Source: a virus (lineage: Duplodnaviria > Caudoviricetes). Taken from it: 64,000 nt of DNA. The stretch lies in the IMG/VR virus record IMGVR_UViG_3300025735_000007, positions 42,296 through 106,295 of that record; one strand, 5' to 3'. Made by a program: the position numbers and the translations under genes. Below, one piece after another: positions 1-64,000 of the stretch; the first letter of the stretch is position 1, and each line of letters begins with the position of its first letter. The notes beneath the pieces were generated by a model. It saw nothing but the letters and a program-made list of their open reading frames with translations, was not told the origin of the DNA and ran no database searches.

Positions 1-2
1 GC

Positions 3-410
3 AACTGGAACTACACCGGCGGCCAGATGAGCAATCAGTATGCGTTCGCCGATGGCGGTGTGATGACGCAATTCGGTCCGCTCGCGCTGCGCAAGTATGC
101 CAACGGCGGTGTCGCCGACAGCCCGCAGGTCGCGGTCTACGGCGAAGGCTCGATGACAGAAGCCTACGTGCCGCTGCCGGACGGTCGCTCGATTCCGGTG
201 ACGATCACCGGCGGCAACAGCGGGCAGCCGGCTTCGGGCACGCAGTCGAACATCGTTGTCAACGTGATCAATCAGTCGGGCCAGCAGGTCGAGGGCAAGC
301 AGGCGGGCTCGCCGCGCTTCGACGGCAAGCAGATGGTCCTCGACATTGTGCTGACTGCGGCGACGCAGCCGGGCAGCTTCCGTGATGGATTGAAAGGCGC
401 ACTGAAATGA
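3..410 (+). CDS. Tail tape measure protein, C-terminal part (partial, runs off left edge)
   Basis: Open frame from window edge; FADGG/YANGG and GEGxxxEAYVPL motifs typical of tape-measure C-termini; precedes tail-tip genes. Confidence 0.8.
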   Translation, partial: NWNYTGGQMSNQYAFADGGVMTQFGPLALRKYANGGVADSPQVAVYGEGSMTEAYVPLPDGRSIPVTITGGNSGQPASGTQSNIVVNVINQSGQQVEGKQAGSPRFDGKQMVLDIVLTAATQPGSFRDGLKGALK

Positions 411-772
411 CCTACACGACCATGCCGTTTTGCGACCTGCTGGACAGCTCCAAGTTCCAGCCGGAGAAAGAGAACCCCGCGCTTGCCTCGAAGATGGACG
501 GCGGCTATGTAGTCACGCGGCCGCGGCACACGCGTCGCCCGCGTCGCACCTTCACGCTGGGCTTTACCGACTTCTCGGACGCCCAGCGCGCCGCCGTGGA
601 CCAGCACTTCGACGACATGCACGGCGGGTCTTCGATCTTTTACTTCGTTCACCCCGTGAGCAAGGAAACGATCCTGGCCCGCTACACCACCGACACCACG
701 CTTCAGTGGACTTACAGCGGCTCCGGGCATACGCCATTGTGGAGCGTCACTTTCAAGGTTCAGGAGGCATGA
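407..772 (+). CDS. Distal tail / minor tail protein (lambda gpM-like)
   Basis: 121 aa, DGGYVVTRPR...F.F.HP...F.VQE pattern; position after tape measure; ATGA overlap. Confidence 0.65.
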   Translation: MTYTTMPFCDLLDSSKFQPEKENPALASKMDGGYVVTRPRHTRRPRRTFTLGFTDFSDAQRAAVDQHFDDMHGGSSIFYFVHPVSKETILARYTTDTTLQWTYSGSGHTPLWSVTFKVQEA

Positions 773-773
773 C

Positions 774-1409
774 ATGCCAAACCCGCTTTCCGTAGCAAGC
801 ATCATCGAAAAGAACAAGCTCGGCAGTGACGTGCCGTATCTCGCGTTCCTCGATGTGGGTGTGATCGACCCGACGACGGGGACCGTCACGGAGACCCTGC
901 ACTTCGTCAACAACACCGAGGACATTGTGCGCGCGGGCGTGACATACACCGCAATGCAGTTTTCGCTGGAGCTCAAGTCGAAGGCGGGCGCAGCGCCGCA
1001 GATCGACCTGTCGATTCTCGACTACACGCGGATGGTCATTCAGAAGATGAATGACTATGGTGGCGGGGCGGGGTTTCCGGTAACGGTCATTGTCTGCGAG
1101 ACGGATGCGCTCAACGAGCAGCCGGACATCCAGGAGTATTTCGAGATCGTCACTGCCACGGCAGACAACTACGTCACGACCTGGACGCTGGGCGCTGAGA
1201 ATGCGCTCACAAAGCAGTTCCCCCGACGCATGCAGCGCCGCGACTTCTGCCAGTGGCAATACCGCGACGGGCGCACCTGCCGCTATAACGGCGCACTGCC
1301 AGCGTGTGACCACACCTTCAGCGGTCCGCTCGGTTGCAAGATGCACGACAACGTGATCAATTTTGGCGGCCAACCGAATCTGGTGTCCAGCAACATCTTT
1401 GTGGCGTAA
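774..1409 (+). CDS. Minor tail protein (gpL-like, Cys-rich C-terminus)
   Basis: C-terminal CQWQY..CRY..CDH..GC..FGG pattern as in gpL-type Fe-S tail proteins; synteny. Confidence 0.7.
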   Translation: MPNPLSVASIIEKNKLGSDVPYLAFLDVGVIDPTTGTVTETLHFVNNTEDIVRAGVTYTAMQFSLELKSKAGAAPQIDLSILDYTRMVIQKMNDYGGGAGFPVTVIVCETDALNEQPDIQEYFEIVTATADNYVTTWTLGAENALTKQFPRRMQRRDFCQWQYRDGRTCRYNGALPACDHTFSGPLGCKMHDNVINFGGQPNLVSSNIFVA

Positions 1410-1415
1410 AATGAA

Positions 1416-1433
1416 TAAGTCACACATGACTTA
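1416..1433. promoter_or_regulatory. Palindromic operator (perfect copy)
   Basis: TAAGTCA-CACA-TGACTTA. Confidence 0.75.
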
Positions 1434-1806
1434 CACAGACTTGCTCGGCCGACCGTTTTCGATGGGCGGCCGCGGACCCGACGAATTCGATTGCTATGGG
1501 CTCGTCAAGTTTCTGATCGAACGCGACACGGGGCACTCAGTGCCGGATTACGTCACCCCGGCGGCAATGGGCGCGGTGCACGCGCTGATGATTGTCTCGC
1601 GCGAGTTCTGGACTCGGCTGCCGGGGCCGAAGGTGGGCTCGATGGTGTTCTTCAGGCTCGGGCGCCAAGTCTGCCACGTTGGCTATGTGATAAGTCACAC
1701 GTTATTTATTCATGCGTGGGAAAAATCAGGCGGCGTGACGATCGAACGGCTCGCCGCCTGGGAAAAACGGATTGATGGATTCTATGAATACACCGAAAAA
1801 GCGTAA
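1426..1806 (+). CDS. NlpC/P60 tail assembly protein (gpK-like); alternative start 1411
   Basis: GGRGPDEFDCYGLV and CHVG..FIHA catalytic Cys/His motifs. Confidence 0.85.
   Translation: MTYTDLLGRPFSMGGRGPDEFDCYGLVKFLIERDTGHSVPDYVTPAAMGAVHALMIVSREFWTRLPGPKVGSMVFFRLGRQVCHVGYVISHTLFIHAWEKSGGVTIERLAAWEKRIDGFYEYTEKA
1691..1708. promoter_or_regulatory. Palindromic operator (intragenic, upstream of J)
   Basis: TAAGTCA-CACG-TTATTTA. Confidence 0.55.
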
Positions 1807-4800
1807 GGCAGCACCGCAGTTTGTCAGGGTCCGCCGCATCACCAATCCGTTCGAGCCGATGCGCGATCTGCGCGACGAGCAGTGGAAGTGGCGCAAGACC
1901 TACACGCTCGCTGACTATCTGCCGCTCGGTGAGACGGCCGACGTAGTGCTTTCCGTGAACGGACAGGTGGTCGAGCGCGAGCACTTTGCAAAGACGAAAC
2001 TCCAGCCGACCGACTTCGTGGTGATCTGCCCGGTGCCACGCGGCGGTGACGGCGGCAAGGGCATTTTGCGCATTATCGGCATGATCGTAATCGCGGTGGC
2101 TTCCGTCTACACGGGCGGCGCAGCATCGGCCGCGTATGGCCCGATGGCAGGTGCCGCCGCGGCAGCCGCCGTTACGGTCGCGGGCACATTGCTGCTGAAC
2201 GCGATCCTGCCGCCTGCGGCAGCGACCAACAGCATGAATGGCGGGCTGGCGAGCAGCTCTAGCTACGGCGTCGACGGCGCAAAGAACACCAGTTCCGAAA
2301 TGATCCCGGTGCCTGTCCCATACGGCACTTTCCGCACCGCGGGCAACGTGATCGGCGTGCACACCGAGGCAAATGGCAACGACCAGATCCTCTATATGCT
2401 GATCAACGCCGGCGAGGGGCCGATTGCGTCTATCACCGACATCGAGATCAATGGCCGCAAGATCAATGAGTTCGCAGAAGTGTCCGTGCAGACGCGGCTC
2501 GGCGACCCTTTGCAAACGCCAATCGACTGGTTTTCGTCGGTCATCACGCCCTACCAGAAGAACCAGGAGATTCCGAAAGATGGCAGCTACCTGACGTTCG
2601 CGACCGAGGGTGACGTTGAGGCAGTTCGCCTCGACATCAATTTTCCTTCGGGCCTGTATGCGGTCGATATGAAGTCCGGCTCGGTCGTCGAGAACAAGAT
2701 TGCTCTCGAGGCCGACTACCGTATCGCTGGCAGCAACGGCAGCTGGACACCCTTCAGCTCGCAGCCTGCCACTTACGAGATGGTGCAGGTCCAGCCGGTC
2801 ACCAGCGTCGGCATTGGCAACCTCCCGGATCAGCGTCTCGCGTATGTCGATGGTGATTCGGGTATCCCGTGGGATGGGACACAAGTCATCACGGACCTGC
2901 ACATCACTACACCGGTCGGCACTGTCCTCGACACCACGCGCGATGCCATTTTTGCGAAGTTCGGCAGCTATATCGGGCAGAACATTGGAAGCTGGCCTGT
3001 CGGCTCTGGCGGCATAGTGGCGACTTCGGTGGCGATTCCGCCACAACCGGGCGCGCTCGTGATCAAAGAAAAGCTGCGCAGCGTTGTGCGCCGCAGCTAC
3101 ACGTCCCCGCAGTTGCCGATGGGCAAGTATGAGGTTCGGTTGCGCCGCGACGCGAACTACATCGACTATGGCGCGAACAAGGCGGGGGTTGGGCTGACGA
3201 ACACCGAAGCAACGTCGTCATCCGACTGCTACGTGTCCGATCTCAATGAAATTGTTTACGCCGGGGTCGGCCATAACCACACGGCACTGCTTGCGCTGCG
3301 CGTGAAGCTCGATGAGCAGCTTTCCGGTATTCCAACCGTCACGTTCGTGAACGGCGGCCGGATCATTACGACGTTCCAGCGCGCGAACGGCGTCATCACG
3401 ACGAAGGAAGCGGCAACCAACAACGCGGCATGGGTGCAGTGGGACGCGCTCACGCACTGGCGCTATGGCGCGGGCATCGACGGGGGCCGCCTGGATCTCT
3501 CGGCGTGGATCGACTGGGCCGAGTATTGCGGGGCGAATGGCCTCACGTTTGACGGTGTGTTCGACACGACCATGAACGCGTGGGACGCCTCGAACTACAT
3601 CGCGCGCGCGGGCCACGCGCAGCTGGTCCCGGTCGGCACACGCTATTCGATCATTATCGAGCGCCCTTCCGAGCCTGTGATGCTCTTCGGCATGGGCAAC
3701 ATCGTCGAGGGCACGTTCAAGCAGAGCTGGATGTCGCGCACTGACCGTGCGACCGAAGTGGACGTCACGTTTTTCGACAAGACGGACAGCTACAAGCAGA
3801 AGACGGTGAAGGTGACCGATTCCGCCGCAGCGCTCGAGGGGCGTCCGCAGAACCCGTCGGCGATCACGGCCTATGGCGTAGTGGACATCAAGCGTGCCTA
3901 TCTCGAAGGCGCGCTGCAGATGAACATCAACCGCTACCTGACTCAGACGTGCGAGTGGGATTCGCCGATCGAGGCGCTCGCGTGCACGCACGGCGACGTC
4001 GTGCTTGTGCAGCACGACCAGCCGGCGTGGGGCTTCTCAGGACGAACGGAGAGCGGCAGCACCGCGAGCGTGGTGAAGCTCGACAAGCTCGTCACGATGG
4101 AGGCGGGCAAGACCTACAAGCTCCTGCTCCTCGGTAGCACCGCGGTGCGTAACACGGGCACCATTGGCAGTGTGTCGGGCACCTTCATCGCCGTGCCAAC
4201 GCCGCCCAATGTGCGCATTCGCCGCATTCGCAATGCCGCAGGAGTGGAGACGGCAGTTAAAACAGTCGTGAGCGATGGCGTCTATGCTGAATCGACGACC
4301 GGGTTTGCTCCGGGGCAGCGCGTCACGTTCTATGACACGGACGTCATCGAGGAACACGACGTCGTGGTGCAGCCCGGCGAAACGGATGCCGTCACGGTGA
4401 CCGCACCCCTGTCGTTCGTGCCCGATGTGTTCACGAATTACCTGTTTGGCGAGACGACGAAGGTCAAGAAGCCTTTCCGCATCACCTCGATCACGCTGGG
4501 CTCGACCGACATGCAGCGGCATCTCTCGGCGCTTGAATACCGCGCGGAGGTGTATGACCTGTCGAGCTATGCCGATGTTGCGAACACGCTCACGCCGCCG
4601 TTGCTCGATCCGCGGCAGGCAGCGATCGGCGTCGTGCAGAACCTCTCCGTGTATGAGGAGACCTACGTCGCTGGCGCGCTGATCCTGACGGACGTGCGGG
4701 CATCGTGGGTGCAGCCGTTGATCGGTAACTATGCCGGCGCCGACGTCTTCCTCCAGATCAACGGGGGTGACTTCAACAAGGTCGGCACCGTCAAGGTCGG

Positions 4801-7357
4801 CACGAGCTATGTGCTGCCGGGCGTGAAGAAGGGCGACAACCTCGCGGTGCGCGTCCAGTCGTTTGACATCTGGGGCAAATACTCCGCCTATGACCAGGCG
4901 CCTACGGTCAACTACAAGGTCGTGGGCAACGTGACGAACCTGTCGTCGGCCGCCGTGTCGGGTGCGGATTTCTACTGGTCCGGGCGTGATTGCAAGCTCT
5001 TCTGGAACTACAACTCGACGACCGCATCCTTTGAATTCGGTTCCGAGCCAGAAGGCGCGCCGGGCACGCGCGACCCGCACTTCCAGGACTACGAGATCCG
5101 CATCTACGACCTGCAGCACAAGCTGTTGCGCACCGAACATACGACGGACAACAGCTACGTCTACACGTATGAGAAGAACTTCTCGGACGGACTGCACCGG
5201 CACGTCACCTTCGAAATTGCTGTGCGTGATATTTTCGGCAATATCGGCAAGCCGGCGGTGCTCGATGCCTATAACCCGCCGCCGACCGTGGTAACTGCGG
5301 CGACCAACGCGGCCTTCGATCGTATCCAGATCAACTTCACGCACAGCGACGACCCGGACTACGCCGGGGCGCGAGTTTTCCTGCGCTGGTCGGGCGACGT
5401 AGGGACGACGCCGACACTCGCCTACGACGGCCCGGACACAGCCGTGCTGATGTCGAATCTGATGTTCAATACGGACTATTACATCACGATCGTCCCGTAT
5501 GACGCGTTCGGGTTGGACGAGACTATCCCGAGCAACGAGATCCACGTCCACACGCCGTTTCTCGATGTGGAGGCCATCGCGGAGGGCGTGCTCAAGGACT
5601 CACAGCTGATTCCGGCGCTGCAAACCCGCATCGACCTCGTGGATGCGCCTGAGTCGATCATCGGCTCGGTGAATCAGCGCCTGGCTGACGCGAAGGCCAA
5701 GCTCTCGGGCGATCTGACAGCCGCAATCACACAAGAACAGCAGCTCCGGCAAGGCGCGGACAATAGCCTCGCCTCTCAGGTGACGACGCTCGTGTCGGCG
5801 AGCAACGCGAATACTGCGGCAATCACCTCCGAACAGACAGCACGCACGACCGCCGATCTGGCACTTGGCACACGCATCGACACAGTTGCGGCAAGCACGG
5901 GCAACAACACCGCGGCGATTCAGACGGAGATCACCGCACGCACGTCAGCCGACGCAGCGCTTGGCACCCGCATCGACACGGTGGCGGCTGCATACGGGAT
6001 GGACGCCACGAACCTGTGCGCGAATCCGGTGGCGGCCGGCGGGCTCACGACTGGATGGGACACACCGACGGCAGTCTTGGGCACTGCGCTTGACGTGCCT
6101 GCCGCGGCACCAGCGGCGTATGTGTTCCGCCAGAACATCCGCGATGCGCGCTATACGACGCGCGTCGTGTCTGTTACTGGCGGCCAGCAGCATTACCTCG
6201 AAATGCGCGCGGCCACGCCGGTCGCCGCGGTTCCGATCAGCATCGGCATGCGCTTCACGGCGCCCGGCAAGACGGACGTCTATGCCTGGGCGGCGACGCT
6301 TAACTCGACGTCGGTGTGGACGCGTCTCGCAGGCATGGTTACGGTCCCGGATGGCTACACGAGCGCCGAGCTGAGGGTGATGATCGACTTCGGCGCAGGC
6401 GTCACCAACGACAAGAACCGCTGGTATTACACGGACGTCGAGTGGCGCCCGGCAAGCCTGACGCAGCCGGCGATGGCCGCGATCAGCGTCGAGCAGACGG
6501 CGCGCGCGAGCGCGGACGGTGCGCTTTCAACCCGCATCGACAGCGTGAATGCGTCGCTCGGCACGACCAACGCAAACGTGCAGACCGAGATCAACGCGCG
6601 CGCGGCGGGTGACTCCGCAAACGCCAGTGCGATCTCGCAGCTGACCACCACGGTCAACGGCCACACGACCTCGATCCAGACCGCGCAAAGCTCGCTCAAT
6701 GGCCTGAGCGCGCAATACACGATCAAGATCGACAACAACGGCCATGTGTCGGGCTTTGGCCTCGCGTCGTATCCGGTCAACGGCGGCATCGTTAGCGAGT
6801 TCGCGGTGCGCGCCGATACGTTCTCGATCCAGTTGCCCGGCTATCCCGGTGTGCACCCGTTCACGGTGGGCGGCGTCGATGGTCAGGCGCGCGTGATCAT
6901 CAGCAGCGCGCTGATCGGCGACGCCGCCATCAGCACGGCCAAGATCGGCGACGCACAGGTCAACTCCGCAAAGATCGCCTACGCGGCGATCAACACCGCG
7001 CACATCGGCACCGCGCAGATCGACACACTGCGCATCGGCGCGAACGCCGTGTCGACGCTCGCCATCTGGGGTCTAGGCTCGGGCGGCACGGTCCAGTATC
7101 AGGCGGGCGGCGGCACGCTGATGGTGTTTGTCAGCGCGTTCATCGGTAGCCATTCCGGTTCTGACGGCGGCCAGGACTTCGCTGGCTCTGTCGTCGTCCA
7201 GATCAACGGACAGACCATCGTGACCATTTCGAATGGGTCACCCGCCTTCCAGACGAACTTCGGCATGACTGGGTTGGCTCCCGGGGTTTACAACGTGACC
7301 GCGAGCGGTAGCAACGCGCGAGGCATCACGGTCGCGGTTTTTGAATCGAAGCGATAA
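1775..7357 (+). CDS. Tail tip / host specificity protein (gpJ-like, with N-terminal gpI-like region fused)
   Basis: ~1860 aa; PVPYG motif, Fn3-like region, 25-aa TARTxAD.ALGTRID repeats, SAQYTIKIDNNGHVSGFGL (DUF1983-like) region. Confidence 0.9.
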   Translation: MDSMNTPKKRKAAPQFVRVRRITNPFEPMRDLRDEQWKWRKTYTLADYLPLGETADVVLSVNGQVVEREHFAKTKLQPTDFVVICPVPRGGDGGKGILRIIGMIVIAVASVYTGGAASAAYGPMAGAAAAAAVTVAGTLLLNAILPPAAATNSMNGGLASSSSYGVDGAKNTSSEMIPVPVPYGTFRTAGNVIGVHTEANGNDQILYMLINAGEGPIASITDIEINGRKINEFAEVSVQTRLGDPLQTPIDWFSSVITPYQKNQEIPKDGSYLTFATEGDVEAVRLDINFPSGLYAVDMKSGSVVENKIALEADYRIAGSNGSWTPFSSQPATYEMVQVQPVTSVGIGNLPDQRLAYVDGDSGIPWDGTQVITDLHITTPVGTVLDTTRDAIFAKFGSYIGQNIGSWPVGSGGIVATSVAIPPQPGALVIKEKLRSVVRRSYTSPQLPMGKYEVRLRRDANYIDYGANKAGVGLTNTEATSSSDCYVSDLNEIVYAGVGHNHTALLALRVKLDEQLSGIPTVTFVNGGRIITTFQRANGVITTKEAATNNAAWVQWDALTHWRYGAGIDGGRLDLSAWIDWAEYCGANGLTFDGVFDTTMNAWDASNYIARAGHAQLVPVGTRYSIIIERPSEPVMLFGMGNIVEGTFKQSWMSRTDRATEVDVTFFDKTDSYKQKTVKVTDSAAALEGRPQNPSAITAYGVVDIKRAYLEGALQMNINRYLTQTCEWDSPIEALACTHGDVVLVQHDQPAWGFSGRTESGSTASVVKLDKLVTMEAGKTYKLLLLGSTAVRNTGTIGSVSGTFIAVPTPPNVRIRRIRNAAGVETAVKTVVSDGVYAESTTGFAPGQRVTFYDTDVIEEHDVVVQPGETDAVTVTAPLSFVPDVFTNYLFGETTKVKKPFRITSITLGSTDMQRHLSALEYRAEVYDLSSYADVANTLTPPLLDPRQAAIGVVQNLSVYEETYVAGALILTDVRASWVQPLIGNYAGADVFLQINGGDFNKVGTVKVGTSYVLPGVKKGDNLAVRVQSFDIWGKYSAYDQAPTVNYKVVGNVTNLSSAAVSGADFYWSGRDCKLFWNYNSTTASFEFGSEPEGAPGTRDPHFQDYEIRIYDLQHKLLRTEHTTDNSYVYTYEKNFSDGLHRHVTFEIAVRDIFGNIGKPAVLDAYNPPPTVVTAATNAAFDRIQINFTHSDDPDYAGARVFLRWSGDVGTTPTLAYDGPDTAVLMSNLMFNTDYYITIVPYDAFGLDETIPSNEIHVHTPFLDVEAIAEGVLKDSQLIPALQTRIDLVDAPESIIGSVNQRLADAKAKLSGDLTAAITQEQQLRQGADNSLASQVTTLVSASNANTAAITSEQTARTTADLALGTRIDTVAASTGNNTAAIQTEITARTSADAALGTRIDTVAAAYGMDATNLCANPVAAGGLTTGWDTPTAVLGTALDVPAAAPAAYVFRQNIRDARYTTRVVSVTGGQQHYLEMRAATPVAAVPISIGMRFTAPGKTDVYAWAATLNSTSVWTRLAGMVTVPDGYTSAELRVMIDFGAGVTNDKNRWYYTDVEWRPASLTQPAMAAISVEQTARASADGALSTRIDSVNASLGTTNANVQTEINARAAGDSANASAISQLTTTVNGHTTSIQTAQSSLNGLSAQYTIKIDNNGHVSGFGLASYPVNGGIVSEFAVRADTFSIQLPGYPGVHPFTVGGVDGQARVIISSALIGDAAISTAKIGDAQVNSAKIAYAAINTAHIGTAQIDTLRIGANAVSTLAIWGLGSGGTVQYQAGGGTLMVFVSAFIGSHSGSDGGQDFAGSVVVQINGQTIVTISNGSPAFQTNFGMTGLAPGVYNVTASGSNARGITVAVFESKR

Positions 7358-7368
7358 GCGAGAGAACG

Positions 7369-7788
7369 ATGAACGAACAGACGACTGAAGATCAAACGCA
7401 GGAGGTGCCGGACCGGAGCTGGGTTCGCACCGACTACGTGGTGGCCGAGAATGCGACGGGCCGCATCCTCTACACCGGCACCGTGCCGCGCAAGATGATC
7501 GACATCCAGATCCCGCCCGAAGGCGCGTCGGTCGTGATCGGCATGGGTGCGCCCGAGACGCACTATGTCGTGAACGGCGCAGTTGTGCCTCGCCCGGTGA
7601 ATACGGCCACGCCAACGGGCAACACGCTCACGAACCTGCCCGTGCCGTGCACGATCAGCATCGACGGGACGGCGCACGACTGCGCGGACGACCATTGCGA
7701 GCTGTCGTTCTCGCATCCGGGCACCTACAACGTCACGGTGTCGGCGTGGCCGATGCTCGACGTAGCCTTCGAGGTCACACAGCCATGA
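7369..7788 (+). CDS. Tail-associated hypothetical protein
   Basis: ORF with RBS, directly downstream of J; YVVNGAVVPRP motif common after J genes. Confidence 0.6.
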   Translation: MNEQTTEDQTQEVPDRSWVRTDYVVAENATGRILYTGTVPRKMIDIQIPPEGASVVIGMGAPETHYVVNGAVVPRPVNTATPTGNTLTNLPVPCTISIDGTAHDCADDHCELSFSHPGTYNVTVSAWPMLDVAFEVTQP

Positions 7789-7973
7789 AGATTCACACGC
7801 AGATCGACGTGCGCCCGCGACGCGCGGCCGACTACATGGACATCGGCGCGCAGCTCGACGCGCTGATGAAGGGCTTTGCCGCGCTGGCCGAGCAGGGCGT
7901 TCAGCTGCCGCCGGAGACCGTGGCATGGATCGAGCACTGCCAGGCGGTGAAGGCGCGCCACCCCAAGCGTTGA
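7785..7973 (+). CDS. Small tail fibre chaperone-like protein
   Basis: RAADY.DIGAQLDAL...W...VKARHPK pattern; ATGA overlap with upstream gene. Confidence 0.6.
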   Translation: MKIHTQIDVRPRRAADYMDIGAQLDALMKGFAALAEQGVQLPPETVAWIEHCQAVKARHPKR

Positions 7974-7989
7974 CGCTTTCGATTGCAGA

Positions 7990-8007
7990 TAAGTCACGCG
8001 TTACTTA
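7990..8007. promoter_or_regulatory. Palindromic operator within sigma70-like promoter of tail fibre
   Basis: TAAGTCA-CGCG-TTACTTA; TTGCAG 7983 -17 bp- TATAAT 8006. Confidence 0.8.
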
Positions 8008-8047
8008 TAATCGGCGAGGATAACGTCTCTCCGACAAGGGTTTCTGC

Positions 8048-11000
8048 ATGGCTCAGCTCAAACAGGTTTGCACCGTCACCAACGGCTCGCAAACCGTAGC
8101 GGTGATCGGCGTAAATGTGGCTTACCGCATTCTCGCCAACAGCATCTTCATGACGTCGCCCGACTTTGTGCCCTACACGGTTGCGAGGGATGCGCAATTC
8201 GACGGCACGAACACGGTGGTCACGCTCGCGGCTGAGTATCAGGGCGACAGCGGCGCAATGGCGCAGGGCGTGTTCGTTACCGACTTCACCTACCCGGACA
8301 ATATCCCGCTCATCAGCCAGGGCGACGTCGGCACTGCCGCGATCTGGACGAAGGCGATGTATACGCTGCAGGCCATGATCGGCTCGGTAACGCCCGCCGG
8401 CCTGAACGCGTTCATCGCGCAGATCAACCAGACGCAGGCTGCCGCTGATGCTGACGCTGCCGCGGCGCTGGCCTCGCAGAACGCGGCCAAGACGTCGGAA
8501 ACGAACGCGAAGACATCGGAGACCAGTGCCGCCGCAAGCCAGTCGGCGGCGGCCACCAGTGCGACCAACGCAAAAACGTCCGAGACAAACGCGAAGACCA
8601 GTGAGACGAACTCGGCTGCGTCGGCCAGTGCGTCTGCGGGCTCCGCGACGGCATCGTCGAACTCGGCGACGGCTGCCGCCGGCTCCGCGAGTGCGGCATC
8701 GACGAGCGCAAGTAATGCGAGCGGCTCGGCGTCGGCCGCTGCCGCGTCGAAGACGGCAGCCGGCACGAGTGAAGCCAACGCGAAGACGTCGGAAACGAAC
8801 GCTGCGGGCTCTGCAGCAGCGGCGCTTGCTTCGCAGGACGCGGCGAAGACCAGCGAAACGAACTCGAAAACCTCCGAGACCAACGCAAAGACTTCGGAAA
8901 CCAACGCCAAGACGAGCGAAACGAACGCGAAAACGTCAGAGACCAATGCGGCCGCATCTGCAACTAACGCCGCGGTTGACCGCGCGACGGTGCAGGGCAT
9001 TCTGACGACGATGAATGCGCTGTATCTCGGCAATAAGGCGAGCGACCCTACTGTCGACAACAGCGGCAATGCGCTCAAGCAGGGCGCCGAATATTTCAAC
9101 ACGACCACGCAACTGCTGCGCGTCTACACGAGCACGGGCTGGCAGAACTACGACAAGGACGCGCAGACGCAGGCAACCAACGCGACCGCGAGTGCTGCGG
9201 CCGCGGCAGGTTCGGCGTCGGGCGCTGCCACGTCGGCGACGAACGCACACACCAGTGAGACTAATGCAGCAGCATCGGCGGCGGCCGCGCTCGCGTCGCA
9301 GAATGCCGCCAAGACCAGCGAGACGAACGCCAAGACGTCTGAGACGAACGCGAAAAGCTCTGAGACGAACGCGCAGACTAGCGAATCGAACGCCAAGACG
9401 AGCGAGACGAACGCCGCGGCGAGCGCTGCCCATGCCGATCAGGTCGCCCAGACCATCGGCAACCCAGTGTCCAAGAATGGCGACACGATGACGGGCCAGC
9501 TCGGGATCGCGTATGCGGGCGCGACGGAGATCCTGAACGACACCTCCGGCTCGACCCAGTTCGGCTATGGTTACCAGTCGGGCGGCACGCCGCTCTGGGC
9601 GATGTGGGTTGCCACGTCGAAGAACTGGCTGCTGCAGCGCTACGCGAATGGCGTGGCCGTCGATAACCCGATCTCGGTATCTGGCTCGACCGGTGTCGTC
9701 AGCATGCCGAGCCGCGTGCTAGTCGGCGCAGGGGCAGACGACGGCTCAAATTCGCTGCAGGTTGGCGGCAGCATGCGCGCCGACAACTACTACATGCTGG
9801 CTCAGGGCACCGGCGACGCAGGCACGATTGGGTGGGGCAACAGCAACGGCCCGGCAATCGGCATGTATGGGAGCGCAACGGGGTCTGCAGGCGCGTTTGT
9901 GCTCAAGACTGCCGGTGTGGAGCGAGTGCGTCTGAATGGGGCAGGCCGTTTGCTCGTTGGCACTGCCACCGATGACGGCGCGAACCTGATGCAGGTGAAC
10001 GGCAACGTCTCGCTCGTCGGCGCCGGCCCGAAGATCACGTTCAACGCAGCTGGCCCATTTGTCAACTCGCCGTCCGCGAACGTGCTGGCGCTCTCGAATG
10101 GCTCGGCCGAAGTCTTCCGTCTGAGCGCGGGCGGCCGCCTGCTGGTTGGAACGACGACTGACGACGGCGCGAACGTGTTGCAGGTAGCCGGCGCCGCAAA
10201 GGTCAGCGGAGTGCTGACGGCAACTGCCGGTGGCACTTTCTCCGCGGCCGCCTTCGTTGACATGGTGTCCACCGCTACGACCGCACAGCTCAGCTTGAAA
10301 GGATCGAGCGGTGCGCTCAGCACCGAAAGCAAACTGCGCTTCTATGGCACCTTCGGCACCGGTTCGGATCTGGGCACGCGTCTGGTCGCGTCCATGCGCG
10401 CCGGCTTCAATGCGGGGACGTGGGGTAAGGAATACCTCGACTTTTACCTGAACAGCGCGAGCAACGACGCGCAGAGCGACGCCAACCAGTCGCGCGTGCT
10501 GCGACTGGCATATGGCGGTCGCGTGATCGTCGGCACCAATGCGGTCGACGACGGAGTCAACCGTCTCCAGGTCAGCGGTAACGTGGCGCTCTCTGGCGCC
10601 ATGAAGGTCGGCACCTACACGCAGCAGGTCGAGATCAACGGCGACTCTTACACGGCCGTCAACGCCTATTACGACGGCACGAACTGGCAGCGCATCGACA
10701 CAACCAAGCCAGCGTGGCTGTTCCAGAGCAACGTCACGAACGACATGACGTTCGAAGGCTACAAGGGGCTGTCGTGGTGGGTGTGCCAGCCGGGCACGAA
10801 CCCGATTGGTAACTGGGGCGCGGCTAACGGCTGGACGCTGATTCAAAGCTATTCGCAATACCACGACGTCACGCTCGGCGGGAACGGTTTTGAAATCGAC
10901 GGTAACGGCACGCTGCCGTATGGTCGTTTCCAGCACGCGACCGTCGGAGGCCAGAAGCGAACCGGCGTGATGACCAACGCCTACATCGATGAGTCCGGGC

Positions 11001-12346
11001 GCGACGACACGACCAAGAACTCCTGGTGGTTTGGCGTGAGCGATGACGGCACTGCGTCGGGTGACAAGTGGAAGATCCAGCGCGCGGCGAGTGGCACTAC
11101 GTTTGCGTGGTCCGATCTGATCACAGTAACCGGCGCCGGCCGTGTGCTTGTTGGCACGTCGACGGACGACGGGTCGAACGTGCTGCAAGTGAATGGCCCG
11201 ACGAAAATCACTGGAGCGCTTTCAGTTACAGGGACATCGGCGCTCGGCACCGTGAACATGAGCGGCACCCTGAATATGACAGGCGGAGCAGTCGAGTTTG
11301 GCTCGACTACTGCCGTCATGACGCCGTTTATTGACTTCCACAGCTCTGGCACGGGTAACGACTACGACGCACGCATCATCGCAAGCGGCGGCAGTGCAAC
11401 AGTGGGCGCCGGGGCGCTCACCTATGTCGGCTCGAGCGGGCACTATTTTACGGGCAACGTTACGATCCAGCCCCCTTCCTCGTTTGCCATTATCACGCTC
11501 AAGACAGGGACGTATCAGCCGGTCATTCGTTCGAACGCTGCAACGGCATCGATTGAATTCGTCAACAGTGCCAACAGCGCAGTCAACCTGACGGTCTACG
11601 ACTCGGGCACCGTCGCCGCACGTGGGCAGCTCGTCGCGCCTACCGTGTCCGCGACTGGTGGGACTTCACAGTTTGCCGGGGCCGCGGTCAACGGCACCCT
11701 CTGGATTCAGAACCAAAACCAGATCGCACTGCAAGGAACAACCTACACAGCTTATTTGCGTGGCGACAACCAAGGCCTGTGCGGCTTCATCAATCAGGCT
11801 GGGAGCAACTGGAACTTCCAGATTTGGGATGATGGTCGCACGGTCCACCGTGGGTTGGCGACCTTCAACGGGAATGTCGCGCAGAGCTACCAGAACTTTG
11901 GCTACCTGAACTTCAGCGGCTCGGCTGTGAACAACGCGGCGGGATCGTGGGCCGTAGGCGTCAACGTAGACCAAGCGGTCACGGCCAACCAGTTCTTCGC
12001 ACTATCCGACAGACGCCTGAAAACAGAGATCAAGGCACTGGATGAGGCTGAAGCGATCCGGTTTGTGGAACAGGTCGAACCCAAGACCTATCTGAAGGAA
12101 GGCGTGCGGGAGCGCGGCTATCTCGCGCAAGACGTGGGCAAGGCGCTCGACGGCAGCGGCTGCGAGCTCCTGACCGTGAGCGAGCGCAAGGGCCTTGCCG
12201 AGGAGATCGATGAGGACGGCTTTGTGTCACCCGAGGATCACGTTCTGAACGTGGCACACAACCAGATCATCCCAATCCACTCCGCCGTGCTTCGCAATCT
12301 GTTGCGTCGTGTAGCGGAACTTGAAGCATTCAGGCAGGCGAAATGA
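8048..12346 (+). CDS. Long side tail fibre (Stf-like) with C-terminal peptidase S74 chaperone domain
   Basis: SETNAKT/Ala-Ser coiled-coil repeats, KNGDTMTG motif, five RxLVG..DDG.N.LQV modules, SDRRLKTEI autocleavage motif. Confidence 0.9.
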   Translation: MAQLKQVCTVTNGSQTVAVIGVNVAYRILANSIFMTSPDFVPYTVARDAQFDGTNTVVTLAAEYQGDSGAMAQGVFVTDFTYPDNIPLISQGDVGTAAIWTKAMYTLQAMIGSVTPAGLNAFIAQINQTQAAADADAAAALASQNAAKTSETNAKTSETSAAASQSAAATSATNAKTSETNAKTSETNSAASASASAGSATASSNSATAAAGSASAASTSASNASGSASAAAASKTAAGTSEANAKTSETNAAGSAAAALASQDAAKTSETNSKTSETNAKTSETNAKTSETNAKTSETNAAASATNAAVDRATVQGILTTMNALYLGNKASDPTVDNSGNALKQGAEYFNTTTQLLRVYTSTGWQNYDKDAQTQATNATASAAAAAGSASGAATSATNAHTSETNAAASAAAALASQNAAKTSETNAKTSETNAKSSETNAQTSESNAKTSETNAAASAAHADQVAQTIGNPVSKNGDTMTGQLGIAYAGATEILNDTSGSTQFGYGYQSGGTPLWAMWVATSKNWLLQRYANGVAVDNPISVSGSTGVVSMPSRVLVGAGADDGSNSLQVGGSMRADNYYMLAQGTGDAGTIGWGNSNGPAIGMYGSATGSAGAFVLKTAGVERVRLNGAGRLLVGTATDDGANLMQVNGNVSLVGAGPKITFNAAGPFVNSPSANVLALSNGSAEVFRLSAGGRLLVGTTTDDGANVLQVAGAAKVSGVLTATAGGTFSAAAFVDMVSTATTAQLSLKGSSGALSTESKLRFYGTFGTGSDLGTRLVASMRAGFNAGTWGKEYLDFYLNSASNDAQSDANQSRVLRLAYGGRVIVGTNAVDDGVNRLQVSGNVALSGAMKVGTYTQQVEINGDSYTAVNAYYDGTNWQRIDTTKPAWLFQSNVTNDMTFEGYKGLSWWVCQPGTNPIGNWGAANGWTLIQSYSQYHDVTLGGNGFEIDGNGTLPYGRFQHATVGGQKRTGVMTNAYIDESGRDDTTKNSWWFGVSDDGTASGDKWKIQRAASGTTFAWSDLITVTGAGRVLVGTSTDDGSNVLQVNGPTKITGALSVTGTSALGTVNMSGTLNMTGGAVEFGSTTAVMTPFIDFHSSGTGNDYDARIIASGGSATVGAGALTYVGSSGHYFTGNVTIQPPSSFAIITLKTGTYQPVIRSNAATASIEFVNSANSAVNLTVYDSGTVAARGQLVAPTVSATGGTSQFAGAAVNGTLWIQNQNQIALQGTTYTAYLRGDNQGLCGFINQAGSNWNFQIWDDGRTVHRGLATFNGNVAQSYQNFGYLNFSGSAVNNAAGSWAVGVNVDQAVTANQFFALSDRRLKTEIKALDEAEAIRFVEQVEPKTYLKEGVRERGYLAQDVGKALDGSGCELLTVSERKGLAEEIDEDGFVSPEDHVLNVAHNQIIPIHSAVLRNLLRRVAELEAFRQAK
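8480..9430 (+). repeat. 21-bp (SETNAKT) coding tandem repeats in tail fibre
   Basis: Multiple heptad repeats, e.g. five in tandem at 8852-8950. Confidence 0.85.
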
Positions 12347-12903
12347 CCATGTATTTCTTCCTTTATGACGACGCTGGCACGGTGCGCGGCTCAATGGACT
12401 TTCCTGACGGGACAGCCGCGCCTATGTCGAAAATGGTCGCCTGCACCGCAGAGCAGGCCGCGGCGATGTATCGCTACCGGGTGGACCTGACAGACACGCC
12501 CGCCGTCGTTGAGATTGATCCGGTCACCCTGCTCAAATCGCTCACGACCGATCTTGCTGCGTCGATCGACGCGAAGGTGGCGACAGTCTATGCGAACTGG
12601 ACGCGCTTCCAGCAGGAGTATCTACAGCGTGAAGCGGCCGCGCGCGCATACAAGGCGGCCGGCTACACCGGAGACGTCTCGATCTGGATCTCAGGATTTG
12701 CCAACGCCGCCGGCAAGACATCGCAGGAAGCTGCGGATCTCATCGTTGCGCAGGCAGATGGACTCTACGCAGCACTGTCGTCGCTCGGCGCGCTGCGTAT
12801 GCGCAAATACGAAGTCTTCACCGCGTCGGATTGCGACGCTGCATTCGCCGCACACGATGCGATTTCTGCCGAAATCGACACAGTTGCAGCAACCATCCAG
12901 TAA
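12343..12903 (+). CDS. Tail fibre assembly-like protein
   Basis: Follows fibre with ATGA overlap; EY.QREAAARAYKAAGY.G motif of fibre-associated proteins. Confidence 0.65.
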   Translation: MTMYFFLYDDAGTVRGSMDFPDGTAAPMSKMVACTAEQAAAMYRYRVDLTDTPAVVEIDPVTLLKSLTTDLAASIDAKVATVYANWTRFQQEYLQREAAARAYKAAGYTGDVSIWISGFANAAGKTSQEAADLIVAQADGLYAALSSLGALRMRKYEVFTASDCDAAFAAHDAISAEIDTVAATIQ

Positions 12904-12912
12904 AGGAGTCAC

Positions 12913-13377
12913 ATGAAGGTCGCATTTTTCAAAGGGCGCCATCCGGGTATCAAGGGCTGGCTGGGCGTCTTGACGAAGTGGTGGACACGCGGACCGTATA
13001 GCCACGCCGAGCTCGTCATGGCCTATGAGAGCGGCATGGCGGTCTGCTGGTCGTCTGCGTATCTCGACAAGGGCGTGCGCCGCACGGTGATCAAGCTCGA
13101 CCCCGCCGACTGGGACATCGTGGAGATCCCAACCACGTCCGAGCAGGAAGCCACAGCAATTGCGTGGTTTGAGGCGCATGTCGGGCAGCCGTATGACATC
13201 GCGGGCCTCTTCGGGTTTGTGTTCCGGCACCTCGAGGGCGAGAAGGGCAAGTGGTTCTGCTCGGAAGCGCTCGCCGAGGCGTTGGGCTACGCGGAGTCCT
13301 GGCGCTATGACCCGAACACGTTCGCGGCAGTGCTCGGCCACTGGGAGCGCCAGAGCGAGCTTCAATCACTGGCATAG
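12913..13377 (+). CDS. Permuted papain-like (YiiX/NlpC-P60) protein
   Basis: YSHAELV, GQPYD and WFCSE motifs with His before Cys. Confidence 0.7.
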   Translation: MKVAFFKGRHPGIKGWLGVLTKWWTRGPYSHAELVMAYESGMAVCWSSAYLDKGVRRTVIKLDPADWDIVEIPTTSEQEATAIAWFEAHVGQPYDIAGLFGFVFRHLEGEKGKWFCSEALAEALGYAESWRYDPNTFAAVLGHWERQSELQSLA

Positions 13378-13378
13378 A

Positions 13379-13396
13379 TAAGTCACACCAGACTTA
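13379..13396. promoter_or_regulatory. Palindromic operator
   Basis: TAAGTCA-CACC-AGACTTA. Confidence 0.7.
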
Positions 13397-13465
13397 CTGT
13401 AATCTACGGAAGAGCGGTCATCCCGGCCGCCTCCCACTTCTTCGTTTCACCTTCAGGAGTTTCAC

Positions 13466-13813
13466 ATGGCAATCAGCAAGCAGATCACCCAGGATGCGAC
13501 CGGCGTCGTCGTCGGCTACCACGTTGTGCTGAGCGTAACGCTCGACAAGGCGAGCAAGATGACGACCGGCGCGGTGTCGAGCTTTGTCTCGGCCGATGCC
13601 AAGTCCGCTGGCAAGCAACCGGTCGGCTATCCGGTGCACATCACGGTGCCCGGTCTACCCGGCGCGAAGGAAGAGGCGTTCAACTTCTTCGAGAAGCAGG
13701 TGACGGCAGCGCAACCTACCGACGGCGACGGCGGCGGCAATCCGATGGCGGTCAATTCCTTCGGCGACGTGCGTTACATGTTCGCCGACGGCACGGTCGT
13801 CGCGGACGTTTGA
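13466..13813 (+). CDS. Hypothetical protein (tail-associated)
   Basis: AGGAG RBS, 115-aa ORF. Confidence 0.6.
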   Translation: MAISKQITQDATGVVVGYHVVLSVTLDKASKMTTGAVSSFVSADAKSAGKQPVGYPVHITVPGLPGAKEEAFNFFEKQVTAAQPTDGDGGGNPMAVNSFGDVRYMFADGTVVADV

Positions 13814-13815
13814 AA

Positions 13816-13833
13816 TAAGTAAGCGGTGACTGG
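13816..13833. promoter_or_regulatory. Palindromic operator upstream of lysis cassette
   Basis: TAAGTAA-GCGG-TGACTGG. Confidence 0.65.
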
Positions 13834-13896
13834 ACATAGGCGATGGTGTCTTGTTAACATCGCCTCTTACACACCATTCTGCGAGAGAGCGACGGC

Positions 13897-14229
13897 ATGG
13901 GCTTCACTGACCCGAAAGACCAGGAGAACCTGATGACCATCGCGAAGGAAGTAGCGAAGGCCACCGTCGAAGAGATGGGGCTAAAGCTGCGCGAGCGGGA
14001 TGAGGAGCTCCGGGAAAGCATCGTCGAAGACGTGCGCAAAGAGCTCAAGTCGTATTTTGGCGACCAGTCACCTTCAGACCACCTCATCCAGCACAACCGC
14101 ATCGACAAGCTGCTCAACTGGATCGACAACCTCGGGAAAAACTTCTGGGGCGGACTCATCGCCGGCACCGTTAAGTTCCTTGTGGTCGCGATCATTGGCG
14201 CGGCCGTCTTCTCGAAATACAAAGGCTGA
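13897..14229 (+). CDS. Membrane-anchored lysis-region protein (holin/antiholin-like)
   Basis: Coiled N-terminus, C-terminal TM helix; first gene of lysis cassette. Confidence 0.5.
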   Translation: MGFTDPKDQENLMTIAKEVAKATVEEMGLKLRERDEELRESIVEDVRKELKSYFGDQSPSDHLIQHNRIDKLLNWIDNLGKNFWGGLIAGTVKFLVVAIIGAAVFSKYKG

Positions 14230-14232
14230 CAC

Positions 14233-14556
14233 ATGCGCTTCATCCAAACCCTCAAGACCCTCGTCGACGATCGCCTGCTGATCATGCTGATCCCGGCGCT
14301 CGTTGTGCTCACGTTTGATACGGCGGTGCTCTTCAGCCTCGCCTACGCGATCGCCATTGTGGTTGCTATCGTCGCGGTCGCCCACTCGTTGCGCCTGCTC
14401 CTGCTGCCCTATGTGAGCATGCGCCAGCTGGTTGACATGGCGTCGCAGTCGCCCGGCTCCTCTGCCTGCGTGTTCGTCGCCGTTCTCTGCTTCATGGGCC
14501 TCGTCGTGCATTCGATGGTCGCCTGGATTCAGGCTGCTGCCGGTCATGTTGCCTAA
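14233..14556 (+). CDS. Putative holin
   Basis: 107 aa with ~3 hydrophobic segments, directly upstream of endolysin. Confidence 0.65.
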   Translation: MRFIQTLKTLVDDRLLIMLIPALVVLTFDTAVLFSLAYAIAIVVAIVAVAHSLRLLLLPYVSMRQLVDMASQSPGSSACVFVAVLCFMGLVVHSMVAWIQAAAGHVA

Positions 14557-15160
14557 ACTCGCGGCCCTTTACGCGCCGGTGCTCGCAGCGCAGATCGTCG
14601 CGCTGTGGCCGGCTATGCCCACCCCCTCCACGCTCGCCGCGCAGGTGGAGCAGGAGACGTGCGTGTCGCTGACGTCGAAGGGCTGCTGGAACCCGAAGAC
14701 CGAACTGAAGACGAGCCGCGAATATGGTTTCGGCCTCGGGCAGTTGACGGTCACGCCGAAGTTCAACAACTTCGAGGCAGCAAAGGGTTGGGACAAGTCG
14801 CTCAGGGGCTGGAAGTGGGAAGACCGGTTCGACCCGAAGATGCAGCTCGCCGCGCTTGTCGCCTACGACCGCAATCTCTTCCGGTCGATCAGCTTTGCCG
14901 CGACGCCGGAAGACCGGCTTCAGTTCACCTTCAGTGCCTACAACGGCGGTTTGGGCGGCGTCATCAACGACCGGCACGTCTGCATGGCGACCAAGGGCTG
15001 TGACCCGGGCAAGTGGTTCGGCAACGTCGAGCTCACGAGCCTGAAAGCGCGCACTGCCGTCAAGGGCTACGGCCAGTCGTTCTATCAAATCAACCGCGGC
15101 TATGTGCGATCGATCTGGTTCGATCGGCGCCAGCGCTACCTGTTCATGGATACGAAATGA
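14546..15160 (+). CDS. Endolysin, lytic transglycosylase (SLT-like)
   Basis: AQVEQET catalytic Glu, GLGQ and SAYNGG motifs. Confidence 0.85.
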   Translation: MLPKLAALYAPVLAAQIVALWPAMPTPSTLAAQVEQETCVSLTSKGCWNPKTELKTSREYGFGLGQLTVTPKFNNFEAAKGWDKSLRGWKWEDRFDPKMQLAALVAYDRNLFRSISFAATPEDRLQFTFSAYNGGLGGVINDRHVCMATKGCDPGKWFGNVELTSLKARTAVKGYGQSFYQINRGYVRSIWFDRRQRYLFMDTK

Positions 15161-15747
15161 GAACTCTGGCTCTGCAGATCCTTCTCGCCATCGCCGTCTT
15201 CGCCGGCGGCTACGCGTGCGGTCACCACGGCGCACAGGTCGCACAGCTCAAGGCGGAAGTGAAAGCCGATCACGTCGTCGCACAGGAGAACGCCGGAGGC
15301 GTGCAGAAAGCGCAGACGCAGAGCGTGAAAACCGAGACGAAGGTGGCCGCCATCGCCACCAACGTTGACACCAACAAGGCAGCCATCGCCAGGCGCGTCG
15401 CGGCCTCGATCAAGCGCCAGGCGCCTGCCGTCACCACGGAGAAACACGATGAAACGACACCTGCTGAGTCTGGTTGTGGCTTTTATCTCGACACTGGCAC
15501 TGTGCGCATGCTCAACGCCAGTCGTCAGGGAGCCGCTTTTCATTCCGCCGGCGGCGGGGATGAAGCGCTCGACGCCGCTCCAGCCCTTTGCTTTACCGAC
15601 TTCATCGACGCAGACCAAGACCTGACGAAGCTCTACCTCGACCTCGCCGCACGCCACGACGCGCTGGTCGAGTCGGTGGAGGAGTTCCAGGCAGGGCAGC
15701 GCAAACGGCTCGGGATCAAGGAGTCCGCTGACGCGTCGCGCGAGTAA
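15157..15747 (+). CDS. Inner-membrane spanin (Rz-like)
   Basis: N-terminal TM segment then helical periplasmic domain; follows endolysin. Confidence 0.7.
   Translation: MRTLALQILLAIAVFAGGYACGHHGAQVAQLKAEVKADHVVAQENAGGVQKAQTQSVKTETKVAAIATNVDTNKAAIARRVAASIKRQAPAVTTEKHDETTPAESGCGFYLDTGTVRMLNASRQGAAFHSAGGGDEALDAAPALCFTDFIDADQDLTKLYLDLAARHDALVESVEEFQAGQRKRLGIKESADASRE
15449..15625 (+). CDS. Outer-membrane spanin lipoprotein (Rz1-like), embedded in +1 frame
   Basis: GGAG RBS, MKRHLLSLVVAFISTLALCAC lipoprotein signal, Pro-rich mature part. Confidence 0.75.
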   Translation: MKRHLLSLVVAFISTLALCACSTPVVREPLFIPPAAGMKRSTPLQPFALPTSSTQTKT

Positions 15748-15751
15748 CGAC

Positions 15752-15774
15752 ACGGCCCCACGCGGGCCGTTTTT
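15752..15774 (+). terminator. Rho-independent terminator after lysis cassette
   Basis: ACGGCCC-cacgc-GGGCCGT followed by TTTT. Confidence 0.75.
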
Positions 15775-15801
15775 CATTTCCCCACGGCAGGAGTAACACA
15801 G

Positions 15802-16563
15802 ATGGCAAAGCAGCAGAGCAAGCGCTTCGAGGCGCGCGAGACGAGGCGGCGTGGTGACGTCCAGGCCCAGCCCACCGACTATGAGGCACGGGGTAAAGTC
15901 GTCAAACCCTGCAATGAGCCGATCCGGGCACGCACCGACGCGCAGGCCCGCTACATCGCGTCCATCAAGAGCAAGACCATCACCTTCGCAACGGGACCAG
16001 CAGGCACGGGCAAGACTTGGTTGTGCGCGTCGCTGGCCGCAGATGCGCTGCGCGACAAGCAGATCGAAAAGATCATCGTCACGCGGCCGGCGGTCGAAGC
16101 GGGCGAGAGTCTCGGCTTCTTGCCGGGCGAAATGGAAGACAAATTCGGCCACTACCTGATCCCGTTCGAGGAAGCGCTGATCGAGCGGCTCGGCACGGGT
16201 GCCTACGAGTATCACAAGCGCATGGGCAATATCGAGGGCGCGCCGCTCGCCTACATGCGCGGTCGCACGTTCAAGAACGCATTGGTCATCCTCGACGAGG
16301 CACAGAACACGACGCCCGAGCAGATGAAGATGTTCCTCACGCGCATCGGCGAGGGCTCCCGGATGGTGGTCAACGGCGACACCGGTCAGGTCGACATTCG
16401 CGGCAAATCGGGCCTGCAGGATGCGGTCGAGCGCGTGACGTGGATTCCGACGATCGGACATGTCCGCTTTGAGCGGAAGGATGTGGTTCGCCACGGCGTG
16501 ATTCAGGAGATTCTCGAGAGCTATGCCAAGCCGGTAGAGATGGAGCTTCCCCGAGCCGCGTGA
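15802..16563 (+). CDS. phoH: PhoH-family ATPase
   Basis: GPAGTGKT, RPAVEAGESLGFLPG, YMRGRTF, DEAQN, GD..QVD motifs. Confidence 0.95.
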   Translation: MAKQQSKRFEARETRRRGDVQAQPTDYEARGKVVKPCNEPIRARTDAQARYIASIKSKTITFATGPAGTGKTWLCASLAADALRDKQIEKIIVTRPAVEAGESLGFLPGEMEDKFGHYLIPFEEALIERLGTGAYEYHKRMGNIEGAPLAYMRGRTFKNALVILDEAQNTTPEQMKMFLTRIGEGSRMVVNGDTGQVDIRGKSGLQDAVERVTWIPTIGHVRFERKDVVRHGVIQEILESYAKPVEMELPRAA

Positions 16564-16696
16564 TCTTCAGGAAGGAGGGGAGTGGAGCACTTGGGGCTCG
16601 GCAGCACTTCCCTCTATATCTAACCCTTCTTTGAATCTTTCTATACTGATAAGCATTGACTTATCTTAATTTTAGGGAACCGCGAGGAAGCCCGAA

Positions 16697-17383
16697 GTGA
16701 TCCAACCCACGTTTTACGGCAGCGCGCTCACCGTAGCGGACTGCGAAATGCTTGCGCTGACCCGCGTCGATCCCTCGCTGCGGGTGGCAGAAGCGTTGCT
16801 CTATACCCGCAAGTGGTTCGATGTGCGCCACCTGCACCCGGTGCAGGCCACCTATCTGTTTGCCCACGAATACGCCGAAGCGGTGCGCCGTGCGTATGCC
16901 CGGCAGAAAGACATTCGCACGCTCGAGAAGGTCCGGGGTTTTGACGTGGAGAGTCTGTTTGCCTCACGCGAGCTGACGGCGATGTGGCGAGCCCGCCAAG
17001 CCTTTGACGCGATCGGCTGCCGCTATGAGTTCGCGCTCGAATTCATCATGAAGCGATTCTGTGACCGCGGCTGGCGAGTCTTCCCGCGGCCCAACCAACT
17101 CTACGCCGAAGAGATCGTCCTCGACGTGCGCGACGCGTGGCACCGGGAGTGCAAGGCGGTCACGCAGCTGGCAAAGCATGAGCGCTTTGACACGCGCAAT
17201 TTCACTGGCCACCCCGACCAGCTGGCCTACCAGGCATGGCAGATCGAGCAGGTCGGGACTCGTGGCGGCAACCGGGCGATGCTGCTTGGCCGGCTGCTGC
17301 AGGAGCGCGCGCTGTCCGAGCAGACCGTCACCGAGGCGTTCGGTGCGTCCGTGCTCGCCCAATCCAAGCGCTTCATCGTTTGA
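16697..17383 (+). CDS. Hypothetical protein upstream of replication genes
   Basis: GAGG RBS, GTG start, 228-aa ORF. Confidence 0.65.
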   Translation: MIQPTFYGSALTVADCEMLALTRVDPSLRVAEALLYTRKWFDVRHLHPVQATYLFAHEYAEAVRRAYARQKDIRTLEKVRGFDVESLFASRELTAMWRARQAFDAIGCRYEFALEFIMKRFCDRGWRVFPRPNQLYAEEIVLDVRDAWHRECKAVTQLAKHERFDTRNFTGHPDQLAYQAWQIEQVGTRGGNRAMLLGRLLQERALSEQTVTEAFGASVLAQSKRFIV

Positions 17384-17389
17384 TGCCAA

Positions 17390-17407
17390 TAAGTAACAAA
17401 TTACTAT
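17390..17407. promoter_or_regulatory. Palindromic operator overlapping TATACT, upstream of hfq-like/dnaB
   Basis: TAAGTAA-CAAA-TTACTAT. Confidence 0.75.
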
Positions 17408-17459
17408 ACTTTAGTGCAGACGGGTTAACCGTCCCATTTAATTCATCCCGGAGATTCAC

Positions 17460-17918
17460 ATGAGCACCCCCGAACAAGCCCGCGCCGAACAACTCGCTTA
17501 TGGCCGCAGCACGCTGCGCACGTCCAGCGAATACCGCGGCCGCGCCGATACCGCCACGCGCCCCTATGAACGCTCGTCCGGCACGCAGCGCGCGCCGCTG
17601 CGCGTCGTCGGCTCGAAGGGCCACGACGTCATTCTGAAGGCCATGCAGGAGAACGGCCAGCATGCGACGATCATCACCCTGGACGGCGAGAAGTTCGAAG
17701 GCGTGGTCACGGGCCGCGACAAGTTCACGATCACGCTGAAGACCAAGCATCCGGACGTTCTTCGCGCAGGGCGCGGCGAGACGATTCGCCGCGTGTTCTA
17801 CAAGAGCGCCATCGAGCAGTTCTGGGGCGAGGAAGCGCGTCGCGACATTCACGACACGACCCGCGACGAAGAAGGCATCGCTGATCTGAAGGCGCTCTCG
17901 AAAGCGGTGGTGAACTGA
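17460..17918 (+). CDS. Hfq-like (Sm/LSm fold) RNA-binding protein
   Basis: HDVILKAM...DGEKFEGVVTGRDKFTITL (Sm1) and RVFYKSAI (Sm2; compare YKHAI). Confidence 0.75.
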   Translation: MSTPEQARAEQLAYGRSTLRTSSEYRGRADTATRPYERSSGTQRAPLRVVGSKGHDVILKAMQENGQHATIITLDGEKFEGVVTGRDKFTITLKTKHPDVLRAGRGETIRRVFYKSAIEQFWGEEARRDIHDTTRDEEGIADLKALSKAVVN

Positions 17919-19312
17919 TGTCGGCCGCCGCACCTGCACTGAGCGTAGTGCCGGCGGCGAGCGCGGCGGAAGAACCCGCAGTTGAGAAATTTAATTTCGA
18001 CGGCGAGTTCCAGGCACGCATCGCCGCACTGACCTTGCGCGACACGACGTTCAACCAGCTCGTCGACGGATTGCTCAAGCCTGAATACTTCGAGTCCGAG
18101 ATCGAGGCGTATCTCGTGGGCGTCGTGCTGCGCTACTACGGGAAATACAAGAAGGCGCCCGCCGGGCTTCCCATCTACGCGATGCTGATCCGTGAAGACC
18201 TCGAGGCGAAGGTGCTGCCCAAAGCGCTCGCCACCGCGGCTGTGGGGCGGCTCAAGGAGCTCTTCTCGGTCGATATTTCGGATCGCGACTACGTGGTCGA
18301 TCAGGTCGCCACGTTCGCCCGCCATCAGGCGGTGCAGGACGCGATGTATAAGGCGATTCACAAGCTCGACAAGAAAGACTTTGACGGCATCGCGTCGGTC
18401 ATGCGCACGGCGCTCGACGTGGGTGCCAACCAGGACGGCGACTGCTACGACTTCGCCGAAATGGTCGATCACCGCACGGGCATCCGGCTCGAGCGCGCGG
18501 CGGGCAAGCTGCCGCCGATGGGCATCACAACGGGCTACAGGCCGATCGACGAGCTCCTGTATCACAAGGGCTGGGGAAAGAAGGAGCTCTCCGTCATTCT
18601 CGGAGGCGCAAAGGCCGGCAAGACGACCGCGCTGATCGACTTCGGCATCAACGCGTGGGCAGACGGCAAGAACGTGCTGTATGCGTCGCTTGAAGTCGGC
18701 CGCGATGTGATCGCCGACCGGATGGACTCGAACATCAGCGCGCAGGCGATGATGGAAATGCACCACCACACGCACGAGGTCCGCGCGAAGGTGGCCGAGT
18801 TCGCGCAGAAGGCGTTGCGCGCCGACGGCTCTAAGGCGAAGTTCATTGTCCACGAGTTCCCGACCGGCTCGCTGAAGGTATCGGACCTGCGTCGCTTGAT
18901 CGAGCGCTACCGCTCGCAAGGCATCCTGTTCGATCTGGTCGTGGTCGACTACGCGGACCTGATGTGCCCGGAGCGTCACACCGACAGCGCGGTCGAGAAC
19001 TCCAAGTCGATCTACGTGGATCTGCGCGGTCTCGCGATTCGCGAAGAACTCGCCGTGCTTACTGCGACACAATCGAACCGCAACGGGATCAACGCGAACA
19101 TCATCAAGGCCGAGCACGTCGCAGACGACTTCAACAAGATTCGTATCGCCGACATCGTGATCTCGATCAACCGCACGGATGAAGAACGCGCGGCCGGCAA
19201 GGCGCGACTCTACTTCGCCGCGTCGCGTAATCAGGGCGGGGAGTTTACGATTGAGATCGAGCAGGCGTTGGACCGGATGAAGTTCATTACCCGCGTGCTC
19301 GGATTCGTTTAA
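17918..19312 (+). CDS. Replicative DnaB-like helicase
   Basis: GGAKAGKT Walker A, SLE, VVVDYADLM, ATQSNR motifs. Confidence 0.92.
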   Translation: MSAAAPALSVVPAASAAEEPAVEKFNFDGEFQARIAALTLRDTTFNQLVDGLLKPEYFESEIEAYLVGVVLRYYGKYKKAPAGLPIYAMLIREDLEAKVLPKALATAAVGRLKELFSVDISDRDYVVDQVATFARHQAVQDAMYKAIHKLDKKDFDGIASVMRTALDVGANQDGDCYDFAEMVDHRTGIRLERAAGKLPPMGITTGYRPIDELLYHKGWGKKELSVILGGAKAGKTTALIDFGINAWADGKNVLYASLEVGRDVIADRMDSNISAQAMMEMHHHTHEVRAKVAEFAQKALRADGSKAKFIVHEFPTGSLKVSDLRRLIERYRSQGILFDLVVVDYADLMCPERHTDSAVENSKSIYVDLRGLAIREELAVLTATQSNRNGINANIIKAEHVADDFNKIRIADIVISINRTDEERAAGKARLYFAASRNQGGEFTIEIEQALDRMKFITRVLGFV

Positions 19313-19322
19313 GGAGGGATCA

Positions 19323-19529
19323 ATGGCTGCATTGACAGGGCGGGCGCTTTTTCTCGAAAAGTCAGCGCTTCACGATTTGCTCGACGAGCTGGAAGAGGCC
19401 GACTACAAAACGTCGACCGTGGAGGAGTTCAGTTCGCTGGGTGAGGCGATGATTGCCGCCGGCATGACCGGCATCGCCGAGAAGCTGCGCAGTCTCAAGG
19501 CAGCAGTGGCAGGCGAGTATGGCGACTGA
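19323..19529 (+). CDS. Hypothetical protein
   Basis: AGGAGG RBS; 68 aa between helicase and primase. Confidence 0.6.
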   Translation: MAALTGRALFLEKSALHDLLDELEEADYKTSTVEEFSSLGEAMIAAGMTGIAEKLRSLKAAVAGEYGD

Positions 19530-20619
19530 CGATCTCAACGAGCTCCTCGAGCGCGTGGACATGGCTGCGTGGCTCGATCGCGAGGGTATCTCCTATCGGG
19601 AGACGCACGGGCGGTCGGGCCAGCAGCTTAACGTGCGCGAGTGCCCGACCTGCGGCAACCACGACTGGAAGGTGTATCTGAATGCCGAAACAGGCGTGGG
19701 CAACTGCTTCGGCGGCTCGCACCCGCACGAGGAGCGCATCTTCACGAAGTATCGGTTCATCCGTGCCCATCTCGGCTGCCCGCCGGGTGGCGCGGTGGTC
19801 GAACACATTCGACTGTTCGCGCATGAAATGGGCTGGCGGCCCGCACGACGAGTATCGGCCAAGGTCGAGAACGCGCCCGCTGCATGGTCGCTCCCGCAGC
19901 ACGTCACGCTGCCGCACAACGGACGGAACATTCCGTATCTGGAGAACCGCGGGATCACCGCGGAGCTCGCGCAGTATTTCCATCTGGGCTACTGCCCGAA
20001 GGGCTCCAGCTTTCGCTACCTGACCGAACAGGGCTATGCCTTTCAGGACTACAGCCGGCGCATCCTGATCCCGGTGTATGACCTCGACGGCAAGATCGCG
20101 ACGTTCCAGGGTCGCGATGTGGTGGGCACTACCGAGAAGAAATACCTGTTCCCGCCGGGCATCGACGGATCGGGCGTGCACCTCTTTAACGGGCTGAACG
20201 TCCGTGACACGAAGCGCATCATCGTCGGTGAGGGCGCTTTTGACGTTGCGGCCACGAAGATCGCGATCGACGCCGATCAGGACTTGCGCGACGTGGTGCC
20301 GGTAGGCACGTTCGGCAAGCACCTGAGCTCCGGCAGCGAGAACAGCCAGTTCGCTAAGTTCATGGCCCTCAAGGCGCGCGGCGTCGAGGAGATCACGATC
20401 ATGTGGGACGGCGAGATTCAGGCGACCGACGACGCGGTAGAGGCGGGCCTCATGCTGGCATCGAATGGCTTTCGCATGCGCATCGCGATGCTGCCGAAAG
20501 AGAAAGACCCGAACGAAGTGCCGGCCGAAGTCGTGCGCGCGTCGTTCTACCAGGCGACCGCGCTTAGCAAGCGCACGGCTGCCGAGATAAGGCTGAAACG
20601 TCGCAAAATGAACACATAA
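19519..20619 (+). CDS. DNA primase (Zn finger + Toprim)
   Basis: CPTC...NCF Zn-binding, YLENRGI, GEGAFD, WDGE, KDPNE. Confidence 0.9.
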   Translation: MATDDLNELLERVDMAAWLDREGISYRETHGRSGQQLNVRECPTCGNHDWKVYLNAETGVGNCFGGSHPHEERIFTKYRFIRAHLGCPPGGAVVEHIRLFAHEMGWRPARRVSAKVENAPAAWSLPQHVTLPHNGRNIPYLENRGITAELAQYFHLGYCPKGSSFRYLTEQGYAFQDYSRRILIPVYDLDGKIATFQGRDVVGTTEKKYLFPPGIDGSGVHLFNGLNVRDTKRIIVGEGAFDVAATKIAIDADQDLRDVVPVGTFGKHLSSGSENSQFAKFMALKARGVEEITIMWDGEIQATDDAVEAGLMLASNGFRMRIAMLPKEKDPNEVPAEVVRASFYQATALSKRTAAEIRLKRRKMNT

Positions 20620-20634
20620 GTAACGGGTTACTAT
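20617..20634. promoter_or_regulatory. Palindromic operator overlapping TATACT
   Basis: TAAGTAA-CGGG-TTACTAT. Confidence 0.75.
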
Positions 20635-20668
20635 ACTGTGAGGTAATAGCGAATTCAGGGAGGGCGAA

Positions 20669-21145
20669 ATGTCCGGGTTCAAGATCAAGCGCCGATTCGC
20701 CCATCACGAAGGCGGCGCGAAGGCTTATCAGATCCACGAGATCACCAATGGTGCGACAAGCGTCGTTGTTTTCCAGTTCGGCAAGTTCAGAACGGGCGAT
20801 GACCCGGTGAGCATGGGCGGCACGATCGACATTCACGGCGCCTTCGGGGTGGCGGGCGCGATGCGCGAAGCCGACAACAAGGAAAGCGTAAAGACGCGCA
20901 GGGGCTACAAGGAATGGGAAGTCGATACGGCCGTTTTCGCGACCAAAGCAGAGCTCCGAGAAGTGCTGGTGAAGATGTTTGGCGCGCACAAAGCGGACAC
21001 GATCCTTCAGTCCCTTGAAGCCGGGGCGGTGCCCGCTGTATCCGAAGAACCGCCAACACCCGGTGTCGAAAATAGCGTCAAGGGCAAAGAGAAAGCGCCC
21101 GCACCCAAAACTGAAGAATCCTTGCCCGAATGGGGCACCTGGTAG
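20669..21145 (+). CDS. WGR-like domain protein
   Basis: K.YQI...VVFQFGK...KTRRGY resembles the WGR pattern. Confidence 0.45.
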   Translation: MSGFKIKRRFAHHEGGAKAYQIHEITNGATSVVVFQFGKFRTGDDPVSMGGTIDIHGAFGVAGAMREADNKESVKTRRGYKEWEVDTAVFATKAELREVLVKMFGAHKADTILQSLEAGAVPAVSEEPPTPGVENSVKGKEKAPAPKTEESLPEWGTW

Positions 21146-21154
21146 GAGAGAGTG

Positions 21155-21826
21155 ATGACCACCGAAGCCACGAAACCGATCCTGCCGCCGAGCGCCTCCG
21201 CCGACGGCAAGCGCAACGCGTATTACACGCAGTGCAAGGCGATCGAGTCGACCAAGCCGTATGCGATGTGCCAATACATCATCGACCACCAGAACGACGG
21301 CTCGATGGCGACCATCTATAGCGACTGCCTCAACGCGATCCGCCGGGGCAACTGCGCCGCGGTCGGCATGCGCGAGGAAGAGCTGCTCAAGGGCCAGGCG
21401 ATCTACTTCGTCGAGCGCGTGAAGGGTGCCGCGGTCGTCGCGCAGCAGGACGCGTGGGTGCCGCCAGTTCGCAAGGCGTCGCGCTCGGGCTACGTGCGTG
21501 ACAAGTATGCCGCCGGCCGGCCGATCGAAGACGCGCCGCGTATCGCGATCCCCCGCCCAGCAGCGCCCGCACCGGCGAAGCCCGCCTACGAGTTCGACGG
21601 GAACATCTACGCGGCGGCACTGAACGTCGCCATGAAGAAAGACGCTAGCGCAACTAACCGCCAGCCCGATCCGAGCCCGGCCGCTGCTGTCGCAGCGCCG
21701 ACACCAACCCCAGTCAGCAAGCCGGTGGCCGCTTCCGCACCGGCTCCGACAGTCACGATCCGCGCAGGGGAGTCGCCGCTCGAGCTGGCACGCCGCCTTC
21801 GCGCCCAGCAGAACCAACTTTCGTAA
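21155..21826 (+). CDS. Hypothetical Cys-containing protein with Pro/Ala-rich tail
   Basis: RBS and ORF; four spaced Cys. Confidence 0.65.
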   Translation: MTTEATKPILPPSASADGKRNAYYTQCKAIESTKPYAMCQYIIDHQNDGSMATIYSDCLNAIRRGNCAAVGMREEELLKGQAIYFVERVKGAAVVAQQDAWVPPVRKASRSGYVRDKYAAGRPIEDAPRIAIPRPAAPAPAKPAYEFDGNIYAAALNVAMKKDASATNRQPDPSPAAAVAAPTPTPVSKPVAASAPAPTVTIRAGESPLELARRLRAQQNQLS

Positions 21827-21834
21827 AACGAGGA

Positions 21835-21852
21835 TAAGTAAGCTATGACTCA
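21835..21852. promoter_or_regulatory. Palindromic operator at ligase start
   Basis: TAAGTAA-GCTA-TGACTCA. Confidence 0.7.
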
Positions 21853-23236
21853 CATGACATCCTGTCAGGCGCTCAACGCGATCGAGCGTATCGCGGCGAC
21901 GTCGAGCAAGAACGACAAGCAGGCGATGGTGAAGCAGTTTCTCGCCTTCGGCACCTTCAAGCGCGTGCTGGTCGCGGCGCTCGATCCGCTCGTCACCTAC
22001 GGCATGCAGAAGGTGCCGGATCGCATCGAAGGCGCGGCGCCCGGCGCCAATACGTTCGAGAACGCGCCGATCTGGGAGACGCTCGACAAGCTCGCGAAGC
22101 GCCAGCTCACCGGCAACGAGGCATTGAGCGAAGTCCAGCGCCTCATGACCTTCCTCACGCCGCAGTCGGCCGAGCTCTTCAAGCGGATCATCCGCAAGGA
22201 TCTGCGCGCGGGCTTCTCAGAGTCGACCGTCAACAAGGCGTGGAAGGGGCTGATCCGCGAGTTCCCGTATATGCGCTGCGCGCTGCTGAAGGACGCGAAG
22301 CTCGATACGTGGACGTGGGCCGAAGGCGTGATCTCGCAGGAAAAGGCCGACGGCATGTTCATGAACCTCGACACCGAAGCGGGCGGCATCGTGCGCCTGA
22401 CAAGTCGCGCTGGCTCGCCGTTCCCCATCGAAGCGTTCGAGGAGGTCGCGAAAGACGCGCGCAACACGTATGCGCCGGACACGCAGACGCATGGCGAAAT
22501 GGTCGTATTCGTTGACGGCCAGATCGCCGCGCGCGAGATCGGTAACGGCATTCTGAATCGCGTTGCCGCGGGCGGCGCATTCGAGGCCAATGAGCGCCCT
22601 GTGTTCTATGCATGGGACCAGATCCCGCTAGAGGCAGTCGTGCCGAAGGGTAAATACGAGGTTGGTTATCGGGATCGTCTCAAGGCGCTGCTCACGCAGC
22701 AGGTCAAGAACGCGGGCGTCGATACGGCCATTCGCGTTATCCCGACGCGCATCGTGAAGTCATTTGAAGAGGCGATGGCGCACTACCGCGAGTTGCTCGC
22801 GAAGGGCAAGGAAGGCACGATCATCAAAAACGGCAACGCGATCTGGAAGGATGGCACGAGCAAGGAACAGATCAAGCTGAAGCTCGAAGTGGACGTCGAT
22901 CTGAAGATCACAGGCATCGCACCGGGGCGCGCGGGCACCAAGAACGAGGGCCGCGCCGGCGCCTTCAACTGCTTGAGCGCCTGCGGCAAGCTGCGTGTCG
23001 ATGTGACGGTCAAGAACGAGGATTTGCGCGACGCAGTTGACGCGAACGGCGATGACTTCATCGGTCGCATCATCGCGGTGCGGGCGAACAGCGTCATGAA
23101 GCCGAGCGAGAGCAGCGAGTTCTATTCGCTGTTCCTGCCGCGCATGGTCGAGGCGAGCTATCGCGCCGACAAGACCGAAGCCGACAGCCTCGAATCGATC
23201 ATCGCGCAGTTCGACGCGGCAGTGAAGGGGGCGTAA
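21845..23236 (+). CDS. ATP-dependent DNA ligase
   Basis: EKADG adenylation motif, HGEM, EGTIIK, SLFLPR. Confidence 0.93.
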   Translation: MTHMTSCQALNAIERIAATSSKNDKQAMVKQFLAFGTFKRVLVAALDPLVTYGMQKVPDRIEGAAPGANTFENAPIWETLDKLAKRQLTGNEALSEVQRLMTFLTPQSAELFKRIIRKDLRAGFSESTVNKAWKGLIREFPYMRCALLKDAKLDTWTWAEGVISQEKADGMFMNLDTEAGGIVRLTSRAGSPFPIEAFEEVAKDARNTYAPDTQTHGEMVVFVDGQIAAREIGNGILNRVAAGGAFEANERPVFYAWDQIPLEAVVPKGKYEVGYRDRLKALLTQQVKNAGVDTAIRVIPTRIVKSFEEAMAHYRELLAKGKEGTIIKNGNAIWKDGTSKEQIKLKLEVDVDLKITGIAPGRAGTKNEGRAGAFNCLSACGKLRVDVTVKNEDLRDAVDANGDDFIGRIIAVRANSVMKPSESSEFYSLFLPRMVEASYRADKTEADSLESIIAQFDAAVKGA

Positions 23237-23487
23237 TGGAACAACTGACACTCCCCGCAATTCTCGCGGCATCGCCAGCGCCCTGGCGCTCGCAGGTGAA
23301 CTTCGATGGCATCGGCGGCTGCCGCATGCTCGACGCGAACGGCATCGAGGTGCCGCTCCTGTCGATGATCGCCTTCAGCGGCATCATGTCCGCGACGATC
23401 GCCGTGAAACAGGCAGAGGCCGCACAGGCAGCGCAAACGGCCAAAGCCGCGCAATATGCGAAGCAGCAGGAGGCGACCACATCATGA
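23236..23487 (+). CDS. Hypothetical protein
   Basis: TAATG coupling to ligase. Confidence 0.55.
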   Translation: MEQLTLPAILAASPAPWRSQVNFDGIGGCRMLDANGIEVPLLSMIAFSGIMSATIAVKQAEAAQAAQTAKAAQYAKQQEATTS

Positions 23488-23828
23488 AGCTCCGACTGTT
23501 CGAGCGCGCGCTCGTCGCGCTCGGCCTGGTGCAGCCGGTCGTCAAGGGCATCGCGGACGCGATCCGCGATAACCCCGAGACGTTCCGCATGCACAGCGGC
23601 AGCCGCACCTTCTCGTTCGTTGCACACCGCAGCCGCGTCTTTTCGGTGCTGCGCTTTGACAACGACGACAAGGCCGTGCCGGTGTTTCGCGTCATCAACA
23701 AGCTCGGCAACGAGATCATCACGCTGACGTGGTGGGATCGACTGGTGCTTGCGCTTGCGTGGCCCGATCACCTCCTGCCCGAGTATTACTTCAACCCGGG
23801 CATGCTCGCGTATTACGCGCACGACTGA
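23484..23828 (+). CDS. Hypothetical protein
   Basis: GGAGG RBS, ATGA overlap. Confidence 0.55.
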   Translation: MKLRLFERALVALGLVQPVVKGIADAIRDNPETFRMHSGSRTFSFVAHRSRVFSVLRFDNDDKAVPVFRVINKLGNEIITLTWWDRLVLALAWPDHLLPEYYFNPGMLAYYAHD

Positions 23829-23849
23829 CACAGCAGCGCCTCATCCACG

Positions 23850-23873
23850 AACCCGGCCAAGGGCCGGGTTTTT
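23850..23873 (+). terminator. Rho-independent terminator
   Basis: AACCCGGCC-aag-GGCCGGGTT then TTT. Confidence 0.8.
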
Positions 23874-23942
23874 GCATTGAGGAACGACTCGACACGGGGT
23901 AAACAGGGCCAGTATCATGTGCGGAATATTGGAGAAGGGCAC

Positions 23943-24344
23943 ATGGCCTATAAGACATTCACGCTCGGGGACTTGCGCGCGCTGCTCGCGCCGCTCCCAA
24001 ATACCCGCAAGCAAGCGGTGCTCTACACTCTCGACACGCACGGCACGCTCGACCACACGATGATCCTCGGGTGGAAAGAAGCGCTGCGCATGCCCGCGAG
24101 CGACTTCGCCAAGGACATCATCCGGGCACAGCCGCGGCACCTGCGGCTCGATTACGTGTTCTGGGAGTATCACGAAAATGGGCAAGCAGCTCCGTTGTTC
24201 GGGCTCGAAGATAGCGTTAGCGAGGTTACTTTGGGTCGCAGCTTCGCTGACTTGCAGGCGCTCTACGATCGCATGATCTGGATCGACACGCAGGTCGAAG
24301 CGCTGAACTTCGTGCGCGACCTGAACATGGTGCTGGAGAGCTGA
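23943..24344 (+). CDS. Hypothetical protein (faint similarity to a tyrosine recombinase core, no catalytic residues)
   Basis: RBS and ORF; LRALLAPL..R..VLYTLDT...ILGW. Confidence 0.5.
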   Translation: MAYKTFTLGDLRALLAPLPNTRKQAVLYTLDTHGTLDHTMILGWKEALRMPASDFAKDIIRAQPRHLRLDYVFWEYHENGQAAPLFGLEDSVSEVTLGRSFADLQALYDRMIWIDTQVEALNFVRDLNMVLES

Positions 24345-24826
24345 TGGATTGGTCCATTGAAGGATGGTGGGTCTTGGTCAATGTGGTGGTAGCCGCATTG
24401 GGGCCGTGGATCGCCAACATCGTGCTCTGGGGATTGGAGCTCATCGGCGACCCAACAGCGGAGTGGCGGCAGGGGGACGCTTATAGGGATGGACAGATGG
24501 GTTTCGTGGCGGTTGGATGGAGTGCAGCCGCGCTTTATGATATTGCGACGCACCCAAAGCTCTGGCCGAATCCAAACCCGGGTTTGACACAGATGGGCCT
24601 GATCATTGCGATTGTCGGCGGGGCGCTCTTTGCCGCTGCCGGCGCCCGCAAGCCTGTGGTAGGGCGATTGCCAGCCGCTATTGCCGGGCAGTCTCTATGG
24701 GCAAGAGTAAAGCGGCGGTTTTTCTTCTATCAGGCGTTCTCACTGACCCTTTTCTTTAGTCTGCTATCATTGTTCCTGATGCTCGCCGTGCATTTCAACG
24801 TCGCACTGAGCGAAGCAAAACCGTGA
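24344..24826 (+). CDS. Multi-pass membrane protein (moron)
   Basis: About four hydrophobic segments; atypical codon usage. Confidence 0.6.
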   Translation: MDWSIEGWWVLVNVVVAALGPWIANIVLWGLELIGDPTAEWRQGDAYRDGQMGFVAVGWSAAALYDIATHPKLWPNPNPGLTQMGLIIAIVGGALFAAAGARKPVVGRLPAAIAGQSLWARVKRRFFFYQAFSLTLFFSLLSLFLMLAVHFNVALSEAKP

Positions 24827-24833
24827 GGTGAAT

Positions 24834-25013
24834 ATGGATCATCAAGGCCAGCATTATCAGCATCAGGTCGAATTCTGGGTGTTCCTATTCGGCTGGGTGC
24901 TCGCGGGCGTCGGCTTCATTGCGATGGCGTTTAGCCTTGCGCCGCAGATCGGGCCTCTGGTCAGAGCGGTGGCAACCGCCGTTGCTCGATACTGGTCGAG
25001 CGTCATATCGTGA
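24834..25013 (+). CDS. Small membrane protein
   Basis: GAGG RBS, one TM segment. Confidence 0.45.
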   Translation: MDHQGQHYQHQVEFWVFLFGWVLAGVGFIAMAFSLAPQIGPLVRAVATAVARYWSSVIS

Positions 25014-25035
25014 GTCCGGTCAGCTAGTAACTGAC

Positions 25036-25266
25036 TTATCCGTTCCCGTAGTTTTCATCGATCCAGCGCTTCACCGAAGCCGTCGACCGAGTCTCCGCCT
25101 GTTCGCGTGTCTCGAAGTCGCCGAGGTTACTGAATACGAAGTGCTTCCCGAGGTAGTCTTCCTCGGTCGCATGGCACTCGATGACCGCGCAAGCACGATA
25201 CAGTTTGCCGAACATTATCGGTGCGGCGTCAATCGACCACTCGCAATACTCGCTGTTCCGGCTCAT
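25036..25266 (-). CDS. Small hypothetical protein
   Basis: F..LGDFET.EQA......RWID pattern; RBS on minus strand. Confidence 0.6.
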   Translation of the reverse strand: MSRNSEYCEWSIDAAPIMFGKLYRACAVIECHATEEDYLGKHFVFSNLGDFETREQAETRSTASVKRWIDENYGNG

Positions 25267-25275
25267 CACGGCGCC

Positions 25276-25482
25276 TCACTTCGATTTTGCTGCCTGCGGA
25301 TCGATGCCATGCGCTCGCAGAGTCGCACGAAGTTTCCGGTTGTCGACGTAAAGGCAAACCACCGCCACGATCGTGACAACAGGGAAAAACCACTGCCCCG
25401 AAAAATGCAGGATCACCCAGGCTCCAGCCGCGCATGCGGCGGCGGCCAGTAGCAGTGCAACTTTGTCCATGGTCGGGCTCAT
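25276..25482 (-). CDS. Small two-TM membrane protein
   Basis: Two hydrophobic helices, basic tail; ATGA overlap with upstream gene. Confidence 0.6.
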   Translation of the reverse strand: MSPTMDKVALLLAAAACAAGAWVILHFSGQWFFPVVTIVAVVCLYVDNRKLRATLRAHGIDPQAAKSK

Positions 25483-25931
25483 GAGAAACGACGCCCCGCA
25501 ACGAATGCATAGTTCGAACGGGAGGCCGTGTTCATCATGACCTCCGGATGGCGACTCAGGTAAGCATACATCGCAGCCGGGATGACAACACCGGTGCGTG
25601 ATGCCCACTGGCGAACTGATGAAGTGGCCGCGACCTTGTTTGTGCACACCATCGCCACGTCTGCCGCAACGATCAGGCTACCGATAACGGCACCGATATA
25701 CGCAGAGGCGCTCAGCGCGCCCACAATACCCAGCAATTCCAGGCCGGTCGTGGCGCCAATCATTTCAGCCACAGTAGCCGCCGGGCCAACGGCCTTAAAA
25801 GCATTGAGCATCGCGGCAAGGTTAGCCGTGGCGGTCTGCAAAGTCGAGAACAGGCTGTTCGGCGCCGGCAAACCGAGCGCTGCCATATTTTGCTGAAACG
25901 CTCTCGCGAAATCACCACAAACCACGGCCAT
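25479..25931 (-). CDS. Gly/Ala-rich hydrophobic protein (glycine-zipper-like)
   Basis: GALSASAYIGAVIGSLIVAA small-residue helix; RBS. Confidence 0.6.
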   Translation of the reverse strand: MAVVCGDFARAFQQNMAALGLPAPNSLFSTLQTATANLAAMLNAFKAVGPAATVAEMIGATTGLELLGIVGALSASAYIGAVIGSLIVAADVAMVCTNKVAATSSVRQWASRTGVVIPAAMYAYLSRHPEVMMNTASRSNYAFVAGRRFS

Positions 25932-26016
25932 AGTAAGCCTCACTAGAATCGAATTGTCTAATGATAGCAAAGGACAAACGAAGCCAAGGCATATCATGAA
26001 GAGAGGCTATGATGCT

Positions 26017-26051
26017 TTCTCCACAAGCTTATGCACAGAAATTGTGGATAA
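26017..26051. promoter_or_regulatory. Cluster of three DnaA boxes
   Basis: TTCTCCACA 26017-25, TTATGCACA 26029-37, TGTGGATAA (perfect, inverted) 26043-51. Confidence 0.7.
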
Positions 26052-26082
26052 CGTCCTCGACGCGGGGCGCGCACGGGTGCGG

Positions 26083-26790
26083 TCAATTGAATGGGCCAGC
26101 GCCGCCAAAATCCAAACCGTCTAGCGGGTCGATTAGGTGTGCGCCGTCAGTGTCGGAGCGATTGACCATTTGAGATACCGGGAACCATTCAAACGCGTCC
26201 GGCGGCACGCATGCGTTAAGTGCGAGCATGCGCGCCATCTCTGGTGTCGACTGAGCATCGAGCCATGTGCGCGCATCAGCCGCCGTGAAGACAACTGGCC
26301 GACGATCGTGGATCACCGCCAGCTCGCCTTCAGCTGCGGTCGTCACGACCACAAAGCCGTCACCGTCGCGCGGCTCGGCACCGGGCTTGGTGCTGCACAA
26401 GCCCGCCATGTAGATCGGCTCACGGCTTTTCAGGCGAATGAAATACGGATGCTTCTTTCGGTCCTTCCCGACGATCCACTCGAACCAGCCATCGGCGGGG
26501 ACGACGACACGACCACTCTTCCATAGCCACTTCCAGGCCGATCCATCTGCCTTTTCGACGGTGGCATTGATCATCGGCTTCAGACCCTTGTCGGCGGCCC
26601 ACTTCGGGCGGTATCCCCAATGCGCGCGGGCCGTAGTTCCGTTAGGGAAGATGATCAGTTGCCCTTTGCCCGGCGCTACGTTCCAGCTCGGGTGATGCGA
26701 CGGAGGTTCGGGTTCCGCTCTACCGGTATCGGTCATCAGCGGAACGACGTAATCGAGTCCTGCACGAGCCAGAACGTATCGTCCGCACAT
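26083..26790 (-). CDS. SOS response-associated peptidase (SRAP/YedK, abasic-site protection)
   Basis: MCGRY N-terminus, WNVAP, PADGWFEW, IHDRRPV. Confidence 0.93.
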   Translation of the reverse strand: MCGRYVLARAGLDYVVPLMTDTGRAEPEPPSHHPSWNVAPGKGQLIIFPNGTTARAHWGYRPKWAADKGLKPMINATVEKADGSAWKWLWKSGRVVVPADGWFEWIVGKDRKKHPYFIRLKSREPIYMAGLCSTKPGAEPRDGDGFVVVTTAAEGELAVIHDRRPVVFTAADARTWLDAQSTPEMARMLALNACVPPDAFEWFPVSQMVNRSDTDGAHLIDPLDGLDFGGAGPFN

Positions 26791-26868
26791 GCGCTTCTCC
26801 TGACGTGCTGAAACAGGCGTGGCTAGGGTGTTATTTCTGGCACGCCTGCCTGCGTCAGATCCATGCCT

Positions 26869-27227
26869 GGTAACACCAAACCGCGGCTTCGGGTAACAAA
26901 ATTGGTGACAGCCGAGAAATGCTAGGGGGCTGGCCGCGCTTGTCGGGCACTTGCGCCGTCACGGAATAGGAATGATAGACTGCTTCGACAAGAGGTCCGA
27001 GAGGACCTCCTTGTCGAAACGCCATGGAATCGGCGGTGCCTCGACAGCCGCGCGAACATGCGCGATGAACGCCTTGCGCGCTATCTCGCGACCGCCGAGC
27101 GACGCCAGATGCGACGTGTTCTGCTGGCAGTCTATCAACGCTAGCGTAAAAAAATCCTTATAAATCAATCGCTTGGTTTGACTGTTTTGGCAAAAAAGTC
27201 GCCCAAGCGGTAACAAAAACGGTAACA
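26869..27227. other. Putative attP: arm repeats + IHF site + host-homologous core
   Basis: GGT(A/G)ACA at 26869, 26892, 26904, 27209, 27221; IHF consensus AATCAATCGCTTG 27163-27175; adjacent integrase. Confidence 0.75.
26959..27138 (-). pseudogene. aat: 3' fragment of leucyl/phenylalanyl-tRNA-protein transferase gene carried in attP
   Basis: Translates to [24 protein letters not shown]...PPIPWRFDK, the conserved Aat C-terminus; no 5' part present. Confidence 0.8.
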
Positions 27228-27250
27228 CGAAAATCAGCACGGGATCAATT

Positions 27251-28516
27251 GTGTCAAAGCTCAACAACCGCATCATCGAACGAGCCAAACCAAGCCCACG
27301 TGACAAGTATATTGCGGACGGCGATGGTTTGTTTCTTCGCATAACGCCGAACGGAACAAAAACTTTCTGCTTTCGCTACACATGGGGCAAGAAGCGGCGG
27401 CTTCTGTCGCTCGGGCCATTTCCGATTCTTTCGATTGCAGAAGCACGGGAGAGGGCGAACGAAGCTCGGCGGCAAATTTTCCTCGGGGTTGACCCTATCG
27501 AGCACGCTCAGGCCAAACCGGCCCAGCCGGACTGCCCGACTGTCAGAACTCTGATCGCTAACTGGGCCGATCGGTATGCCAAGACCAACTACAAGCGTCT
27601 CGACACGCAACTCCGGATGATTGAGAAAGACATCCTGCCAGTTATCGGCTCGGTGCCGGTCAAGGACATTACAAAAAAGCATGTCTCCCAAGTCATCAAC
27701 AGGGTGGTGGACCGCGGCGCGAAGGTGAAAGCGAACAGAGTGCTTTCTCTCATGAAGACAATCTTCGGTTATGCGGTCGAGCACGGAGAGATCGACGAAT
27801 CGCCCGTCACGATGACGAGGAAAGGGGCGGGTGGGAGGGAAAGGCCGAAGAACCGCGTGCTCGGCGCAGATGAGATCAAGGTCTTCTGGACGGCGATCGA
27901 GACCCATTCAGGGTTTATGAGCTGGCGCACAAAACGCATCCTGCACCTAATCCTCTTAACCGCTCAGCGTCCGGGTGAGGTTGCAGGAATGATGTGGGAC
28001 CATGTGGACCTCAAAAAAGGGATCTGGCAGCTACCGGCAGAACTGGTCAAATCCGAGCGTAACCATGTCGTTCATTTGTCAGAGCAAGCTGTCAAGATTC
28101 TTGAGTTCGCGCGAGGGCGATCGGCCGGGGGCCGTTATGTTTTTCCTAGCGCAAGGGAGAAGGGGAAACCAACAGGGACGCAGACGCTGTCCTTGGCGCT
28201 GCTCCGGATGTTTAAAAATGGGGAGTTCAATGCCATGAAGCCCTTCACACCTCACGACCTGCGACGGACGGCGGCTACGCGAATGGCTGACATATCGGTG
28301 CACGCCCACATTGTGGAGAAAATCCTGAATCACAAAATGAAAGGCGTTATGGCCGTCTACAACTATGCGGAGTATCTGGACGAGCGCCAGCAGGCCCTTA
28401 TCGCCTGGGGTAACTGCGTTGCTCGCTACGCTGATGTCTGGTCGACGGAGGCCGCAAACGGCAACGGCCCATGTGTTCCTGAAGATGTGTCGGCCGAGTC
28501 AAGCGGTGGACGGTAG
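27251..28516 (+). CDS. int: Tyrosine integrase (P4/IntA-like, N-terminal arm-binding domain)
   Basis: DGDGLFLRI arm domain; TAQRPGE, HDLRR, LNH, AVY catalytic R-H-R-H-Y intact. Confidence 0.95.
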
Positions 28517-28523
28517 ACAAAGA

Positions 28524-28549
28524 AAAGCCCTGTTCAGCGACAGGGCTTT
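28524..28549. terminator. Bidirectional terminator between int and repressor
   Basis: AAAGCCCTGT-tcagcg-ACAGGGCTTT between convergent genes. Confidence 0.8.
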
Positions 28550-28574
28550 AAAGGGGAGGTGCTTTTCTGCAACA

Positions 28575-29030
28575 TCACTCCGCAGTCTTGGAGCGATTCA
28601 GCTTTGTCGGATGCTTGTGATGTTCCTTCAAAGCGGCGCGGATGGCTGCGTTCAACTTCGGGTCGCTAAAGTCAATGCCGGCCCCGTCGGTTTCTTCATC
28701 GACGATTTTCTGGAATGCCTGCTGTGTCGGGGTGATATACCGGTCGCCGACTACCTTCTCAATGACCTCCCATGCTTCAGGCATGTATTCGGTCATCACG
28801 ATGCGCAGTAGGTTAGCTGGGTCGAGGCCAAGAGACAGCGCCATCGCATTAACCTTGTTGATAGGCAGCTTCGACTTGCCCTGCTTGAACATCGTAATGA
28901 TGTTCGGGTTCTCATAACCTAGTTCCTGCGTGATCTGGCGCTGAGTCTTCCCGCTCATGTCGATCGCGCGCTCTAAATACTCGGCGACCGTCAACTTCGT
29001 TGCTCGTGGCTTTGCCTGTTTCGCGGCCAT
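28575..29030 (-). CDS. XRE-family HTH transcriptional regulator (candidate repressor)
   Basis: SGKTQRQITQELGY..PNIITMFKQGKSKLP HTH; GGAGG RBS; divergent from main operon. Confidence 0.85.
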   Translation of the reverse strand: MAAKQAKPRATKLTVAEYLERAIDMSGKTQRQITQELGYENPNIITMFKQGKSKLPINKVNAMALSLGLDPANLLRIVMTEYMPEAWEVIEKVVGDRYITPTQQAFQKIVDEETDGAGIDFSDPKLNAAIRAALKEHHKHPTKLNRSKTAE

Positions 29031-29060
29031 GTGGACCTCCCTCTCGTTATTTGGATACGT

Positions 29061-29078
29061 TCAGTAACGCATGACTTT
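29061..29078. promoter_or_regulatory. Palindromic operator upstream of repressor
   Basis: TCAGTAA-CGCA-TGACTTT. Confidence 0.55.
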
Positions 29079-29244
29079 CCGACTGACGGGGAACATCAAT
29101 AAGCAATGACTGATGCTACCCTGATGCGAGCAATTATAGACAACAATTCTGCGTGCCAAGCAGATTAGCCCGGCATTTGTTCAGGAATTGAAAACAGAGA
29201 GCGTCGTTCTGGTTTCGATGGAACCTTATGTGCGCTCTATAATA

Positions 29245-29262
29245 TAAGTCATCGGTTACATA
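29245..29262. promoter_or_regulatory. Palindromic operator just after TATAAT
   Basis: TAAGTCA-TCGG-TTACATA. Confidence 0.7.
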
Positions 29263-29303
29263 TCTGACAAACCGAAAATCAACCACAGAGGAATAGACCA
29301 GCC

Positions 29304-29543
29304 ATGCTGCAGAACTTCACCATCGTCCCCCTGAGCAACGAGCAGGCAATCGTTCTGCGTGCTGAGACGATTGACGTCGGAAGCACACTGGACGGGGGTT
29401 CGATGCAATCGACCATCTGCCGGCATCCCGAATTCGGCAATCTGATCGTCATTGAGAACACCTGTGGTTCCTCCGCCGTAGCGCTCGATAAATCGCACAT
29501 TGAGAAGTTGAGCAACCGGTTATCTCCGCGCCCGACGAACTGA
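29304..29543 (+). CDS. Small hypothetical protein divergent from repressor
   Basis: GAGG RBS, TATAAT at 29238 upstream. Confidence 0.6.
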   Translation: MLQNFTIVPLSNEQAIVLRAETIDVGSTLDGGSMQSTICRHPEFGNLIVIENTCGSSAVALDKSHIEKLSNRLSPRPTN

Positions 29544-29616
29544 CCGCCGAGAGTCGGTCGATAGACTCTTAATTGTCAATTTACAAAGCGTTGTTAATTC
29601 ATCAAAGGGGCGACGA

Positions 29617-31860
29617 ATGCAAGTCAACAGCCGGGTTCTGATCATGCGCGAGGCGATCACCAAGATCGTTCCGATGTTAACTCAGCGATCAGTTAAGGTA
29701 ACGCAGCAGGGCACGCAAGCGTTCGTCTCCTACAACCGCAAGACGTTGGCAATCGAGCGGGTGAATCTGCCCTATATCCCTGAAGACGCGAGTAACGAAC
29801 TTCTCGACGCCACGCAGGGCTTCCTGGACCACGAAGTAGGGCACATCCTGTTCACCGAGCAGAGCATCGTCCTGAAGGCCGAGAAGCTCAAGGTCCACAC
29901 GCTGCACAACATGATCGAGGACACGTTCGTCGAGCGGCGCATGGGCGAGCAGTTCCCCGGTTGCGGCGCAAACCTCACCCGCATGCACGGCTTCTTCCTG
30001 GCCGAATACATCGACACCCAACTGAAGGAAAAGCCGGAGCACTCGGCCGCGATCCTGATGGTCGTCGCGATCCGCGCATGGGCGGGCCAGCCGGCGTTCA
30101 TCGACTACATGGCAGACAAGTGGGGGCTGATGAAGGAGGTCGTCGACCGTCTCGGCAAGGACTTCCCGAAGATGCTGCGCAATGTGCAGAGCTCGGCAGA
30201 TGGTCTGAAGGTGGCGCTCGAAGCGAAGAAGCGCCTCGAGCCGAAGCCGGTTCCGAAAGCGCCGCCGCCACCGCCCGCACCCCCGCCGCCGGCACCGCCG
30301 AGTCCGCCGGAAGAGCCGAGCGAAGAGCCGCAGCCCGGAGCGGGCAGCCCCGGTGAGCCGGGCGACGAAGAAGACCCGGGCCAGCCTGGCGACATGCCGC
30401 CGCTGCCGGGCGATGAGCCACCCGAAGGTGAGGAAATACAGGAGCCCGTGCTGCCGCCCGAAGACGCTACCGCTGAAGAGCCGGCGCAAGAGCCTGCTGA
30501 AGAACCTGGCGCGGAACCCGCGCAGTCTGAAGAGCCCACAGCCGAAGCACCGGCGGGCGAGCCGGCCGACGAGGGAGATGAAGACGAGGGTGACTCGGAC
30601 CCGGGCGCAATGTCGGGCGCAGCCGGTGGGGAGTCGACCGAGGACGATGAAGAAGAGCAAGGCGATGGAGCGGGCGACGGTATGGCGGGCGGCGACGCGT
30701 CGGGTGACACCAGCGAATCGGACGACGGCGATGCCGGGGGCGAAGACGAGAATGGGTCGCGCAGCGCGCCGACTTCGGGCGCTGAAAAGAGCGTCCCGGG
30801 CGGCACGCCGGAAGAGGGCGCCAGTGACTCGAGCGGCACGATCGGCGAGTCGGACCCCGAGCGTGACCTGTTCAAGGAAATCGCCGAAGCCCCGATCAAG
30901 GACTTCGACGAGGCCGCGAGCGACGCGCTCTCGAAAGAGGCCCGGGAAGCCACCCGCAACGCTGCTTATTCGGTTTTCACGCGCGACGAGGACAACCTCG
31001 AGGTGCTGGAAGTGCCAGCCGAGTTCGATCAGGCGACGGTCGTGGAAATGCAGAAGCAGGTCGACCACATGATCGGCCCGCTTCAGAAAGACCTGCAGCG
31101 CGCTATCGCTGCGCGCTCGGCGTCAATCTGGACCGGTGGGCACCGGCGCGGCCAGTTGCACGGCGCGTCGCTCGCCCGGGTGCTGACCGGCCGCGACGAC
31201 GTGTTTCGCCAGAAGCAGGTGAGCCGCACGAAGGACGTGGCGGTAGAACTGGTGGTCGATGCGTCGGGCTCGATGTGGCGCAGGGGCAAGATAGTCGTCG
31301 CCGCCTACGCCGCTTATGCGCTGTCGGCCGTGCTCGACAACATCGGCATCGCGAACGAGGTGGTCGCCTTCAGCACGAAGGACTTCAGCAGCAAGACGGC
31401 GCGGGCCATGCGGGAGGAGGCGGTGGAGCATGGTCTGAACTACTCGCGCACCGCCGCGCTGGACATTCGCATTCTAAAGGCGTTCAACGAGCGGATGACG
31501 CCCGCGACGCGCCGGCGCTTCGCGATGCTTTCGACCGGCGGCGAAATGATGGAAGAGAACGTCGACGGCGAGTCCGTGCAACTGGCGAACCACCGTCTCC
31601 AGCAGCAGCGCTCTGCCCGCAAGGTCATGATGGTGCTCTCGGATGGGATGCCAGCATGCGGCGGGGGCTTGTCCCCGATCCTCAACGAGCATCTGAAGTC
31701 AGTGGTCAAGCAGATCGAGGCTCGCGGCACCGATGTCGTAGCGCTCGGCATTCTCGACGAATCGGTGAAGAAGTTTTACAGGCGCGCGATCGTCCTGAAC
31801 TCGGTCGAGGATCTGCCGCGCGTCGTGATGCATGAATTGCACAAACTCCTCGTGCATTAA
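29617..31860 (+). CDS. CobT-like protein: HExxH domain + Pro/Glu linker + vWA domain
   Basis: DHEVGH; long acidic low-complexity linker; VVDASGSM (MIDAS), NVDGES, VLSDG.P. Confidence 0.88.
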   Translation: MQVNSRVLIMREAITKIVPMLTQRSVKVTQQGTQAFVSYNRKTLAIERVNLPYIPEDASNELLDATQGFLDHEVGHILFTEQSIVLKAEKLKVHTLHNMIEDTFVERRMGEQFPGCGANLTRMHGFFLAEYIDTQLKEKPEHSAAILMVVAIRAWAGQPAFIDYMADKWGLMKEVVDRLGKDFPKMLRNVQSSADGLKVALEAKKRLEPKPVPKAPPPPPAPPPPAPPSPPEEPSEEPQPGAGSPGEPGDEEDPGQPGDMPPLPGDEPPEGEEIQEPVLPPEDATAEEPAQEPAEEPGAEPAQSEEPTAEAPAGEPADEGDEDEGDSDPGAMSGAAGGESTEDDEEEQGDGAGDGMAGGDASGDTSESDDGDAGGEDENGSRSAPTSGAEKSVPGGTPEEGASDSSGTIGESDPERDLFKEIAEAPIKDFDEAASDALSKEAREATRNAAYSVFTRDEDNLEVLEVPAEFDQATVVEMQKQVDHMIGPLQKDLQRAIAARSASIWTGGHRRGQLHGASLARVLTGRDDVFRQKQVSRTKDVAVELVVDASGSMWRRGKIVVAAYAAYALSAVLDNIGIANEVVAFSTKDFSSKTARAMREEAVEHGLNYSRTAALDIRILKAFNERMTPATRRRFAMLSTGGEMMEENVDGESVQLANHRLQQQRSARKVMMVLSDGMPACGGGLSPILNEHLKSVVKQIEARGTDVVALGILDESVKKFYRRAIVLNSVEDLPRVVMHELHKLLVH

Positions 31861-31874
31861 ACAGCCTGCTCGGA

Positions 31875-31919
31875 TAAGTAAGCGTTGACTTGACGATGCC
31901 ATAAGTCACCGCTTACTAT
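31875..31919. promoter_or_regulatory. Tandem pair of palindromic operators upstream of cobS-like gene
   Basis: TAAGTAA-GCGT-TGACTTG (31875) and TAAGTCA-CCGC-TTACTAT (31902). Confidence 0.78.
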
Positions 31920-31976
31920 ATAGTCTGTAACGAATGCAGCGAATTTCAAATTTACGTGATCATCACGGAGGATTTC

Positions 31977-33188
31977 ATGAGTGAATTGGGCGACAAGATC
32001 AAGTGCGCGGAATGCGGCGCACTGACCCACGCAATCCAGCTGCACCTGCCCGAAGCCCATCCGGGCATGACCGTCGCGGACTACCGCGCGAAATACCCGA
32101 ACGAATCGATCCTCTCGGCGCGCGCTGAGGCTGAACTCGCCCGCCGCGAAGCCGCAAAGGCTGCGCCGGCCGTTGCCGTCACCGAAGGCATGGCAGGTAG
32201 CGCGCTGCCCGCTAACGTGGTCGCGCTGAACCCCGAAGGCAAGACCACGGGCACGCTGCACGCCACGTTCGGGCTTCTCGACGGAGCCGGTAACGCGGTG
32301 GCGGCAGCGCTGAACGGTCGCAAAGAGCCGATCCCGGTCACGATCTTCGCGTCGCCGGCCTACGCCGAGCTCGTGCCGGATGTCGACCCCGGCTTCATTT
32401 TCGACATCGACAACCTGAAGAACGCCCTGATGGCGATTGAGCTCCGCAAGAACCTCTACGTGTGGGGTCACGCCGGGACGGGTAAGACGACCCTGATTGA
32501 ACAGATTTGCGCGCGCACTGGCCGCCCGGTTATGCGCGTGCAGCACTCGATCGGCACCGAAGAATCGCACGTCCTCGGTCAGTGGGTGGTGCGCGGCGGG
32601 CAGACGGAATTCCAGCCGGGCCTGCTCCCGCTTGCAATGCGCAACGGGTGGACCTACCTCGCCGACGAATACGACTTCGGTAACCCGGCCGTGCTAGCGG
32701 TGTATCAGCCGATTCTGGAGCCGGGTAAGTCACTGGTTATTAAAGACGCGCCGGACGAATGGCGCGTGGTCAAGCCGCACGAGAACTTCCGCTTCGTGGC
32801 GACGGGCAACACGAACGGCTCGGGCGACGACACAGGCCTGTATCAGGGCACCCAGATCCAGAACGCCGCGAACTACGACCGTTTCGGCATGGTGCTCGAG
32901 GCGACCTACATGAAGGCCGAGCTCGAGTCGGCGATTCTCGTCAACCGCGCGAAGGTGAAGAAGGAACACGCCGACAAGCTGGTCGACTTCGCCAACCGTG
33001 TGCGCGAGTCCTACAAGAACAAGGAAGTCTCGAACACGATCAGCCCGCGATGCCTGATCGACGCGGCCGACATCGGTCTGCGCAAGGGCAGCTGGCGAGC
33101 CGGCCTGACCCTCTCCTTCATCAACAAGCTCTCCGCGGTGGACCGCGCTGTCATTGACGGCGTTGCATCGCGCGTTTTCGACAAGTAA
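31977..33188 (+). CDS. CobS/MoxR-like AAA+ ATPase with N-terminal C2H2-like finger
   Basis: GHAGTGKT, ADEYD, ATGNT.GSGD..GLYQG, DRF; N-terminal CAEC..H...H. Confidence 0.9.
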   Translation: MSELGDKIKCAECGALTHAIQLHLPEAHPGMTVADYRAKYPNESILSARAEAELARREAAKAAPAVAVTEGMAGSALPANVVALNPEGKTTGTLHATFGLLDGAGNAVAAALNGRKEPIPVTIFASPAYAELVPDVDPGFIFDIDNLKNALMAIELRKNLYVWGHAGTGKTTLIEQICARTGRPVMRVQHSIGTEESHVLGQWVVRGGQTEFQPGLLPLAMRNGWTYLADEYDFGNPAVLAVYQPILEPGKSLVIKDAPDEWRVVKPHENFRFVATGNTNGSGDDTGLYQGTQIQNAANYDRFGMVLEATYMKAELESAILVNRAKVKKEHADKLVDFANRVRESYKNKEVSNTISPRCLIDAADIGLRKGSWRAGLTLSFINKLSAVDRAVIDGVASRVFDK

Positions 33189-33195
33189 TTCAGGA

Positions 33196-33849
33196 ATGAC
33201 CATGCTGCAATCGGCCCAATCGACCAATGCCAACAAACGCACCTCGACACGCTACGAGGATCACACGGGGATGCTGCACACACTCGCCAGGCGTGGCTGG
33301 GGCCGGTTACTGGAGAACGGGCTCGACACGCCCTATGAGGATGTGTTCCAGCAGATGTGCGAGTCGTTCGTGAAGTGCCAGGCGACCTACGACGCGTCGA
33401 AGGGCTTCAGTTTCTCCGCGTATTACGGGCGCTCGGTCTGGAACAACTTCAACAAGTGGGCCGAGCGCATCATCGAGGAGAAGCACACGCTCGGTATGGT
33501 CAGTGTCGAATCGCTTTGCGGCAGTGACGAAGATGGCGAGCGCGACGTCTACGAGTTCATCGAGCAGAACGAGGACGACGCCGACGATTCGCCCGAAGAG
33601 CGCCTCGCCGCGCGTCAGGAGAGCCACCGGCTCGCCCGCATGCTCTCGGACGACGCCAAGCGTATCGTCGCGCTGCTCGTCAACCCGACCGCGGACCTGA
33701 ACGCATGGATGGACGCGCGCAACGCCCGCATGCTGAAGAAGTTCCAGCACATCAATATTTGGATGCTCGGCGAGTATCTGGGCTTGAAGCGCGACAAGAC
33801 GGCGCGCCTGCGCCTGGAACTCGAACGCGTCTACGGGGTGACGCTGTAA
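33196..33849 (+). CDS. Sigma70-like factor (region 2 recognisable)
   Basis: YEDVFQQ...YDASKGFSFSAY region-2 signature, SVESL and PEE region-3 linker, C-terminal helix pair. Confidence 0.7.
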   Translation: MTMLQSAQSTNANKRTSTRYEDHTGMLHTLARRGWGRLLENGLDTPYEDVFQQMCESFVKCQATYDASKGFSFSAYYGRSVWNNFNKWAERIIEEKHTLGMVSVESLCGSDEDGERDVYEFIEQNEDDADDSPEERLAARQESHRLARMLSDDAKRIVALLVNPTADLNAWMDARNARMLKKFQHINIWMLGEYLGLKRDKTARLRLELERVYGVTL

Positions 33850-34463
33850 TGGTCCACCCGAGCTGCTTCGGCCTGCCGTCCGTCTTCGTGGCGACGCTGC
33901 CGGCGTGCGTCGCGTGCGCCTCGCGCGTGCGCTGCATCCCGACCTGCCACGCGATGCTCGTCTCGCTGTCCGACAAGATCGACGTGACGGCACCGCTCGC
34001 GCAGCTTGAACGCACTGCCAAGGTCGTGACTGCGCAGTCGATCCCTGCAACCGACGTTGAAACGACGATCGCGGCACCGATGCCCGCCGCGGTGCGGGTG
34101 AATTTGGCTATCGGTGCACCCGAACAGACCGCGCTCGCAGCGCTGCCGGTGCGCGCGGCCAAGGTGCTCAAGCCCTTACTCGCCCGTGGTGGAGACGTCA
34201 GGGCGAGGCTCGCGCTCGCGAAAGGGCAGAACCCCTTTGACGCCGATGCGCCGCGCTGGCTGCAATTCGCGGGCGAGCGCCTGATTGCCGGCCGGTTCAC
34301 GAAAGCCGGGCTGCGCGAAGCATTCGTGAAGGAATACGGCTGGTCAGAGGCGACCGCCTTCTCACGCGTGTCCCTTGTCGTCGCGCTGATCCCGACGCTG
34401 CGGCTCGGGCACGTCGTGGGCGATACCGTGCTGTGTGCGCCGACGCCCGCCCGCGATCATTAA
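33849..34463 (+). CDS. Hypothetical protein with Cys-rich N-terminus
   Basis: CFG...CxxC....C; TAATG coupling. Confidence 0.65.
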   Translation: MVHPSCFGLPSVFVATLPACVACASRVRCIPTCHAMLVSLSDKIDVTAPLAQLERTAKVVTAQSIPATDVETTIAAPMPAAVRVNLAIGAPEQTALAALPVRAAKVLKPLLARGGDVRARLALAKGQNPFDADAPRWLQFAGERLIAGRFTKAGLREAFVKEYGWSEATAFSRVSLVVALIPTLRLGHVVGDTVLCAPTPARDH

Positions 34464-34491
34464 TTTCTAGTCACACGAACAGGGGAACGAG

Positions 34492-37400
34492 TTGAACATC
34501 AAGCACCTCCTGTCCGCGCGCAGCGATTTCTCGCTCGGCGAGTCCACCTTGCAGGTGGGCAAGCTGATCGAGCGCGCGAAGGAACAGGGTTATGAAACCG
34601 TCGCACTCGTGGACAACATGACCATTTCGAACATGGTCGCGTTCACCGACAAGGCGAAGAAAGCGGGCATCAAGCCGATCGTCGGTTGCACGATCCGGGT
34701 TGTCGATGATCCGACATATCGCAAGCCGGCGAAGACGTCGGGCGAGGCCGAGAAACCGAATCCGCTGATCAACCTGAAGGTCTACGCGCAGACGGACAAG
34801 GGCATCCGTTCGCTGATGAAGCTGCTCTCCAAGGGCAACTCGCCGGAATATTTCTACTATCACTCCCGTGTCGGCATCGAGGATGTCCTCGCGCTGGAGG
34901 ACTGCGCGATCTCGACCGGCGACTTCTACGGCCTGTTCCACCACAAGCGCTACGACGAAATCTTCTGGCGCCTCGTTCAGGTGCACGGCACGCGGCTGTG
35001 GGTCGAGTTCGTGCCGGGCAACACGCCGCTGCACAAGACGCTGAACGCTCGCGCGCTGGAGGTCATGCACAAGTATGAAATGCCCCCGATCGGCACCTGG
35101 CCCGCGCTCTACGCGACCGAGGATCAGGCCGACTCGCTGGACGTGCTGCGCGCGATCCTGAACAACAACAAGATGACCGACCGCTGGCTGAACAAGCCCT
35201 ACGTGCGCGACTTCTGCATCAAGGCGCCCGGCGACGTGGTGCGCGCGCTGGTCGGTCAGAGCCTGCCCGCGAAAGAGATCATTGCTGGAAATCAGGCGCT
35301 CGTTGACTCCTGCACCTACGAGTTCAAGAAGCTCGAGCCGTGCCTGCCGAAGATGGCACCGGACGAATTCAAGGCGCTGTGCGCCGAGGTTGCCAAGGGC
35401 TGGCAGCTGCGCTTTTCGGCGCCGGTGCTCGGTCATCAACCGTTGCCCGAAGACCTGCCGCAATACAAGCAGCGTCTCGCCTACGAGCTCGAAACGCTGC
35501 GCAACATGGGCTTTTCTGGTTACTTCCTGCTGGTGCAGCACATCGTCCAGTGGTCGAAGAGCAACGGCATTATCGTCGGCCCGGGCCGCGGTTCGGTGGG
35601 CGGCTCGCTGGTCGCTTACCTGATGGGCATCACGGACGTCGACCCGATCCGCTTCAATCTGTTGTTCGAACGTTTCATCAACCCGGAGCGTCTGGACTTG
35701 CCCGACGCCGACCTCGACTTCATGTCGAAGCGCCGCGCCGAGGTGATCGAATACATCGCCGAGAAGTTCGGGCGCGAGAACGTCGCCGGGGTGTCGAACT
35801 ACAACACAATGGGCGCCGCGGGCGTCATGCGTGATACGAGTCGCGTCCACGAGCTCAACCCGTTCGATTATGCCTGCTCGAAGCAGATGGAAAAACAGCA
35901 CGGGGTGTCGCTGTCGCTCGAGGAATCCGCCGCGATCGTGCCGGAGATCGACAAGTTCAAGGGCGCCTACCCGGAAATCTGGAAGCACATGATCAACCTC
36001 GAAGGCGCGACGCGCGGGCTCGGGCAGCACGCCGCGGGCGTGATCGTCGCCGGCGAGCCGATCGTCAACCGCGCGGTGGTCGAAACCCGCACCGGCGGCC
36101 CGGTATGCAACTGGGACAAGCGCGTGGTCGAGGACTGGGGGCTGATCAAGATGGACATCTTGGGCCTGACGAACCTCGACGTGATGAAGCTCGCCTCAGA
36201 CTACATCGAGGAGCGGCACGGCAAGAAGATCGACTTCCTGCGGCTGCCACTTGACGATAAAAGGGTCATGGAGGCATTTGGGCGCGGGGACACAACGGGC
36301 GTGTTCCAGTTCGAGTCGCCTGGCATGCGGCGTCTGTTGCGTGAAATGGCGCTCGCGGGCTCGGTGACATTCGATGATCTGGTCGCCGTCGTTGCACTGT
36401 ATCGCCCGGGTCCGCTGGATGCCGGTCTGTGCGACGACTACGTGGCGATCAAGCAGGGTGCGAAGATGGCCTACTACGAGCACCCGAACATGGCCCCGGC
36501 GCTGCGCGACACCTACGGCGTGATCGTGTATCAGGAGCAGGTCATGCAGATCGCGCGTGACCTTGCGGGCTTCACGTTTGCGGGCGCCGACCATCTGCGT
36601 AAAGCGATGGGTAAGAAGGACAAGGAGAAGATGGCCGAAATGCGCCAGAAGTGGGTCGACGGCTGCATGTCGCACTCTGGCATGACCGAAGGCTCTGCCA
36701 ATGCGCTGTTCGACAAGATCGAGGTGTTCGCAGGCTATGCCTTCAACAAGTCGCACTCGGTCGAATACGCGGTGATTTCCTTCTGGACGATGTGGCTGAA
36801 GGTCAACTATCCGGCCGAGTTCTTCGCGGCGTCGCTGACCGAGATCGACAAGGAAGAAAAGCGCGAGCCTCTCGTCATGGACGCGCGGCGCATGAACATG
36901 CAGGTGTTGCCACCTGACGTGAACCGCTCAAGCGCGCGGGTCGAGATCGTGGGCGAGGACAAGCTCTATGCCCCGTTCCAGGCGCTCAAGGGGCTCTCCA
37001 CCAACGCGGCAGGCTATATCGTCGATGCCCGCACGAAGTGGGGCAAGCCATTCGAGAACCGCACCGACCTGGATGCGGCGCTGAAGGCTGCCGGCTACAC
37101 CGGCCGGCACATCAACCAGGCGGTCAAGGACAAGCTGGTGCTCATCGGCGCATTCGCCGAGTGCGAGGGCGACAAGTTCCCCGCCATGCACCCCGATCGG
37201 CTGAAGAATCGCATCGAGCTACTGCCAGGGTTCACGGTCGATACTGTGAAAGCAGACAGAACGCTAAACGCTGAAAGGCTTGCACTGCTTGAACTGGTGC
37301 GCATCGCAGAGGAAACGCGGGCGTGCGAGAAGTGCTCGCTGAAGGGCGGGTGTCATCCGATGCCGCGCATCGGCAAGACGCCGAAGTTCATGGTGGTGTC

Positions 37401-37836
37401 CGACAACCCGAACTGGCAGGAGGAGAAGGCGGGCAAGCTGCTCGAAGGCGACAACGCGAAGCTCGTGATCAACGCGCTGAAGGAAGCAGGGCTCTCGGCT
37501 CACGACGGCTATTTCACCACGCTGGTGAAGTCCGGGAAGCCGAAGGACCAGAAGACGCTCACCAACGAACAGATCAACGGATGCTCGGAGTTTCTCAAGC
37601 GCGAGCTGGAGATCCTCAAGCCGCCGGTCATCGTCACGCTGGGCAGCAACGCGGCGCGCTTCTTTGCGCCGGGAGTGAAGGGCGGCTCGATGGAGCTTGC
37701 GGGCAAGGTGATCTTCGATCCGAAGCTCGACGCCTCGATTGTCTTTGGCATCAACCCGGGACAGATTTTCCATGACCCGGGCAAGTATTCGATTTTGCAA
37801 ACCGTGGCTACGAAAGTGGCCGACCTGATCACTTAA
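34492..37836 (+). CDS. dnaE: DNA polymerase III alpha (DnaE) with C-terminal family-4 UDG-like domain
   Basis: GPGRGS, PDADLDF, KMDILGL, YAFNKSH; C-terminal CEKC...ELEILKPPVIVTLG. Confidence 0.93.
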   Translation: MNIKHLLSARSDFSLGESTLQVGKLIERAKEQGYETVALVDNMTISNMVAFTDKAKKAGIKPIVGCTIRVVDDPTYRKPAKTSGEAEKPNPLINLKVYAQTDKGIRSLMKLLSKGNSPEYFYYHSRVGIEDVLALEDCAISTGDFYGLFHHKRYDEIFWRLVQVHGTRLWVEFVPGNTPLHKTLNARALEVMHKYEMPPIGTWPALYATEDQADSLDVLRAILNNNKMTDRWLNKPYVRDFCIKAPGDVVRALVGQSLPAKEIIAGNQALVDSCTYEFKKLEPCLPKMAPDEFKALCAEVAKGWQLRFSAPVLGHQPLPEDLPQYKQRLAYELETLRNMGFSGYFLLVQHIVQWSKSNGIIVGPGRGSVGGSLVAYLMGITDVDPIRFNLLFERFINPERLDLPDADLDFMSKRRAEVIEYIAEKFGRENVAGVSNYNTMGAAGVMRDTSRVHELNPFDYACSKQMEKQHGVSLSLEESAAIVPEIDKFKGAYPEIWKHMINLEGATRGLGQHAAGVIVAGEPIVNRAVVETRTGGPVCNWDKRVVEDWGLIKMDILGLTNLDVMKLASDYIEERHGKKIDFLRLPLDDKRVMEAFGRGDTTGVFQFESPGMRRLLREMALAGSVTFDDLVAVVALYRPGPLDAGLCDDYVAIKQGAKMAYYEHPNMAPALRDTYGVIVYQEQVMQIARDLAGFTFAGADHLRKAMGKKDKEKMAEMRQKWVDGCMSHSGMTEGSANALFDKIEVFAGYAFNKSHSVEYAVISFWTMWLKVNYPAEFFAASLTEIDKEEKREPLVMDARRMNMQVLPPDVNRSSARVEIVGEDKLYAPFQALKGLSTNAAGYIVDARTKWGKPFENRTDLDAALKAAGYTGRHINQAVKDKLVLIGAFAECEGDKFPAMHPDRLKNRIELLPGFTVDTVKADRTLNAERLALLELVRIAEETRACEKCSLKGGCHPMPRIGKTPKFMVVSDNPNWQEEKAGKLLEGDNAKLVINALKEAGLSAHDGYFTTLVKSGKPKDQKTLTNEQINGCSEFLKRELEILKPPVIVTLGSNAARFFAPGVKGGSMELAGKVIFDPKLDASIVFGINPGQIFHDPGKYSILQTVATKVADLIT

Positions 37837-37848
37837 AAAGGAACACTC

Positions 37849-38508
37849 ATGACCAACGAAGCACTGTCCGTAGCAGAAATGGCCGCACTGGTTGGCGACC
37901 TCGAAACCCCGCCGACTGCCCCGATCGTCAATGCGACGATCGCCAGTGCACCGGCAGCCGCCGCGCCCGCACCGACGCCCAAGACCGCCGAGCCGACCGC
38001 ATCGGGCCTGAAGGTCTTCGTGGACGTCGACCAGCTGAAGAAGGATCTGCAGGTGAATCCGAACGATCTGGACGACGCGGTGATCAGCCAGGCGCCGATG
38101 TTCGTGCACTACGCGCAGCAGGCCGCGCAGGCTCGCCGCCAGTGGGAAAAGAGCAAGCTCGCCGCCGAGGTCACGGAATCCCAACTCGACGCAGCATGGC
38201 GCAAGAAATTCCTCGAAGACGGCACCAAGGTGACCGAGAAGGTGGTGGAGAACGCCGTGAAGGCCGACCCGCGCTACATCAAGGCTCACACGCAGGTGAT
38301 CGAGGCGCGCGCGCTGTATGACATCGCGAACGACGCGCGCGAAGCCTACATGCAGCGCAAGGACATGATCGTGCAGGTCTCAGTCGATCGCCGCCGCGAG
38401 CGTGAGGGCCAGCTACGCATCCAGGCTGCGCGCGAGGGCGAGATTGCCGCGCAGTCGGGTCGCGACGCGGCGCTCGCCGCTGAAGCTGCGCGTCGCCAAG
38501 CAGCCTGA
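37849..38508 (+). CDS. UvsY-like recombination mediator
   Basis: LKKDLQVN..L, AVKAD, EAY.QRKDMI resemble T4 UvsY helices; next to SSB and RecA. Confidence 0.55.
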   Translation: MTNEALSVAEMAALVGDLETPPTAPIVNATIASAPAAAAPAPTPKTAEPTASGLKVFVDVDQLKKDLQVNPNDLDDAVISQAPMFVHYAQQAAQARRQWEKSKLAAEVTESQLDAAWRKKFLEDGTKVTEKVVENAVKADPRYIKAHTQVIEARALYDIANDAREAYMQRKDMIVQVSVDRRREREGQLRIQAAREGEIAAQSGRDAALAAEAARRQAA

Positions 38509-38536
38509 CAGGATCTTTTCGATTCGGTCGGTTGAA

Positions 38537-38554
38537 TAAGTCACCGCTTACTAT
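38537..38554. promoter_or_regulatory. Palindromic operator overlapping TATACT, upstream of SSB
   Basis: TAAGTCA-CCGC-TTACTAT. Confidence 0.78.
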
Positions 38555-38653
38555 ACTTAAATATGACGTGAGAGACGGTAAGCATTATTGAACTGCCTCT
38601 CGCTCAAAACCTTTGACTTATCTCCAGAAAACTCTGAACAAGGAACTACAAAC

Positions 38654-39691
38654 ATGTCGACTCAATCGCTGATGGAACTGCTGCAAAAGCGCAAGGCTGC
38701 AACGGGTGGTCAGAAGACCATCAAGCCGAAGGCCGGTCGCAACCGCTACCGCATTCTGCCGGGCTGGCGCACCAACGGTGATCCGACGTTCTTCCACGAC
38801 TTCGGTCAGCACTTCATCAAGGACGCAGCTGGTCAGGTGAAGGCGGTCTACATTTGCGCGGACAAGACGTTCGGTCGTCCGTGCGAGGTGTGCGATGCGG
38901 TGGCGCAGGGTATCCAGATGTCCACCGACGACACGATGAAAAAGCGCATCGAGGACGCGAAGTCGAGCGGCCGTGTGTTGCTCAACGTGCTCGAGCTCGA
39001 CGGCCCGCAGCCGACGGTGCCGCAGATTCTCGAAGTCGCGCCGACCGTGTTCAACGGCAAGAAGGGTGTGGGCGGGATCATCAGCCTGTTCGATGAATGG
39101 CCGAACATGCTCGATCCGAACACGGGTAACGACATCATCGTCGAAAAGTCGGGCACGGGCCTCGACACCGCCTACAGCGTGCAGATCGCAGGTGCCTCGA
39201 AGCCGGTTCCGCCCGAAGCGCTCGCAAAGCTGTGCGACCTCGACGCGTATGTAATGCAGGAAAACGAGCAGGCGCAGCAACGCGCGCTGGCATCGGTTCG
39301 CTCGGTCGCGGGTCTGCCCAACCCGACAACGACGCCCGCGCTTGGCTACGCACCGGCTGGCACCGTCGCGCCGAGCGTCTACACCGCGCAGCCCGCGCCG
39401 CAACCGTGGGAGGTGGATGAGACGCTCGACATCGGCACGCTGGCTAACCCGGCCGCAGCCGCTGCGGTGGCCGTGACGGCGGCTGTCCCGGCAGTGGCAG
39501 TTGCAGTCGCCCAGCCGGCCGTCGCGGTAGCGCCCGCAGCGCCCGCAGCACCGGCGGTGGCCGCGGTAGCGCCCGCCGTTGCAGCAGCCCCGGCTGCCGC
39601 AGTGGCCCAGCCGGCAGTAGCGGTTGCGCCGGCAGCCGCCGCAGCTGGCACGGGTGACCCGGAGCTCGACGCTCTGCTCGCCGGCCTGTAA
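38654..39691 (+). CDS. Single-stranded DNA-binding protein (T4 gp32-like)
   Basis: RYRILP, H...C...CEVC Zn site, DPNTGNDIIVEKSG.G..T.Y, flexible tail ending DPELDALLAGL. Confidence 0.8.
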   Translation: MSTQSLMELLQKRKAATGGQKTIKPKAGRNRYRILPGWRTNGDPTFFHDFGQHFIKDAAGQVKAVYICADKTFGRPCEVCDAVAQGIQMSTDDTMKKRIEDAKSSGRVLLNVLELDGPQPTVPQILEVAPTVFNGKKGVGGIISLFDEWPNMLDPNTGNDIIVEKSGTGLDTAYSVQIAGASKPVPPEALAKLCDLDAYVMQENEQAQQRALASVRSVAGLPNPTTTPALGYAPAGTVAPSVYTAQPAPQPWEVDETLDIGTLANPAAAAAVAVTAAVPAVAVAVAQPAVAVAPAAPAAPAVAAVAPAVAAAPAAAVAQPAVAVAPAAAAAGTGDPELDALLAGL

Positions 39692-39712
39692 TCGAAGCCT
39701 GATGTAACGACA

Positions 39713-39742
39713 GAAGCGGCGGGGCTTACACCCTGCCGCTTC
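39713..39742 (+). terminator. GC-rich hairpin after SSB (possible terminator or processing site)
   Basis: GAAGCGGCGGG...CCCTGCCGCTTC; weak U-tract. Confidence 0.5.
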
Positions 39743-39762
39743 CTCATTCAAGGGGTTCGATA

Positions 39763-40698
39763 GTGGCAAAGACAATCCTCATCGACGCGAACTCAGTCGG
39801 GCGCGCGTCGCACGCGGCGACGAAGCTGACCGTGGGTGCATTCCAGACGCAAGCCATCTTCGGCTTTCTGCGCACGGTGGGCGCGCTCTGTCGCGATTAC
39901 CCGGGCTGGCAATTGCTCGTCCTGTGGGACGGCCGCGCAGACCATCGCTACGCGATCTATCCGCAATACAAGGAAAAGCGCAAGTCGGCGCTGGTCGATC
40001 CGGTGAAAGCCGCTGACCGTGCCGCCTACGAGGCACAGGTGCCCTTCATCAAAAAGGCGCTCGACATGCTGGGCGTGCCGCAGATGACGAACGCTGCGCT
40101 CGAGGCTGACGACCTCGCGGGCTACTTCGTGCCGCGTCTGTCTGCGAAGGACGATATGCTCCTCGTGACGGGCGACTCTGACTGGTGGCAGCTTATCAAC
40201 GAGCGCTGCCGCTGGTTTGATCCGCGCAAGGCGGGCCTGCACGTCTGCCTCGACGACTTCTTCCAGAAGACTGGCTACTTCAGCCCGCGCGAATACATCG
40301 AAGGTAAGGCGCTGATCGGTGACTCGACCGACGACATTCCGCCGGCGGGCGGCATCGGGCCGAAGGGGGCGCCAGAGTTCATGGCGCAGTTCCGCTCGAT
40401 GGAGAAGTTCCGGGCGATGTGCGACTCGGACGAGTTTGTGCCGAAGCTGAAAAAGCACATCGAGCTGTGGAAGGGCGAGTCGCGCCGCAACTGGGAGCGG
40501 AACATGAAGCTGATGAACCTGCTCGACCAGCCGCACCCGGACCCGTCCAAGACCGTCATCACACACGGCACTCTGAACGAGGACACCTTTCGCGCGCTGT
40601 GTGAGCGCCTCGCTTTTCGGTCGATGCTGCGCGAGTGGGATCACTTTCTGATCCCGTTTCGCCAGCGCTGGGAGGCGCGGCTGAAGAAGGCCGCTTAG
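39763..40698 (+). CDS. 5'-3' exonuclease / flap endonuclease (T4 RNase H-like)
   Basis: LIDANS, WDG, YK..R, EADDL, GDSD, GDSTDDIP..GGIGPK. Confidence 0.92.
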   Translation: MAKTILIDANSVGRASHAATKLTVGAFQTQAIFGFLRTVGALCRDYPGWQLLVLWDGRADHRYAIYPQYKEKRKSALVDPVKAADRAAYEAQVPFIKKALDMLGVPQMTNAALEADDLAGYFVPRLSAKDDMLLVTGDSDWWQLINERCRWFDPRKAGLHVCLDDFFQKTGYFSPREYIEGKALIGDSTDDIPPAGGIGPKGAPEFMAQFRSMEKFRAMCDSDEFVPKLKKHIELWKGESRRNWERNMKLMNLLDQPHPDPSKTVITHGTLNEDTFRALCERLAFRSMLREWDHFLIPFRQRWEARLKKAA

Positions 40699-40708
40699 GG
40701 AGAACCGC

Positions 40709-40969
40709 ATGGACATTGTGATTGAAAAGAACGTGCCGCCGCCTGTAACCGGGCACGGCACATGGGGCAGCGTGCTGTCCCGCATGGAGGTCGGTGACTC
40801 GTTCGTGACCGACGACACTCCCGCCGCACGCGGTGCACTGCGCACCGCGGCAACGCGCGTGAAGATCAGCCTGTCGATCCGCAAGGAGCTGGATCAGCAG
40901 GGCAACCCCGTAGAAGGTCGTATGCGCGTATGGCGCGCGGCCGACAAACAGAAGGAGCAACAAGAATGA
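40709..40969 (+). CDS. Small putative DNA-binding protein
   Basis: IEKNVP.P...MEVGDSF...RVWR phage family pattern. Confidence 0.65.
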   Translation: MDIVIEKNVPPPVTGHGTWGSVLSRMEVGDSFVTDDTPAARGALRTAATRVKISLSIRKELDQQGNPVEGRMRVWRAADKQKEQQE

Positions 40970-42021
40970 GCGTAGCAGACGATCTGGCGAAAGCCATCAT
41001 GGGTGCTGTGGGCGGCAGCGACGAGGAGCTCGAGGTTCCCGGATACATCGACACCGGCTACGAGCCGCTGAACGATATTCTGTCGGGCGATCCGAAGAAC
41101 GGCGGCATCGCGATGGGGCGCATCTTCGAAATCTTCGGCCCGTCGAGCTCCGGTAAGACGTGGCTCGCCACGCAGATCATGAAGCAGGCGCAGGTAATGG
41201 GCGGCGTCTCGCTGTTCATGGACCACGAGCTGACCTTCCAGCAGCCGTTTGCCGAGCGCAGCGGGCTCAAGACGGAGTTCCCGTGGTTCATCTACAAGCG
41301 CCCCGATACGTGGGAAGCCTCGAATACGATGGCCCTGCAGGCCGCTGACGCGATTCGCAAGAGCAAGAAGCTCGATCCACTCGCGCCGATCGTGGTCGTA
41401 TTCGATTCGGTCGCCGCGATGATTCCGCAGTCGGTGTTCGAAAAGGGCATCACGGACTACAACATGAACGACACGACCGCGCTCGCGCGTGTGTCCTCGA
41501 CCACGTTGAAGTCAATCAATCAGCAGTCGGCGAAGATGAACGTGACGATCATCTACCTGAACCAGATCCGCACGAAGCCGGGTGTGGTCTACGGTGACCC
41601 GACAACGACCCCGGGCGGCTCGGCGTTCGAGTTCTACGCCACCGCTCGTCTCGCGCTCGGCAAGAAGTTCATCAAGTCCAAGGTCAACGGCAAGGATGAA
41701 ATCGTTGGGCAGTTGATGGGGATCGAGACGAAGAAGAACAAGCTGGCACGTCCGCGCCAGGAAGTTGATCTTCGGCTGCAATTCCTCGACGACGGCATGA
41801 CGACCGTGAACCTCACGCTCTCGCTGCTCGACCACGCGGTCGCCGTCGGTAAGCTGAAGAAGCTCTCCACGGGCCGCATCGAGTGGGTCAACGGTTCCAG
41901 CTATCCGCCGGGGCAGCTCGCCGACATGATCGACAAGGGCGGCCTGAAGCCGGTGCTGCTCAACGTCATCTATCCGAATCACTACCCAGCCGTCGCGGCG
42001 CCCGCAGCCGCCGCAGCCTAA
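40966..42021 (+). CDS. recA: RecA/UvsX-like recombinase
   Basis: GPSSSGKT, DSVAA, NQIR.KPGV.YGDPTTTPGG.A.EFYA. Confidence 0.95.
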   Translation: MSVADDLAKAIMGAVGGSDEELEVPGYIDTGYEPLNDILSGDPKNGGIAMGRIFEIFGPSSSGKTWLATQIMKQAQVMGGVSLFMDHELTFQQPFAERSGLKTEFPWFIYKRPDTWEASNTMALQAADAIRKSKKLDPLAPIVVVFDSVAAMIPQSVFEKGITDYNMNDTTALARVSSTTLKSINQQSAKMNVTIIYLNQIRTKPGVVYGDPTTTPGGSAFEFYATARLALGKKFIKSKVNGKDEIVGQLMGIETKKNKLARPRQEVDLRLQFLDDGMTTVNLTLSLLDHAVAVGKLKKLSTGRIEWVNGSSYPPGQLADMIDKGGLKPVLLNVIYPNHYPAVAAPAAAAA

Positions 42022-42072
42022 GCATTGCGCCTCCCTATACTCGGTAGCAGATAACCGGTAAGGGGAGGGGTG

Positions 42073-42432
42073 ATGGAACAACATGTGATCGAATTTGCGC
42101 CGCCGGCCGAAGGGCTCGACGGCGTTTCTGTTTTCAACACCTTCCGCCTCGGTCGCGTGTGGCACGACCGGCTCAAGACGGGCGACGAGGTGTTCCTCAT
42201 GTGGTCGAAGAAGATGCATGTCTTCGGGCGCGCGGTGGTCGGCGACGTGCACAAGGGCAAGCTCAGGGAGCTCGCCGAAGCGCATGCGCAGTTCAACCAT
42301 AACCAGCGCGCGAACGCAGACACGGCGGGCGCCGCCGAGCGTCTGATCGCGAACATGATGAAGCGCTATGGGCCGCACATCTGTCATGAAAATAAGCTCA
42401 CGACCTGCATTTACCTGAAGAGGTTCGAATGA
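42073..42432 (+). CDS. ASCH/PUA-like protein
   Basis: NTFR....LKTGDEVFL...FGRAVV. Confidence 0.5.
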   Translation: MEQHVIEFAPPAEGLDGVSVFNTFRLGRVWHDRLKTGDEVFLMWSKKMHVFGRAVVGDVHKGKLRELAEAHAQFNHNQRANADTAGAAERLIANMMKRYGPHICHENKLTTCIYLKRFE

Positions 42433-42614
42433 CAACGCCATTTTCCACGGTCGCTGCTGAGGCGCCCTATGCGCGCATCACGCGTCAGACCATTTTGGGC
42501 ATCCTCGAAGAGGAGATCGGCAGCGACGTGCCGCTCAAAGTCAAAGCGAGCGCCGCGCGCGAGATCATGAAGGTGATCGAGGAGCGCTACGCGGAGAAAC
42601 CGCGAAATGGCTGA
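42429..42614 (+). CDS. Hypothetical protein
   Basis: ATGA-coupled small ORF. Confidence 0.5.
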   Translation: MTTPFSTVAAEAPYARITRQTILGILEEEIGSDVPLKVKASAAREIMKVIEERYAEKPRNG

Positions 42615-43050
42615 GCTCAAGGTCAAGGACTGGAAGCCCTCGCCCTGTGGCAAATACCAGGCCGCCAAGGTGAAGAAGGGCTACAACCTCTACGGCGAGA
42701 TCCGCAAATACCCGAACGGCATGACGATCTACTGGGCGTTCAGGAAGCCCGACGAGGTGTTCGTGGAGCTCGACGCATGGGCCGTCGACACGGAGACGAT
42801 CTCCGTCATGAAGAGCCGCCGCGTCACGCACATCGGCATCCTCGTGTCCAACGGCGACACCTACCTCACGCGCATCGAGACGATGACCGACAAAGACAAG
42901 GGCGCCGTCGTCCTGAACTACAGCGCGCATCGCGGCGCACGCGGCAAGCTCGGCGCGCGTCAATGGTATCTGCCGCGCTCGCAGTTCGTGCAGCAACTCG
43001 CCCCGCCGGAGACGACCATCGAGCTGATGAAGATCCGGGGACGAAGATAA
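42607..43050 (+). CDS. Hypothetical protein
   Basis: GGAG RBS, 147-aa ORF with typical codon usage. Confidence 0.65.
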   Translation: MAELKVKDWKPSPCGKYQAAKVKKGYNLYGEIRKYPNGMTIYWAFRKPDEVFVELDAWAVDTETISVMKSRRVTHIGILVSNGDTYLTRIETMTDKDKGAVVLNYSAHRGARGKLGARQWYLPRSQFVQQLAPPETTIELMKIRGRR

Positions 43051-43103
43051 GTAAGCCATAACGTATCAATCAAACTATGTCATTCTTAATCAGGGAACGA
43101 CCA

Positions 43104-43511
43104 ATGATTCTAACCAGCGCACTTCTCTGCCTGACGTTGAACATCTACCACGAAGCCCGCAGCGAGCCGATCCTGGGCCAATACGCCGTCGCAGCGGTGA
43201 CCATGAACCGTGCGGGCGACGACCCGAAAAAGGTCTGCGACGTGGTAATGCAACCACGCCAATTCAGCTGGACGACCACCAAGCTCTTGCGCGACCGCGC
43301 CGGGTGGCGTCTGAAAGCGGCCGGCGTGCCAAAAGACGACTTCGCCTGGATGATCGCGAGCAAGATCGCCGAGAACACCCTGTCAGGCCACAAGATCGAC
43401 CTCACGCACGGCGCGACCTACTACCACGCCACTTGCGTGCACCCCGGCTGGCGCGAGAAGTTCGTTCACGCGCTGACGATCGGTGATCACATTTTCTATC
43501 GCGTTACATAA
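43104..43511 (+). CDS. Cell wall hydrolase (SleB/Hydrolase_2)
   Basis: CL..NIYHEARSE...GQ.AVA.V..NR, QFSW, GATYYHA, IGDHIFY. Confidence 0.92.
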   Translation: MILTSALLCLTLNIYHEARSEPILGQYAVAAVTMNRAGDDPKKVCDVVMQPRQFSWTTTKLLRDRAGWRLKAAGVPKDDFAWMIASKIAENTLSGHKIDLTHGATYYHATCVHPGWREKFVHALTIGDHIFYRVT

Positions 43512-43526
43512 GTCACCGATTACTAT
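43509..43526. promoter_or_regulatory. Palindromic operator overlapping TATAAT
   Basis: TAAGTCA-CCGA-TTACTAT. Confidence 0.75.
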
Positions 43527-43579
43527 AATTTACTGTGTAACGCAGACGTTACCCTTTCAACCACTCAGGAGTCACCTGC

Positions 43580-44122
43580 ATGAAATTCTCGACGTTCCTC
43601 TCCAAAGCCCTGTTTCACGCATTCGTGTGGGCCGAACTGCTATACGGCCTGCTTGCGCCCGCGCAGGGCCACGAGAACCTGGCCGTCTTCATCATCGGCA
43701 TGTTCTCGGCGATTGGCTTCGTCGGAATGCTGCTCGACGGCGGGCTGAAGTCGATCGATGTGCCGGGCTCGTTCATCGGCCGCGCTTTGTTCCAGCTGTT
43801 CCAGTTCTCAAGCATGCTGCTGATCATCCTGGTCGTCGAGCACGGACACTTCGCCGCCGCTACCGCGCTGACGCTCACGACATTCCTGAAGGCCACCGCG
43901 TATCGCACGGTGCGCAATGCCGAGCGCGACATCAAACGCATGCTGAAGGAATTCGCCAATGCAAAGGCGCAGCCGCAACCGGCAGCCGATGCCCCGTTCG
44001 AAGACCCGGCGCTTCAGACGAAAAGCACCACGCTCGAATTGAAGGCCCGCCCGGCTGCCGTGCGTGACCCCGCCTTCGACCATCCCTTCAGCGCAAATAC
44101 CGCTGCCGCGACAAGCGCATAA
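43580..44122 (+). CDS. Membrane protein
   Basis: About four TM segments; AGGAG RBS. Confidence 0.65.
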   Translation: MKFSTFLSKALFHAFVWAELLYGLLAPAQGHENLAVFIIGMFSAIGFVGMLLDGGLKSIDVPGSFIGRALFQLFQFSSMLLIILVVEHGHFAAATALTLTTFLKATAYRTVRNAERDIKRMLKEFANAKAQPQPAADAPFEDPALQTKSTTLELKARPAAVRDPAFDHPFSANTAAATSA

Positions 44123-44218
44123 GTCTCATCAGTCGTAGAAACAGGGGCCGCGTGCCCCTGTTCGCTGTCCAGAACATTGTAGTGAGAATGCCCACATGGG
44201 CTATCAGACGGGGGAATC

Positions 44219-45292
44219 ATGACGCCATACGGGCTTCTATCAGACACGCATTGCCATAACTGGTCCGCCTTCGCGCAGACCGATGACGACCTCATCAACA
44301 CACGCCTCGTGATGATCCTCGACGAGATCGAGCGCTGTGCCATCGAGACTAAGAAAGCGGGCGGTAATACGGTGTATCACGGGGGCGACCTGTTCCACGT
44401 TCGCGGCTCGATCGAACCGAGCGTGCTGAACCCGACACGCGCCCGCTTCGAACATATCTACCGGCAGCATGGCGTGAAATTCCGCCTGCTGCCGGGCAAT
44501 CACGACCTTGAGCACAAGCACAGCAACGCCGTCGGCAACTCGGTCGAGGCGATGCGCGGTGAGTGGGTCGAAGTCAATCACGGTCCGACGTTCTACCCGG
44601 AGCACCCGGTGACGGCCACGCTTGAAGGCGTGCAGATGGTCCCGTGGGTCGAGCGCGTGCAGGACTTCAAGGACAACATCGAAACTTGGGGACTTGACCG
44701 CGCGTGCCGCGCGAAGCGCGACCTGATCATTCACGCGCCGATCGACGGCGTGATCGAGGGGCTGCCCGACCACGGACTCACCGGCGAATGGCTCGCGGAG
44801 CTCGGCTTCAAGCGCGTGTTCAGCGGCCACTACCACAACCACAAGGAAATCATCCCGGGCAAGGTCTGGTCGATCGGCGCGCTCACGCACCAGACGTGGG
44901 GCGACGTCGGCAGCAAGGCCGGTTTCCTGATCGTAAGCGACGCGGGCGTCAAGTGGCACAGCACGCATGCACCGCAGTTCGTGGACATCGACGCGTCGAT
45001 GGACCCGTCCGAAGTCTCGTTGCGCTGCGATGGAAACTACGTGCGGGTCAAGGTCCAGAACGCGAAGCCCTCCGAAGTGAGCGCGATTCGCGACGGCCTG
45101 ATGAAGCACGGCGCGCTCGGCGTGAATGTGAACGTCGTCAAGGTGCCGGTGACCGGCCGGCCGACAGTGAGCACCGTCAAAGCGGGCGCCTCGGTTGAAG
45201 TGCAAGTGACCGACTACATCAAGAGCGCGGGCTTCGAACATGCGGAGCTCGTCGCACAAGCAGCAATCAACGTTCTCGCGGAGGCGGTGTAA
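44219..45292 (+). CDS. SbcD/Mre11 (T4 gp47-like) nuclease
   Basis: SDTH, GDLFH, GNHD, GHYH metallophosphoesterase motifs. Confidence 0.92.
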   Translation: MTPYGLLSDTHCHNWSAFAQTDDDLINTRLVMILDEIERCAIETKKAGGNTVYHGGDLFHVRGSIEPSVLNPTRARFEHIYRQHGVKFRLLPGNHDLEHKHSNAVGNSVEAMRGEWVEVNHGPTFYPEHPVTATLEGVQMVPWVERVQDFKDNIETWGLDRACRAKRDLIIHAPIDGVIEGLPDHGLTGEWLAELGFKRVFSGHYHNHKEIIPGKVWSIGALTHQTWGDVGSKAGFLIVSDAGVKWHSTHAPQFVDIDASMDPSEVSLRCDGNYVRVKVQNAKPSEVSAIRDGLMKHGALGVNVNVVKVPVTGRPTVSTVKAGASVEVQVTDYIKSAGFEHAELVAQAAINVLAEAV

Positions 45293-47253
45293 TGGACTTT
45301 CTCAAACTGCGGGCGGTCAACTTCCTGACGCTCGGTGACTCGGGCGACCTCTCGCTCAAGGATCGCGGGCTCGTCCTAATTCAGGGCGTGAACAAGGACG
45401 ACACATCGACCGAATCGAACGGCGCAGGCAAGTCGTCTATCGCCGACGCGCTGTGCTGGGCGCTGTTCGGCACGACCGCGCGCGGCGAGTCGGGTGATCA
45501 GATCATCAACGAAAAGGCGAAGAAGGGCACGTATGTGAGCCTGTCCCTGCAGGACGGCGAGACGATCTACGAGATCCGCCGCCATCGCAAGGACAAGCAG
45601 TTCAAGAACGCGACAACGATCACGCGCTGGAATCCGGCCGAGAGCTTCTTCAATGGCGCGGTGGGCGAGCGCATCGAGAAGGGCACCGAGAAGGAAGTGC
45701 AGCCGCAGATCAACGAAATCATCGGCTGCAACTACGACGTGTTCAAGTCGGCGATCTACGCCGGACAGGAGGACATGCCCGACCTGCCGAAGATGACCGA
45801 CAAGCCGCTGAAGATGCTGATCGAGAAGGCGGCCGGCATCGAGCGGCTGGAGTCGGCCTACACGATCGCAAACCGCAAGCGCGACGAAGCCGTCGCCGCG
45901 GTCGAGAGTGCCACCAAGCAGATCGGCTCGCACGAGGCGCACATTGTGAACTGGAAGGTCTCGCTCTCGCAGGCTGAGACCAGCCACGCCGCGTTCGAAG
46001 CTGAGCGCCCCAACGTGCAGGCGGGCTGGACGGGCCGGGCCACGACGATCGCCGATGCGCTGCGGCAGAACTTCGAGACCTACAAGGGGCTCGGGGAGGC
46101 CGCGCTTGTCGCCGAGCGTGACCAGCTGCAAGCGATCCTCGCAGATCACAACAAGTTCACGGTGCAGCGCAACGAGCTGATCAAGACAGAGAGCGCGGCG
46201 GCAACCGCGCACCGCGTGCGGCTCGCCGACTTTGAGCGCGTGCGCTCACACGCCGTCGCCGCCAGCGAAGCGATCAAGAACGCGCCGGCGGCGATGGCGA
46301 AGCCCTGCACCGAATGCGGCAAGCCGCACACCGCCGAAGAGCTCGACGAGTTTGTCGCACATCAGCGCAAGCGCGCGATGGAACTCGCGGTCGAGGCGGG
46401 CCAGATCCAGTCCGAAGTGACGGAGCTCCAGAATGCGGCCGCCGCCGCTGCGAAGGCAGTCGAAGACTTCACCGCGACCATCCCTGATGTGTCGGCGACC
46501 AGCGCGCGCCTCGCGCAGGTGAATCAAACACTTCAGACGTGCCACCAGCTGAAGAACATGATCCAGCAGCAGAAGGCTGAGCACGACCGCGCGAAAGCCG
46601 AAGCCGAGAAGGCGCTCACCGTGGTCAACCCGCACCAGTCGGCGATCGATATGGGCCGTCAGCAGATCGCCAAGATTGAGGCTGAGATCGAGTCGATCAA
46701 GGCGGGTGCCGTCGAGCTCATGGAGGCGGTCGAGATCGCCGAGAGCGTGGTGAAGGTCTTCAGCCCCGGTGGCGTGCGCGCGCAGATCCTCGACACGGTG
46801 ACGCCGTTCCTGAACGACCGCACCTCCGATTACCTGTCGTCCCTGTCGGACGGCAATATCAGCGCCGTCTGGTCGACGCTTTCGACCACCGCGAAGGGCG
46901 AGCTCCGGGAGAAGTTCAACATCGACGTCGAGAACGCCACGGGCGCGAAGACGTTCGGGGGTCTGTCGGGCGGGGAAAAGCGCAAGGTGCGGCTCGCGAC
47001 GATGCTCGCGCTGCAGGACTTGGTTGCCTCGCGCGCGACGAAGCCGCTGTCGCTGTGGGTTGGCGACGAGATTGACGACGCGCTTGACGCCGCGGGCCTC
47101 GAGCGCCTCATGACGGTGCTCGAGCACAAGGCGCGTGAGAAGGGCACGGTGCTGATCATCAGCCACGAGTCGCTCTCCGACTGGTGCGACCAGATCGCCA
47201 CGGTCACGAAGCAGGGTGGTCAGTCCACCGTATCGGGGGCGCTGAGCGTATGA
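45292..47253 (+). CDS. SbcC/Rad50 (T4 gp46-like) ATPase
   Basis: NGAGKSS, coiled coil with CTEC zinc hook, LSGGE, DEIDDALD, ISH. Confidence 0.95.
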   Translation: MDFLKLRAVNFLTLGDSGDLSLKDRGLVLIQGVNKDDTSTESNGAGKSSIADALCWALFGTTARGESGDQIINEKAKKGTYVSLSLQDGETIYEIRRHRKDKQFKNATTITRWNPAESFFNGAVGERIEKGTEKEVQPQINEIIGCNYDVFKSAIYAGQEDMPDLPKMTDKPLKMLIEKAAGIERLESAYTIANRKRDEAVAAVESATKQIGSHEAHIVNWKVSLSQAETSHAAFEAERPNVQAGWTGRATTIADALRQNFETYKGLGEAALVAERDQLQAILADHNKFTVQRNELIKTESAAATAHRVRLADFERVRSHAVAASEAIKNAPAAMAKPCTECGKPHTAEELDEFVAHQRKRAMELAVEAGQIQSEVTELQNAAAAAAKAVEDFTATIPDVSATSARLAQVNQTLQTCHQLKNMIQQQKAEHDRAKAEAEKALTVVNPHQSAIDMGRQQIAKIEAEIESIKAGAVELMEAVEIAESVVKVFSPGGVRAQILDTVTPFLNDRTSDYLSSLSDGNISAVWSTLSTTAKGELREKFNIDVENATGAKTFGGLSGGEKRKVRLATMLALQDLVASRATKPLSLWVGDEIDDALDAAGLERLMTVLEHKAREKGTVLIISHESLSDWCDQIATVTKQGGQSTVSGALSV

Positions 47254-48125
47254 ACGCCAAAATTGCGGCGGGCTTGAGGAAGAGGCAGTTCTCAAGCCCG
47301 TTCGAGGATCACTTCGAGACGCCAAAGAGCACGATCTCAATGAGCGGGCGCCAGATGGGTAAGTCAACTCTTATGCGCGAACTGGCCGAACAGCAGGAGA
47401 GCCTTGCGAGAGCCATCGTCCGGTCATCGCCATCGAGCATTGGTGCGGCGGCAACCACTGCGACCGCCGCGCCGCCTTGGGCGAGTAAGAGCGCGGAAGA
47501 GATCGTCGCCGATATGAAGCGCTTCGCGGAACAGCTTGAAAAGTCGGCACCCGTAACCAGCGGGGCGATGATCGGCGATGGTCTCATCACTGCCGCGAAG
47601 ATTGCCTCGTCGCTGCCCTGGCCCGGCACCAAGCCGAACATGTTCGACGACATTGTGGCGTCGGCGTCCGGGATCGTAAACCTCACTGAGGAACAACCCA
47701 TGAACACCTCGAAGGAAGAAGCCGCGAAGCAGCTTGCCGCGCAGATCAACCAGAAGATCACGACGACCATCAGGCCCGGGCCATTCAAGCTCGCCGGCCC
47801 GGCGCAACTGACGATCAAGACGCGCCAGTCGCAATACAAGAAAAAGGCGTTTCTCGGCGACGAGACGATGAGCCTGACGAGTGTCTATGGAGGCAAGCGG
47901 GAAGTGATCGCTGTGTTCAAGAACGCGCTGCCGGTCGACTACTCCTACATCGAGATTCCGCTGGCCGACGCCACGACGCAGCTCGCCGGGTTCAAGGAAT
48001 ATCTAGCGTCGCTGGGTGTGGCGGACATCGACACGATCGTCGCCGGCATCGAGCAGCAGAAGACACAGACCGCGGCCGCCGAGCGCGACGAATTGCTCGC
48101 TGACCCGGAATTCGCAAGCTGGTAA
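47250..48125 (+). CDS. Hypothetical protein (possible internal start at 47700)
   Basis: ATGA-coupled ORF; second RBS GAGGA before ATG 47700. Confidence 0.6.
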   Translation: MNAKIAAGLRKRQFSSPFEDHFETPKSTISMSGRQMGKSTLMRELAEQQESLARAIVRSSPSSIGAAATTATAAPPWASKSAEEIVADMKRFAEQLEKSAPVTSGAMIGDGLITAAKIASSLPWPGTKPNMFDDIVASASGIVNLTEEQPMNTSKEEAAKQLAAQINQKITTTIRPGPFKLAGPAQLTIKTRQSQYKKKAFLGDETMSLTSVYGGKREVIAVFKNALPVDYSYIEIPLADATTQLAGFKEYLASLGVADIDTIVAGIEQQKTQTAAAERDELLADPEFASW

Positions 48126-48139
48126 CCGAGGACAGGAAG

Positions 48140-48718
48140 ATGAAACTGAAGATTGTTGGTCTGGACCCATCGCTCACCCACACGGGCATCGCGATCATGG
48201 AATACGACGTTGCGGCGGCGGCACTCGACGTGTCGGAACTGCGGTTGATCGTCACCGAAAACCAGAAGGGTAAGCAGGTCCGTCAGAACTCGGACGACCT
48301 GCGTCGCGCCCGCGAGGTCGTTGCGGGCATACACAGCGCGTGTAATGGTGCGCTCTTTGCCGTGTCTGAAGTCCCGATGGGCGCACAGAGCGCGCGGGCA
48401 GCGCTCGCGTTTGGCATGGTCATTGGGATTCTTGCGAACCTGCCTGTGCCGTTGATTCAGGTGAGCCCGCTCGAAGTGAAGATGGCGGCGGTCGGGCACC
48501 GTCAGGCGGCGAAGGAAGAAATGATCGCCTGGGCAGTCGCAAAGCATCCGAATGCGGGCTGGCTTCTACAGGACAAGAATGGCGCGCGCCATAAAAAAGG
48601 CGACCTGAAAGCCGACAACGAGCACTTGGCCGATGCAGTCGCGGTCGGCGAGGCCGGGATTCTGACCGACCAGTTCAAGCAGGCAGTGGCGATGCTCAGC
48701 TTCGCGAAGGCAGCCTGA
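48140..48718 (+). CDS. RuvC-like Holliday junction resolvase
   Basis: VGLDPSLTHTG, SEVP, EVK...G...A.KEEM, HLADAVA. Confidence 0.88.
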   Translation: MKLKIVGLDPSLTHTGIAIMEYDVAAAALDVSELRLIVTENQKGKQVRQNSDDLRRAREVVAGIHSACNGALFAVSEVPMGAQSARAALAFGMVIGILANLPVPLIQVSPLEVKMAAVGHRQAAKEEMIAWAVAKHPNAGWLLQDKNGARHKKGDLKADNEHLADAVAVGEAGILTDQFKQAVAMLSFAKAA

Positions 48719-48727
48719 CATTCACGA

Positions 48728-49819
48728 CTATGGGTGGAAGTTGTCCGAGTCGTCAGTTGATAGGCCGAAAACTTCAGCTGCTGCATTCCAAAGACCGGCA
48801 TCGATGTCTAGGTGTTCCTCCAGCAACGCAGAGAAGAAAGCGTAGACGTCGTCGTCGGAGGCAATCAAAGCGATTTGACTGTTGTCGATTGCGGCCTCCA
48901 AAAGGCGTTCTGCTTCGGTTCTATTTATCGTCGGGCGCAACTGTTCGAGTTTTGCGATCGCCTCGTGGGTCGCTCGAAATGTGGGACTGGTCACTAAAGC
49001 CTCAATTGCAGCTTCCTTCTCGGCGCTGGGCGCGGTAACTGGAGTGGCGGCAGCCGCGACTTCAAGCATCACACCGTGTGCCTGGACTGGCTCCGGCGGC
49101 GAAGCTGCGGGTTCTGCTGCCGGCTGGCCGCGTGCCTCTTCTGCATCCGCTAGGTATCGGTCTAAGAATGGCTTGACGCCTTTGTAGACGTGTAGCTTGC
49201 CATTTTTCGACTGCTTCCACTCAACTTCCAGCGACGGATGTGGTCGGCCCGTGTTAAGTGCCGAAACGTAGTCTCCATCGTTGCTGACGATATGGAGGTC
49301 GCCATCCGGAACCCGGCTCAGCAGCACCTCCCAGTTATACTGATCTCCAACGCTGTCAGGTTTACCCGGCGGACTGCCTTTCTGCATCCGTTTCACGGCT
49401 CTAACAAAAATCTGTTCATCGTCCAGATAGAGTTCAGCCTTATCGATGAGGTCTTGTAAAACAATGTCAGCGGGTAGAGCGTTATTGGAAGCGTCCGTCG
49501 CTGCCTGATTGATCATCGCGTTGCGTGCTCTCGTCGCGGCTTCGACCGCGGTTCTATACTCGCTGGCTTGAGGGTATTCCAGCATGTGCTGAGGAATCCC
49601 GCCGGGGTGACTTTCTTTTTTGAAATTGTCCGCTGCGGTCTTTAGCCTGGTTTCGCGATTCCGCCAGAGTTCGTCGAGAACCTGTTCAGGAAGATGAAGG
49701 CAAATCCCATCTGCCGTGAGGTGCTCGCTGAGGTCCTTCAATTGACCTAGCGATTCCTTTGTTGAGGAATAAAATTCGAGGAAAACGTTGGTATCAACGA
49801 AGAGGTGTGTCTGCGCCAT
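48728..49819 (-). CDS. PIN-domain protein (DUF4935-like), antisense moron
   Basis: LFVDTNVFL, DELWRN, GDQYNWE, VSNDGDY acidic PIN residues; AT-richer codons. Confidence 0.82.
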   Translation of the reverse strand: MAQTHLFVDTNVFLEFYSSTKESLGQLKDLSEHLTADGICLHLPEQVLDELWRNRETRLKTAADNFKKESHPGGIPQHMLEYPQASEYRTAVEAATRARNAMINQAATDASNNALPADIVLQDLIDKAELYLDDEQIFVRAVKRMQKGSPPGKPDSVGDQYNWEVLLSRVPDGDLHIVSNDGDYVSALNTGRPHPSLEVEWKQSKNGKLHVYKGVKPFLDRYLADAEEARGQPAAEPAASPPEPVQAHGVMLEVAAAATPVTAPSAEKEAAIEALVTSPTFRATHEAIAKLEQLRPTINRTEAERLLEAAIDNSQIALIASDDDVYAFFSALLEEHLDIDAGLWNAAAEVFGLSTDDSDNFHP

Positions 49820-49973
49820 GAGTGTTGTGCGTGCTAGTGACTATTTTCGTATATTGCCATGTTCCCACGGTCTTAACGCCTATTCGTGGCGGTAGGGATC
49901 GGACGCGTCGTCTCTGACTATACTGAACAGGGAAGGGGTCGCGAGTCGCGGCTTATTTTTTTGTCTGTGAAGA

Positions 49974-49991
49974 TAAGTAATGTGTGACTTA
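49974..49991. promoter_or_regulatory. Palindromic operator upstream of nrdA
   Basis: TAAGTAA-TGTG-TGACTTA overlapping TATAAT 49990. Confidence 0.8.
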
Positions 49992-50025
49992 TAATCCCTT
50001 CCCCCTCGCCAACCTCGACTGAGAA

Positions 50026-52302
50026 ATGAAACACATGAACGTAGTAAAGCGCGATGGCTCGACCGAGCCGATGAACGTCCCCAAGATCCAGAAGTGCATC
50101 GAATGGGCCTGCAAGGGCCTGAACGTTTCCCAGTCCGAGCTCGAGACGAGTGTCGGCGATATGCTGTATGACGGCATGTCGACCAAAGATATTCACCGCG
50201 CGACGATCCTCGCCGCGGGCGGTCTGATCAGCCTCGCTGCGCCCGACTACACCTACGTCGCCGCGCGCCTGCTCAAGCAGCAGATTTTCAAGGAGTCGGT
50301 CGGCTCGATCGACTACCCGCACCTGGCCGACTACGTGAACAACGCGGTCGCGCTGGAAAAGCTGACCCCGGAACTGGTCGACGGCCGCTTCGATCTTGAC
50401 GCGCTGAACGCGGAGATCGTCGCCGATCGCGACTACCAGTTCGACTACCTAGGCCTGCAAACGCTCGCCGATCGCTATTTCATCCGTGAGACGCCGGACG
50501 GCCGCATCATGGAAATGCCGCAGCACTTCTTCATGCGCGTCGCGATGGGCCTCGCATTGCGCGAAGACAATGCGACGGCGCGCGCCATCGAGTTCTATAC
50601 GGTGCTGTCGAAGTTTGAATTCATCAATTCGACGCCGACGCTGTTCAACTCCGCGACGCTGCACCAGCAGATGTCGTCCTGCTACGGCAATCAGGTGGGC
50701 GACCAGATCGTTGCCGAGCCGGGCGATCACCCCTACGACTCCATCTACGGCGCGATCACCGAGTGCGCGTTGCTGTCGAAATACGCGGGCGGCATCGGCA
50801 CCGACTGGACGCCGGTGCGTGGCAAGAACTCGCATATCAAGGGCACCAACGGGAAGTCCTCGGGCGTCGTCCCTTACCTGAAGGTCTACAACGACACCGC
50901 GGTGGCGGTAAATCAGGGCGGCAAGCGCAAGGGTTCGTTCGCGCCGTATCTGGAAACGTGGCACCCGGATCTGCCGGCCTTCCTGCAGCTGCGCAAAAAC
51001 ACCGGCGACGACCACGAGCGCTGCCACGACATCTTCCCGGCGAACTGGATTCCCGACCTGTTCATGGAGCGGGTGAAGGCGAAGGGCAAGTGGCATTTCT
51101 TCGATCCGCACAGCTACCCGGAGCTGCACGAGCTCTACGGCGACGCCTTCCGCGCGCGCTACGAGGAGCTCGAAGCGGCCGGCGCATGCGTGGGCGAGGT
51201 CGAGGCGCTGACGCTGTGGCGCGACATGCTGACGGCGCTGTTTGAGACGGGCAACCCGTGGATGACGTGGAAGGACGAAATGAATCGTCGTAACCCGCAA
51301 AGCCACGTCGGTGTCATCCACAACTCGAACCTGTGCACCGAGATCGCGCTGAACAACTCGGAAGACGAGACGTTCGTGTGCAACCTCGGCAGCGTAAACG
51401 TCGCCAAGGTTGACCCGTTCGCCAATCCGAAGCGCTTCAGCCAGGTCGTGAAGACCGGCATGCGCATGCTGGACAACGTGATCGACATCAACTTCTATCC
51501 CAGCGACCGCGCGAAGACCGCCAATATGCGGCACCGCCCGGTGGGTCTGGGCCTGATGGGGCTGACCGACCTGATGGCGAAACAGGGCGTGGACTGGGAA
51601 TCGCAAGCGTGCCTCGTCCTGAACGACGAGCTGCTCGAGGCGCTCTCTTACGAGGCGATCAGCGCGTCGGTGGATCTCTCGGCCGAGCGCGGCGCCTACA
51701 GCACGTTCGCCGGCTCGAAGTGGTCGCAGGGCATCCTGCCGATCGATACGGCTCGCAACCAGGACGTATCGGGCAGGTATGACTGGGACGAGCTCCGTCA
51801 CCGCGTCGTCACCTACGGCATGCGTAACAGCAACACGATGGCAATCGCGCCGACCGCAACGATCAGCAACATCATCGGCGTGTCGCCGTGCGTCGAGCCG
51901 AACTTCGAGCGCTTTCACTCGAAGAAGAACATGGGTGGCAAGTTCCTCGTGATCGCCCCGTCGCTGCGCTACACGGACTCGATCAAGACGTGCTTCGAGA
52001 TCGACCCGATCTGGATCGTCGAGGCTGCGGCCCGCCGCCAGAAGTGGATCGACCAGGCGCAGTCTACGAATATCTGGATCAAGGCGGGCACGAAGGGCAA
52101 GGTGCTCTCGGACCTCTACATGCTCGCATGGGAGCGCGGCCTGAAGACGACCTACTACCTGCGCACCGAATCGGCGAAGGCGCAGGAAGAGGGCGCGGCC
52201 GCCGCAGCCGCCCCTGCGGCACAGGCTGCCGACGTCATGGAGCAGGACGTCTCGGCGGGTCTGTGCTCGATCACCAACCCCGACTGCACCAGTTGCCAGT
52301 AA
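50026..52302 (+). CDS. nrdA: Ribonucleotide reductase class I alpha subunit with ATP cone
   Basis: VVKRDG cone, TPTLFN, SSC, NLCTE, VCNL, APTA, LKTTYY, C-terminal CxxC. Confidence 0.96.
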   Translation: MKHMNVVKRDGSTEPMNVPKIQKCIEWACKGLNVSQSELETSVGDMLYDGMSTKDIHRATILAAGGLISLAAPDYTYVAARLLKQQIFKESVGSIDYPHLADYVNNAVALEKLTPELVDGRFDLDALNAEIVADRDYQFDYLGLQTLADRYFIRETPDGRIMEMPQHFFMRVAMGLALREDNATARAIEFYTVLSKFEFINSTPTLFNSATLHQQMSSCYGNQVGDQIVAEPGDHPYDSIYGAITECALLSKYAGGIGTDWTPVRGKNSHIKGTNGKSSGVVPYLKVYNDTAVAVNQGGKRKGSFAPYLETWHPDLPAFLQLRKNTGDDHERCHDIFPANWIPDLFMERVKAKGKWHFFDPHSYPELHELYGDAFRARYEELEAAGACVGEVEALTLWRDMLTALFETGNPWMTWKDEMNRRNPQSHVGVIHNSNLCTEIALNNSEDETFVCNLGSVNVAKVDPFANPKRFSQVVKTGMRMLDNVIDINFYPSDRAKTANMRHRPVGLGLMGLTDLMAKQGVDWESQACLVLNDELLEALSYEAISASVDLSAERGAYSTFAGSKWSQGILPIDTARNQDVSGRYDWDELRHRVVTYGMRNSNTMAIAPTATISNIIGVSPCVEPNFERFHSKKNMGGKFLVIAPSLRYTDSIKTCFEIDPIWIVEAAARRQKWIDQAQSTNIWIKAGTKGKVLSDLYMLAWERGLKTTYYLRTESAKAQEEGAAAAAAPAAQAADVMEQDVSAGLCSITNPDCTSCQ

Positions 52303-52355
52303 CCAACCAAGAAAGGGCCGGGCAACCGGCCCTCATACATTCCCGAGGCATAGCA

Positions 52356-53348
52356 ATGAGTAGCAACTACGCACAGATCATCAACGACCGCCGGCTCGCA
52401 TTTGGCCCGCGCAGCGACCTGATGGCGATCTCGCCCGCCAAGCACAAGTGGGCGCGCGACATGTGGAAGCAGATGAAGGCGAACAACTGGGATCTCCACG
52501 AGACCGATCTGACCGAAGACGGCCCGTGCTACCGCAACCGGCTCACGGACGGCGAGCGCTTCGCGTATGACAGCGCGCTGTCGTTCGCCTCGAACCTCGA
52601 CGGCATCCAGTTGCACAGCCTGTCGAACGTCGAGGCGTGCATCACGTCCCCCGAGGTCGAAATGTGCATCAAGCGCCAGATGTATGAGGAAGCGCTTCAC
52701 GTCGACGCCTACAGCGAAATGGTCGAAACCGTTTCCGCGGACCCGATGGCCGTCTATATGCGCTTCGAGCGCGACGGCATGCTCGCGGCGAAGAACGAGC
52801 ACATCCTCGCGCAGTCGCGCATTCTGAAGGGCGAGCAGACGCCCGCGCAGTTCGCCCGCTCACTGGTCGCCAATATCGCGCTTGAGGGCATCTACTTCTA
52901 CAGCGCGTTCCTCGTCTTTTACGCGCTCGCGCGCAACGGGAAGATGACGGGCTCGGCCGACAGCGTGAAGCTCATCCACCGCGACGAGCGCACACACCTG
53001 AAGCTGTTCAAGCAGATGCACCAGACGATGCGCCAGGAGCGCCCGGAGCTATACGACGCGCAGTTCTGGCGCGACGCTGAATTCCTGATTCGCGATGCGG
53101 TGGAGCTGGAAGGGAAGTGGGGCGGCTACATCGTCAGCAAGGGCATGTTGGGGCTGACCGCGCCGATCGTCACGGGCTTCCTGCAATCGACAGCGAACGA
53201 GCACGCGGTGGACATCGGCCTGCCCGAGCTGTTCCCCGGCGTGAAGAACCCGGTGCCGTGGTTCAAGCCGTTCTCCGAAGGCGAAGAGGCGAACTTCTTC
53301 GAAGCGAAGGTGGGCGACTACGCCGTCGGCACGCTCGATTGGGAGTAA
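52356..53348 (+). CDS. nrdB: Ribonucleotide reductase class I beta subunit
   Basis: EEALHVDAY, LEGIYFYSAF, RDERTH, NFFE. Confidence 0.95.
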   Translation: MSSNYAQIINDRRLAFGPRSDLMAISPAKHKWARDMWKQMKANNWDLHETDLTEDGPCYRNRLTDGERFAYDSALSFASNLDGIQLHSLSNVEACITSPEVEMCIKRQMYEEALHVDAYSEMVETVSADPMAVYMRFERDGMLAAKNEHILAQSRILKGEQTPAQFARSLVANIALEGIYFYSAFLVFYALARNGKMTGSADSVKLIHRDERTHLKLFKQMHQTMRQERPELYDAQFWRDAEFLIRDAVELEGKWGGYIVSKGMLGLTAPIVTGFLQSTANEHAVDIGLPELFPGVKNPVPWFKPFSEGEEANFFEAKVGDYAVGTLDWE

Positions 53349-53356
53349 CGCGCGAA

Positions 53357-53374
53357 TAAGTCACGGGTTACTAT
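53357..53374. promoter_or_regulatory. Palindromic operator overlapping TATACT
   Basis: TAAGTCA-CGGG-TTACTAT. Confidence 0.78.
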
Positions 53375-53423
53375 ACTGTTCACTAACCGCCCGGGCGACC
53401 GGGCATTCACCGAAGGAAAGAGC

Positions 53424-53852
53424 ATGAAAAAGTTTTGGGCAATCGTCGCTATCGCCGCAGGTCTTTTCGGGGTTGGTCTGATCATCAACGGCTGCACGCA
53501 TAACGACTATGTGCAGCCGCCTATGGCCGCTCCTGTGCCTGCCGCGGTGGTTGCGCAAGCGCCGGGCGCCGCACCTGTTGTCGGATACGCGCCTCCGCCG
53601 GTCATCGTGCAGGCCGCGCCGACGCATGACGGCTTTTTCACCGGCATGCTGATGGGACACCTCATGAGCGGCGGCGGCGGTTATCACGCACCTGTCCAGC
53701 ACAACACCACGATCGTTCAGCAGTCGGTGACCCGCAACACGATCGTGCGGCCCGCCGTCGCAGCGCCTCGCGCCAATACCTACGTCTATCGCCCAACGGT
53801 GCGCTCGAGTGGATCGAGCAAGTCGGTCTACGGGTCGTTTCGTCGCCGGTAG
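53424..53852 (+). CDS. Exported/lipoprotein-like protein
   Basis: Signal peptide ending INGC; GFFTGMLMGHLM motif; Ser/Arg-rich tail. Confidence 0.7.
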   Translation: MKKFWAIVAIAAGLFGVGLIINGCTHNDYVQPPMAAPVPAAVVAQAPGAAPVVGYAPPPVIVQAAPTHDGFFTGMLMGHLMSGGGGYHAPVQHNTTIVQQSVTRNTIVRPAVAAPRANTYVYRPTVRSSGSSKSVYGSFRRR

Positions 53853-53907
53853 TCGGGCCAAGGGTCTGAATTGAGAATGGTGGTCGGGCGCAATGCCCGG
53901 CCCAATC

Positions 53908-54123
53908 GAGAAGTCATTGAAACCGCTTTGTGAACCAACCCTAGTAGCGCGTCTGACGGCCGGCAGACAAAAGCAAACGGCAGTAGCGAGACGAGCCTAT
54001 CAAGCGCGCACGGTGAACACGGAGTAGCAGGGCCTCCGCTCTCCCGTCCGGTCTTTGAGCCGGAGTAGCGTATATGCGCGACGGCGCCCGAGTCGCATCG
54101 GGCAGCGGCCTCAATGACGTCTT
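53908..54123 (+). ncRNA. Candidate structured RNA with four AGUAGC motifs
   Basis: Closing stem GTCATTGA-aa-CCGCT / AGCGG-cc-TCAATGAC; internal hairpins; AGTAGC at 53943, 53982, 54023, 54064. Confidence 0.5.
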
Positions 54124-54142
54124 TCAACGAGGAGAAACCAGC

Positions 54143-54337
54143 ATGGCTAAGGCACGCATCACGATCTCGTTCGAATACGAGATCGTGGCACAACACTACG
54201 AGCCTCACATGACGCCGGAGCAGATGGTGGCGCTCGACGTCGCCAACTACAACGAAGACCCGCTCGCGGTCCTCGAAGTGCTCGCCGCGACCGAGTTTGA
54301 GGTCAGCGGCGTGCCGGTCACCGACAACCCGCTTTAA
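54143..54337 (+). CDS. Hypothetical protein
   Basis: GAGGAG RBS. Confidence 0.65.
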   Translation: MAKARITISFEYEIVAQHYEPHMTPEQMVALDVANYNEDPLAVLEVLAATEFEVSGVPVTDNPL

Positions 54338-54351
54338 CAGGAGCAAAACCC

Positions 54352-55335
54352 ATGATCGAACTGCAAGGAAAAGGCTGCACCGTCAAGGTCATCGCCGATA
54401 GCGTCGCGCACAGCGTGAACGGCAAGCGTATCACCACGCTGCAACTGCGCTACTGGCGCGCGATCCACGCCGAGTTCATGACGCACCGCGTGCTGAGCCG
54501 CAACGCCAGCTCGTCGCGCGCCATACCGGTCGCAAAGATGCTGGAGCAGGTGCGCAATGATCCGGCGGGGCCGATCCACTGGGGAGCCAATCAACCCGGC
54601 ATGCAGGCTCATGCTGAATGTGACGCGCCGATTGAACTGGTGGACTACGAGCTCATGGACGAGCCGACCGATTCAGTGCACGTCGAAACGCTGAATCAAT
54701 TCTCGCGCGAGACAGCGTGGAAAGAAGCGGCGACTCGCGCTGCCGAGGTCGCCGAAGCCTTCTCGAAGGCGGGCTACCACAAGCAGGTCGTCAACCGGCT
54801 GCTGGAGCCGTTCCAATACATCAGCGTGATCTGCACCGCGACGGAGTGGGAGAACTTCTTCGCGCTGCGCGTGCACCCGGATGCGCAACCCGAGATTCAG
54901 GATCTTGCAGCCACGATGCAAAAGGCGATGGCGAAGTCGAAGCCCGTGGTTCGCACCGGATCGTGGGGCGACCCCGAAACATGGCACTTGCCCAACGTGC
55001 TTGACCACGAACGCAAGCTCTATCGTCTGGACGTGCTGCAAGCGCTCTCGACGGCCCGCAATGCCCGCGTGAGCTATCTGACTCATGACGGGGCAGAACC
55101 GAGCCCTGACAAGGATCTGGAGCTCTACGAGCGCCTGGTGGGTGCCGAGCCACTGCACGCGAGCCCGACCGAGCACATCGCCGCGCCGCTCTCGCAGGGC
55201 CACCGCACCGGCGGCCAGAAAAACTTCGTCGGTTGGCACCAATACCGTTCCGACGTCGAGGTGCGCATTGAGCGCGCGAAAAAGCTCGCTGCCGAAACGG
55301 GCGGCAGCAAACGCTTCGCGATTGCCTCACTATAA
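54352..55335 (+). CDS. thyX: ThyX-like flavin-dependent thymidylate synthase
   Basis: HAEFMTHRVLSRNASSSRAIP (RHRx7S-like), HKQ.VNRLLEPF, AQPEI, HASPTEH. Confidence 0.82.
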   Translation: MIELQGKGCTVKVIADSVAHSVNGKRITTLQLRYWRAIHAEFMTHRVLSRNASSSRAIPVAKMLEQVRNDPAGPIHWGANQPGMQAHAECDAPIELVDYELMDEPTDSVHVETLNQFSRETAWKEAATRAAEVAEAFSKAGYHKQVVNRLLEPFQYISVICTATEWENFFALRVHPDAQPEIQDLAATMQKAMAKSKPVVRTGSWGDPETWHLPNVLDHERKLYRLDVLQALSTARNARVSYLTHDGAEPSPDKDLELYERLVGAEPLHASPTEHIAAPLSQGHRTGGQKNFVGWHQYRSDVEVRIERAKKLAAETGGSKRFAIASL

Positions 55336-55339
55336 TGAA

Positions 55340-55357
55340 TAAGTAAGCGGTGAGTAA
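55340..55357. promoter_or_regulatory. Palindromic operator after TATAAT
   Basis: TAAGTAA-GCGG-TGAGTAA. Confidence 0.62.
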
Positions 55358-55400
55358 TCACTGCAACACCCTGAAATCCTTTTGAAACCGGAGTGCCTAC

Positions 55401-56081
55401 ATGACGCAACTGCAAAACACCTTGAACTCATCCGACTATCACGCAGCGGTCCTGCAGACCGAGAGCAAGCCCGGCGAACTGAACTTCGGCCCGGCCACGC
55501 TGCTGATGGCGCTGAACCTCGCGGTGTCGGCCGCCAATGCGCTCGATCAGGTCAAGCGCGCGATTTACTACGGTCGCGACATCGACCAGGAAAAGGCGAT
55601 GGAGGCGATTCAGGCCGTGCAGGGCACCGCCAGCGCGCTCGCGTTCCCGGTCGCCACGAAGCGCTACCGCGACCCGCGCGACGTGGACTTCTTCGCGCAG
55701 AACCTCTCCCCGGAAGCGGCAAAGAGCCTCAGCCCGGCCAACGTCGATCCGCGCCTGCTGCACGCAGCGCTGGGCAAGTTCACGGAAGCGGGCGAGTTCA
55801 TCGAGGCGATCCTGCCGACGCTGATGGGCGCGGCGGTCGACAAGGTGAACGTGCTCGAAGAACTGGGCGACGGCAGCTGGTATGACGAGATCGCGCTCGA
55901 CGCGCTCGGCTACAGCCGCGAGCAGTGCAACTTCGTGAACATCAAGAAGCTGCAGGACAAGAAGGCGGGCCGCTACCAGAAGGGCGCGTTCGACCCGAAC
56001 GCCGCGGTCGAGCGCGACGTCGATGCCGAACGCGCATTGCTCGACGCGGGCGCGCAAAAGGCTGTCCTGGTCGCAGCGTAA
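55401..56081 (+). CDS. MazG-like NTP pyrophosphohydrolase
   Basis: LLHAALG..TEAGE...EELGD..WY...NIKKL...RY. Confidence 0.8.
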   Translation: MTQLQNTLNSSDYHAAVLQTESKPGELNFGPATLLMALNLAVSAANALDQVKRAIYYGRDIDQEKAMEAIQAVQGTASALAFPVATKRYRDPRDVDFFAQNLSPEAAKSLSPANVDPRLLHAALGKFTEAGEFIEAILPTLMGAAVDKVNVLEELGDGSWYDEIALDALGYSREQCNFVNIKKLQDKKAGRYQKGAFDPNAAVERDVDAERALLDAGAQKAVLVAA

Positions 56082-56119
56082 GCCACACCCATTTTTTTCA
56101 ACGACAGAAGGAGAAGCAC

Positions 56120-56320
56120 ATGAAGAAGATCGCACTGGCAGTCCTGCTCGCCGCTGTTTCGATGACCGCGTTCGCCCGCGGTGGCGCTGGCGGCAACGGC
56201 AACGGCGGCGGCCCGGTCGGCAATGGCTACCACGGCTTTTGCACGGGCGACTGCAAGCCCGCGCAGAAGAGCCGTCACGACGCGAAGCCGGACCCGAAGC
56301 TCTACAAGGGCCGCAAGTAA
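56120..56320 (+). CDS. Small secreted Gly-rich protein
   Basis: AGGAG RBS, MKKIALAVLLAAVSMTAFA signal peptide. Confidence 0.65.
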   Translation: MKKIALAVLLAAVSMTAFARGGAGGNGNGGGPVGNGYHGFCTGDCKPAQKSRHDAKPDPKLYKGRK

Positions 56321-56946
56321 TGATCGGCCTGTGCGGAGCGCAGCGGGTGGGTAAATCGACGCTTGCGCAGGCGTATGCGGAAGAGACCGGGGTCAAGTTC
56401 GTTGCTACCGGTGCTTCCACGACCTTCCGGCGGCTCGGTCTGGACCCGAAGAAAGACTACGACTTCGCGACCCGACTGAAGCTGCAAAAGGAGATCCTGC
56501 GCGACTGCGACGCGCTCTACGAAAAGAGCGGCATACGGTTCATCACCGACCGCACGCCGATCGACTTCCTCGGTTACACGCTTGCCGACGTCACGCGCGA
56601 GAACGTGCGCGGCGCGCTAGATGCGGAGCTGCAACGCTACATCGCGGACTGCTATGCCTGTGCGAACCGGCATTTCACAACGCTGGTGCTGGTGCAGCCG
56701 GGTATTGAGCTCATCGAGGCGGAAGGGAAGGCGCCGGCCAACCCGTCTTATATGGAGCACCTGAACGCGCTGATGCTGGGCCTCATGGCCGCTGATACGC
56801 TGCAAAGCGACCACTACCAGATCCCGCGCCGTATCACGGAGCTGGAAATGCGGATCACCGCGGTCGAACAGGCAGTGCGAAAGTCAGCCCAGCGCCATGT
56901 CACCAAGATGGGCCTGCTGCACGAAGAAGGACTTGTGCTGCATTAG
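56320..56946 (+). CDS. P-loop nucleotide kinase (AAA_28/dNMP-kinase-like)
   Basis: GAQRVGKSTL, ITDRTPID. Confidence 0.8.
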   Translation: MIGLCGAQRVGKSTLAQAYAEETGVKFVATGASTTFRRLGLDPKKDYDFATRLKLQKEILRDCDALYEKSGIRFITDRTPIDFLGYTLADVTRENVRGALDAELQRYIADCYACANRHFTTLVLVQPGIELIEAEGKAPANPSYMEHLNALMLGLMAADTLQSDHYQIPRRITELEMRITAVEQAVRKSAQRHVTKMGLLHEEGLVLH

Positions 56947-56960
56947 TAATGTCGGTAACA

Positions 56961-56978
56961 TAAGTAATTCGTTACCTA
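56961..56978. promoter_or_regulatory. Palindromic operator
   Basis: TAAGTAA-TTCG-TTACCTA. Confidence 0.68.
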
Positions 56979-57050
56979 TTCCTAGCGGGGAGGTCTACAC
57001 TGTCTAGTGTTGATTCTCCCCGTTAAATCAATCAATTACAGGAGTTCGCG

Positions 57051-57677
57051 ATGTCGAACAGCGTTAAGCTCAGCAATGATTCCCGCGACCAAATCATCAA
57101 GAACGCAATGCATGGTGCGTTCGAGGCTGACTTCAAGGCGATCAACAAGCGCCTGTCCGAGCTTGCCATGAAGTGCTACCGCACGGTCGTGTTGGAGGAG
57201 GACGAAAAGAAAGCGCGCAAGGCGCCGGCCGAATTCCTCTCGCTGACGAACTCCGTGTCGTTGCAATTTCATGACCCGGAAACGCATCGTCGCGTCTCGA
57301 CGGAGAGCAACATCGAAATCCCCAAATCGATGCCCTTCCGCTCCAACTCCTCCTGCGGCCACGTTAAGGTCGAGGACAGCGCCCTGTATGCAGCCTACAA
57401 GCAGATCGACGCTGATCGCTGCACGCTGCACGAGAAACGCGGAGCGCTGCGTGACTCCATCAAGCGCACGGTCTACTCCACGACGTCGCTGAAAAAGCTG
57501 ATCGAAATGTGGCCCGAGGTCGAAGGCTTCCTGCCGGCCGACATGACCGCGCCCAAGCCGCAACTGCCGGCGCTGCCCGTCGCCGATCTGAACGAGGCAC
57601 TGAAGGCTGCCGGCATCAAGGTGGGCGTGATCGTCAAGCCGAAGGCAACAGGCGGCCTCGTAGCCGTTGCAGCATGA
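57051..57677 (+). CDS. Nmad5-like (nucleotide modification associated domain 5) protein
   Basis: KL....RDQI N-terminus, TT.LKKLIEMWPE..GFLP. Confidence 0.65.
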   Translation: MSNSVKLSNDSRDQIIKNAMHGAFEADFKAINKRLSELAMKCYRTVVLEEDEKKARKAPAEFLSLTNSVSLQFHDPETHRRVSTESNIEIPKSMPFRSNSSCGHVKVEDSALYAAYKQIDADRCTLHEKRGALRDSIKRTVYSTTSLKKLIEMWPEVEGFLPADMTAPKPQLPALPVADLNEALKAAGIKVGVIVKPKATGGLVAVAA

Positions 57678-58138
57678 GCCCCGAACAGCTCGCCACGCTC
57701 GCGGCGCTTGAAAGCGAACACCCGGGCATCCGCGAGGAGCTCGAGCGCAAGGTCGTGGACGAGATCGAGCGCCTTGTCCTCGCGGTGCGCGGCGGCAAGA
57801 TCACCAGCTACGCCTATCACCAGGCCATCGACGGGCTCTGGGGCGGTGTGGCGGGCCTCGTGAGCCGCGAGTCGATGGAGATAATCACCGCTGCCAAGAA
57901 GGAGTTCGCGGGCGGTCTGAGTGAAACCATGCGCTCGATGACGGTGATCGGCGAGGTCGTCGCCGTCGTGCGCTGGCTGGTCGGCGGTGATGTGGTCGAA
58001 ACCGTGCTGAAGAAGCCGGGCGCCGCGCTGGTGTCCAAAGAGACACGCGTCAAAGACGGATCGTCGGCGAGCGCGCTGCGGGTCTATCTGACCACGGTGA
58101 AGAAGTTCCGCGACATGCCGGGCGCACTCGCGATCTGA
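57674..58138 (+). CDS. Hypothetical protein
   Basis: ATGA coupling. Confidence 0.6.
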   Translation: MSPEQLATLAALESEHPGIREELERKVVDEIERLVLAVRGGKITSYAYHQAIDGLWGGVAGLVSRESMEIITAAKKEFAGGLSETMRSMTVIGEVVAVVRWLVGGDVVETVLKKPGAALVSKETRVKDGSSASALRVYLTTVKKFRDMPGALAI

Positions 58139-58165
58139 TCCAAGTTTCGTTCGTTACTATACTGA

Positions 58166-58183
58166 TAAGTCATGAATGACTTA
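58166..58183. promoter_or_regulatory. Palindromic operator (perfect copy) after TATACT
   Basis: TAAGTCA-TGAA-TGACTTA. Confidence 0.8.
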
Positions 58184-58196
58184 CAAATGAGGGAAC

Positions 58197-58664
58197 ATGA
58201 GCACAACCATTTCGGCAATTCGTCTTGACGTCGCCAACCTCGTCGCCCGCGCGCAAGAGATCCAACTGGTGCGCGACGAAGACATGCTCTTCACGATCCT
58301 GGGTGAGCTCCAGAACCGCACCGACGAGCAGAAGAAGGCGATCTTCGCGCAGTCCCGCAAGGGCGGCGGCGTCTTCCTGTTCGAGAGCAAGAATTTCCCG
58401 GGCTTCATCGCTGAATACATTCCCGGCGTGATGCAGACGGACAGCATTTCGTGCCTGTTCAAGCCGCATCCGATCCTCGCCGAAGCACGCACGCTGCTCG
58501 CATTCCGCGAAGAGCTCGTGTCCGAGATCGAGCGCGTGAACGGCGCGGCACCGGGTTCGCTGCGCAAGATGGACCCCGCGCGCCACCGCGACGTGCTGCT
58601 GATCGAATTGTCCACGCTGCAGCTCGCCGACACGCTCCGCGAGACGGGCCGCGTCAAGCTGTAA
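58197..58664 (+). CDS. Hypothetical protein
   Basis: GAGG RBS; preceded by promoter and palindrome. Confidence 0.7.
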   Translation: MSTTISAIRLDVANLVARAQEIQLVRDEDMLFTILGELQNRTDEQKKAIFAQSRKGGGVFLFESKNFPGFIAEYIPGVMQTDSISCLFKPHPILAEARTLLAFREELVSEIERVNGAAPGSLRKMDPARHRDVLLIELSTLQLADTLRETGRVKL

Positions 58665-58734
58665 AGCCGCCCCATAAACCCGGAAATCCCCGCCAGCGGG
58701 GAGACGATTTTTCACTACCTATAAGGATCTATCC

Positions 58735-59181
58735 ATGTCCGCACTCAAACGCATCGTCATCGCCTCCTACGAAACCACCGACGGCAAGACCTTCTCCGAC
58801 AAGGGCGAAGCCGCCAAGCACCAGGCGCACCTGAACCGCATCAAGAACATCGCCGTGCTGGTGAAGTCGGGCTTGGCGACCAACGCCACCGAGCCGACCG
58901 ACGAGCTCGCATTGGAAGTCGCGCAGTTCATCGTCGACAACGCGGACGCGCTGCGCGAGATCCTCCCGAAGCGCGCGAAGCCCGTCACACCGGCATCGCA
59001 AACGGGTCTGGTCGGCGAGCAGCCGCCCCTGAACGCGATTGGCGAACTTGCCGCAGCAAGCGTGGGCTTGCTGCAGGTTCCGGTTGCAGGCGGCGTGACC
59101 GCTGTCGATGCGGCCGCTTTCCAGATGCCCGCGGGCCTGGTCGCGAACGTGGCGAACCAGCAAGCGCTCGCCAACCCGTAA
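58735..59181 (+). CDS. Hypothetical protein
   Basis: AAGGA RBS; YETTDGKTF..K.EA motif common in phage proteins. Confidence 0.7.
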   Translation: MSALKRIVIASYETTDGKTFSDKGEAAKHQAHLNRIKNIAVLVKSGLATNATEPTDELALEVAQFIVDNADALREILPKRAKPVTPASQTGLVGEQPPLNAIGELAAASVGLLQVPVAGGVTAVDAAAFQMPAGLVANVANQQALANP

Positions 59182-59256
59182 CACCTACTGCATCCGACCG
59201 GGCGCCAATGCCCGGTCGGGAGAATGACCGAATCGCAATTTCATCGGGACCAACCC

Positions 59257-59532
59257 ATGAACCGCTATGCAGCCACAAAACGCGGGTGGAGCAACAAGGG
59301 CGTTATCCGGCGGGAAACCGAATACACGCGCCGAACCAATTTACCGTGCCGCCAGAACGCGCACTGGAATGAACGTGAGGACTATGACCTGTGCGAAGCC
59401 TTTACCAAGGGCGTATCGGTCAGTCGCCTTGCTGAGCGCCACGGGCGCACCCGCACCGCAATCTTGATGCGTATCGATCGCTCGCTCGACGGCGCAACCC
59501 GTTACATGACCAGTCCTACAGGTGAAAAATGA
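59257..59532 (+). CDS. Small Myb/HTH-like protein
   Basis: W...ED..L...F..G.S...LA..HGRT..AI..R. Confidence 0.6.
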   Translation: MNRYAATKRGWSNKGVIRRETEYTRRTNLPCRQNAHWNEREDYDLCEAFTKGVSVSRLAERHGRTRTAILMRIDRSLDGATRYMTSPTGEK

Positions 59533-59951
59533 CCACACCGAACTTCGAACTTCTGAAAGACGCATATGCCATCATCGAAGGGATTCCCGAAGGGAACTTC
59601 CATCTGGATACTTGGCGCACAAGGGATGAGGGCGCATCGTGCGGCACAATCGCCTGCGCAGGTGGCTGGCTGACGCTGCACCCGAAGTTCCGTGAACTGG
59701 GGCTCGGGGTCGATTCTTATGACTTTCCGAATCGGTTCAACAACTTCCCGACATTCAACGGCGAAACGCATAACAAGGCGCTCGCAAGATTTTTCGGCAT
59801 CACTGAAAGCGATGCGGACGACCTCTTCCGCCAGCGCACTCGTTACGAACGCGAGGGCACCGACAAGGAGCTCTTTCTGCGCCGCCTGCGCAGCTTCCTC
59901 GCAAAGCGCGGTCAGCTGAAGGAGCAACTCGAAGCGGCCGGTGCGGCATGA
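59529..59951 (+). CDS. Hypothetical protein
   Basis: CGTIACAGGW motif; ATGA coupling. Confidence 0.7.
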   Translation: MTTPNFELLKDAYAIIEGIPEGNFHLDTWRTRDEGASCGTIACAGGWLTLHPKFRELGLGVDSYDFPNRFNNFPTFNGETHNKALARFFGITESDADDLFRQRTRYEREGTDKELFLRRLRSFLAKRGQLKEQLEAAGAA

Positions 59952-60406
59952 GCCGCCTGCACATTCCCCGCCTGGGCACCGAGATCGTTCTCGCAGCAGA
60001 CTGGACATTCCCGCTGTTTGACGAGCATCGCAACAGCGGCCTGCTGAGCGCGGTCGGCATCACCGTCCCGTATCGCCTCCTGCCTGACTTCTGGAGCGTC
60101 AGGCAGGAGGAGCGCATCAACGCGGTCAGCCGCAGTAAATGGCGCATGGGCGATGGCACGCTCCCGGAACAATCGCATGACTACCATCACCTATGCCACC
60201 CGGTGACGATTCCGCGCCTTGCCACGCTGAGCATCGACCGGATCTTCATTCGCAAGGGCGCATCGGACTTCGACAGTGTGACGTTCTGGCTGAAGGCGAA
60301 ACAGAACCCGGTCACGATCAACGGGCGCCAGCTGAAAAAGAGCCTGCGTTTCTGGGCCAAGCTGGATGACGTGAACCGCATCGAGGTCTCGGACCCGACG
60401 CCATAG
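59948..60406 (+). CDS. Hypothetical protein
   Basis: LAADWTF, IDRIFIRKG, RFWAKLDDVN. Confidence 0.7.
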   Translation: MSRLHIPRLGTEIVLAADWTFPLFDEHRNSGLLSAVGITVPYRLLPDFWSVRQEERINAVSRSKWRMGDGTLPEQSHDYHHLCHPVTIPRLATLSIDRIFIRKGASDFDSVTFWLKAKQNPVTINGRQLKKSLRFWAKLDDVNRIEVSDPTP

Positions 60407-60408
60407 GG

Positions 60409-60933
60409 TTAGAAGTGGATGCCAAAGTTTTTGAGGAATGCTTCGACGGCGCGCCGGGGATTCACAATCGGCCCGCCAAGGTCGCTTGTTGGCCCAATAC
60501 CTATCCCGTTGAGAATGCCGTCTCGAAGCTGGTTCAATGCGCTGTTCGGGCCGCCGAGTGGTTTACCGCCGAGAATCTCACCGACGTCGATATGGCTCAT
60601 GTGTCTTGGCAGGAGGTCCGAAATACCAAGTGTTAGACCGGAGACGGTGAAATCGGTGATCGTTTGCAGGAAGTCAACGGTGCCCTGGCAGTCGCTATCT
60701 ACTTTGTCGTTTACTTCCTGCGTTTGGTCTGCCTTCATCTGGTTGAGGTCGGCGACGTAGGCTACGAGGTCGATCGTCCGATCGGACTGCGCGTCGTAAT
60801 ACTGTGTCGGATCAAGGGGCGGGTTTCTTGCCCGCATATGCGCGATGATCGTCACCGCATCGTTAATGAGAGGATCAAGCGCCTCATTCACTGTGTCGAT
60901 ACCTTTATTCCTCGCGTCGTCGCAAATGCCCAT
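60409..60933 (-). CDS. Antisense hypothetical protein (moron)
   Basis: GGAG RBS on minus strand; 174 aa; own AT-rich upstream region. Confidence 0.65.
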   Translation of the reverse strand: MGICDDARNKGIDTVNEALDPLINDAVTIIAHMRARNPPLDPTQYYDAQSDRTIDLVAYVADLNQMKADQTQEVNDKVDSDCQGTVDFLQTITDFTVSGLTLGISDLLPRHMSHIDVGEILGGKPLGGPNSALNQLRDGILNGIGIGPTSDLGGPIVNPRRAVEAFLKNFGIHF

Positions 60934-61136
60934 TTCAGTCTCCGGTTTGAATACATGTCTCTGTCAAGTCCGACGTGCAGAAAATAAGCGCGCGGTAATC
61001 CTAATTTGTAGGACAGCTGTTTGAATTTAGCAAGGCAACAGACGGGTGACTAATGAGCGCTACCGCACAGACGTCGTGCCTCTTGTGTCGACGCGTATCG
61101 GTCCAGCGTTACGCCAAACAATCGCAGCTATTGTGA

Positions 61137-61154
61137 TAAGTAACAAGAAACTTA
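61137..61154. promoter_or_regulatory. Palindromic operator upstream of dnaQ-like gene
   Basis: TAAGTAA-CAAG-AAACTTA. Confidence 0.62.
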
Positions 61155-61170
61155 CTCGTATGGGGTGAAT

Positions 61171-61752
61171 ATGACAATTATCGTGGGCCTCGACCTCGAA
61201 ACGACCGGCCTCGACCAGAGCGCGGGCCACCGCATCATCGAAGTGGCTGCGACGCTCCATGAGCTCGAAACCGAGCGCTTCATGGGCAAATACGTCCAGC
61301 GCATCAACCCGCAACGCCCCATCGACCCGGACGCCCAGCGCGTGCACGGGATCACGTTCGACATGCTCGCCGCAGAGCCGACGTGGGAGCAGGTCGCACC
61401 CAACGTGCACCGCGTGCTGACCGCGGCGCAGTTCATGGCGGGGCACAACGTGATCGGTTTCGACTGGCCGTTCCTCGCGGGCGAGTTCCAGCGCATCGGC
61501 ATGGCGGTGCCCCAGGTGGAGCTGATCGACACGATGGTCGAGGCGCGCTGGGCGACGCCGCTGGGCAAGCTGCCGAACCTCGGCGAGCTGTGCTTCGCCT
61601 GCGGCATCGACTACAACCCGGCGCTCGCACACGCGGCGGAATACGACATCACCGTCAACATGCAGGCTTACTTCGCCGCGCGCCGCATGGGCTTTTTCGG
61701 CCCGAAGATCGTGCAGCCGGTGCCTGCAGTCCTGGAGGCAATCGCAGCATGA
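61171..61752 (+). CDS. DEDDh 3'-5' exonuclease (DnaQ/epsilon-like)
   Basis: LDLETTGL, HN..FD, IDT, HAAEYD. Confidence 0.92.
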   Translation: MTIIVGLDLETTGLDQSAGHRIIEVAATLHELETERFMGKYVQRINPQRPIDPDAQRVHGITFDMLAAEPTWEQVAPNVHRVLTAAQFMAGHNVIGFDWPFLAGEFQRIGMAVPQVELIDTMVEARWATPLGKLPNLGELCFACGIDYNPALAHAAEYDITVNMQAYFAARRMGFFGPKIVQPVPAVLEAIAA

Positions 61753-61949
61753 CCGACCGCGTAAACGCACTGACCGTTGTCCTGCGTGCGGACGTTCGTG
61801 AAGACGACGTTAAGCCGCTCCTCGACGCCATCAGCCTTCTGGAGGGCGTGCTTGAAGTGGTCCCGCAAGTCACCAGCCCGCAGTCCTACGTTGCTGAGCG
61901 CCGGGTGCGCGCTGAGCTCCGCGATCACATCATGGGGTGTCTCGTATGA
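61749..61949 (+). CDS. Hypothetical protein
   Basis: ATGA coupling. Confidence 0.6.
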   Translation: MTDRVNALTVVLRADVREDDVKPLLDAISLLEGVLEVVPQVTSPQSYVAERRVRAELRDHIMGCLV

Positions 61950-62332
61950 GCGCGATCAAGCATCCGTGCTTCGTGAACACGGAACGAATGGGGGCGCTGA
62001 CACTCGCCGCATTCACGGTTCCGAAGCGTCCCGTTAGCGGGGCAGCTGCTGCGTTCGATCGGGCGGCCCGTGCACTTGTGGCGAAGTTCAATGCGGACCT
62101 CGAGCAGATCGAAGGCTTGCAGGACCATCGCGACTTCGGTGGCGGCGTATCTCGCCCGTATGTCCACCATATCTGCGCGCGGCCGGCCGCCGAGCGCTTC
62201 ACCGATGAAGAGATCGCGGCGATGCGCGCGGCGGTCCTCGAGGCGTTCCCGGGCGCAACACTCGCTGACGAATGGCATAACCAGAGCAACGGTTGGCCCG
62301 GCTACAGCATTCGCTTCAGGGAGCCGTCATGA
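61946..62332 (+). CDS. Hypothetical protein
   Basis: ATGA coupling. Confidence 0.55.
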   Translation: MSAIKHPCFVNTERMGALTLAAFTVPKRPVSGAAAAFDRAARALVAKFNADLEQIEGLQDHRDFGGGVSRPYVHHICARPAAERFTDEEIAAMRAAVLEAFPGATLADEWHNQSNGWPGYSIRFREPS

Positions 62333-62898
62333 GCCCAATTGCGTTTGCCGAAATGCTCGCGCCGAATGCCGTAGAGCGTCCGAAGTCAAACCGCGTCACG
62401 GTCAACGTGTGGGGTGACGACGAGGGCCAGGTAACCAACGTCGCGCGCGCCGTGCGTTTCGGGGTGAGCGTGCTTGGCGCAACGACCGAAGCGGTCAACG
62501 TCCCGGCTGAGACTGCTGAATCGGGCCGCCTGGACAAGATGCAGGGCGTCACCGTGCGCGTCGAGGCGTGCAACGACTTTACGACGCGCCCATGGCCGCA
62601 CGACGGCGAGGTGTTCGATGCGTTCTTCGCAGTCGTGCCGGCAGCCGAGAATGAGCACGGCGTCGACGTGCACTGGATTGATCCGCACGAGTCTGTGCAG
62701 TCAGTCATGGAAGGCTATGGCCGCATGGGCGTTGTGACGGACGAAATGTTCGACCTGTCGGATCAGGGTCTTCTGGAGAAGGTCGGCGTGCACCGCGTGC
62801 GCGTGCAGTTCTGGTTCGACGACCGCGAGGATCATGAAGGGAACCGGGACTGTGAATACGGCTTCAGCATCCTGTCGGTCGAGGAGGTGATGTCGTGA
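62329..62898 (+). CDS. Hypothetical protein
   Basis: GGAG RBS, ATGA coupling. Confidence 0.55.
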   Translation: MSPIAFAEMLAPNAVERPKSNRVTVNVWGDDEGQVTNVARAVRFGVSVLGATTEAVNVPAETAESGRLDKMQGVTVRVEACNDFTTRPWPHDGEVFDAFFAVVPAAENEHGVDVHWIDPHESVQSVMEGYGRMGVVTDEMFDLSDQGLLEKVGVHRVRVQFWFDDREDHEGNRDCEYGFSILSVEEVMS

Positions 62899-63494
62899 AT
62901 CGCAACTCGTTCTTTCAGATGCTCAAGGAACTCAACCCGCAAGAGATCGCCGCGCACTCGGTGCTGAATCACCACGTCGAAGGCATGAACTACCTGTGCC
63001 TGCACCGCTCGCCAAAGCTCACGGTCAAGCTGTATTTCATCGACCCGGCGCGCATCGACAAGACGCCTGGATCGATGCTAGTGACGCCGCACACGCACCG
63101 TTATGCGTTCGAAAGCACTGTGCTCACGGGACAGCTCATTCACGAGACATTCAGGGAAGGCGTCGACTCGGATCATGATCGGTTCGTCTATGCACCCGAA
63201 ACGAAGATGCGCTTAGGCACGGGCTCAGTCGGGCTGTGGCAGCGCAGTGTCAATACGCACATCGCGAGGACAAACACCGATTCGTATTGGGTTGACACAG
63301 ACGAGATCCACAACCTGATCGTGCCTGACCGCCCTGTGTTGCTCGGACTCGTGCAGTTTGCCGACGTGCTGCCGACATCGACGGTTTATCTTCGAAAGGG
63401 CACCGAAATGGTGTTCCCGCAGTCCCGAGAAACAAGCCCGGTCGAGGCGTGGGCACTGCGCAACCAGGCACTAAAGATGATGGAGGTGGCGTGA
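62895..63494 (+). CDS. Cupin-fold (dioxygenase-like) protein
   Basis: PHTHRYAFESTVLTG and EIH metal-binding cupin motifs. Confidence 0.65.
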   Translation: MNRNSFFQMLKELNPQEIAAHSVLNHHVEGMNYLCLHRSPKLTVKLYFIDPARIDKTPGSMLVTPHTHRYAFESTVLTGQLIHETFREGVDSDHDRFVYAPETKMRLGTGSVGLWQRSVNTHIARTNTDSYWVDTDEIHNLIVPDRPVLLGLVQFADVLPTSTVYLRKGTEMVFPQSRETSPVEAWALRNQALKMMEVA

Positions 63495-63805
63495 TGTCCG
63501 AGCACACGAAAGGGCCTCTCTTGCTGGGTAAAAAGGGCATGGGTGTCATCAAGGGTGGCCCGATGCACGAATACACCAATGGATCAGCGCAGTCGCAGCT
63601 GTTCCTCGCAATGGTCGGACAGGACATGTCCGATCAGGAGCGCGACGCGAACGCCGAGCACCTGATCAACTGCTGGAACAGCCACTACGACCTCATGGCG
63701 GCGCTTCAGCGCTATCTGAACTGCGACCCGTCGCGGGACGCTGGCGGCGATACACCGGCTGCGCAGGCGCGTGCCGCGTTCGCAAAGGCAGGCGCCGCAT
63801 GCTAG
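63494..63805 (+). CDS. Hypothetical protein
   Basis: EHTKGP...ANA..I...WN...L..AL...ARAA.AKA phage family pattern. Confidence 0.7.
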   Translation: MSEHTKGPLLLGKKGMGVIKGGPMHEYTNGSAQSQLFLAMVGQDMSDQERDANAEHLINCWNSHYDLMAALQRYLNCDPSRDAGGDTPAAQARAAFAKAGAAC

Positions 63806-64000
63806 TCACCGTCATCGCCGACGCCTCGTTCGACCCTGCGACCGGCGCGGGCGGCTACGGCTACTGGGCCGTTTCTGAGCGCGGTCGTCAGTCGGGTGGT
63901 GGCCCGTTCAAGTCGGCATCGCGCAACAACAACGTCACCGAAATGATGGCGATCGTCAACGGCGTGCACATGGCATTTGCGAATGGCGTCGCGCTCGATG
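63799..64000 (+). CDS. RNase HI-like protein (partial, runs off right edge)
   Basis: VIADASF....GAGGYG...NNVTEMMAI. Confidence 0.75.
   Translation, partial: MLVTVIADASFDPATGAGGYGYWAVSERGRQSGGGPFKSASRNNNVTEMMAIVNGVHMAFANGVALD

Follow-up and report, generated by a model that had tools for sequence, protein, structure and literature searches.

A spare 3′ end of host aat in the probable attachment site of a temperate Paraburkholderia phage

An aat 3′ end lies between predicted arm-type sites next to a tyrosine integrase

The stretch of DNA that we analyzed, referred to here as the window, is 64,000 bp long and corresponds to bases 42,296–106,295 of a 106,295-bp IMG/VR virus record. The locus of interest has a DNA ligase and a SRAP gene on its left and an HTH regulator and a CobT-like gene on its right (PHROG annotation), in line with an earlier reading made from the letters of the window alone (the sequence-only reading), which had placed phage genes on both sides. 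Its features are as follows:

26869–26910, plus strand: far-side (P′) arm-type sites, with GGTRACA at 26869, 26892 and 26904, the last two 12 bp apart
26926–26983, plus strand: inverted copy of host aat, 58 bp, made up of the 47 bp just upstream of the junction and the first 11 bp of the shared segment
26959–27138, minus strand: replacement aat 3′ end, 59 codons plus a stop codon (26961–26959), with no start codon and no gene body
26984–27018, no strand assigned: near-perfect 35-bp palindrome in the coding sequence of the tail, read from the sequence; a hairpin in RNA folds
27010–27137, minus strand: segment common to phage and host aat, i.e., the direct repeat of the lysogen, with the crossover somewhere inside
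27127–27137, minus strand: TGATAGACTGC, the edge of host-aat identity on the integrase side, codons I-D-C of the IDCQ motif
27163–27175, plus strand: IHF consensus WATCAANNNNTTR, between the edge of aat identity (27137) and the integrase-side arm pair
27209–27227, plus strand: integrase-side (P) arm-type pair, GGTRACA copies with 12-bp spacing
27251–28516, plus strand: tyrosine integrase, 421 residues, with a P4-type N-terminal arm-binding domain (Pfam, PHROG 1, catalytic residues)
28575–29030, minus strand: HTH regulator, with weak HTH_19/HTH_37 Pfam matches, assigned by PHROG to transcriptional regulators and divergent from the genes that follow

The minus-strand frame at 27138–26959 had been taken for the C terminus of Aat without the body of its gene, and the frame itself, the Pfam match, and protein and DNA comparisons all agree on this. 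Residues 1–19 of the tail match positions 152–170/171 of the Pfam family Leu_Phe_trans, with a score (E = 0.0099) below the curated cut-off because the overlap is only 19 residues. When one genome per species was scanned, 196 relatives came up, the best of them being Paraburkholderia Aat C termini, with 81%–86% protein identity. Identity to a host gene had been expected to start near 27136; the segment 27010–27137 is 96% identical to aat of P. aspalathi at the DNA level. There was no aat gene body, and no second member of the family, elsewhere in the whole 106-kb record. The codons of the IDCQ motif fall within the shared segment; in an alignment with E. coli Aat structures, this corresponds to the stretch that we take to hold the catalytic residues D186 and Q188 of the E. 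coli enzyme. The 11-mer TGATAGACTGC at its edge occurs twice in the window (0.02 matches expected), the second copy being inverted at 26973–26983. The palindrome at 26984–27018 is not followed by a run of T residues and is thus not a canonical terminator; a simple scan of 26700–27400 found neither a canonical terminator nor a sigma-70-like promoter.

The integrase is an intact P4-type tyrosine recombinase, as the sequence-only reading had proposed. All three domains are present, i.e., PF13356 (Arm-DNA-bind_3; E = 3.7e-23), PF22022 (Phage_int_M; E = 9.2e-16), and PF00589 (Phage_integrase; E = 8.8e-25), and the catalytic residues R240, K267, H335, R338, H361 and Y370 are invariant in an alignment of the protein with seven homologues. 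Its catalysis of recombination between attP and attB is predicted from the products read at the junctions described below. The next gene, encoding the HTH regulator, is likely to be part of a lysogeny module.

The GGT(A/G)ACA repeats said to bracket the aat tail are present as paired copies on both sides, with the additional single copy at 26869. Pairs of GGTRACA with 12-bp spacing occur in the 64 kb only at 26892–26910 and 27209–27227 (0.00 expected), and 5 of the 11 single sites in the window fall within 360 bp at the att site. The perfect IHF consensus reported at 27163–27175 is also there, being one of two matches in the window (0.41 expected). Predicted arm sites therefore flank the core on both sides, together with a predicted site for the host factor IHF.

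Both junctions of the prophage and the empty site can be read from existing sequences

The aat-side junction was found by following the cluster of the phage SRAP protein. It is present in a 398,950-bp contig of the isolate genome Paraburkholderia sp. SIMBA_050 (L112) and in a metagenome contig (L113). In L112, a host NUDIX gene is followed by an aat gene of 250 codons, directly by SRAP, and then by the phage ligase, DnaG-like, DnaB and Hfq-like genes; the gene order in L113 is the same. Identity with the window (97.5% for L112, 97.1% for L113) begins exactly at 27137 and extends to 26001, and in both cases the 250-residue Aat ends in exactly the tail encoded in the window. This is the hybrid gene that had been predicted for an element inserting near the IDCQQ codons and restoring aat with a tail of its own.

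The reciprocal junction is present in L089 (ENA sample ERZ27250357), a contig of the sample that also yielded L113. Its identity to the window over 27010–29000 is 98.5%, and this stretch carries the integrase, the HTH gene, a gene of 79 codons, and CobT. To the left of 27010 it has the native aat tail, ending RFDK-TALLDVLARAA, followed by the aat–ate spacer and the start of ate. Between the window segment 27010–27137 and the native copy that adjoins the L089 integrase, 127 of 128 bases agree, and the attL and attR copies of the repeat from one sample show one difference in 127 bases. These comparisons bound the crossover only to 27043–27137, the limits being the edge of identity at 27137/27138 and the first difference between attL and attR, near 27043.

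When the host flanks of L113 and L089 were joined, they gave an uninterrupted NUDIX–aat–ate locus of 1,297 bp, encoding a normal Aat of 245 residues. This reconstructed empty site aligns from end to end with ten lysogen-free Paraburkholderia genomes, with 90%–92% identity. Prophages split at aat, which the sequence-only reading had looked forward to, thus do exist, and attL, attR and attB have all been obtained as sequences, from L112, L113, L089 and the joined flanks. Comparison of the two forms of the gene indicates that the 11 native residues following RFDK give way to 16 specified by the phage, lengthening the protein from 245 to 250. The hybrid gene keeps the codons of the catalytic motif and the 40 codons that follow; only the last 16 codons are altered. 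In empty sites, aat and ate are about 120 bp apart, while in lysogens they are separated by the 106-kb prophage.

No full-length Aat bearing the tail of the window came up in a word-based protein search, although such proteins are present in L112 and L113; the blank result therefore reflects an incomplete search rather than a rare protein. The sequence-only reading had suggested that integration might alter N-end-rule proteolysis; our default reading is that the spare aat end preserves Aat function rather than alters it, the hybrid being presumed active.

A model for integration at the catalytic-motif codons

We consider it very probable that the element is a temperate Paraburkholderia phage of about 106 kb, and that this locus is its functional attP. 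We propose the following mechanism. The P4-type integrase would bind the arm-site pairs that flank the core, with IHF probably bending the DNA of the integrase-side arm at 27163–27175. The integrase would then recombine the phage segment that runs leftwards from TGATAGACTGC at 27137 with its identical counterpart in host aat. As a result, the body of the host gene would read into the 59 phage-borne codons, and the gene would stay open. The native aat tail would be left as a fragment beside the integrase, and the prophage would part aat from ate. The roles of the integrase, arm sites and IHF, the exact point of crossover, the activity of the hybrid Aat, and any effect on ate are what we infer from this arrangement. 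Where a catalytic motif is conserved, so is the DNA target that encodes it, and attB sites are commonly chosen on this principle.

The record as an unintegrated form of the phage

The sequence-only reading had described the locus as an intact attP in an unintegrated element. This is likely to be correct, the unintegrated state resting on one metagenome contig that crosses the 127-bp repeat. There is a small chance that the att site is real but that the join is an artefact of assembly, i.e., that DNA from a sample containing only lysogens was closed into a false circle via the repeat. The record, which is classed as linear, consists of a JGI metagenome contig (L091) with no terminal repeat, and a 127-bp repeat with one mismatch is shorter than, or near, typical k-mer and read lengths. 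An assembly graph built from lysogens only would, however, normally break at the repeat, as happened with L089, L113, L090 and L092, whereas the 106-kb record ends in phage DNA on either side, lacking any host flank, with a CheckV completeness of 96%. The artefact reading also draws on short-k Logan contigs (L090 among them), which stop at 27108 and 26958, exactly 30 nt inside the shared sequence. Their breakpoints fit the boundaries that we mapped, and are no proof of free phage DNA.

An inverted copy of host aat within the phage-borne tail

One feature of the locus, missed in the sequence-only reading, is not accounted for by the model of attP integration. The 58 bp at 26926–26983 match host aat with 91%–95% identity in the plus/plus orientation, whereas the tail matches it plus/minus. 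Read on the minus strand, the phage-borne tail takes its final eight codons and its stop codon from the inverted copy; in the coding direction of the tail, this copy comes after the 35-bp palindrome. It is present in the window, L112 and L113, variants that have diverged by only about 3%. The join of the palindrome to the inverted copy, sought as an exact pattern, was absent from IMG/VR and gave only chance matches of 19–22 nt in JGI metagenomes.

We lean toward the view that the inverted copy is a neutral scar, left when a strand-switch (quasi-palindrome) error occurred during replication in a past lysogen and was followed by normal excision. A strand-switch error seems to us the simplest origin because the source sequence adjoins the tail only in a lysogen, because DNA was replaced rather than added (the distance from the edge of identity to the stop codon is 178 bp, compared with 175 bp in the related element L106, which has no inverted copy), and because there is GCAG/CTGC microhomology at the join. 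A scar would also fit with the finding that L106 works without the copy, and that in L113 the copy is decayed at its far end. What fits less well is that the copy has been kept in all three sequenced variants (which are, though, only about 3% diverged), that the hybrid gene takes its stop codon from it, and that a 15-nt piece of the same inverted sequence lies near the far arm sites of the distant element L036 (there is none in L106). If the copy did arise by strand switching, we would take the 11-mer for the stretch in which two host-derived copies overlap, and not for a mapped integrase core.

It is improbable that the inverted copy is functional, acting through an RNA structure specific to lysogeny that would close the last ~190 nt of the hybrid aat transcript, including the catalytic-motif codons. 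In the free phage alone there is only the 11-bp inverted match. In L112, on the other hand, the inverted copy and host aat form a 58-nt inverted repeat that is 95% complementary, with 143 nt between the arms. The predicted fold of this region has an energy of −182 kcal/mol, compared with −105 kcal/mol for shuffled sequences (z = −15.5), and contains a stem of ~57 bp that encloses the end of the gene. Were such a stem to form, it could lower or stabilize aat expression, be cut by RNase III, or stop read-through from the host into the prophage and, together with the separation of aat and ate, it would mean that lysogeny retunes the N-degron pathway. Other possible functions of the inverted copy are as an insulator or as a second integrase site.

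We regard as very unlikely the idea that the inverted copies of TGATAGACTGC at 26973–26983 and 27127–27137 are both substrates for the integrase, creating a 143-bp invertible switch or allowing insertion in either orientation: although finding this 11-mer twice, inverted, is well above expectation, and each copy lies 60–70 bp from an arm cluster, the junction contigs L089, L112 and L113 all use the copy at 27137, the flipped state was not found in IMG/VR, and an overlap of two host-derived copies need not be the overlap region of the integrase. Insertion at an inverted pseudo-site followed by aberrant excision, which we also considered as the origin of the copy, was set aside, since the lysogen junctions are normal with the copy already present.

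On the plus strand, antisense to the tail, there is an open frame of 70 codons at 26951–27163. This frame is probably not a gene; its first residues are aat-like because its start falls within the inverted copy.

Related integrases are found at the same position in aat

Five to six further elements, with integrases 58%–88% identical to that of the window, lie at the same position in aat, each with a displaced aat tail followed by ate and pyrD. They are listed here by the identity of their integrase:

L088, 88%: island in the chromosome of Paraburkholderia sp. BL17N1, carrying resolvase, ParB/RepB and Abi genes
L093 and L083, 73% (one integrase shared by both): large phage in synteny with the window, from a metagenome contig and an IMG/VR record
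L096, 72%: large phage from a MAG, again in synteny with the window
L095, 69%: large phage on a metagenome contig, likewise in synteny with the window
L036, 59%: islet of 5.4 kb in Burkholderia sp. IMCC1007
L104/L106, 58%: one metagenome contig of 28 kb; element of ~17 kb, with both junctions

The boundary of aat identity falls at the same base in L036, L083, L088, L093, L095, L096 and L104. The P-side pair of arm motifs beside the start of the integrase is kept in all relatives read, and paired motifs like those of the P′ arm follow the element-borne aat tail in L106 and L036 as well as in the lysogens L112 and L113. By our reading, five out of six relatives keep the IHF site at this position, L036 with a single mismatch; the site in L088 is mismatched and was counted as not kept. 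In L089, L095 and L096 the integrase is followed by a gene resembling the HTH regulator in size and strand, so that this arrangement is syntenic in related prophages.

Since the closest chromosomal relative of the integrase (88%) is in an island and not in a phage of the present type, the module of integrase and att site moves between very different elements. L104/L106 has an exact repeat of 86 bp and a hybrid Aat (P0217), the last ~30 residues of which are specified by the element itself. Its tail resembles that of the window (KEALSDVL compared with KEVLSDLL), and from this likeness between the sequences the spare aat ends appear to be inherited with the elements rather than captured anew each time.

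An IMG/VR scan for the sequence at the aat edge matched only the record L083, and searches of phage and plasmid collections returned no close relative of the att region. The relatives of SRAP in IMG/VR, at only 35% identity, gave no useful information. The sequence-only reading had called the genome phage-plasmid-like; we found no support for this, the plasmid collection containing nothing similar to the phage beyond short patches, and the relatives with readable context all being chromosomal insertions.

Among 399 genomes sampled from the family, at least one had a homologue of the integrase at E ≤ 1e-90, a count that is a floor, with few candidates scored per genome. That homologue, which is 54% identical, is not at aat. 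Taken with the elements listed above, this suggests that the limit of the aat-specific clade is at an identity of between 54% and 58%. The 54%-identical integrase (L109; contig 2, 1013383–1017558) has the paired arm motif as well, and adjoins a host gene other than aat.

Comparison with known integration systems

Phage 21 and the e14 element integrate into icd of E. coli. As in those cases, the tyrosine integrase described here targets the 3′ part of a protein-coding gene, and a spare 3′ end keeps the gene open with an altered C terminus, while the native end becomes a fragment at the other junction. Unlike phage 21 and e14, the target is aat, in the Burkholderiaceae, the element is a 106-kb phage with its own DnaE, DnaB and ligase, and the spare end carries inverted host sequence from the other side of the junction. 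The integrase has the same domain architecture as the P4-type Arm-DNA-bind_3 (DUF4102) integrases that act at tRNA genes, and shares with those systems directly repeated arm sites on both sides, an IHF site, and the presence of the 3′ end of the target gene in attP. It differs from them in that the target is protein coding and that the segment shared with the host is 86–412 bp, and not the 3′ half of a tRNA gene.

As outlined in PMC4482086, the dusA-specific integrases of prophages and genomic islands form one clade that uses one conserved protein-coding target in many genomes. The aat integrases resemble them in being a clade tied to a single protein-coding target that serves both phages and small islands. 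The dusA elements are described there as inserting at the 5′ end of their target, whereas insertion into aat is in its 3′ part, at the catalytic-motif codons, and the aat clade was rare in the genomes sampled.

In the literature that we searched, there was no description of aat as an attachment site, although large island databases may list it. The target thus appears to be new, while the mechanism, in which an element enters the 3′ end of a protein-coding gene and brings a replacement for it, is a familiar one. The gene for the bacterial N-degron L/F-transferase appears to join the protein-coding genes that serve as attachment sites for phages and islands. With members 58%–98% identical and a fixed target at conserved catalytic-motif codons, the integrase clade offers a ready attP/attB pair for genetics in Paraburkholderia and Burkholderia. 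The lysogens, with their changed Aat C terminus and a 106-kb insertion between aat and ate, also provide a natural test of prophage influence on N-degron proteolysis.

Composition of the surrounding genes, and other insertions at aat

The genes between 24344 and 29030 of the window encode a membrane-like protein of 160 residues, a product of 172 residues, SRAP, the integrase and the HTH protein. Their GC3 is 0.61–0.70, compared with at least 0.8 for most genes of the phage, and GC content is also lower over ~24–29.5 kb, falling to about 0.50–0.57 between 26800 and 29800. A nested island at ~24–29.5 kb, suggested by these low values, was considered and dropped. The block belongs to the phage, because the integrase, HTH and CobT genes are syntenic in related prophages, and SRAP adjoins aat in the lysogens.

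The island in L088 (11480–21230) contains genes for a DUF4365 protein, a serine resolvase, two ParB/RepB proteins, an Abi_C protein, and ankyrin proteins. The islet in L036 (1–6400) appears to have a direct repeat of ~412 bp that extends from the aat tail across the spacer into ate, of which it takes in the first ~190 bp, and it leaves a truncated second start of ate behind. By eye, its cargo includes putative genes for a PAAR-type protein, a possible toxin, and an immunity protein.

Inserts of ~700–800 bp between aat and ate were also seen in B. pyrrocinia MSMB1755 (L027, 6190–6930) and Burkholderia sp. Ac-20353 (L030, 6190–7010). All that they retain is the opening codons of an integrase, together with an arm pair, an IHF-like site, and a second aat tail that is truncated and degenerate, and from this content we read them as decayed remnants of elements once integrated at aat. 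In the working aat genes of these two strains the target codons differ synonymously, being ATCGATTGC instead of ATAGACTGC.

Follow-up and report, generated by a model that had tools for sequence, protein, structure and literature searches.

A phage DnaE-type DNA polymerase with a degenerate family-4 uracil-DNA glycosylase-like domain in place of its OB-fold and tau-binding end

INTRODUCTION

Replicases of the A family (phage PolA) and of the B family (poxviruses) are known to be associated with the uracil-DNA glycosylase (UDG) fold. In the SPO1-like and SP15-like (YerA41, phiLo) phages, a family-4-type UDG is fused to the PolA replicase, and cryo-EM of such fusions shows the UDG in contact with the 5′ template strand, in front of the active site. 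With their catalytic motifs intact, these domains act as glycosylases and are coupled to repair by PolX and ligase. A role in processivity has been proposed for fused UDG domains (PMC3201878). The N4-like phages, according to the work of Czernecki et al. as cited in PMC13697223, have an A-family polymerase with an N-terminal UDG domain that lacks the catalytic residues. In poxviruses, the UDG (vaccinia D4, mpox E4) belongs to the B-family holoenzyme, contacts the template strand and contributes to processivity, but it is a separate, enzymatically active family-1 subunit joined via A20/A22.

For the C family, our search of the literature on DnaE–UDG proteins in phages and phage-plasmids found only one case; the fusion does not appear in Kazlauskas 2011 and 2016. 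[quoted passage not shown] It was treated in one sentence and a figure label, and its catalytic residues, metal site and function were not analysed (PMC3919608). Here we describe a fusion of this kind encoded in a 64,000-nt stretch of phage DNA (the window), which is part of a 106-kb record. [quoted passage not shown] The architecture had thus been published before, and the novelty implied by a preliminary description of this locus was overstated. The protein extends the association of UDG folds with replicases to the C family. Unlike in the N4-like polymerases, as far as they are characterized in the source cited above, the UDG-like domain is C-terminal here and substitutes for the OB/tau-binding part.

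RESULTS AND DISCUSSION

Domain layout of the fusion protein

The gene and the parts of its product are located as follows.

34481..34486, + strand: Shine-Dalgarno-like AGGGGA, 5 nt before the TTG start, read directly
34492..37836, + strand: DnaE–UDG-like fusion gene, TTG start, 1114 amino acids plus stop
34492..35322, + strand: PHP domain, residues 1–277 (Pfam; alignment with the PHP domain of 4GX8, Z 29.5; H-x-H lost, LLSARSDFS)
35458..36672, + strand: polymerase palm/thumb and fingers, residues 323–727 (Pfam)
35704..35712, + strand: catalytic Asp405 and Asp407, read in the sequence as DLPDADL
36154..36156, + strand: catalytic Asp555, invariant in homologues
36898..37170, + strand: (HhH)2/beta-binding-type domain, residues 803–893 (Pfam HHH_6, E 3e-10)
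37198..37233, + strand: junction segment RLKNRIELLPGF, residues 903–914 (family consensus RLxDQxELxPG)
37276..37833, + strand: complete family-4 UDG fold, residues 929–1114 (Pfam, alignments, models)

The reading frame is open for 1114 codons with uniform GC3 along its length, and homologues align from residue 1. A conserved protein is encoded 13 nt downstream of the gene. Pfam detected PHP (residues 10–133), DNA_pol3_alpha (323–558), finger (561–727) and HHH_6 (803–893) domains, all above their cut-offs, followed by PF03167, the UDG family, at residues 962–1071 (E 1.2e-12, 48.6 bits; cut-off 24.3). Pfam gave no match to an OB or tau-binding domain. PHROG 405 (‘DNA polymerase’) matched end to end, from residue 7 to 1112. 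The NCBIfam DnaE model aligned residues 7–892 with positions 9–885 of its 1146, and its score (766 bits) was below the cut-off of 1002; the OB and tau-binding part of DnaE1 is absent. In the full-length model, residues 1–897 matched E. coli Pol III alpha (2HNH) with a Z of 45 and 34% identity. The palm catalytic aspartates of the E. coli enzyme are D401, D403 and D555, and here D405, D407 and D555 were invariant among 61 homologues. The ORF thus encodes a DnaE-type Pol III alpha of the C family, and a UDG-like domain occupies the usual site of the OB fold and tau-binding part of DnaE. This bears out the preliminary description.

The junction segment, whose R903 is nearly invariant in the family, is presumably the counterpart of the ExELLGxY that precedes the OB fold in bacterial DnaE. 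Its part RIELLPGF (residues 907–914) was considered as a beta-clamp-binding motif and dropped: by position it would correspond to this conserved DnaE segment, and the Gln of the consensus RLxDQxELxPG is not kept here. No conserved clamp-binding motif was found between GAFA and the junction segment.

Fold of the C-terminal domain

A structure model of the C-terminal domain adopted the UDG fold, with a pLDDT of 95.4. Foldseek matched this model to the family-4 UDGs 4ZBY, 1L9G, 1VK2 and 1UI0 (E ~1e-13, TM 0.80–0.85), and residues 928–1114 of the full-length model aligned with whole family-4 UDG chains at Z 24–25 and an rmsd of 1.9–2.3 Å, over ~180 residues with 22–25% identity. On the strength of the fold and of a score above the Pfam gathering threshold, the domain belongs to the UDG superfamily (PF03167). 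The specific models scored far lower than their cut-offs for family 4 (TIGR00758, 55.8 against 125.3 bits; NF040953, 60.8 against 250 bits) and under the cut-off for UdgX (TIGR03914, 44.7 against 189.95 bits); structural likeness to UdgX was no better than that to family 4. The PolA-fused UDG domains were among the nearest sequence relatives. Two OB-containing Pol III alpha structures, 5FKU and 3E0D, aligned with the full-length model out to residues 1064–1074, a faint hint that the UDG-like domain may be placed like an OB fold.

Distribution of the fusion

The five-domain architecture was common to >120 protein clusters from independent sources. The UDG-like domain was covered over at least 80% of its length in 25 phage records, and the architecture was present in 181 of the 409 matching plasmid records of ~105–117 kb. 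The protein belongs to a Burkholderiales-associated branch, its closest named relatives being from Paraburkholderia and Burkholderia cepacia; the record has synteny with Nickievirus. The domains of ~110-kb plasmids of E. coli and Klebsiella and of the SSU5-like phage Cyrano were 25–29% identical to the one described here. The lineage spans a large group of phages and phage-plasmids of ~110 kb that matters in medicine and agriculture. To it belong SSU5-like elements of Acinetobacter baumannii, E. coli and Klebsiella, Nickievirus of Pseudomonas syringae, and phages of Rhizobium.

An error of assembly or gene calling, or a relic in decay that has no function, is an extremely improbable explanation of the fusion. 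The sole point in its favour is the loss of catalytic residues described below, and it is contradicted by the single uninterrupted frame with uniform GC3, by the recurrence in independent clusters, phages and plasmids, and by the conservation of the domain, which equals that of the whole enzyme: identities over residues 900–1114 (91, 82, 68, 64... %) paralleled those of the entire protein (88, 76, 62, 61... %). Because the fusion recurs so widely, it is neither a chance event nor a misassembly but genuine, and phages and phage-plasmids of ~110 kb commonly carry it. The domain, about as conserved as the entire polymerase, is under constraint as judged from these comparisons.

Substitutions in the active-site motifs

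The three motifs that form the pocket of family-4 UDGs are all altered.

37399..37413, + strand: motif 1, SDNPN (canonical GE[AG]PG), clade-conserved D971 and P973
37510..37542, + strand: motif 3 region, YFTTLVKSGKP (canonical Y.TN.VKCRP), uracil-binding Asn replaced by T1010 and Fe-S Cys by S1014
37747..37761, + strand: motif 2, GINPG (canonical HP[AS]), catalytic His replaced by N1088

CEKCSLKGGCH and SDNPN lie within 37324–37413, YFTTLVKSGKP...INGC within 37510–37584, and GINPG at 37747–37761. Alignment bore out the exchanges of GE(A/G)PG for SDNPN, N..KC.P for T..KS.K and HP for NP noted earlier. HMMER and MAFFT alignments gave the correspondences E41 to D971, G42 to N972, E47 to E977, F54 to L984, N80 to T1010 and H155 to N1088 between Thermus thermophilus (Tth) UDGa and the fusion protein. 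The domain shares the fold of family-4 UDGs (T. thermophilus UDGa 1UI0, Thermotoga maritima 1L9G, Sulfolobus tokodaii 4ZBX). It has kept the CxxC and the final Cys, a Glu equivalent to E47, and VK in motif 3, but it differs from them in SDNPN, the changes Asn80 to Thr and His155 to Asn, and a Ser at the third Fe-S Cys.

The clade was surveyed with 119 representatives at 50% identity or less. The position of the uracil-binding Asn is occupied by S, A, T or G, that of the catalytic His by N in 66, S in 23 and H in 13, and the canonical E..N..H set was seen in only ~10 of the 119. Motif 1 has the consensus D-[ACG]-P-[NST]. Conservation in 75–100% of the representatives was found for D971, P973, E977, Y1007, T1009, K1013, K1016, E1038, P1044, G1051 and P1089; among them, the pocket positions stand out (D/E at 971 in 113, P973 in 104, E/D at 977 in 112, T1009 in 114 and P1089 in 116). 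According to these alignments, three residues are replaced both here and throughout the clade, namely the Asn that binds uracil, the catalytic His and the Cys at the third Fe-S position, and the domain is predicted to lack glycosylase activity. In Tth UDGa, k2/Km fell >1000-fold with H155S and ~40-fold with N80A (PMC5387724).

An alternative is that the domain reads bases by flipping them, or that it is a glycosylase of altered chemistry or specificity, and that it uses D971, E977 and N1088 instead of the canonical residues to sense or excise uracil or another template base ahead of the polymerase. We regard this as unlikely. The three pocket-forming motifs are the most conserved parts of the domain, family-2 MUG/TDG enzymes do without the motif-2 His, and template scanning by active UDGs is found in the SP15-like PolA fusions. 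Moreover, five sister DnaE–UDG fusions (P0236, P0238, P0240, P0243 and P0246) retain every canonical motif, therefore template scanning is plausible as the ancestral role. However, both the Asn that hydrogen-bonds uracil and the His, a residue whose loss costs >1000-fold in Tth UDGa, are missing clade-wide, the family-4 scores are far below the cut-offs, and no uracil-linked base-modification pathway was seen in the window, only ThyX-like, MazG-like and NrdAB genes. Furthermore, N972, which mimics the position of the catalytic Asn of MUG in this protein, is not conserved (A in 39, C in 30 and G in 16 representatives), and MUG-like chemistry based on N972 of motif 1 and N1088 of motif 2 was dropped on this ground. 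No Pfam match to a dUTPase was found in the phage record.

The former Fe-S site

37324..37356, + strand: C945-x2-C948-x5-C954-H955, N-terminal part of the former Fe-S site (covariation, 119 representatives)
37582..37584, + strand: C1031, the retained fourth Fe-S Cys position (sequence and clade alignment)

The four-Cys [4Fe-4S] site (CxxC, KC, C) is incomplete: C945, C948 and C1031 are kept, while the Cys of KC is S1014. The loss of one ligand had been noted before, together with a new Cys near the CxxC; the former stands, but C954 is neither new nor conserved, as a Cys occurs at this position in just ~9 of the 44 Cys-bearing members of the degenerate clade, and also in relatives with canonical motifs that still have the Cys of KC. 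C954 could replace the lost ligand in this one protein, but it fails as a rule for the family. The conserved clade-wide companion of CxxC...C1031 is His955. Since about a third of the representatives (~44 of 119) lack all the Fe-S Cys residues, a rewired Fe-S site is not a family property either. That the domain represents a new functional class of the UDG fold, either a non-excising reader that would flip template bases into a remodelled D-x-P / E / N-P pocket and signal the C-family replicase to pause or a glycosylase with new catalysis, part of the clade having a Cys3-His or relocated-Cys metal site, seems to us quite unlikely.

Proposed role of the UDG-like domain

We put at roughly 0.5 the probability that the UDG-like tail is a built-in, non-catalytic nucleic-acid-binding module for template handling or processivity. 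A phage C-family replicase would have exchanged its OB fold and tau-binding tail for a family-4 UDG domain, which would then have turned into a pseudo-enzyme: the overall fold persists, as do those parts of the three active-site motifs that define shape, and the Asn that reads uracil, the third Fe-S Cys and the His that stabilizes the leaving base are gone. The module may grip the template strand or nearby DNA at the usual place of the OB fold, and would keep the replisome on the template without a phage-encoded clamp, clamp loader or tau. The conserved basic residues of the domain (K1013, K1016, R1056 and K1063) are compatible with nucleic-acid binding, and we infer that the domain binds DNA and acts in processivity or template handling. 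The UDG domain of N4-like PolA, devoid of catalytic residues, and the processivity role proposed for fused UDG domains are precedents.

The absence of a clamp and clamp loader also argues for this reading. The lack of a clamp gene, first remarked on for the window, holds over the whole 106-kb record (96% complete), where Pfam detected no PF00712, PF02768, PF09116 or PF13177, and no tau/gamma homologue was found in the phage. If the degenerate UDG indeed serves template handling or processivity, a DnaE replisome without its own clamp, clamp loader and tau would be explained, and the domain would be a clean case of an enzyme fold reused as a DNA-binding module. Two points count against it. Processivity could come from the host beta clamp, and the best-conserved positions are those of the three former active-site motifs, including the acidic residue at the E41 position. 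Such conservation is not obviously needed by a plain DNA clamp and leaves room for chemistry in the base pocket.

The domain might instead be mainly a protein-interaction hub that couples the polymerase to the phage DnaB-type helicase, the SSB or a second polymerase instead of binding DNA, which we judge distinctly unlikely. It replaces exactly the tau-binding part of DnaE in a phage without tau/gamma, it always remains joined to the HhH domain in split forms of the protein, and the conserved product encoded 13 nt downstream could be a partner. Nevertheless, the conserved residues lie on the motif face that UDGs use for DNA, and no demonstrably new surface is seen.

Proofreading exonuclease

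61165..61752, + strand: DnaQ-like 3′–5′ exonuclease, separate gene (PF00929, 84 bits; PHROG 192, E 1.8e-48)

The suggestion that proofreading may come from a separate DnaQ is supported by this gene, the product of which is probably the proofreader; PHROG 192 is annotated as ‘DNA polymerase exonuclease subunit’. A separate exonuclease agrees with the loss of H-x-H in the PHP domain, where LLSARSDFS stands at the position that carries HLHxHS in the DnaE–UDG relatives with canonical motifs.

A family-4 UDG fold at the C-terminus of DnaE

The IMG/VR record comprises 106,295 bp (estimated completeness 96%), of which the window is the final 64 kb. The GC3 of the dnaE-UDG ORF is high and uniform over the entire frame, and the motifs quoted in the preliminary description were found in the sequence where it had placed them.

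Features of the dnaE-UDG gene and its product (all domains by Pfam, above cut-off)
34492-37836, plus strand: dnaE-UDG ORF, 1114 open codons, TTG start
5 nt upstream of the TTG, plus strand: AGGGGA sequence (sequence reading)
Residues 10-133: PHP
Residues 323-558: DNA_pol3_alpha
Residues 561-727: fingers
Residues 803-893: HHH_6
Residues 962-1071: UDG, PF03167 (E 1.2e-12)

All 61 full-length homologues share the palm aspartates D405, D407, and D555 with this protein, which therefore looks like an active polymerase. The full-length model (pLDDT 90.9, pTM 0.82) was divided cleanly into two parts by structural comparison: residues 1-897 matched E. coli Pol III alpha (2HNH; Z 45, 34% identity), and residues 928-1114 matched whole family-4 UDG chains (Z 24-25, rmsd 1.9-2.3 Å). 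The alignment to the NCBIfam DnaE model ends at profile position 885 of 1146. These results together indicate that the OB fold and the tau-binding domain are really replaced by a UDG fold, as had been proposed from the sequence; the refuting outcome named with that proposal, a C-terminus without such a fold, was not observed. A separate model of residues 895-1114, built from an alignment of 54 sequences, was of high confidence (pLDDT 95.4, pTM 0.90); its top PDB matches were the family-4 UDGs 4ZBY, 1L9G, 1VK2, and 1UI0 (E about 1e-13, TM 0.80-0.85), followed by UdgX, while family 5 and TDG/MUG were much weaker. Two Pol III alpha structures containing the OB domain align with the full-length model up to residues 1064-1074, a weak hint that the UDG-like and OB domains may be similarly placed.

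Occurrence of the fusion

The fusion is no artefact, as the same architecture was found in relatives from phages, plasmids, and contigs, its gene neighbourhood is shared with phage nickie (see below), and PHROG 405 ('DNA polymerase') matches it end to end (residues 7 to 1112). A homologue search scored on residues 900-1114 gave 268 proteins; every one of the 120 listed matches has Pfam domains for the polymerase core, fingers, HHH_6, and UDG, and PHP is missing from two only, both short and probably truncated. Many listed matches sit on 100-115 kb contigs, and the closest named relatives among them are Paraburkholderia and Burkholderia cepacia assemblies. DnaE with the same C-terminal domain is encoded by Pseudomonas phages nickie, hairong, ZY21, and phiK7B1, Rhizobium phages RHEph10, RHph_X66, V1VFA-S, and B1VFA, Stenotrophomonas phages, Escherichia phage Cyrano, and Methanobacterium virus PhiF1. 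The domain was also matched in 409 plasmid records, mostly of 105-117 kb (Acinetobacter 154, Escherichia 114, Klebsiella 29; Cupriavidus at 51% identity).

Timinskas et al. (2014; PMC3919608) described a DnaE variant, from Yersinia pestis and Salmonella enterica, with an archaeal-type UDG domain (PF03167) in place of OB and CTD, and the matching SSU5-like E. coli and Klebsiella plasmids belong to that lineage. The architecture has thus been known since 2014; our literature search found no paper on the catalytic state or function of its UDG domain.

Loss of catalytic residues and conservation of the domain

Residues were mapped by HMMER alignments to solved family-4 UDGs and by a MAFFT alignment with canonical relatives, which agreed; the reference pocket is that of Tth UDGa (Xia et al., 2017; PMC5387724).

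Counterparts of Tth UDGa pocket residues (HMMER and MAFFT)
E41: D971
G42: N972
E47: E977
F54: L984
N80: T1010
N89: indel region
H155: N1088

In Tth UDGa, k2/Km drops about 40-fold in the N80A mutant and by over three orders of magnitude in H155S (PMC5387724). The domain was excised from a set of 119 cluster representatives (identity at most 50%). Its Asn position is occupied by S/A/T/G, and its His position is N in 66 of them, S in 23, and H in 13; the full canonical E..N..H set is present in only about 10. Because Asn and His are replaced clade-wide and our protein scores well under the cut-offs of curated family-4 models, canonical uracil excision is unlikely throughout the clade, including the window's protein.

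Identity over residues 900-1114 about equals whole-protein identity in the same homologues, and 75-100% of representatives conserve D971, P973, E977, Y1007, T1009, K1013, K1016, E1038, P1044, G1051, and P1089, which argues that the domain is functional. The most conserved positions fall within the three former active-site motifs. This conservation of the pocket would also suit a remodelled base reader or glycosylase, which we consider rather unlikely.

The third canonical Fe-S Cys (KC) is S1014 here, confirming the noted loss. The idea that a new Cys compensates for it is not supported as a rule for the family: canonical-motif relatives retaining the KC Cys also have Cys at the C954 position, so this residue is ancestral and not new. 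C945, C948, C1031, and H955 occur together in 44 representatives lacking the KC Cys; of these, only about 9 have C954 as well, and in about 18 motif 1 carries a Cys instead. The canonical-motif relatives P0248 and P0259 read GCH at C954-H955, thus the restriction of H955 to the degenerate clade is strict only depending on the alignment. About 44 of the 119 representatives lack all of these Cys, which suggests that the family can function without a metal centre.

Other forms of the fusion

The members of a second DnaE-UDG clade (P0236, P0238, P0240, P0243, and P0246) keep HLHxHS in PHP (intact H-x-H), canonical GEAPG, N..KC.P, and HPA, and all Cys, with a longer HhH-UDG linker; they are probably active C-family polymerase-glycosylase fusions. 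The PHP domain of the degenerate clade has lost H-x-H (LLSARSDFS). DnaE-UDG fusions thus apparently exist in an active-looking and a degenerate form, paralleling the SPO1/SP15-like and N4-like PolA-UDG proteins, respectively.

Many relatives (e.g., P0125, P0130, P0123, P0147) are ~390 aa, contain HHH_6 and the UDG-like domain only, and begin just ahead of a FAxYxFNKSH motif; in some A. baumannii plasmids this piece is annotated 'uracil-DNA glycosylase family protein'. In a metagenome contig (L004:3-1741), the lone piece is immediately preceded by a gene for an HNH/NUMOD3 homing endonuclease, so DnaE appears to be split there via a free-standing endonuclease or intron. The polymerase core of some fusions contains inteins bearing LAGLIDADG or DUF559 endonuclease domains: two in P0246 and a single one in both P0232 and P0240, where it lies up to about 50 residues before or after the point at which the split forms break.

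Replication context

Pfam matches to a beta clamp, a gp45-type clamp, clamp-loader subunits, or a trimeric dUTPase were not found in the whole record, extending the earlier remark that the window has no clamp gene; nor was a UDG other than the DnaE-UDG domain. The separate DnaQ was recovered.

Genes of the replication context
29617-33188, plus strand: CobT-like VWA protein (747 aa) and MoxR/CbbQ-type AAA ATPase (410 aa; weak ROS/MucR-like N-terminus)
33154-33849, plus strand: small ORF overlapping the AAA gene end
37849-38508, plus strand: conserved 219-aa protein, 13 nt downstream of dnaE
54352-56081, plus strand: thymidylate-synthase-like protein, then MazG-like pyrophosphatase
61165-61752: DnaQ-like exonuclease

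We give about even odds (roughly 0.5) to the UDG-like domain being a non-catalytic nucleic-acid-binding module that took over the template or DNA handling of the lost tail. It would bind nucleic acid without catalysis and, by such handling, would serve a replisome devoid of tau or a phage clamp. A protein-interaction hub in place of the tau-binding site is quite improbable.

The gene for the 219-aa protein lies between those for the polymerase and a gp32-like SSB, which makes its product a candidate accessory factor of the replisome. The protein opens with a short conserved peptide, followed by an Ala/Pro-rich linker and a helical C-terminal domain in which many Arg/Asp are invariant; searches of Pfam, NCBIfam, and PHROGs gave matches to PHROGs 1069, 4969, and 2058 alone, all of unknown function. 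The CobT-like and ATPase genes immediately precede the replication genes, in the order cobT, cobS, dnaE that is also seen in Pseudomonas phage nickie; the agreement with nickie extends over the whole neighbourhood of dnaE (CobT-like, CobS-like, small ORFs, dnaE, unknown ORF, SSB, FEN, RecA, and SbcCD). The small ORF at 33154-33849 matches sigma-70 region 2 weakly (E 6.8e-5, just under the Pfam cut-off) and may encode a phage sigma-like factor preceding the replication operon. The thymidylate-synthase-like protein matches ThyX TIGR02170 over a 44-residue stretch only, well under cut-off, and PHROG 85.

What the first reader, a model, noticed from the sequence alone, without database searches (positions are those of the whole stretch)
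53908..54123. Candidate novel structured RNA: long closing stem enclosing four AGUAGC motifs at ~40-nt period
Seen: in a ~290-bp gap of a tightly packed operon, GTCATTGA-aa-CCGCT (53913-53927) pairs with AGCGG-cc-TCAATGAC (54104-54118). Inside, AGTAGC recurs at 53943, 53982, 54023 and 54064 (spacing 39, 41, 41), with AGCGGC 40 nt further on. The units are otherwise different, and several form hairpins (GTCTG/CAGAC; ACGGAG.AGC/GCTCT.CCGT; CCGG/CCGG; GCCCGA/TCGGGC). Inference: an RNA excised at the stem (RNase III-like) that displays repeated sites as a protein sponge, antitoxin or anti-defence decoy, or a mini-array processed into ~40-nt small RNAs. The phage Hfq-like protein is a possible partner. 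I cannot match it to a known family.
Basis: partly seen in the sequence, partly recalled or inferred. Interest (0 to 1): 0.72.

Follow-up and report, generated by a model that had tools for sequence, protein, structure and literature searches.

The report
New cloverleaf-like phage RNA family
The 290-bp gap holds a real, conserved, folded non-coding RNA found in a small group of Burkholderia-type temperate phages; it matches no known RNA family, its function is unknown, and only two of the four AGUAGC "repeats" are part of the family's core.

Summary
The closing stem and four AGTAGC copies lie at the stated coordinates, and the clustering is far beyond chance.

The region is one of 11 distinct homologous elements of about 170-215 nt. 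All are single-copy and lie between the ribonucleotide reductase and thyX-like genes of roughly 105-116 kb temperate phages. Related thyX-like proteins are named from Burkholderia, Cupriavidus and Ralstonia.

The helices covary strongly: 37 of 59 pairs show double changes, 93% of cells are paired, and 0 of 500 shuffles reach this. G.U pairs outnumber A.C pairs 35 to 3, so the folded molecule is the sense-strand RNA.

The fold is a gap-free four-way junction:
- P1, the closing stem.
- Arm A, carrying AGUAGC #1 and #2 on opposite strands, each facing invariant AA.
- Arm B, a composite arm.
- HP4, a short T-arm-like hairpin.

Copies #3 and #4, and therefore the 40-nt period, occur in only two of the 11 members. 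This is not a repeat array.

There is no Rfam match, no tRNA call and no conserved reading frame. The element has been lost or reduced repeatedly in close relatives. In one relative it sits 5 nt upstream of a tRNA.

My best guess, at about 40%, is a stable RNA excised from the operon transcript that binds a protein. A cis-acting leader is the main rival.

The parts
53853..54142 (+). Intergenic gap between the 142-aa ORF (stop at 53852) and the 64-aa ORF (start at 54143)
   Evidence: no frame is open across the homologues
53882..53902 (+). Upstream GC-rich hairpin (GGTCGGGC-gcaat-GCCCGGCC), preceded by the box TCTGAATTGAGAAT (53865-53878). It is conserved in the window-type clade even where the element is missing. 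It is not part of the RNA family core.
53909..53927 (+). P1, 5' strand of the closing stem: lower part AGA.GUCAUUGA, upper part ACCGCU
   Evidence: covaries (L334 AAGG..CCAG/CUGG..CCUU; L339 GCGCAG/CUGCGU)
53928..53994 (+). Arm A: P2 (53928-31 / 53991-94), 2-bp helices P2a, P2b and P2c, and terminal hairpin HP1 (53951-55 / 53964-68). It holds AGUAGC #1 and #2.
   Evidence: P2 changes UUGU/ACGA to CCGC/GCGG in L249 and UCGA/UCGA in L334; all 9 HP1 pairs show double changes
53943..53948 (+). AGUAGC #1: AGUA in an internal loop facing AAAC (53975-78), with GC in the 2-bp helix P2c. AGUA is kept in 9 of 11 members; UA is invariant.
53982..53987 (+). AGUAGC #2: AGUA in an internal loop facing CAA (53936-38, AA invariant), with GC in the 2-bp helix P2a. 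The hexamer is kept in 10 of 11 members.
53995..54085 (+). Arm B: P3 (53995-97 / 54083-85), P4 (54005-09 / 54076-80), P5 (54011-15 / 54043-46), HP3a (54020-24 / 54034-38) and the optional HP3b (54047-52 / 54059-64). CUCU at 54039-42 is invariant and unpaired.
54023..54028 (+). AGUAGC #3, spanning the 3' end of the HP3a 5' strand and its loop. Present only in the window and L333. Seven other members have CGUAG as the stem strand here, which is not the same position.
54064..54069 (+). AGUAGC #4, in the junction strand between HP3b and the 3' strand of P4. Present only in the window and L333. The segment is absent from L322, L325, L329, L334 and L339.
54086..54103 (+). HP4: GCCCGA-gucgca-UCGGGC, abutting both P3 and the P1 3' strand with no spacer. 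The loop keeps UC. In L249, L324 and L339 it is a 5-bp stem with a 7-nt loop AUC(G/A)UUC.
   Evidence: (5 of 6 pairs with double changes)
54104..54122 (+). P1, 3' strand of the closing stem
54130..54145 (+). Shine-Dalgarno AGGAGA (54130-35) and the ATG of the 64-aa ORF (54143)
   Evidence: the same spacing is seen in homologues before p64 or the thyX-like gene

Best explanation
Shown: window 53909-54122 (+) is one member of a previously undescribed family of structured RNAs. Members are about 170-215 nt, transcribed in the sense direction as part of the RNR to thyX-like nucleotide-metabolism operon, and found in a clade of roughly 105-116 kb temperate phages of Burkholderia-like hosts.

The RNA folds into a cloverleaf-like four-way junction with no unpaired junction nucleotides. 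P1 is the closing stem. Arm A is long and irregular, and it carries AGUAGC #1 and #2 on opposite strands, each AGUA facing an invariant AA. Arm B is composite (P3, P4, P5, HP3a, with or without HP3b). HP4 is short and stacked next to P1.

Inferred: the two conserved AGUA/NAA loops resemble bulged-G (loop E / sarcin-ricin-like) modules, which are typical protein- or RNA-docking platforms. That would explain why the hexamer recurs.

Inferred mechanism, about 40% likely: the element is cut out of the polycistronic transcript and acts as a stable accessory ribonucleoprotein or decoy RNA. In this phage the cut would be at the ~19-position P1 duplex, by an RNase III-type enzyme. In relative L334 it would be made by RNase P at the tRNA that starts 5 nt downstream. 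The extra AGUAGC copies #3 and #4 in this phage and in L333 would add binding sites. The RNA is dispensable, having been lost or truncated several times.
For: Homologues:
- Eleven distinct members were found: window, L333, L327, L090, L249, L324, L322, L325, L329, L334 and L339.
- Covariance-model scores are 191-219 bits for nine members (eight plus the window's own copy) and 55-56 bits for the two divergent members not used to build the model.

Structure:
- RNAalifold finds 20 of 59 pairs with compensatory changes.
- On the 11-sequence alignment, 93.3% of cells are paired and 37 of 59 pairs show double changes. 0 of 500 shuffles reach this, and slid controls give 6-9 pairs.
- HP3b has five different stem sequences, all paired.

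Strand:
- G.U pairs number 35 against 3 A.C.
- Minus-strand model scores are at most 27 bits.

Non-coding: no frame is open across members.

Not a known family: Rfam gives nothing at gathering thresholds and nothing relevant at E <= 10. ARAGORN gives no call.

Copy number and context:
- There is a single copy per genome.
- The position between RNR and the thyX-like gene is conserved, but the immediate downstream neighbour varies: p64, thyX-like, tRNA-Val or a 63-aa membrane ORF. This argues against a leader dedicated to one gene.
- tRNA-Val starts 5 nt after the element in L334, whereas the seven complete genomes checked have no tRNA at all.

Conserved unpaired bases include the UA of AGUA #1, AGU of #2 and the facing AA.
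Against: - No transcript data exist. The ends, the processing and the stability of the RNA are all inferred.
- The element lies 20-25 nt before a ribosome-binding site in 10 of 11 members. The invariant unpaired CUCU(C) is complementary to GGAG(A), so cis control of translation is a live alternative.
- P1 is only 7 bp in L339, so RNase III processing cannot be general.
- In the proposed bulged-G modules, the position that is canonically G is G in only 3-4 of 11 members.
- No partner protein was identified. The Hfq-like gene does not co-vary with the element.
- The only co-occurring ORF (235 aa, phrog_7111) has unknown function, and that association could be due to relatedness.
- The pair counts come from an alignment fitted to the model, and several members are close relatives.
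Confidence: 0.4

Rival explanations
1. It is a cis-acting leader or intergenic regulator. The fold would be a ligand- or protein-binding domain (riboswitch-like or an autoregulatory operator) that sets translation or read-through of the downstream thyX-like nucleotide-modification genes, for example by freeing or masking the RBS through the invariant CUCUC, or by stabilising P1 ahead of the UCUUU tract.
For: - The element always lies inside the same operon, in the sense orientation.
- P1 ends 10-12 nt before the SD in the window-type members.
- The invariant unpaired CUCU (54039-42) is complementary to the SD GGAG(A).
- P1 is followed by UCUUU(C/U) in the window-type clade.
- Highly conserved junction and loop bases with covarying helices are typical of aptamers.
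Against: - The downstream gene differs among members (p64, thyX-like, a membrane ORF), and in L334 it is a tRNA rather than an RBS, yet CUCUC is kept.
- There is no conserved terminator or anti-terminator alternative, and no U tract in L334 or L339.
- The element starts 0-10 nt after the upstream stop codon in L334 and L339, in mid-operon and far from any promoter.
- Close relatives with the same genes lack it entirely.
Confidence: 0.3
2. It is a self-cleaving ribozyme or dedicated processing module that separates the upstream and downstream cistrons.
For: - It has a complex fold with invariant internal-loop bases.
- Two loop-bearing arms sit side by side on a perfect four-way junction, as in the natural hairpin ribozyme (recalled from memory, not tested here).
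- It is intercistronic in phage operons, where small ribozymes are often found.
Against: - There is no match to any Rfam ribozyme model.
- It is larger than most self-cleavers.
- No cleavage site can be named.
- Nothing in the data bears on catalysis.
Confidence: 0.07
3. It is a repeat array: four AGUAGC-marked ~40-nt units processed into small RNAs, or acting as a ToxI-like, CRISPR-like or Csr-like multi-site sponge.
For: There are four exact AGTAGC copies at 39, 41 and 41 nt in the window, and again in L333. The clustering is highly non-random.
Against: - The units share no similarity beyond 6-9 nt.
- Copies #3 and #4 are absent from 9 of 11 members, and five members lack the segment holding #4.
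- Copies #1 and #2 lie on opposite strands of one helix.
- The genome has no ToxN gene.
- There are no GGA loops.
- Hfq-like gene presence is unrelated to presence of the element.
Confidence: 0.04
4. It is a DNA-level element (origin, iterons, recombination site) or a small mobile insertion (MITE-like) that landed in the loop of an older hairpin.
For: - Relatives carry a plain hairpin with the same lower stem and no interior (L004, L084/L087, L088).
- The 40-41 bp spacing is close to four helical turns.
Against: - G.U outnumbers A.C 35 to 3, which shows selection on one RNA strand.
- There is a single copy per genome, and none was found in other contexts among about 330 loci or in three pattern scans of IMG/VR.
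- The interior diverges in step with the flanking genes and is present across the clade, which fits ancestry with several losses better than insertion.
Confidence: 0.04

Closest known systems
tRNA and tRNA-like or Y-RNA-like (YrlA) modules
   Same: - It has a four-helix cloverleaf closed by the 5' and 3' ends.
- A short hairpin (HP4) abuts the 3' strand of the closing stem with no spacer, as the T arm abuts the acceptor stem.
- In L249, L324 and L339, HP4 is a 5-bp stem with a 7-nt loop, a closing G-C pair and xUCRxxx.
- In L339, P1 is 7 bp and is followed by U-CCA.
- In L334 a real tRNA-Val follows after 5 nt.
   Different: - ARAGORN and the Rfam tRNA, tmRNA and Y-RNA models give no match.
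- There are no junction spacers, no anticodon-arm equivalent and no D-loop GG / T-loop pairing geometry.
- The arms are far longer than in tRNA.
- The loop has A at position 54 and U at 58 instead of U and A.
- The phage genome has no Ro/TROVE gene.
Bulged-G (loop E / sarcin-ricin) RNA modules, consensus AGUA facing GAA
   Same: Both conserved hexamers place AGUA in an internal loop, next to a G-C pair, opposite xAA. The two A's are invariant or nearly so. Where x is G (3-4 of 11 members) the match to the consensus is exact.
   Different: The position canonically occupied by G is A or C in most members. The flanking helices are only 2 bp. No 3-D evidence is available. This is a structural module, not an RNA family or a function.
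Phage intercistronic RNase III processing hairpins (T7 R sites) and T4 stable RNAs C/D co-transcribed with tRNAs
   Same: It has a long imperfect duplex between cistrons of a phage operon. Relatives keep the bare hairpin at the same place. One member is linked to a tRNA, so it could mature through the tRNA-processing route.
   Different: Those hairpins have no elaborate conserved interior. There is no sequence relationship. Processing here is untested. P1 is too short for RNase III in L339.
Multi-site sponge or array RNAs (CsrB/RsmZ, ToxI type III antitoxin, CRISPR mini-arrays)
   Same: A short motif recurs at a regular spacing within one transcript in this phage.
   Different: The repeats are 6 nt only, the units are non-homologous, only two copies are conserved in the family, and there is no cognate protein gene (ToxN, Cas). 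There are no GGA loops.

Membership tests
Any Rfam 15 family | Covariance-model score at or above the family's gathering threshold | tested here: not met
   The whole window gave 0 hits. The region at E <= 10 gave only chance-level hits to SorX, sX14 and Tymo_tRNA-like, outside or across the element. Eight homologous loci gave nothing at the element.
tRNA / tmRNA | Cloverleaf with canonical arm lengths, detectable by ARAGORN | tested here: not met
   ARAGORN made no call in the window or in eight element-bearing loci. The only call is the separate tRNA-Val next to the element in L334.
Y RNA / YrlA | Ro/Rsr (TROVE) partner gene, and a match to the Y-RNA models | tested here: not met
   PF05731 is absent from the 106-kb phage genome and there is no Rfam hit. 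A host-encoded Rsr was not testable.
Type III antitoxin (ToxI-like) array | Tandem near-identical ~34-40-nt repeats followed by a ToxN/AbiQ-type endoribonuclease gene | tested here: not met
   The units share only 6-9 nt. No ToxN was found in the genome. The downstream ORFs have no Pfam or PHROG match to such toxins.
CRISPR mini-array / solitary repeat | Direct repeats of 20 nt or more separated by unique spacers | tested here: not met
   The longest internal direct repeat is 9 nt, CGGAGTAGC.
Riboswitch (generic) | Conserved aptamer coupled to an expression platform, upstream of functionally related genes | tested here: inconclusive
   The fold is conserved and the operon is the same. However, the immediate downstream feature varies (p64, thyX-like, tRNA, membrane ORF), and there is no conserved terminator or anti-terminator. 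The ligand is not testable here.
Bulged-G / loop E module | AGUA opposite GAA in an internal loop flanked by Watson-Crick pairs | tested here: inconclusive
   AGUA and the facing AA are conserved in both loops. The G is present in 3-4 of 11 members. The 3-D geometry is not testable with these tools.
New family defined here | P1, arm A, arm B and HP4 around a gap-free four-way junction, with covariation in every major helix | tested here: met
   two members not used to build the model were recovered at E about 1e-11.

The most novel reading that the evidence does not exclude
The element is a new functional class of phage RNA. One possibility is a tRNA-mimicking decoy or RNP scaffold, suggested by the acceptor/T-arm-like P1-HP4 stack, the U-CCA after a 7-bp P1 in L339, and the tRNA linkage in L334. 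Such an RNA would be excised from the nucleotide-modification operon to engage a host tRNA-directed enzyme or defence. The other possibility is a new ribozyme or riboswitch class tied to thymidine-modification genes.
Probability: 0.2. Interest if true: 0.8.

Novelty: categorically new. Interest (0 to 1): 0.6.

Why it matters
Complex, well-covarying RNAs of about 200 nt with invariant loop bases usually have sophisticated functions, such as ribozymes, riboswitches or RNP cores. Very few are known from temperate phages of Burkholderia-like hosts.

This one has several notable properties:
- It sits in an operon that probably supplies or modifies thymidine nucleotides.
- It is dispensable and patchily distributed, as counter-defence and accessory functions often are.
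- It offers natural variants for experiments: full-length, arm-deleted, one-hairpin remnant and bare stem.

The work also corrects an attractive but misleading reading. The 40-nt 'repeat array' is a lineage-specific elaboration of a cloverleaf-like fold. The novelty label applies to the RNA family, which matches none of the 4227 Rfam models. Whether its mechanism is new remains unknown.

Tried and rejected
Similarity and family searches:
- Nucleotide similarity to cultured phages: none. The nearest cultured nrdB is 38% identical, from Pseudomonas phage hairong/nickie.
- Rfam at gathering thresholds and at permissive E-values, on the window and on eight homologous loci: nothing.

Repeat-based ideas:
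- AGTAGC or GTAGC arrays elsewhere in this genome or in five relatives: none above the control.
- REP/RAYT-like 'GTAG + hairpin' repeats or a MITE insertion: rejected. The element is single-copy, the units are non-homologous, and there are no copies at other loci.

Signals and coding:
- Promoter and terminator scan of the gap: no sigma-70-like promoter and no + strand terminator.
- The upstream TCTGAATTGAGAAT box is not repeated in the window.
- Coding potential: no frame is conserved.

Partner proteins:
- Hfq-like protein: present in all 10 relatives tested, regardless of the element.
- Ro/TROVE and ToxN: absent.
- Co-occurrence screen of all G000 ORFs against six complete relatives, extended to five more records: only one ORF fits (G000 6616-7320, 235 aa, phrog_7111). 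It has no Pfam or PDB match and gave a poor AlphaFold model with pLDDT 42. This remains a weak lead.

Search for more members:
- Three pattern scans of IMG/VR and two covariance models run over about 330 loci added only L334 and L339.
- Searching Burkholderia genomes with the model was not possible, because the loci are not in the held genome set.

Literature: searches for AGUAGC + phage and for structured RNA + thyX found nothing relevant.

Full report
**1. The observation**

The window is positions 42296-106295 of a 106-kb, 61% GC virus record. The finding lies in the 290-bp gap 53853-54142. Upstream is a 142-aa ORF; downstream is a 64-aa ORF (p64, ATG at 54143, SD AGGAGA at 54130). The surrounding + strand cluster reads nrdA, nrdB, p142, gap, p64, thyX-like, mazG-like, P-loop kinase.

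AGTAGC is rare: 16 hits on both strands of the window, and no other ~40-nt-spaced pair in the genome. The cluster is therefore not chance.

Folding the gap alone gives an unremarkable energy (z = -1.2 on the + strand, -0.7 on the - strand). Rfam and ARAGORN find nothing.

**2. Homologues**

No cultured phage is close. I searched with the thyX-like and nrdB proteins in IMG/VR, JGI metagenomes, GTDB genomes and the large protein/contig collection.

These searches gave a graded series at the same locus:
- Full-length homologues of the interior: L090, L249, L324, L327 and L333.
- Shorter forms lacking one hairpin and the segment that holds motif #4: L322 (= L323), L325 (= L326) and L329.
- A 66-nt remnant with one AGTAGC and one hairpin: L005, L255 and L332. 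L332 lies on a Burkholderia sp. genome contig.
- A bare hairpin that keeps only the lower closing stem: L004, L084/L087 and L088.
- No hairpin at all: L330, L331, L250, L257, L334-type neighbours and L336.

A covariance model built from nine sequences recovered two divergent members that were not used to build it:
- L334, at 55 bits.
- L339, which is G006:87754-87922, at 56 bits.

Both lie between an RNR gene and a thyX-like gene but have different immediate neighbours. In L339 the order is RuvC, RNR, a 216-aa ORF, the element, a 63-aa membrane ORF, a lipoprotein, thyX-like. In L334 the element starts directly after the upstream stop codon and ends 5 nt before a tRNA-Val(AAC) gene. None of seven complete genomes of the clade has any tRNA.

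Each genome holds one copy. No further member turned up in about 240 thyX-neighbour loci or in the remaining pattern scans.

Names attached to related thyX-like proteins point to Burkholderia, Cupriavidus and Ralstonia hosts.

**3. Structure**

RNAalifold on the nine-sequence MAFFT alignment predicts 59 pairs, 20 with compensatory changes.

On the 11-sequence model-guided alignment:
- 93.3% of cells are paired.
- 37 of 59 pairs have changes on both sides.
- No shuffle out of 500 reaches any measure.
- Sliding the partners by 1-3 columns drops the count to 6-9 pairs and 31-40% pairing.

The caveats are that the alignment is fitted to the model and that several members are close relatives.

Every major helix covaries. 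Examples read directly from the sequences:
- P1 upper: CCGCU/AGCGG, against CCAG/CUGG (L334) and GCGCAG/CUGCGU (L339).
- P2: UUGU/ACGA, against CCGC/GCGG (L249) and UCGA/UCGA (L334).
- HP1: GUCUG/CAGAC, against CGUGGUG/CGCCACG and others.
- P3: GCC/GGC, against GGC/GCC.
- P4: CGCGC/GCGCG, against CGCAG/CUGCG.
- HP3a: CGUAG/CUACG, CGGAG/CUCCG, CGUAU/AUACG and CGGAC/GUCCG.
- HP3b: five different stems.
- HP4: GCCCGA/UCGGGC, ACCGGU/ACCGGU, GCCGG/CCGGC and GUCGG/CCGAC.

G.U pairs outnumber A.C pairs 35 to 3. Minus-strand model scores are at most 27 bits, against 190-219 bits on the + strand. The folded molecule is therefore the sense RNA. No reading frame is open across members.

The four helices P1, P2, P3 and HP4 meet without a single unpaired nucleotide (structure line). 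This is a perfect four-way junction with a cloverleaf outline.

**4. What the AGUAGC copies are**

Copies #1 and #2 are family features. The hexamer of #1 is AGUAG(C/U) in 9 of 11 members, and #2 is AGUAGC in 10 of 11.

In the consensus fold they lie on opposite strands of arm A. In each case AGUA is unpaired, the following GC forms a 2-bp helix, and the facing strand reads xAA with the two A's invariant or nearly so.

From established knowledge of RNA modules, AGUA opposite GAA is the bulged-G (loop E / sarcin-ricin) motif. The x is G in only 3-4 of 11 members, so this is an inference rather than a demonstration. It would explain the conservation of the hexamer, and it suggests a docking surface for a protein or for arm B.

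Copies #3 and #4 exist only in the window and L333:
- #3 arises where the HP3a stem reads CGGAG followed by UAGC. Seven other members have CGUAG as the stem strand, two positions away.
- #4 lies in a segment that five members lack.

Arm B is nearly identical between the window and L333, although their thyX-like proteins are only 62% identical. The four-copy version is therefore a maintained variant, not noise. It is not, however, the family's defining feature, and the 40-nt period is a by-product of arm sizes.

**5. Function**

The RNA sits mid-operon and is co-transcribed with its neighbours. It ends 20-25 nt before a start codon in 10 of 11 members, and 5 nt before a tRNA in the eleventh.

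Its immediate neighbours vary, it has been lost or reduced several times among close relatives, and the bare P1 hairpin survives the loss of the interior in some lineages. I weigh two readings.

(a) A stand-alone stable RNA released from the transcript, at about 40%. Release would be by RNase III at the 19-position P1 duplex here, or by RNase P next to the tRNA in L334. The RNA would act as an accessory protein-binding or decoy RNA. Supporting points:
- The downstream partners vary.
- One member is linked to a tRNA.
- The P1-HP4 stack is tRNA-like.
- The element is dispensable.

(b) A cis-acting regulator of the downstream thyX-like operon, at about 30%. Supporting points:
- The spacing to the RBS is constant.
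- The invariant CUCU(C) is complementary to GGAG(A).
- A UCUUU tract follows P1 in the window-type clade.

A ribozyme, a repeat array and a DNA-level or mobile element are minor alternatives. That the region is a genuine, selected RNA structure I put at about 0.9.

**6. Partner search**

- The Hfq-like gene (window 17460-17918; PF17209 at 27 bits) is present in all ten relatives tested, whether or not they have the element.
- TROVE and ToxN are absent.
- An all-ORF co-occurrence screen found one ORF present in the three complete element-bearing genomes and in none of eight records without a full element: G000 6616-7320, 235 aa, phrog_7111. It has no Pfam or PDB match and no usable model. With so few and related genomes, this is only a lead.

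**7. Comparison and novelty**

The element fails the membership tests for every Rfam family and for tRNA, Y RNA, ToxI-type arrays and CRISPR arrays.

It resembles tRNA-like RNAs in outline, and phage RNase III hairpins in placement. It may contain loop E-type modules.

It is a new RNA family of unknown function, known so far from 11 sequences in one phage clade.

Noticed in passing
window 53865-53902: The box TCTGAATTGAGAAT plus a GC-rich hairpin (GGTCGGGC-gcaat-GCCCGGCC) directly after the p142 stop codon is conserved in the window-type clade, even in relatives that lack the RNA element (L004, L330, L331-like). There is no U tract, and the box occurs nowhere else in the window.
   Followed up: partly
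window 54143-54337: The 64-aa ORF p64 has no Pfam or PHROG match and is patchily present. It is found in L005, L090, L327, L329, L331, L089 and L018, but is absent in L004, L249, L322, L324, L325 and L333. Its presence is independent of the RNA element.
   Followed up: partly
window 54352-55335; L088 2475-; L257 3588-4290: The 327-aa thyX-like protein matches Pfam Thy1 only weakly (38 bits, partial) but matches PHROG 85 strongly. In some relatives (L088/L254, L257) a classical ThyX occupies the slot instead. Together with the MazG-like protein, a P-loop kinase and Nmad5 downstream, this may be a thymidine-modification module rather than plain dTMP synthesis.
   Followed up: partly
L334 417-493: tRNA-Val(AAC) with an encoded CCA lies 5 nt after the divergent copy of the element. 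None of seven complete genomes of the clade has any tRNA gene.
   Followed up: partly
L339 1416-1589: In this divergent member P1 is exactly 7 bp, HP4 is a 5-bp stem with a 7-nt loop, and the 3' strand of P1 is followed by U-CCA. This has the dimensions of a tRNA acceptor/T-arm minihelix. It could be coincidence.
   Followed up: no
G000:C1:6616-7320 (outside the window; L421 1117-1821): A 235-aa ORF (phrog_7111, unknown function) is the only ORF present in all three complete element-bearing genomes and in none of eight records without a full element.
   Followed up: partly
window 17460-17918: An Hfq-like ORF (PF17209, 27.3 bits, just above the cut-off) is conserved in all ten relatives tested at 34-71% identity.
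   Followed up: partly
L253 and L254 (IMGVR_UViG_3300046694_000296, 215,656 bp): This record holds two different versions of the nrdB to thyX module and two Hfq-like genes. It is probably two related ~107-kb genomes joined in one contig.
   Followed up: no
L249 3515-3590; L250 3510-3610; L332 1060-1160: Directly after nrdB, relatives carry a sigma-70-like promoter (TTGTCG/TTAAGT, about 17 nt, TATAAT/TATACT) followed by a GC hairpin, ahead of the small secreted or lipoprotein-like ORF. The transcription unit that contains the element may therefore start there.
   Followed up: no
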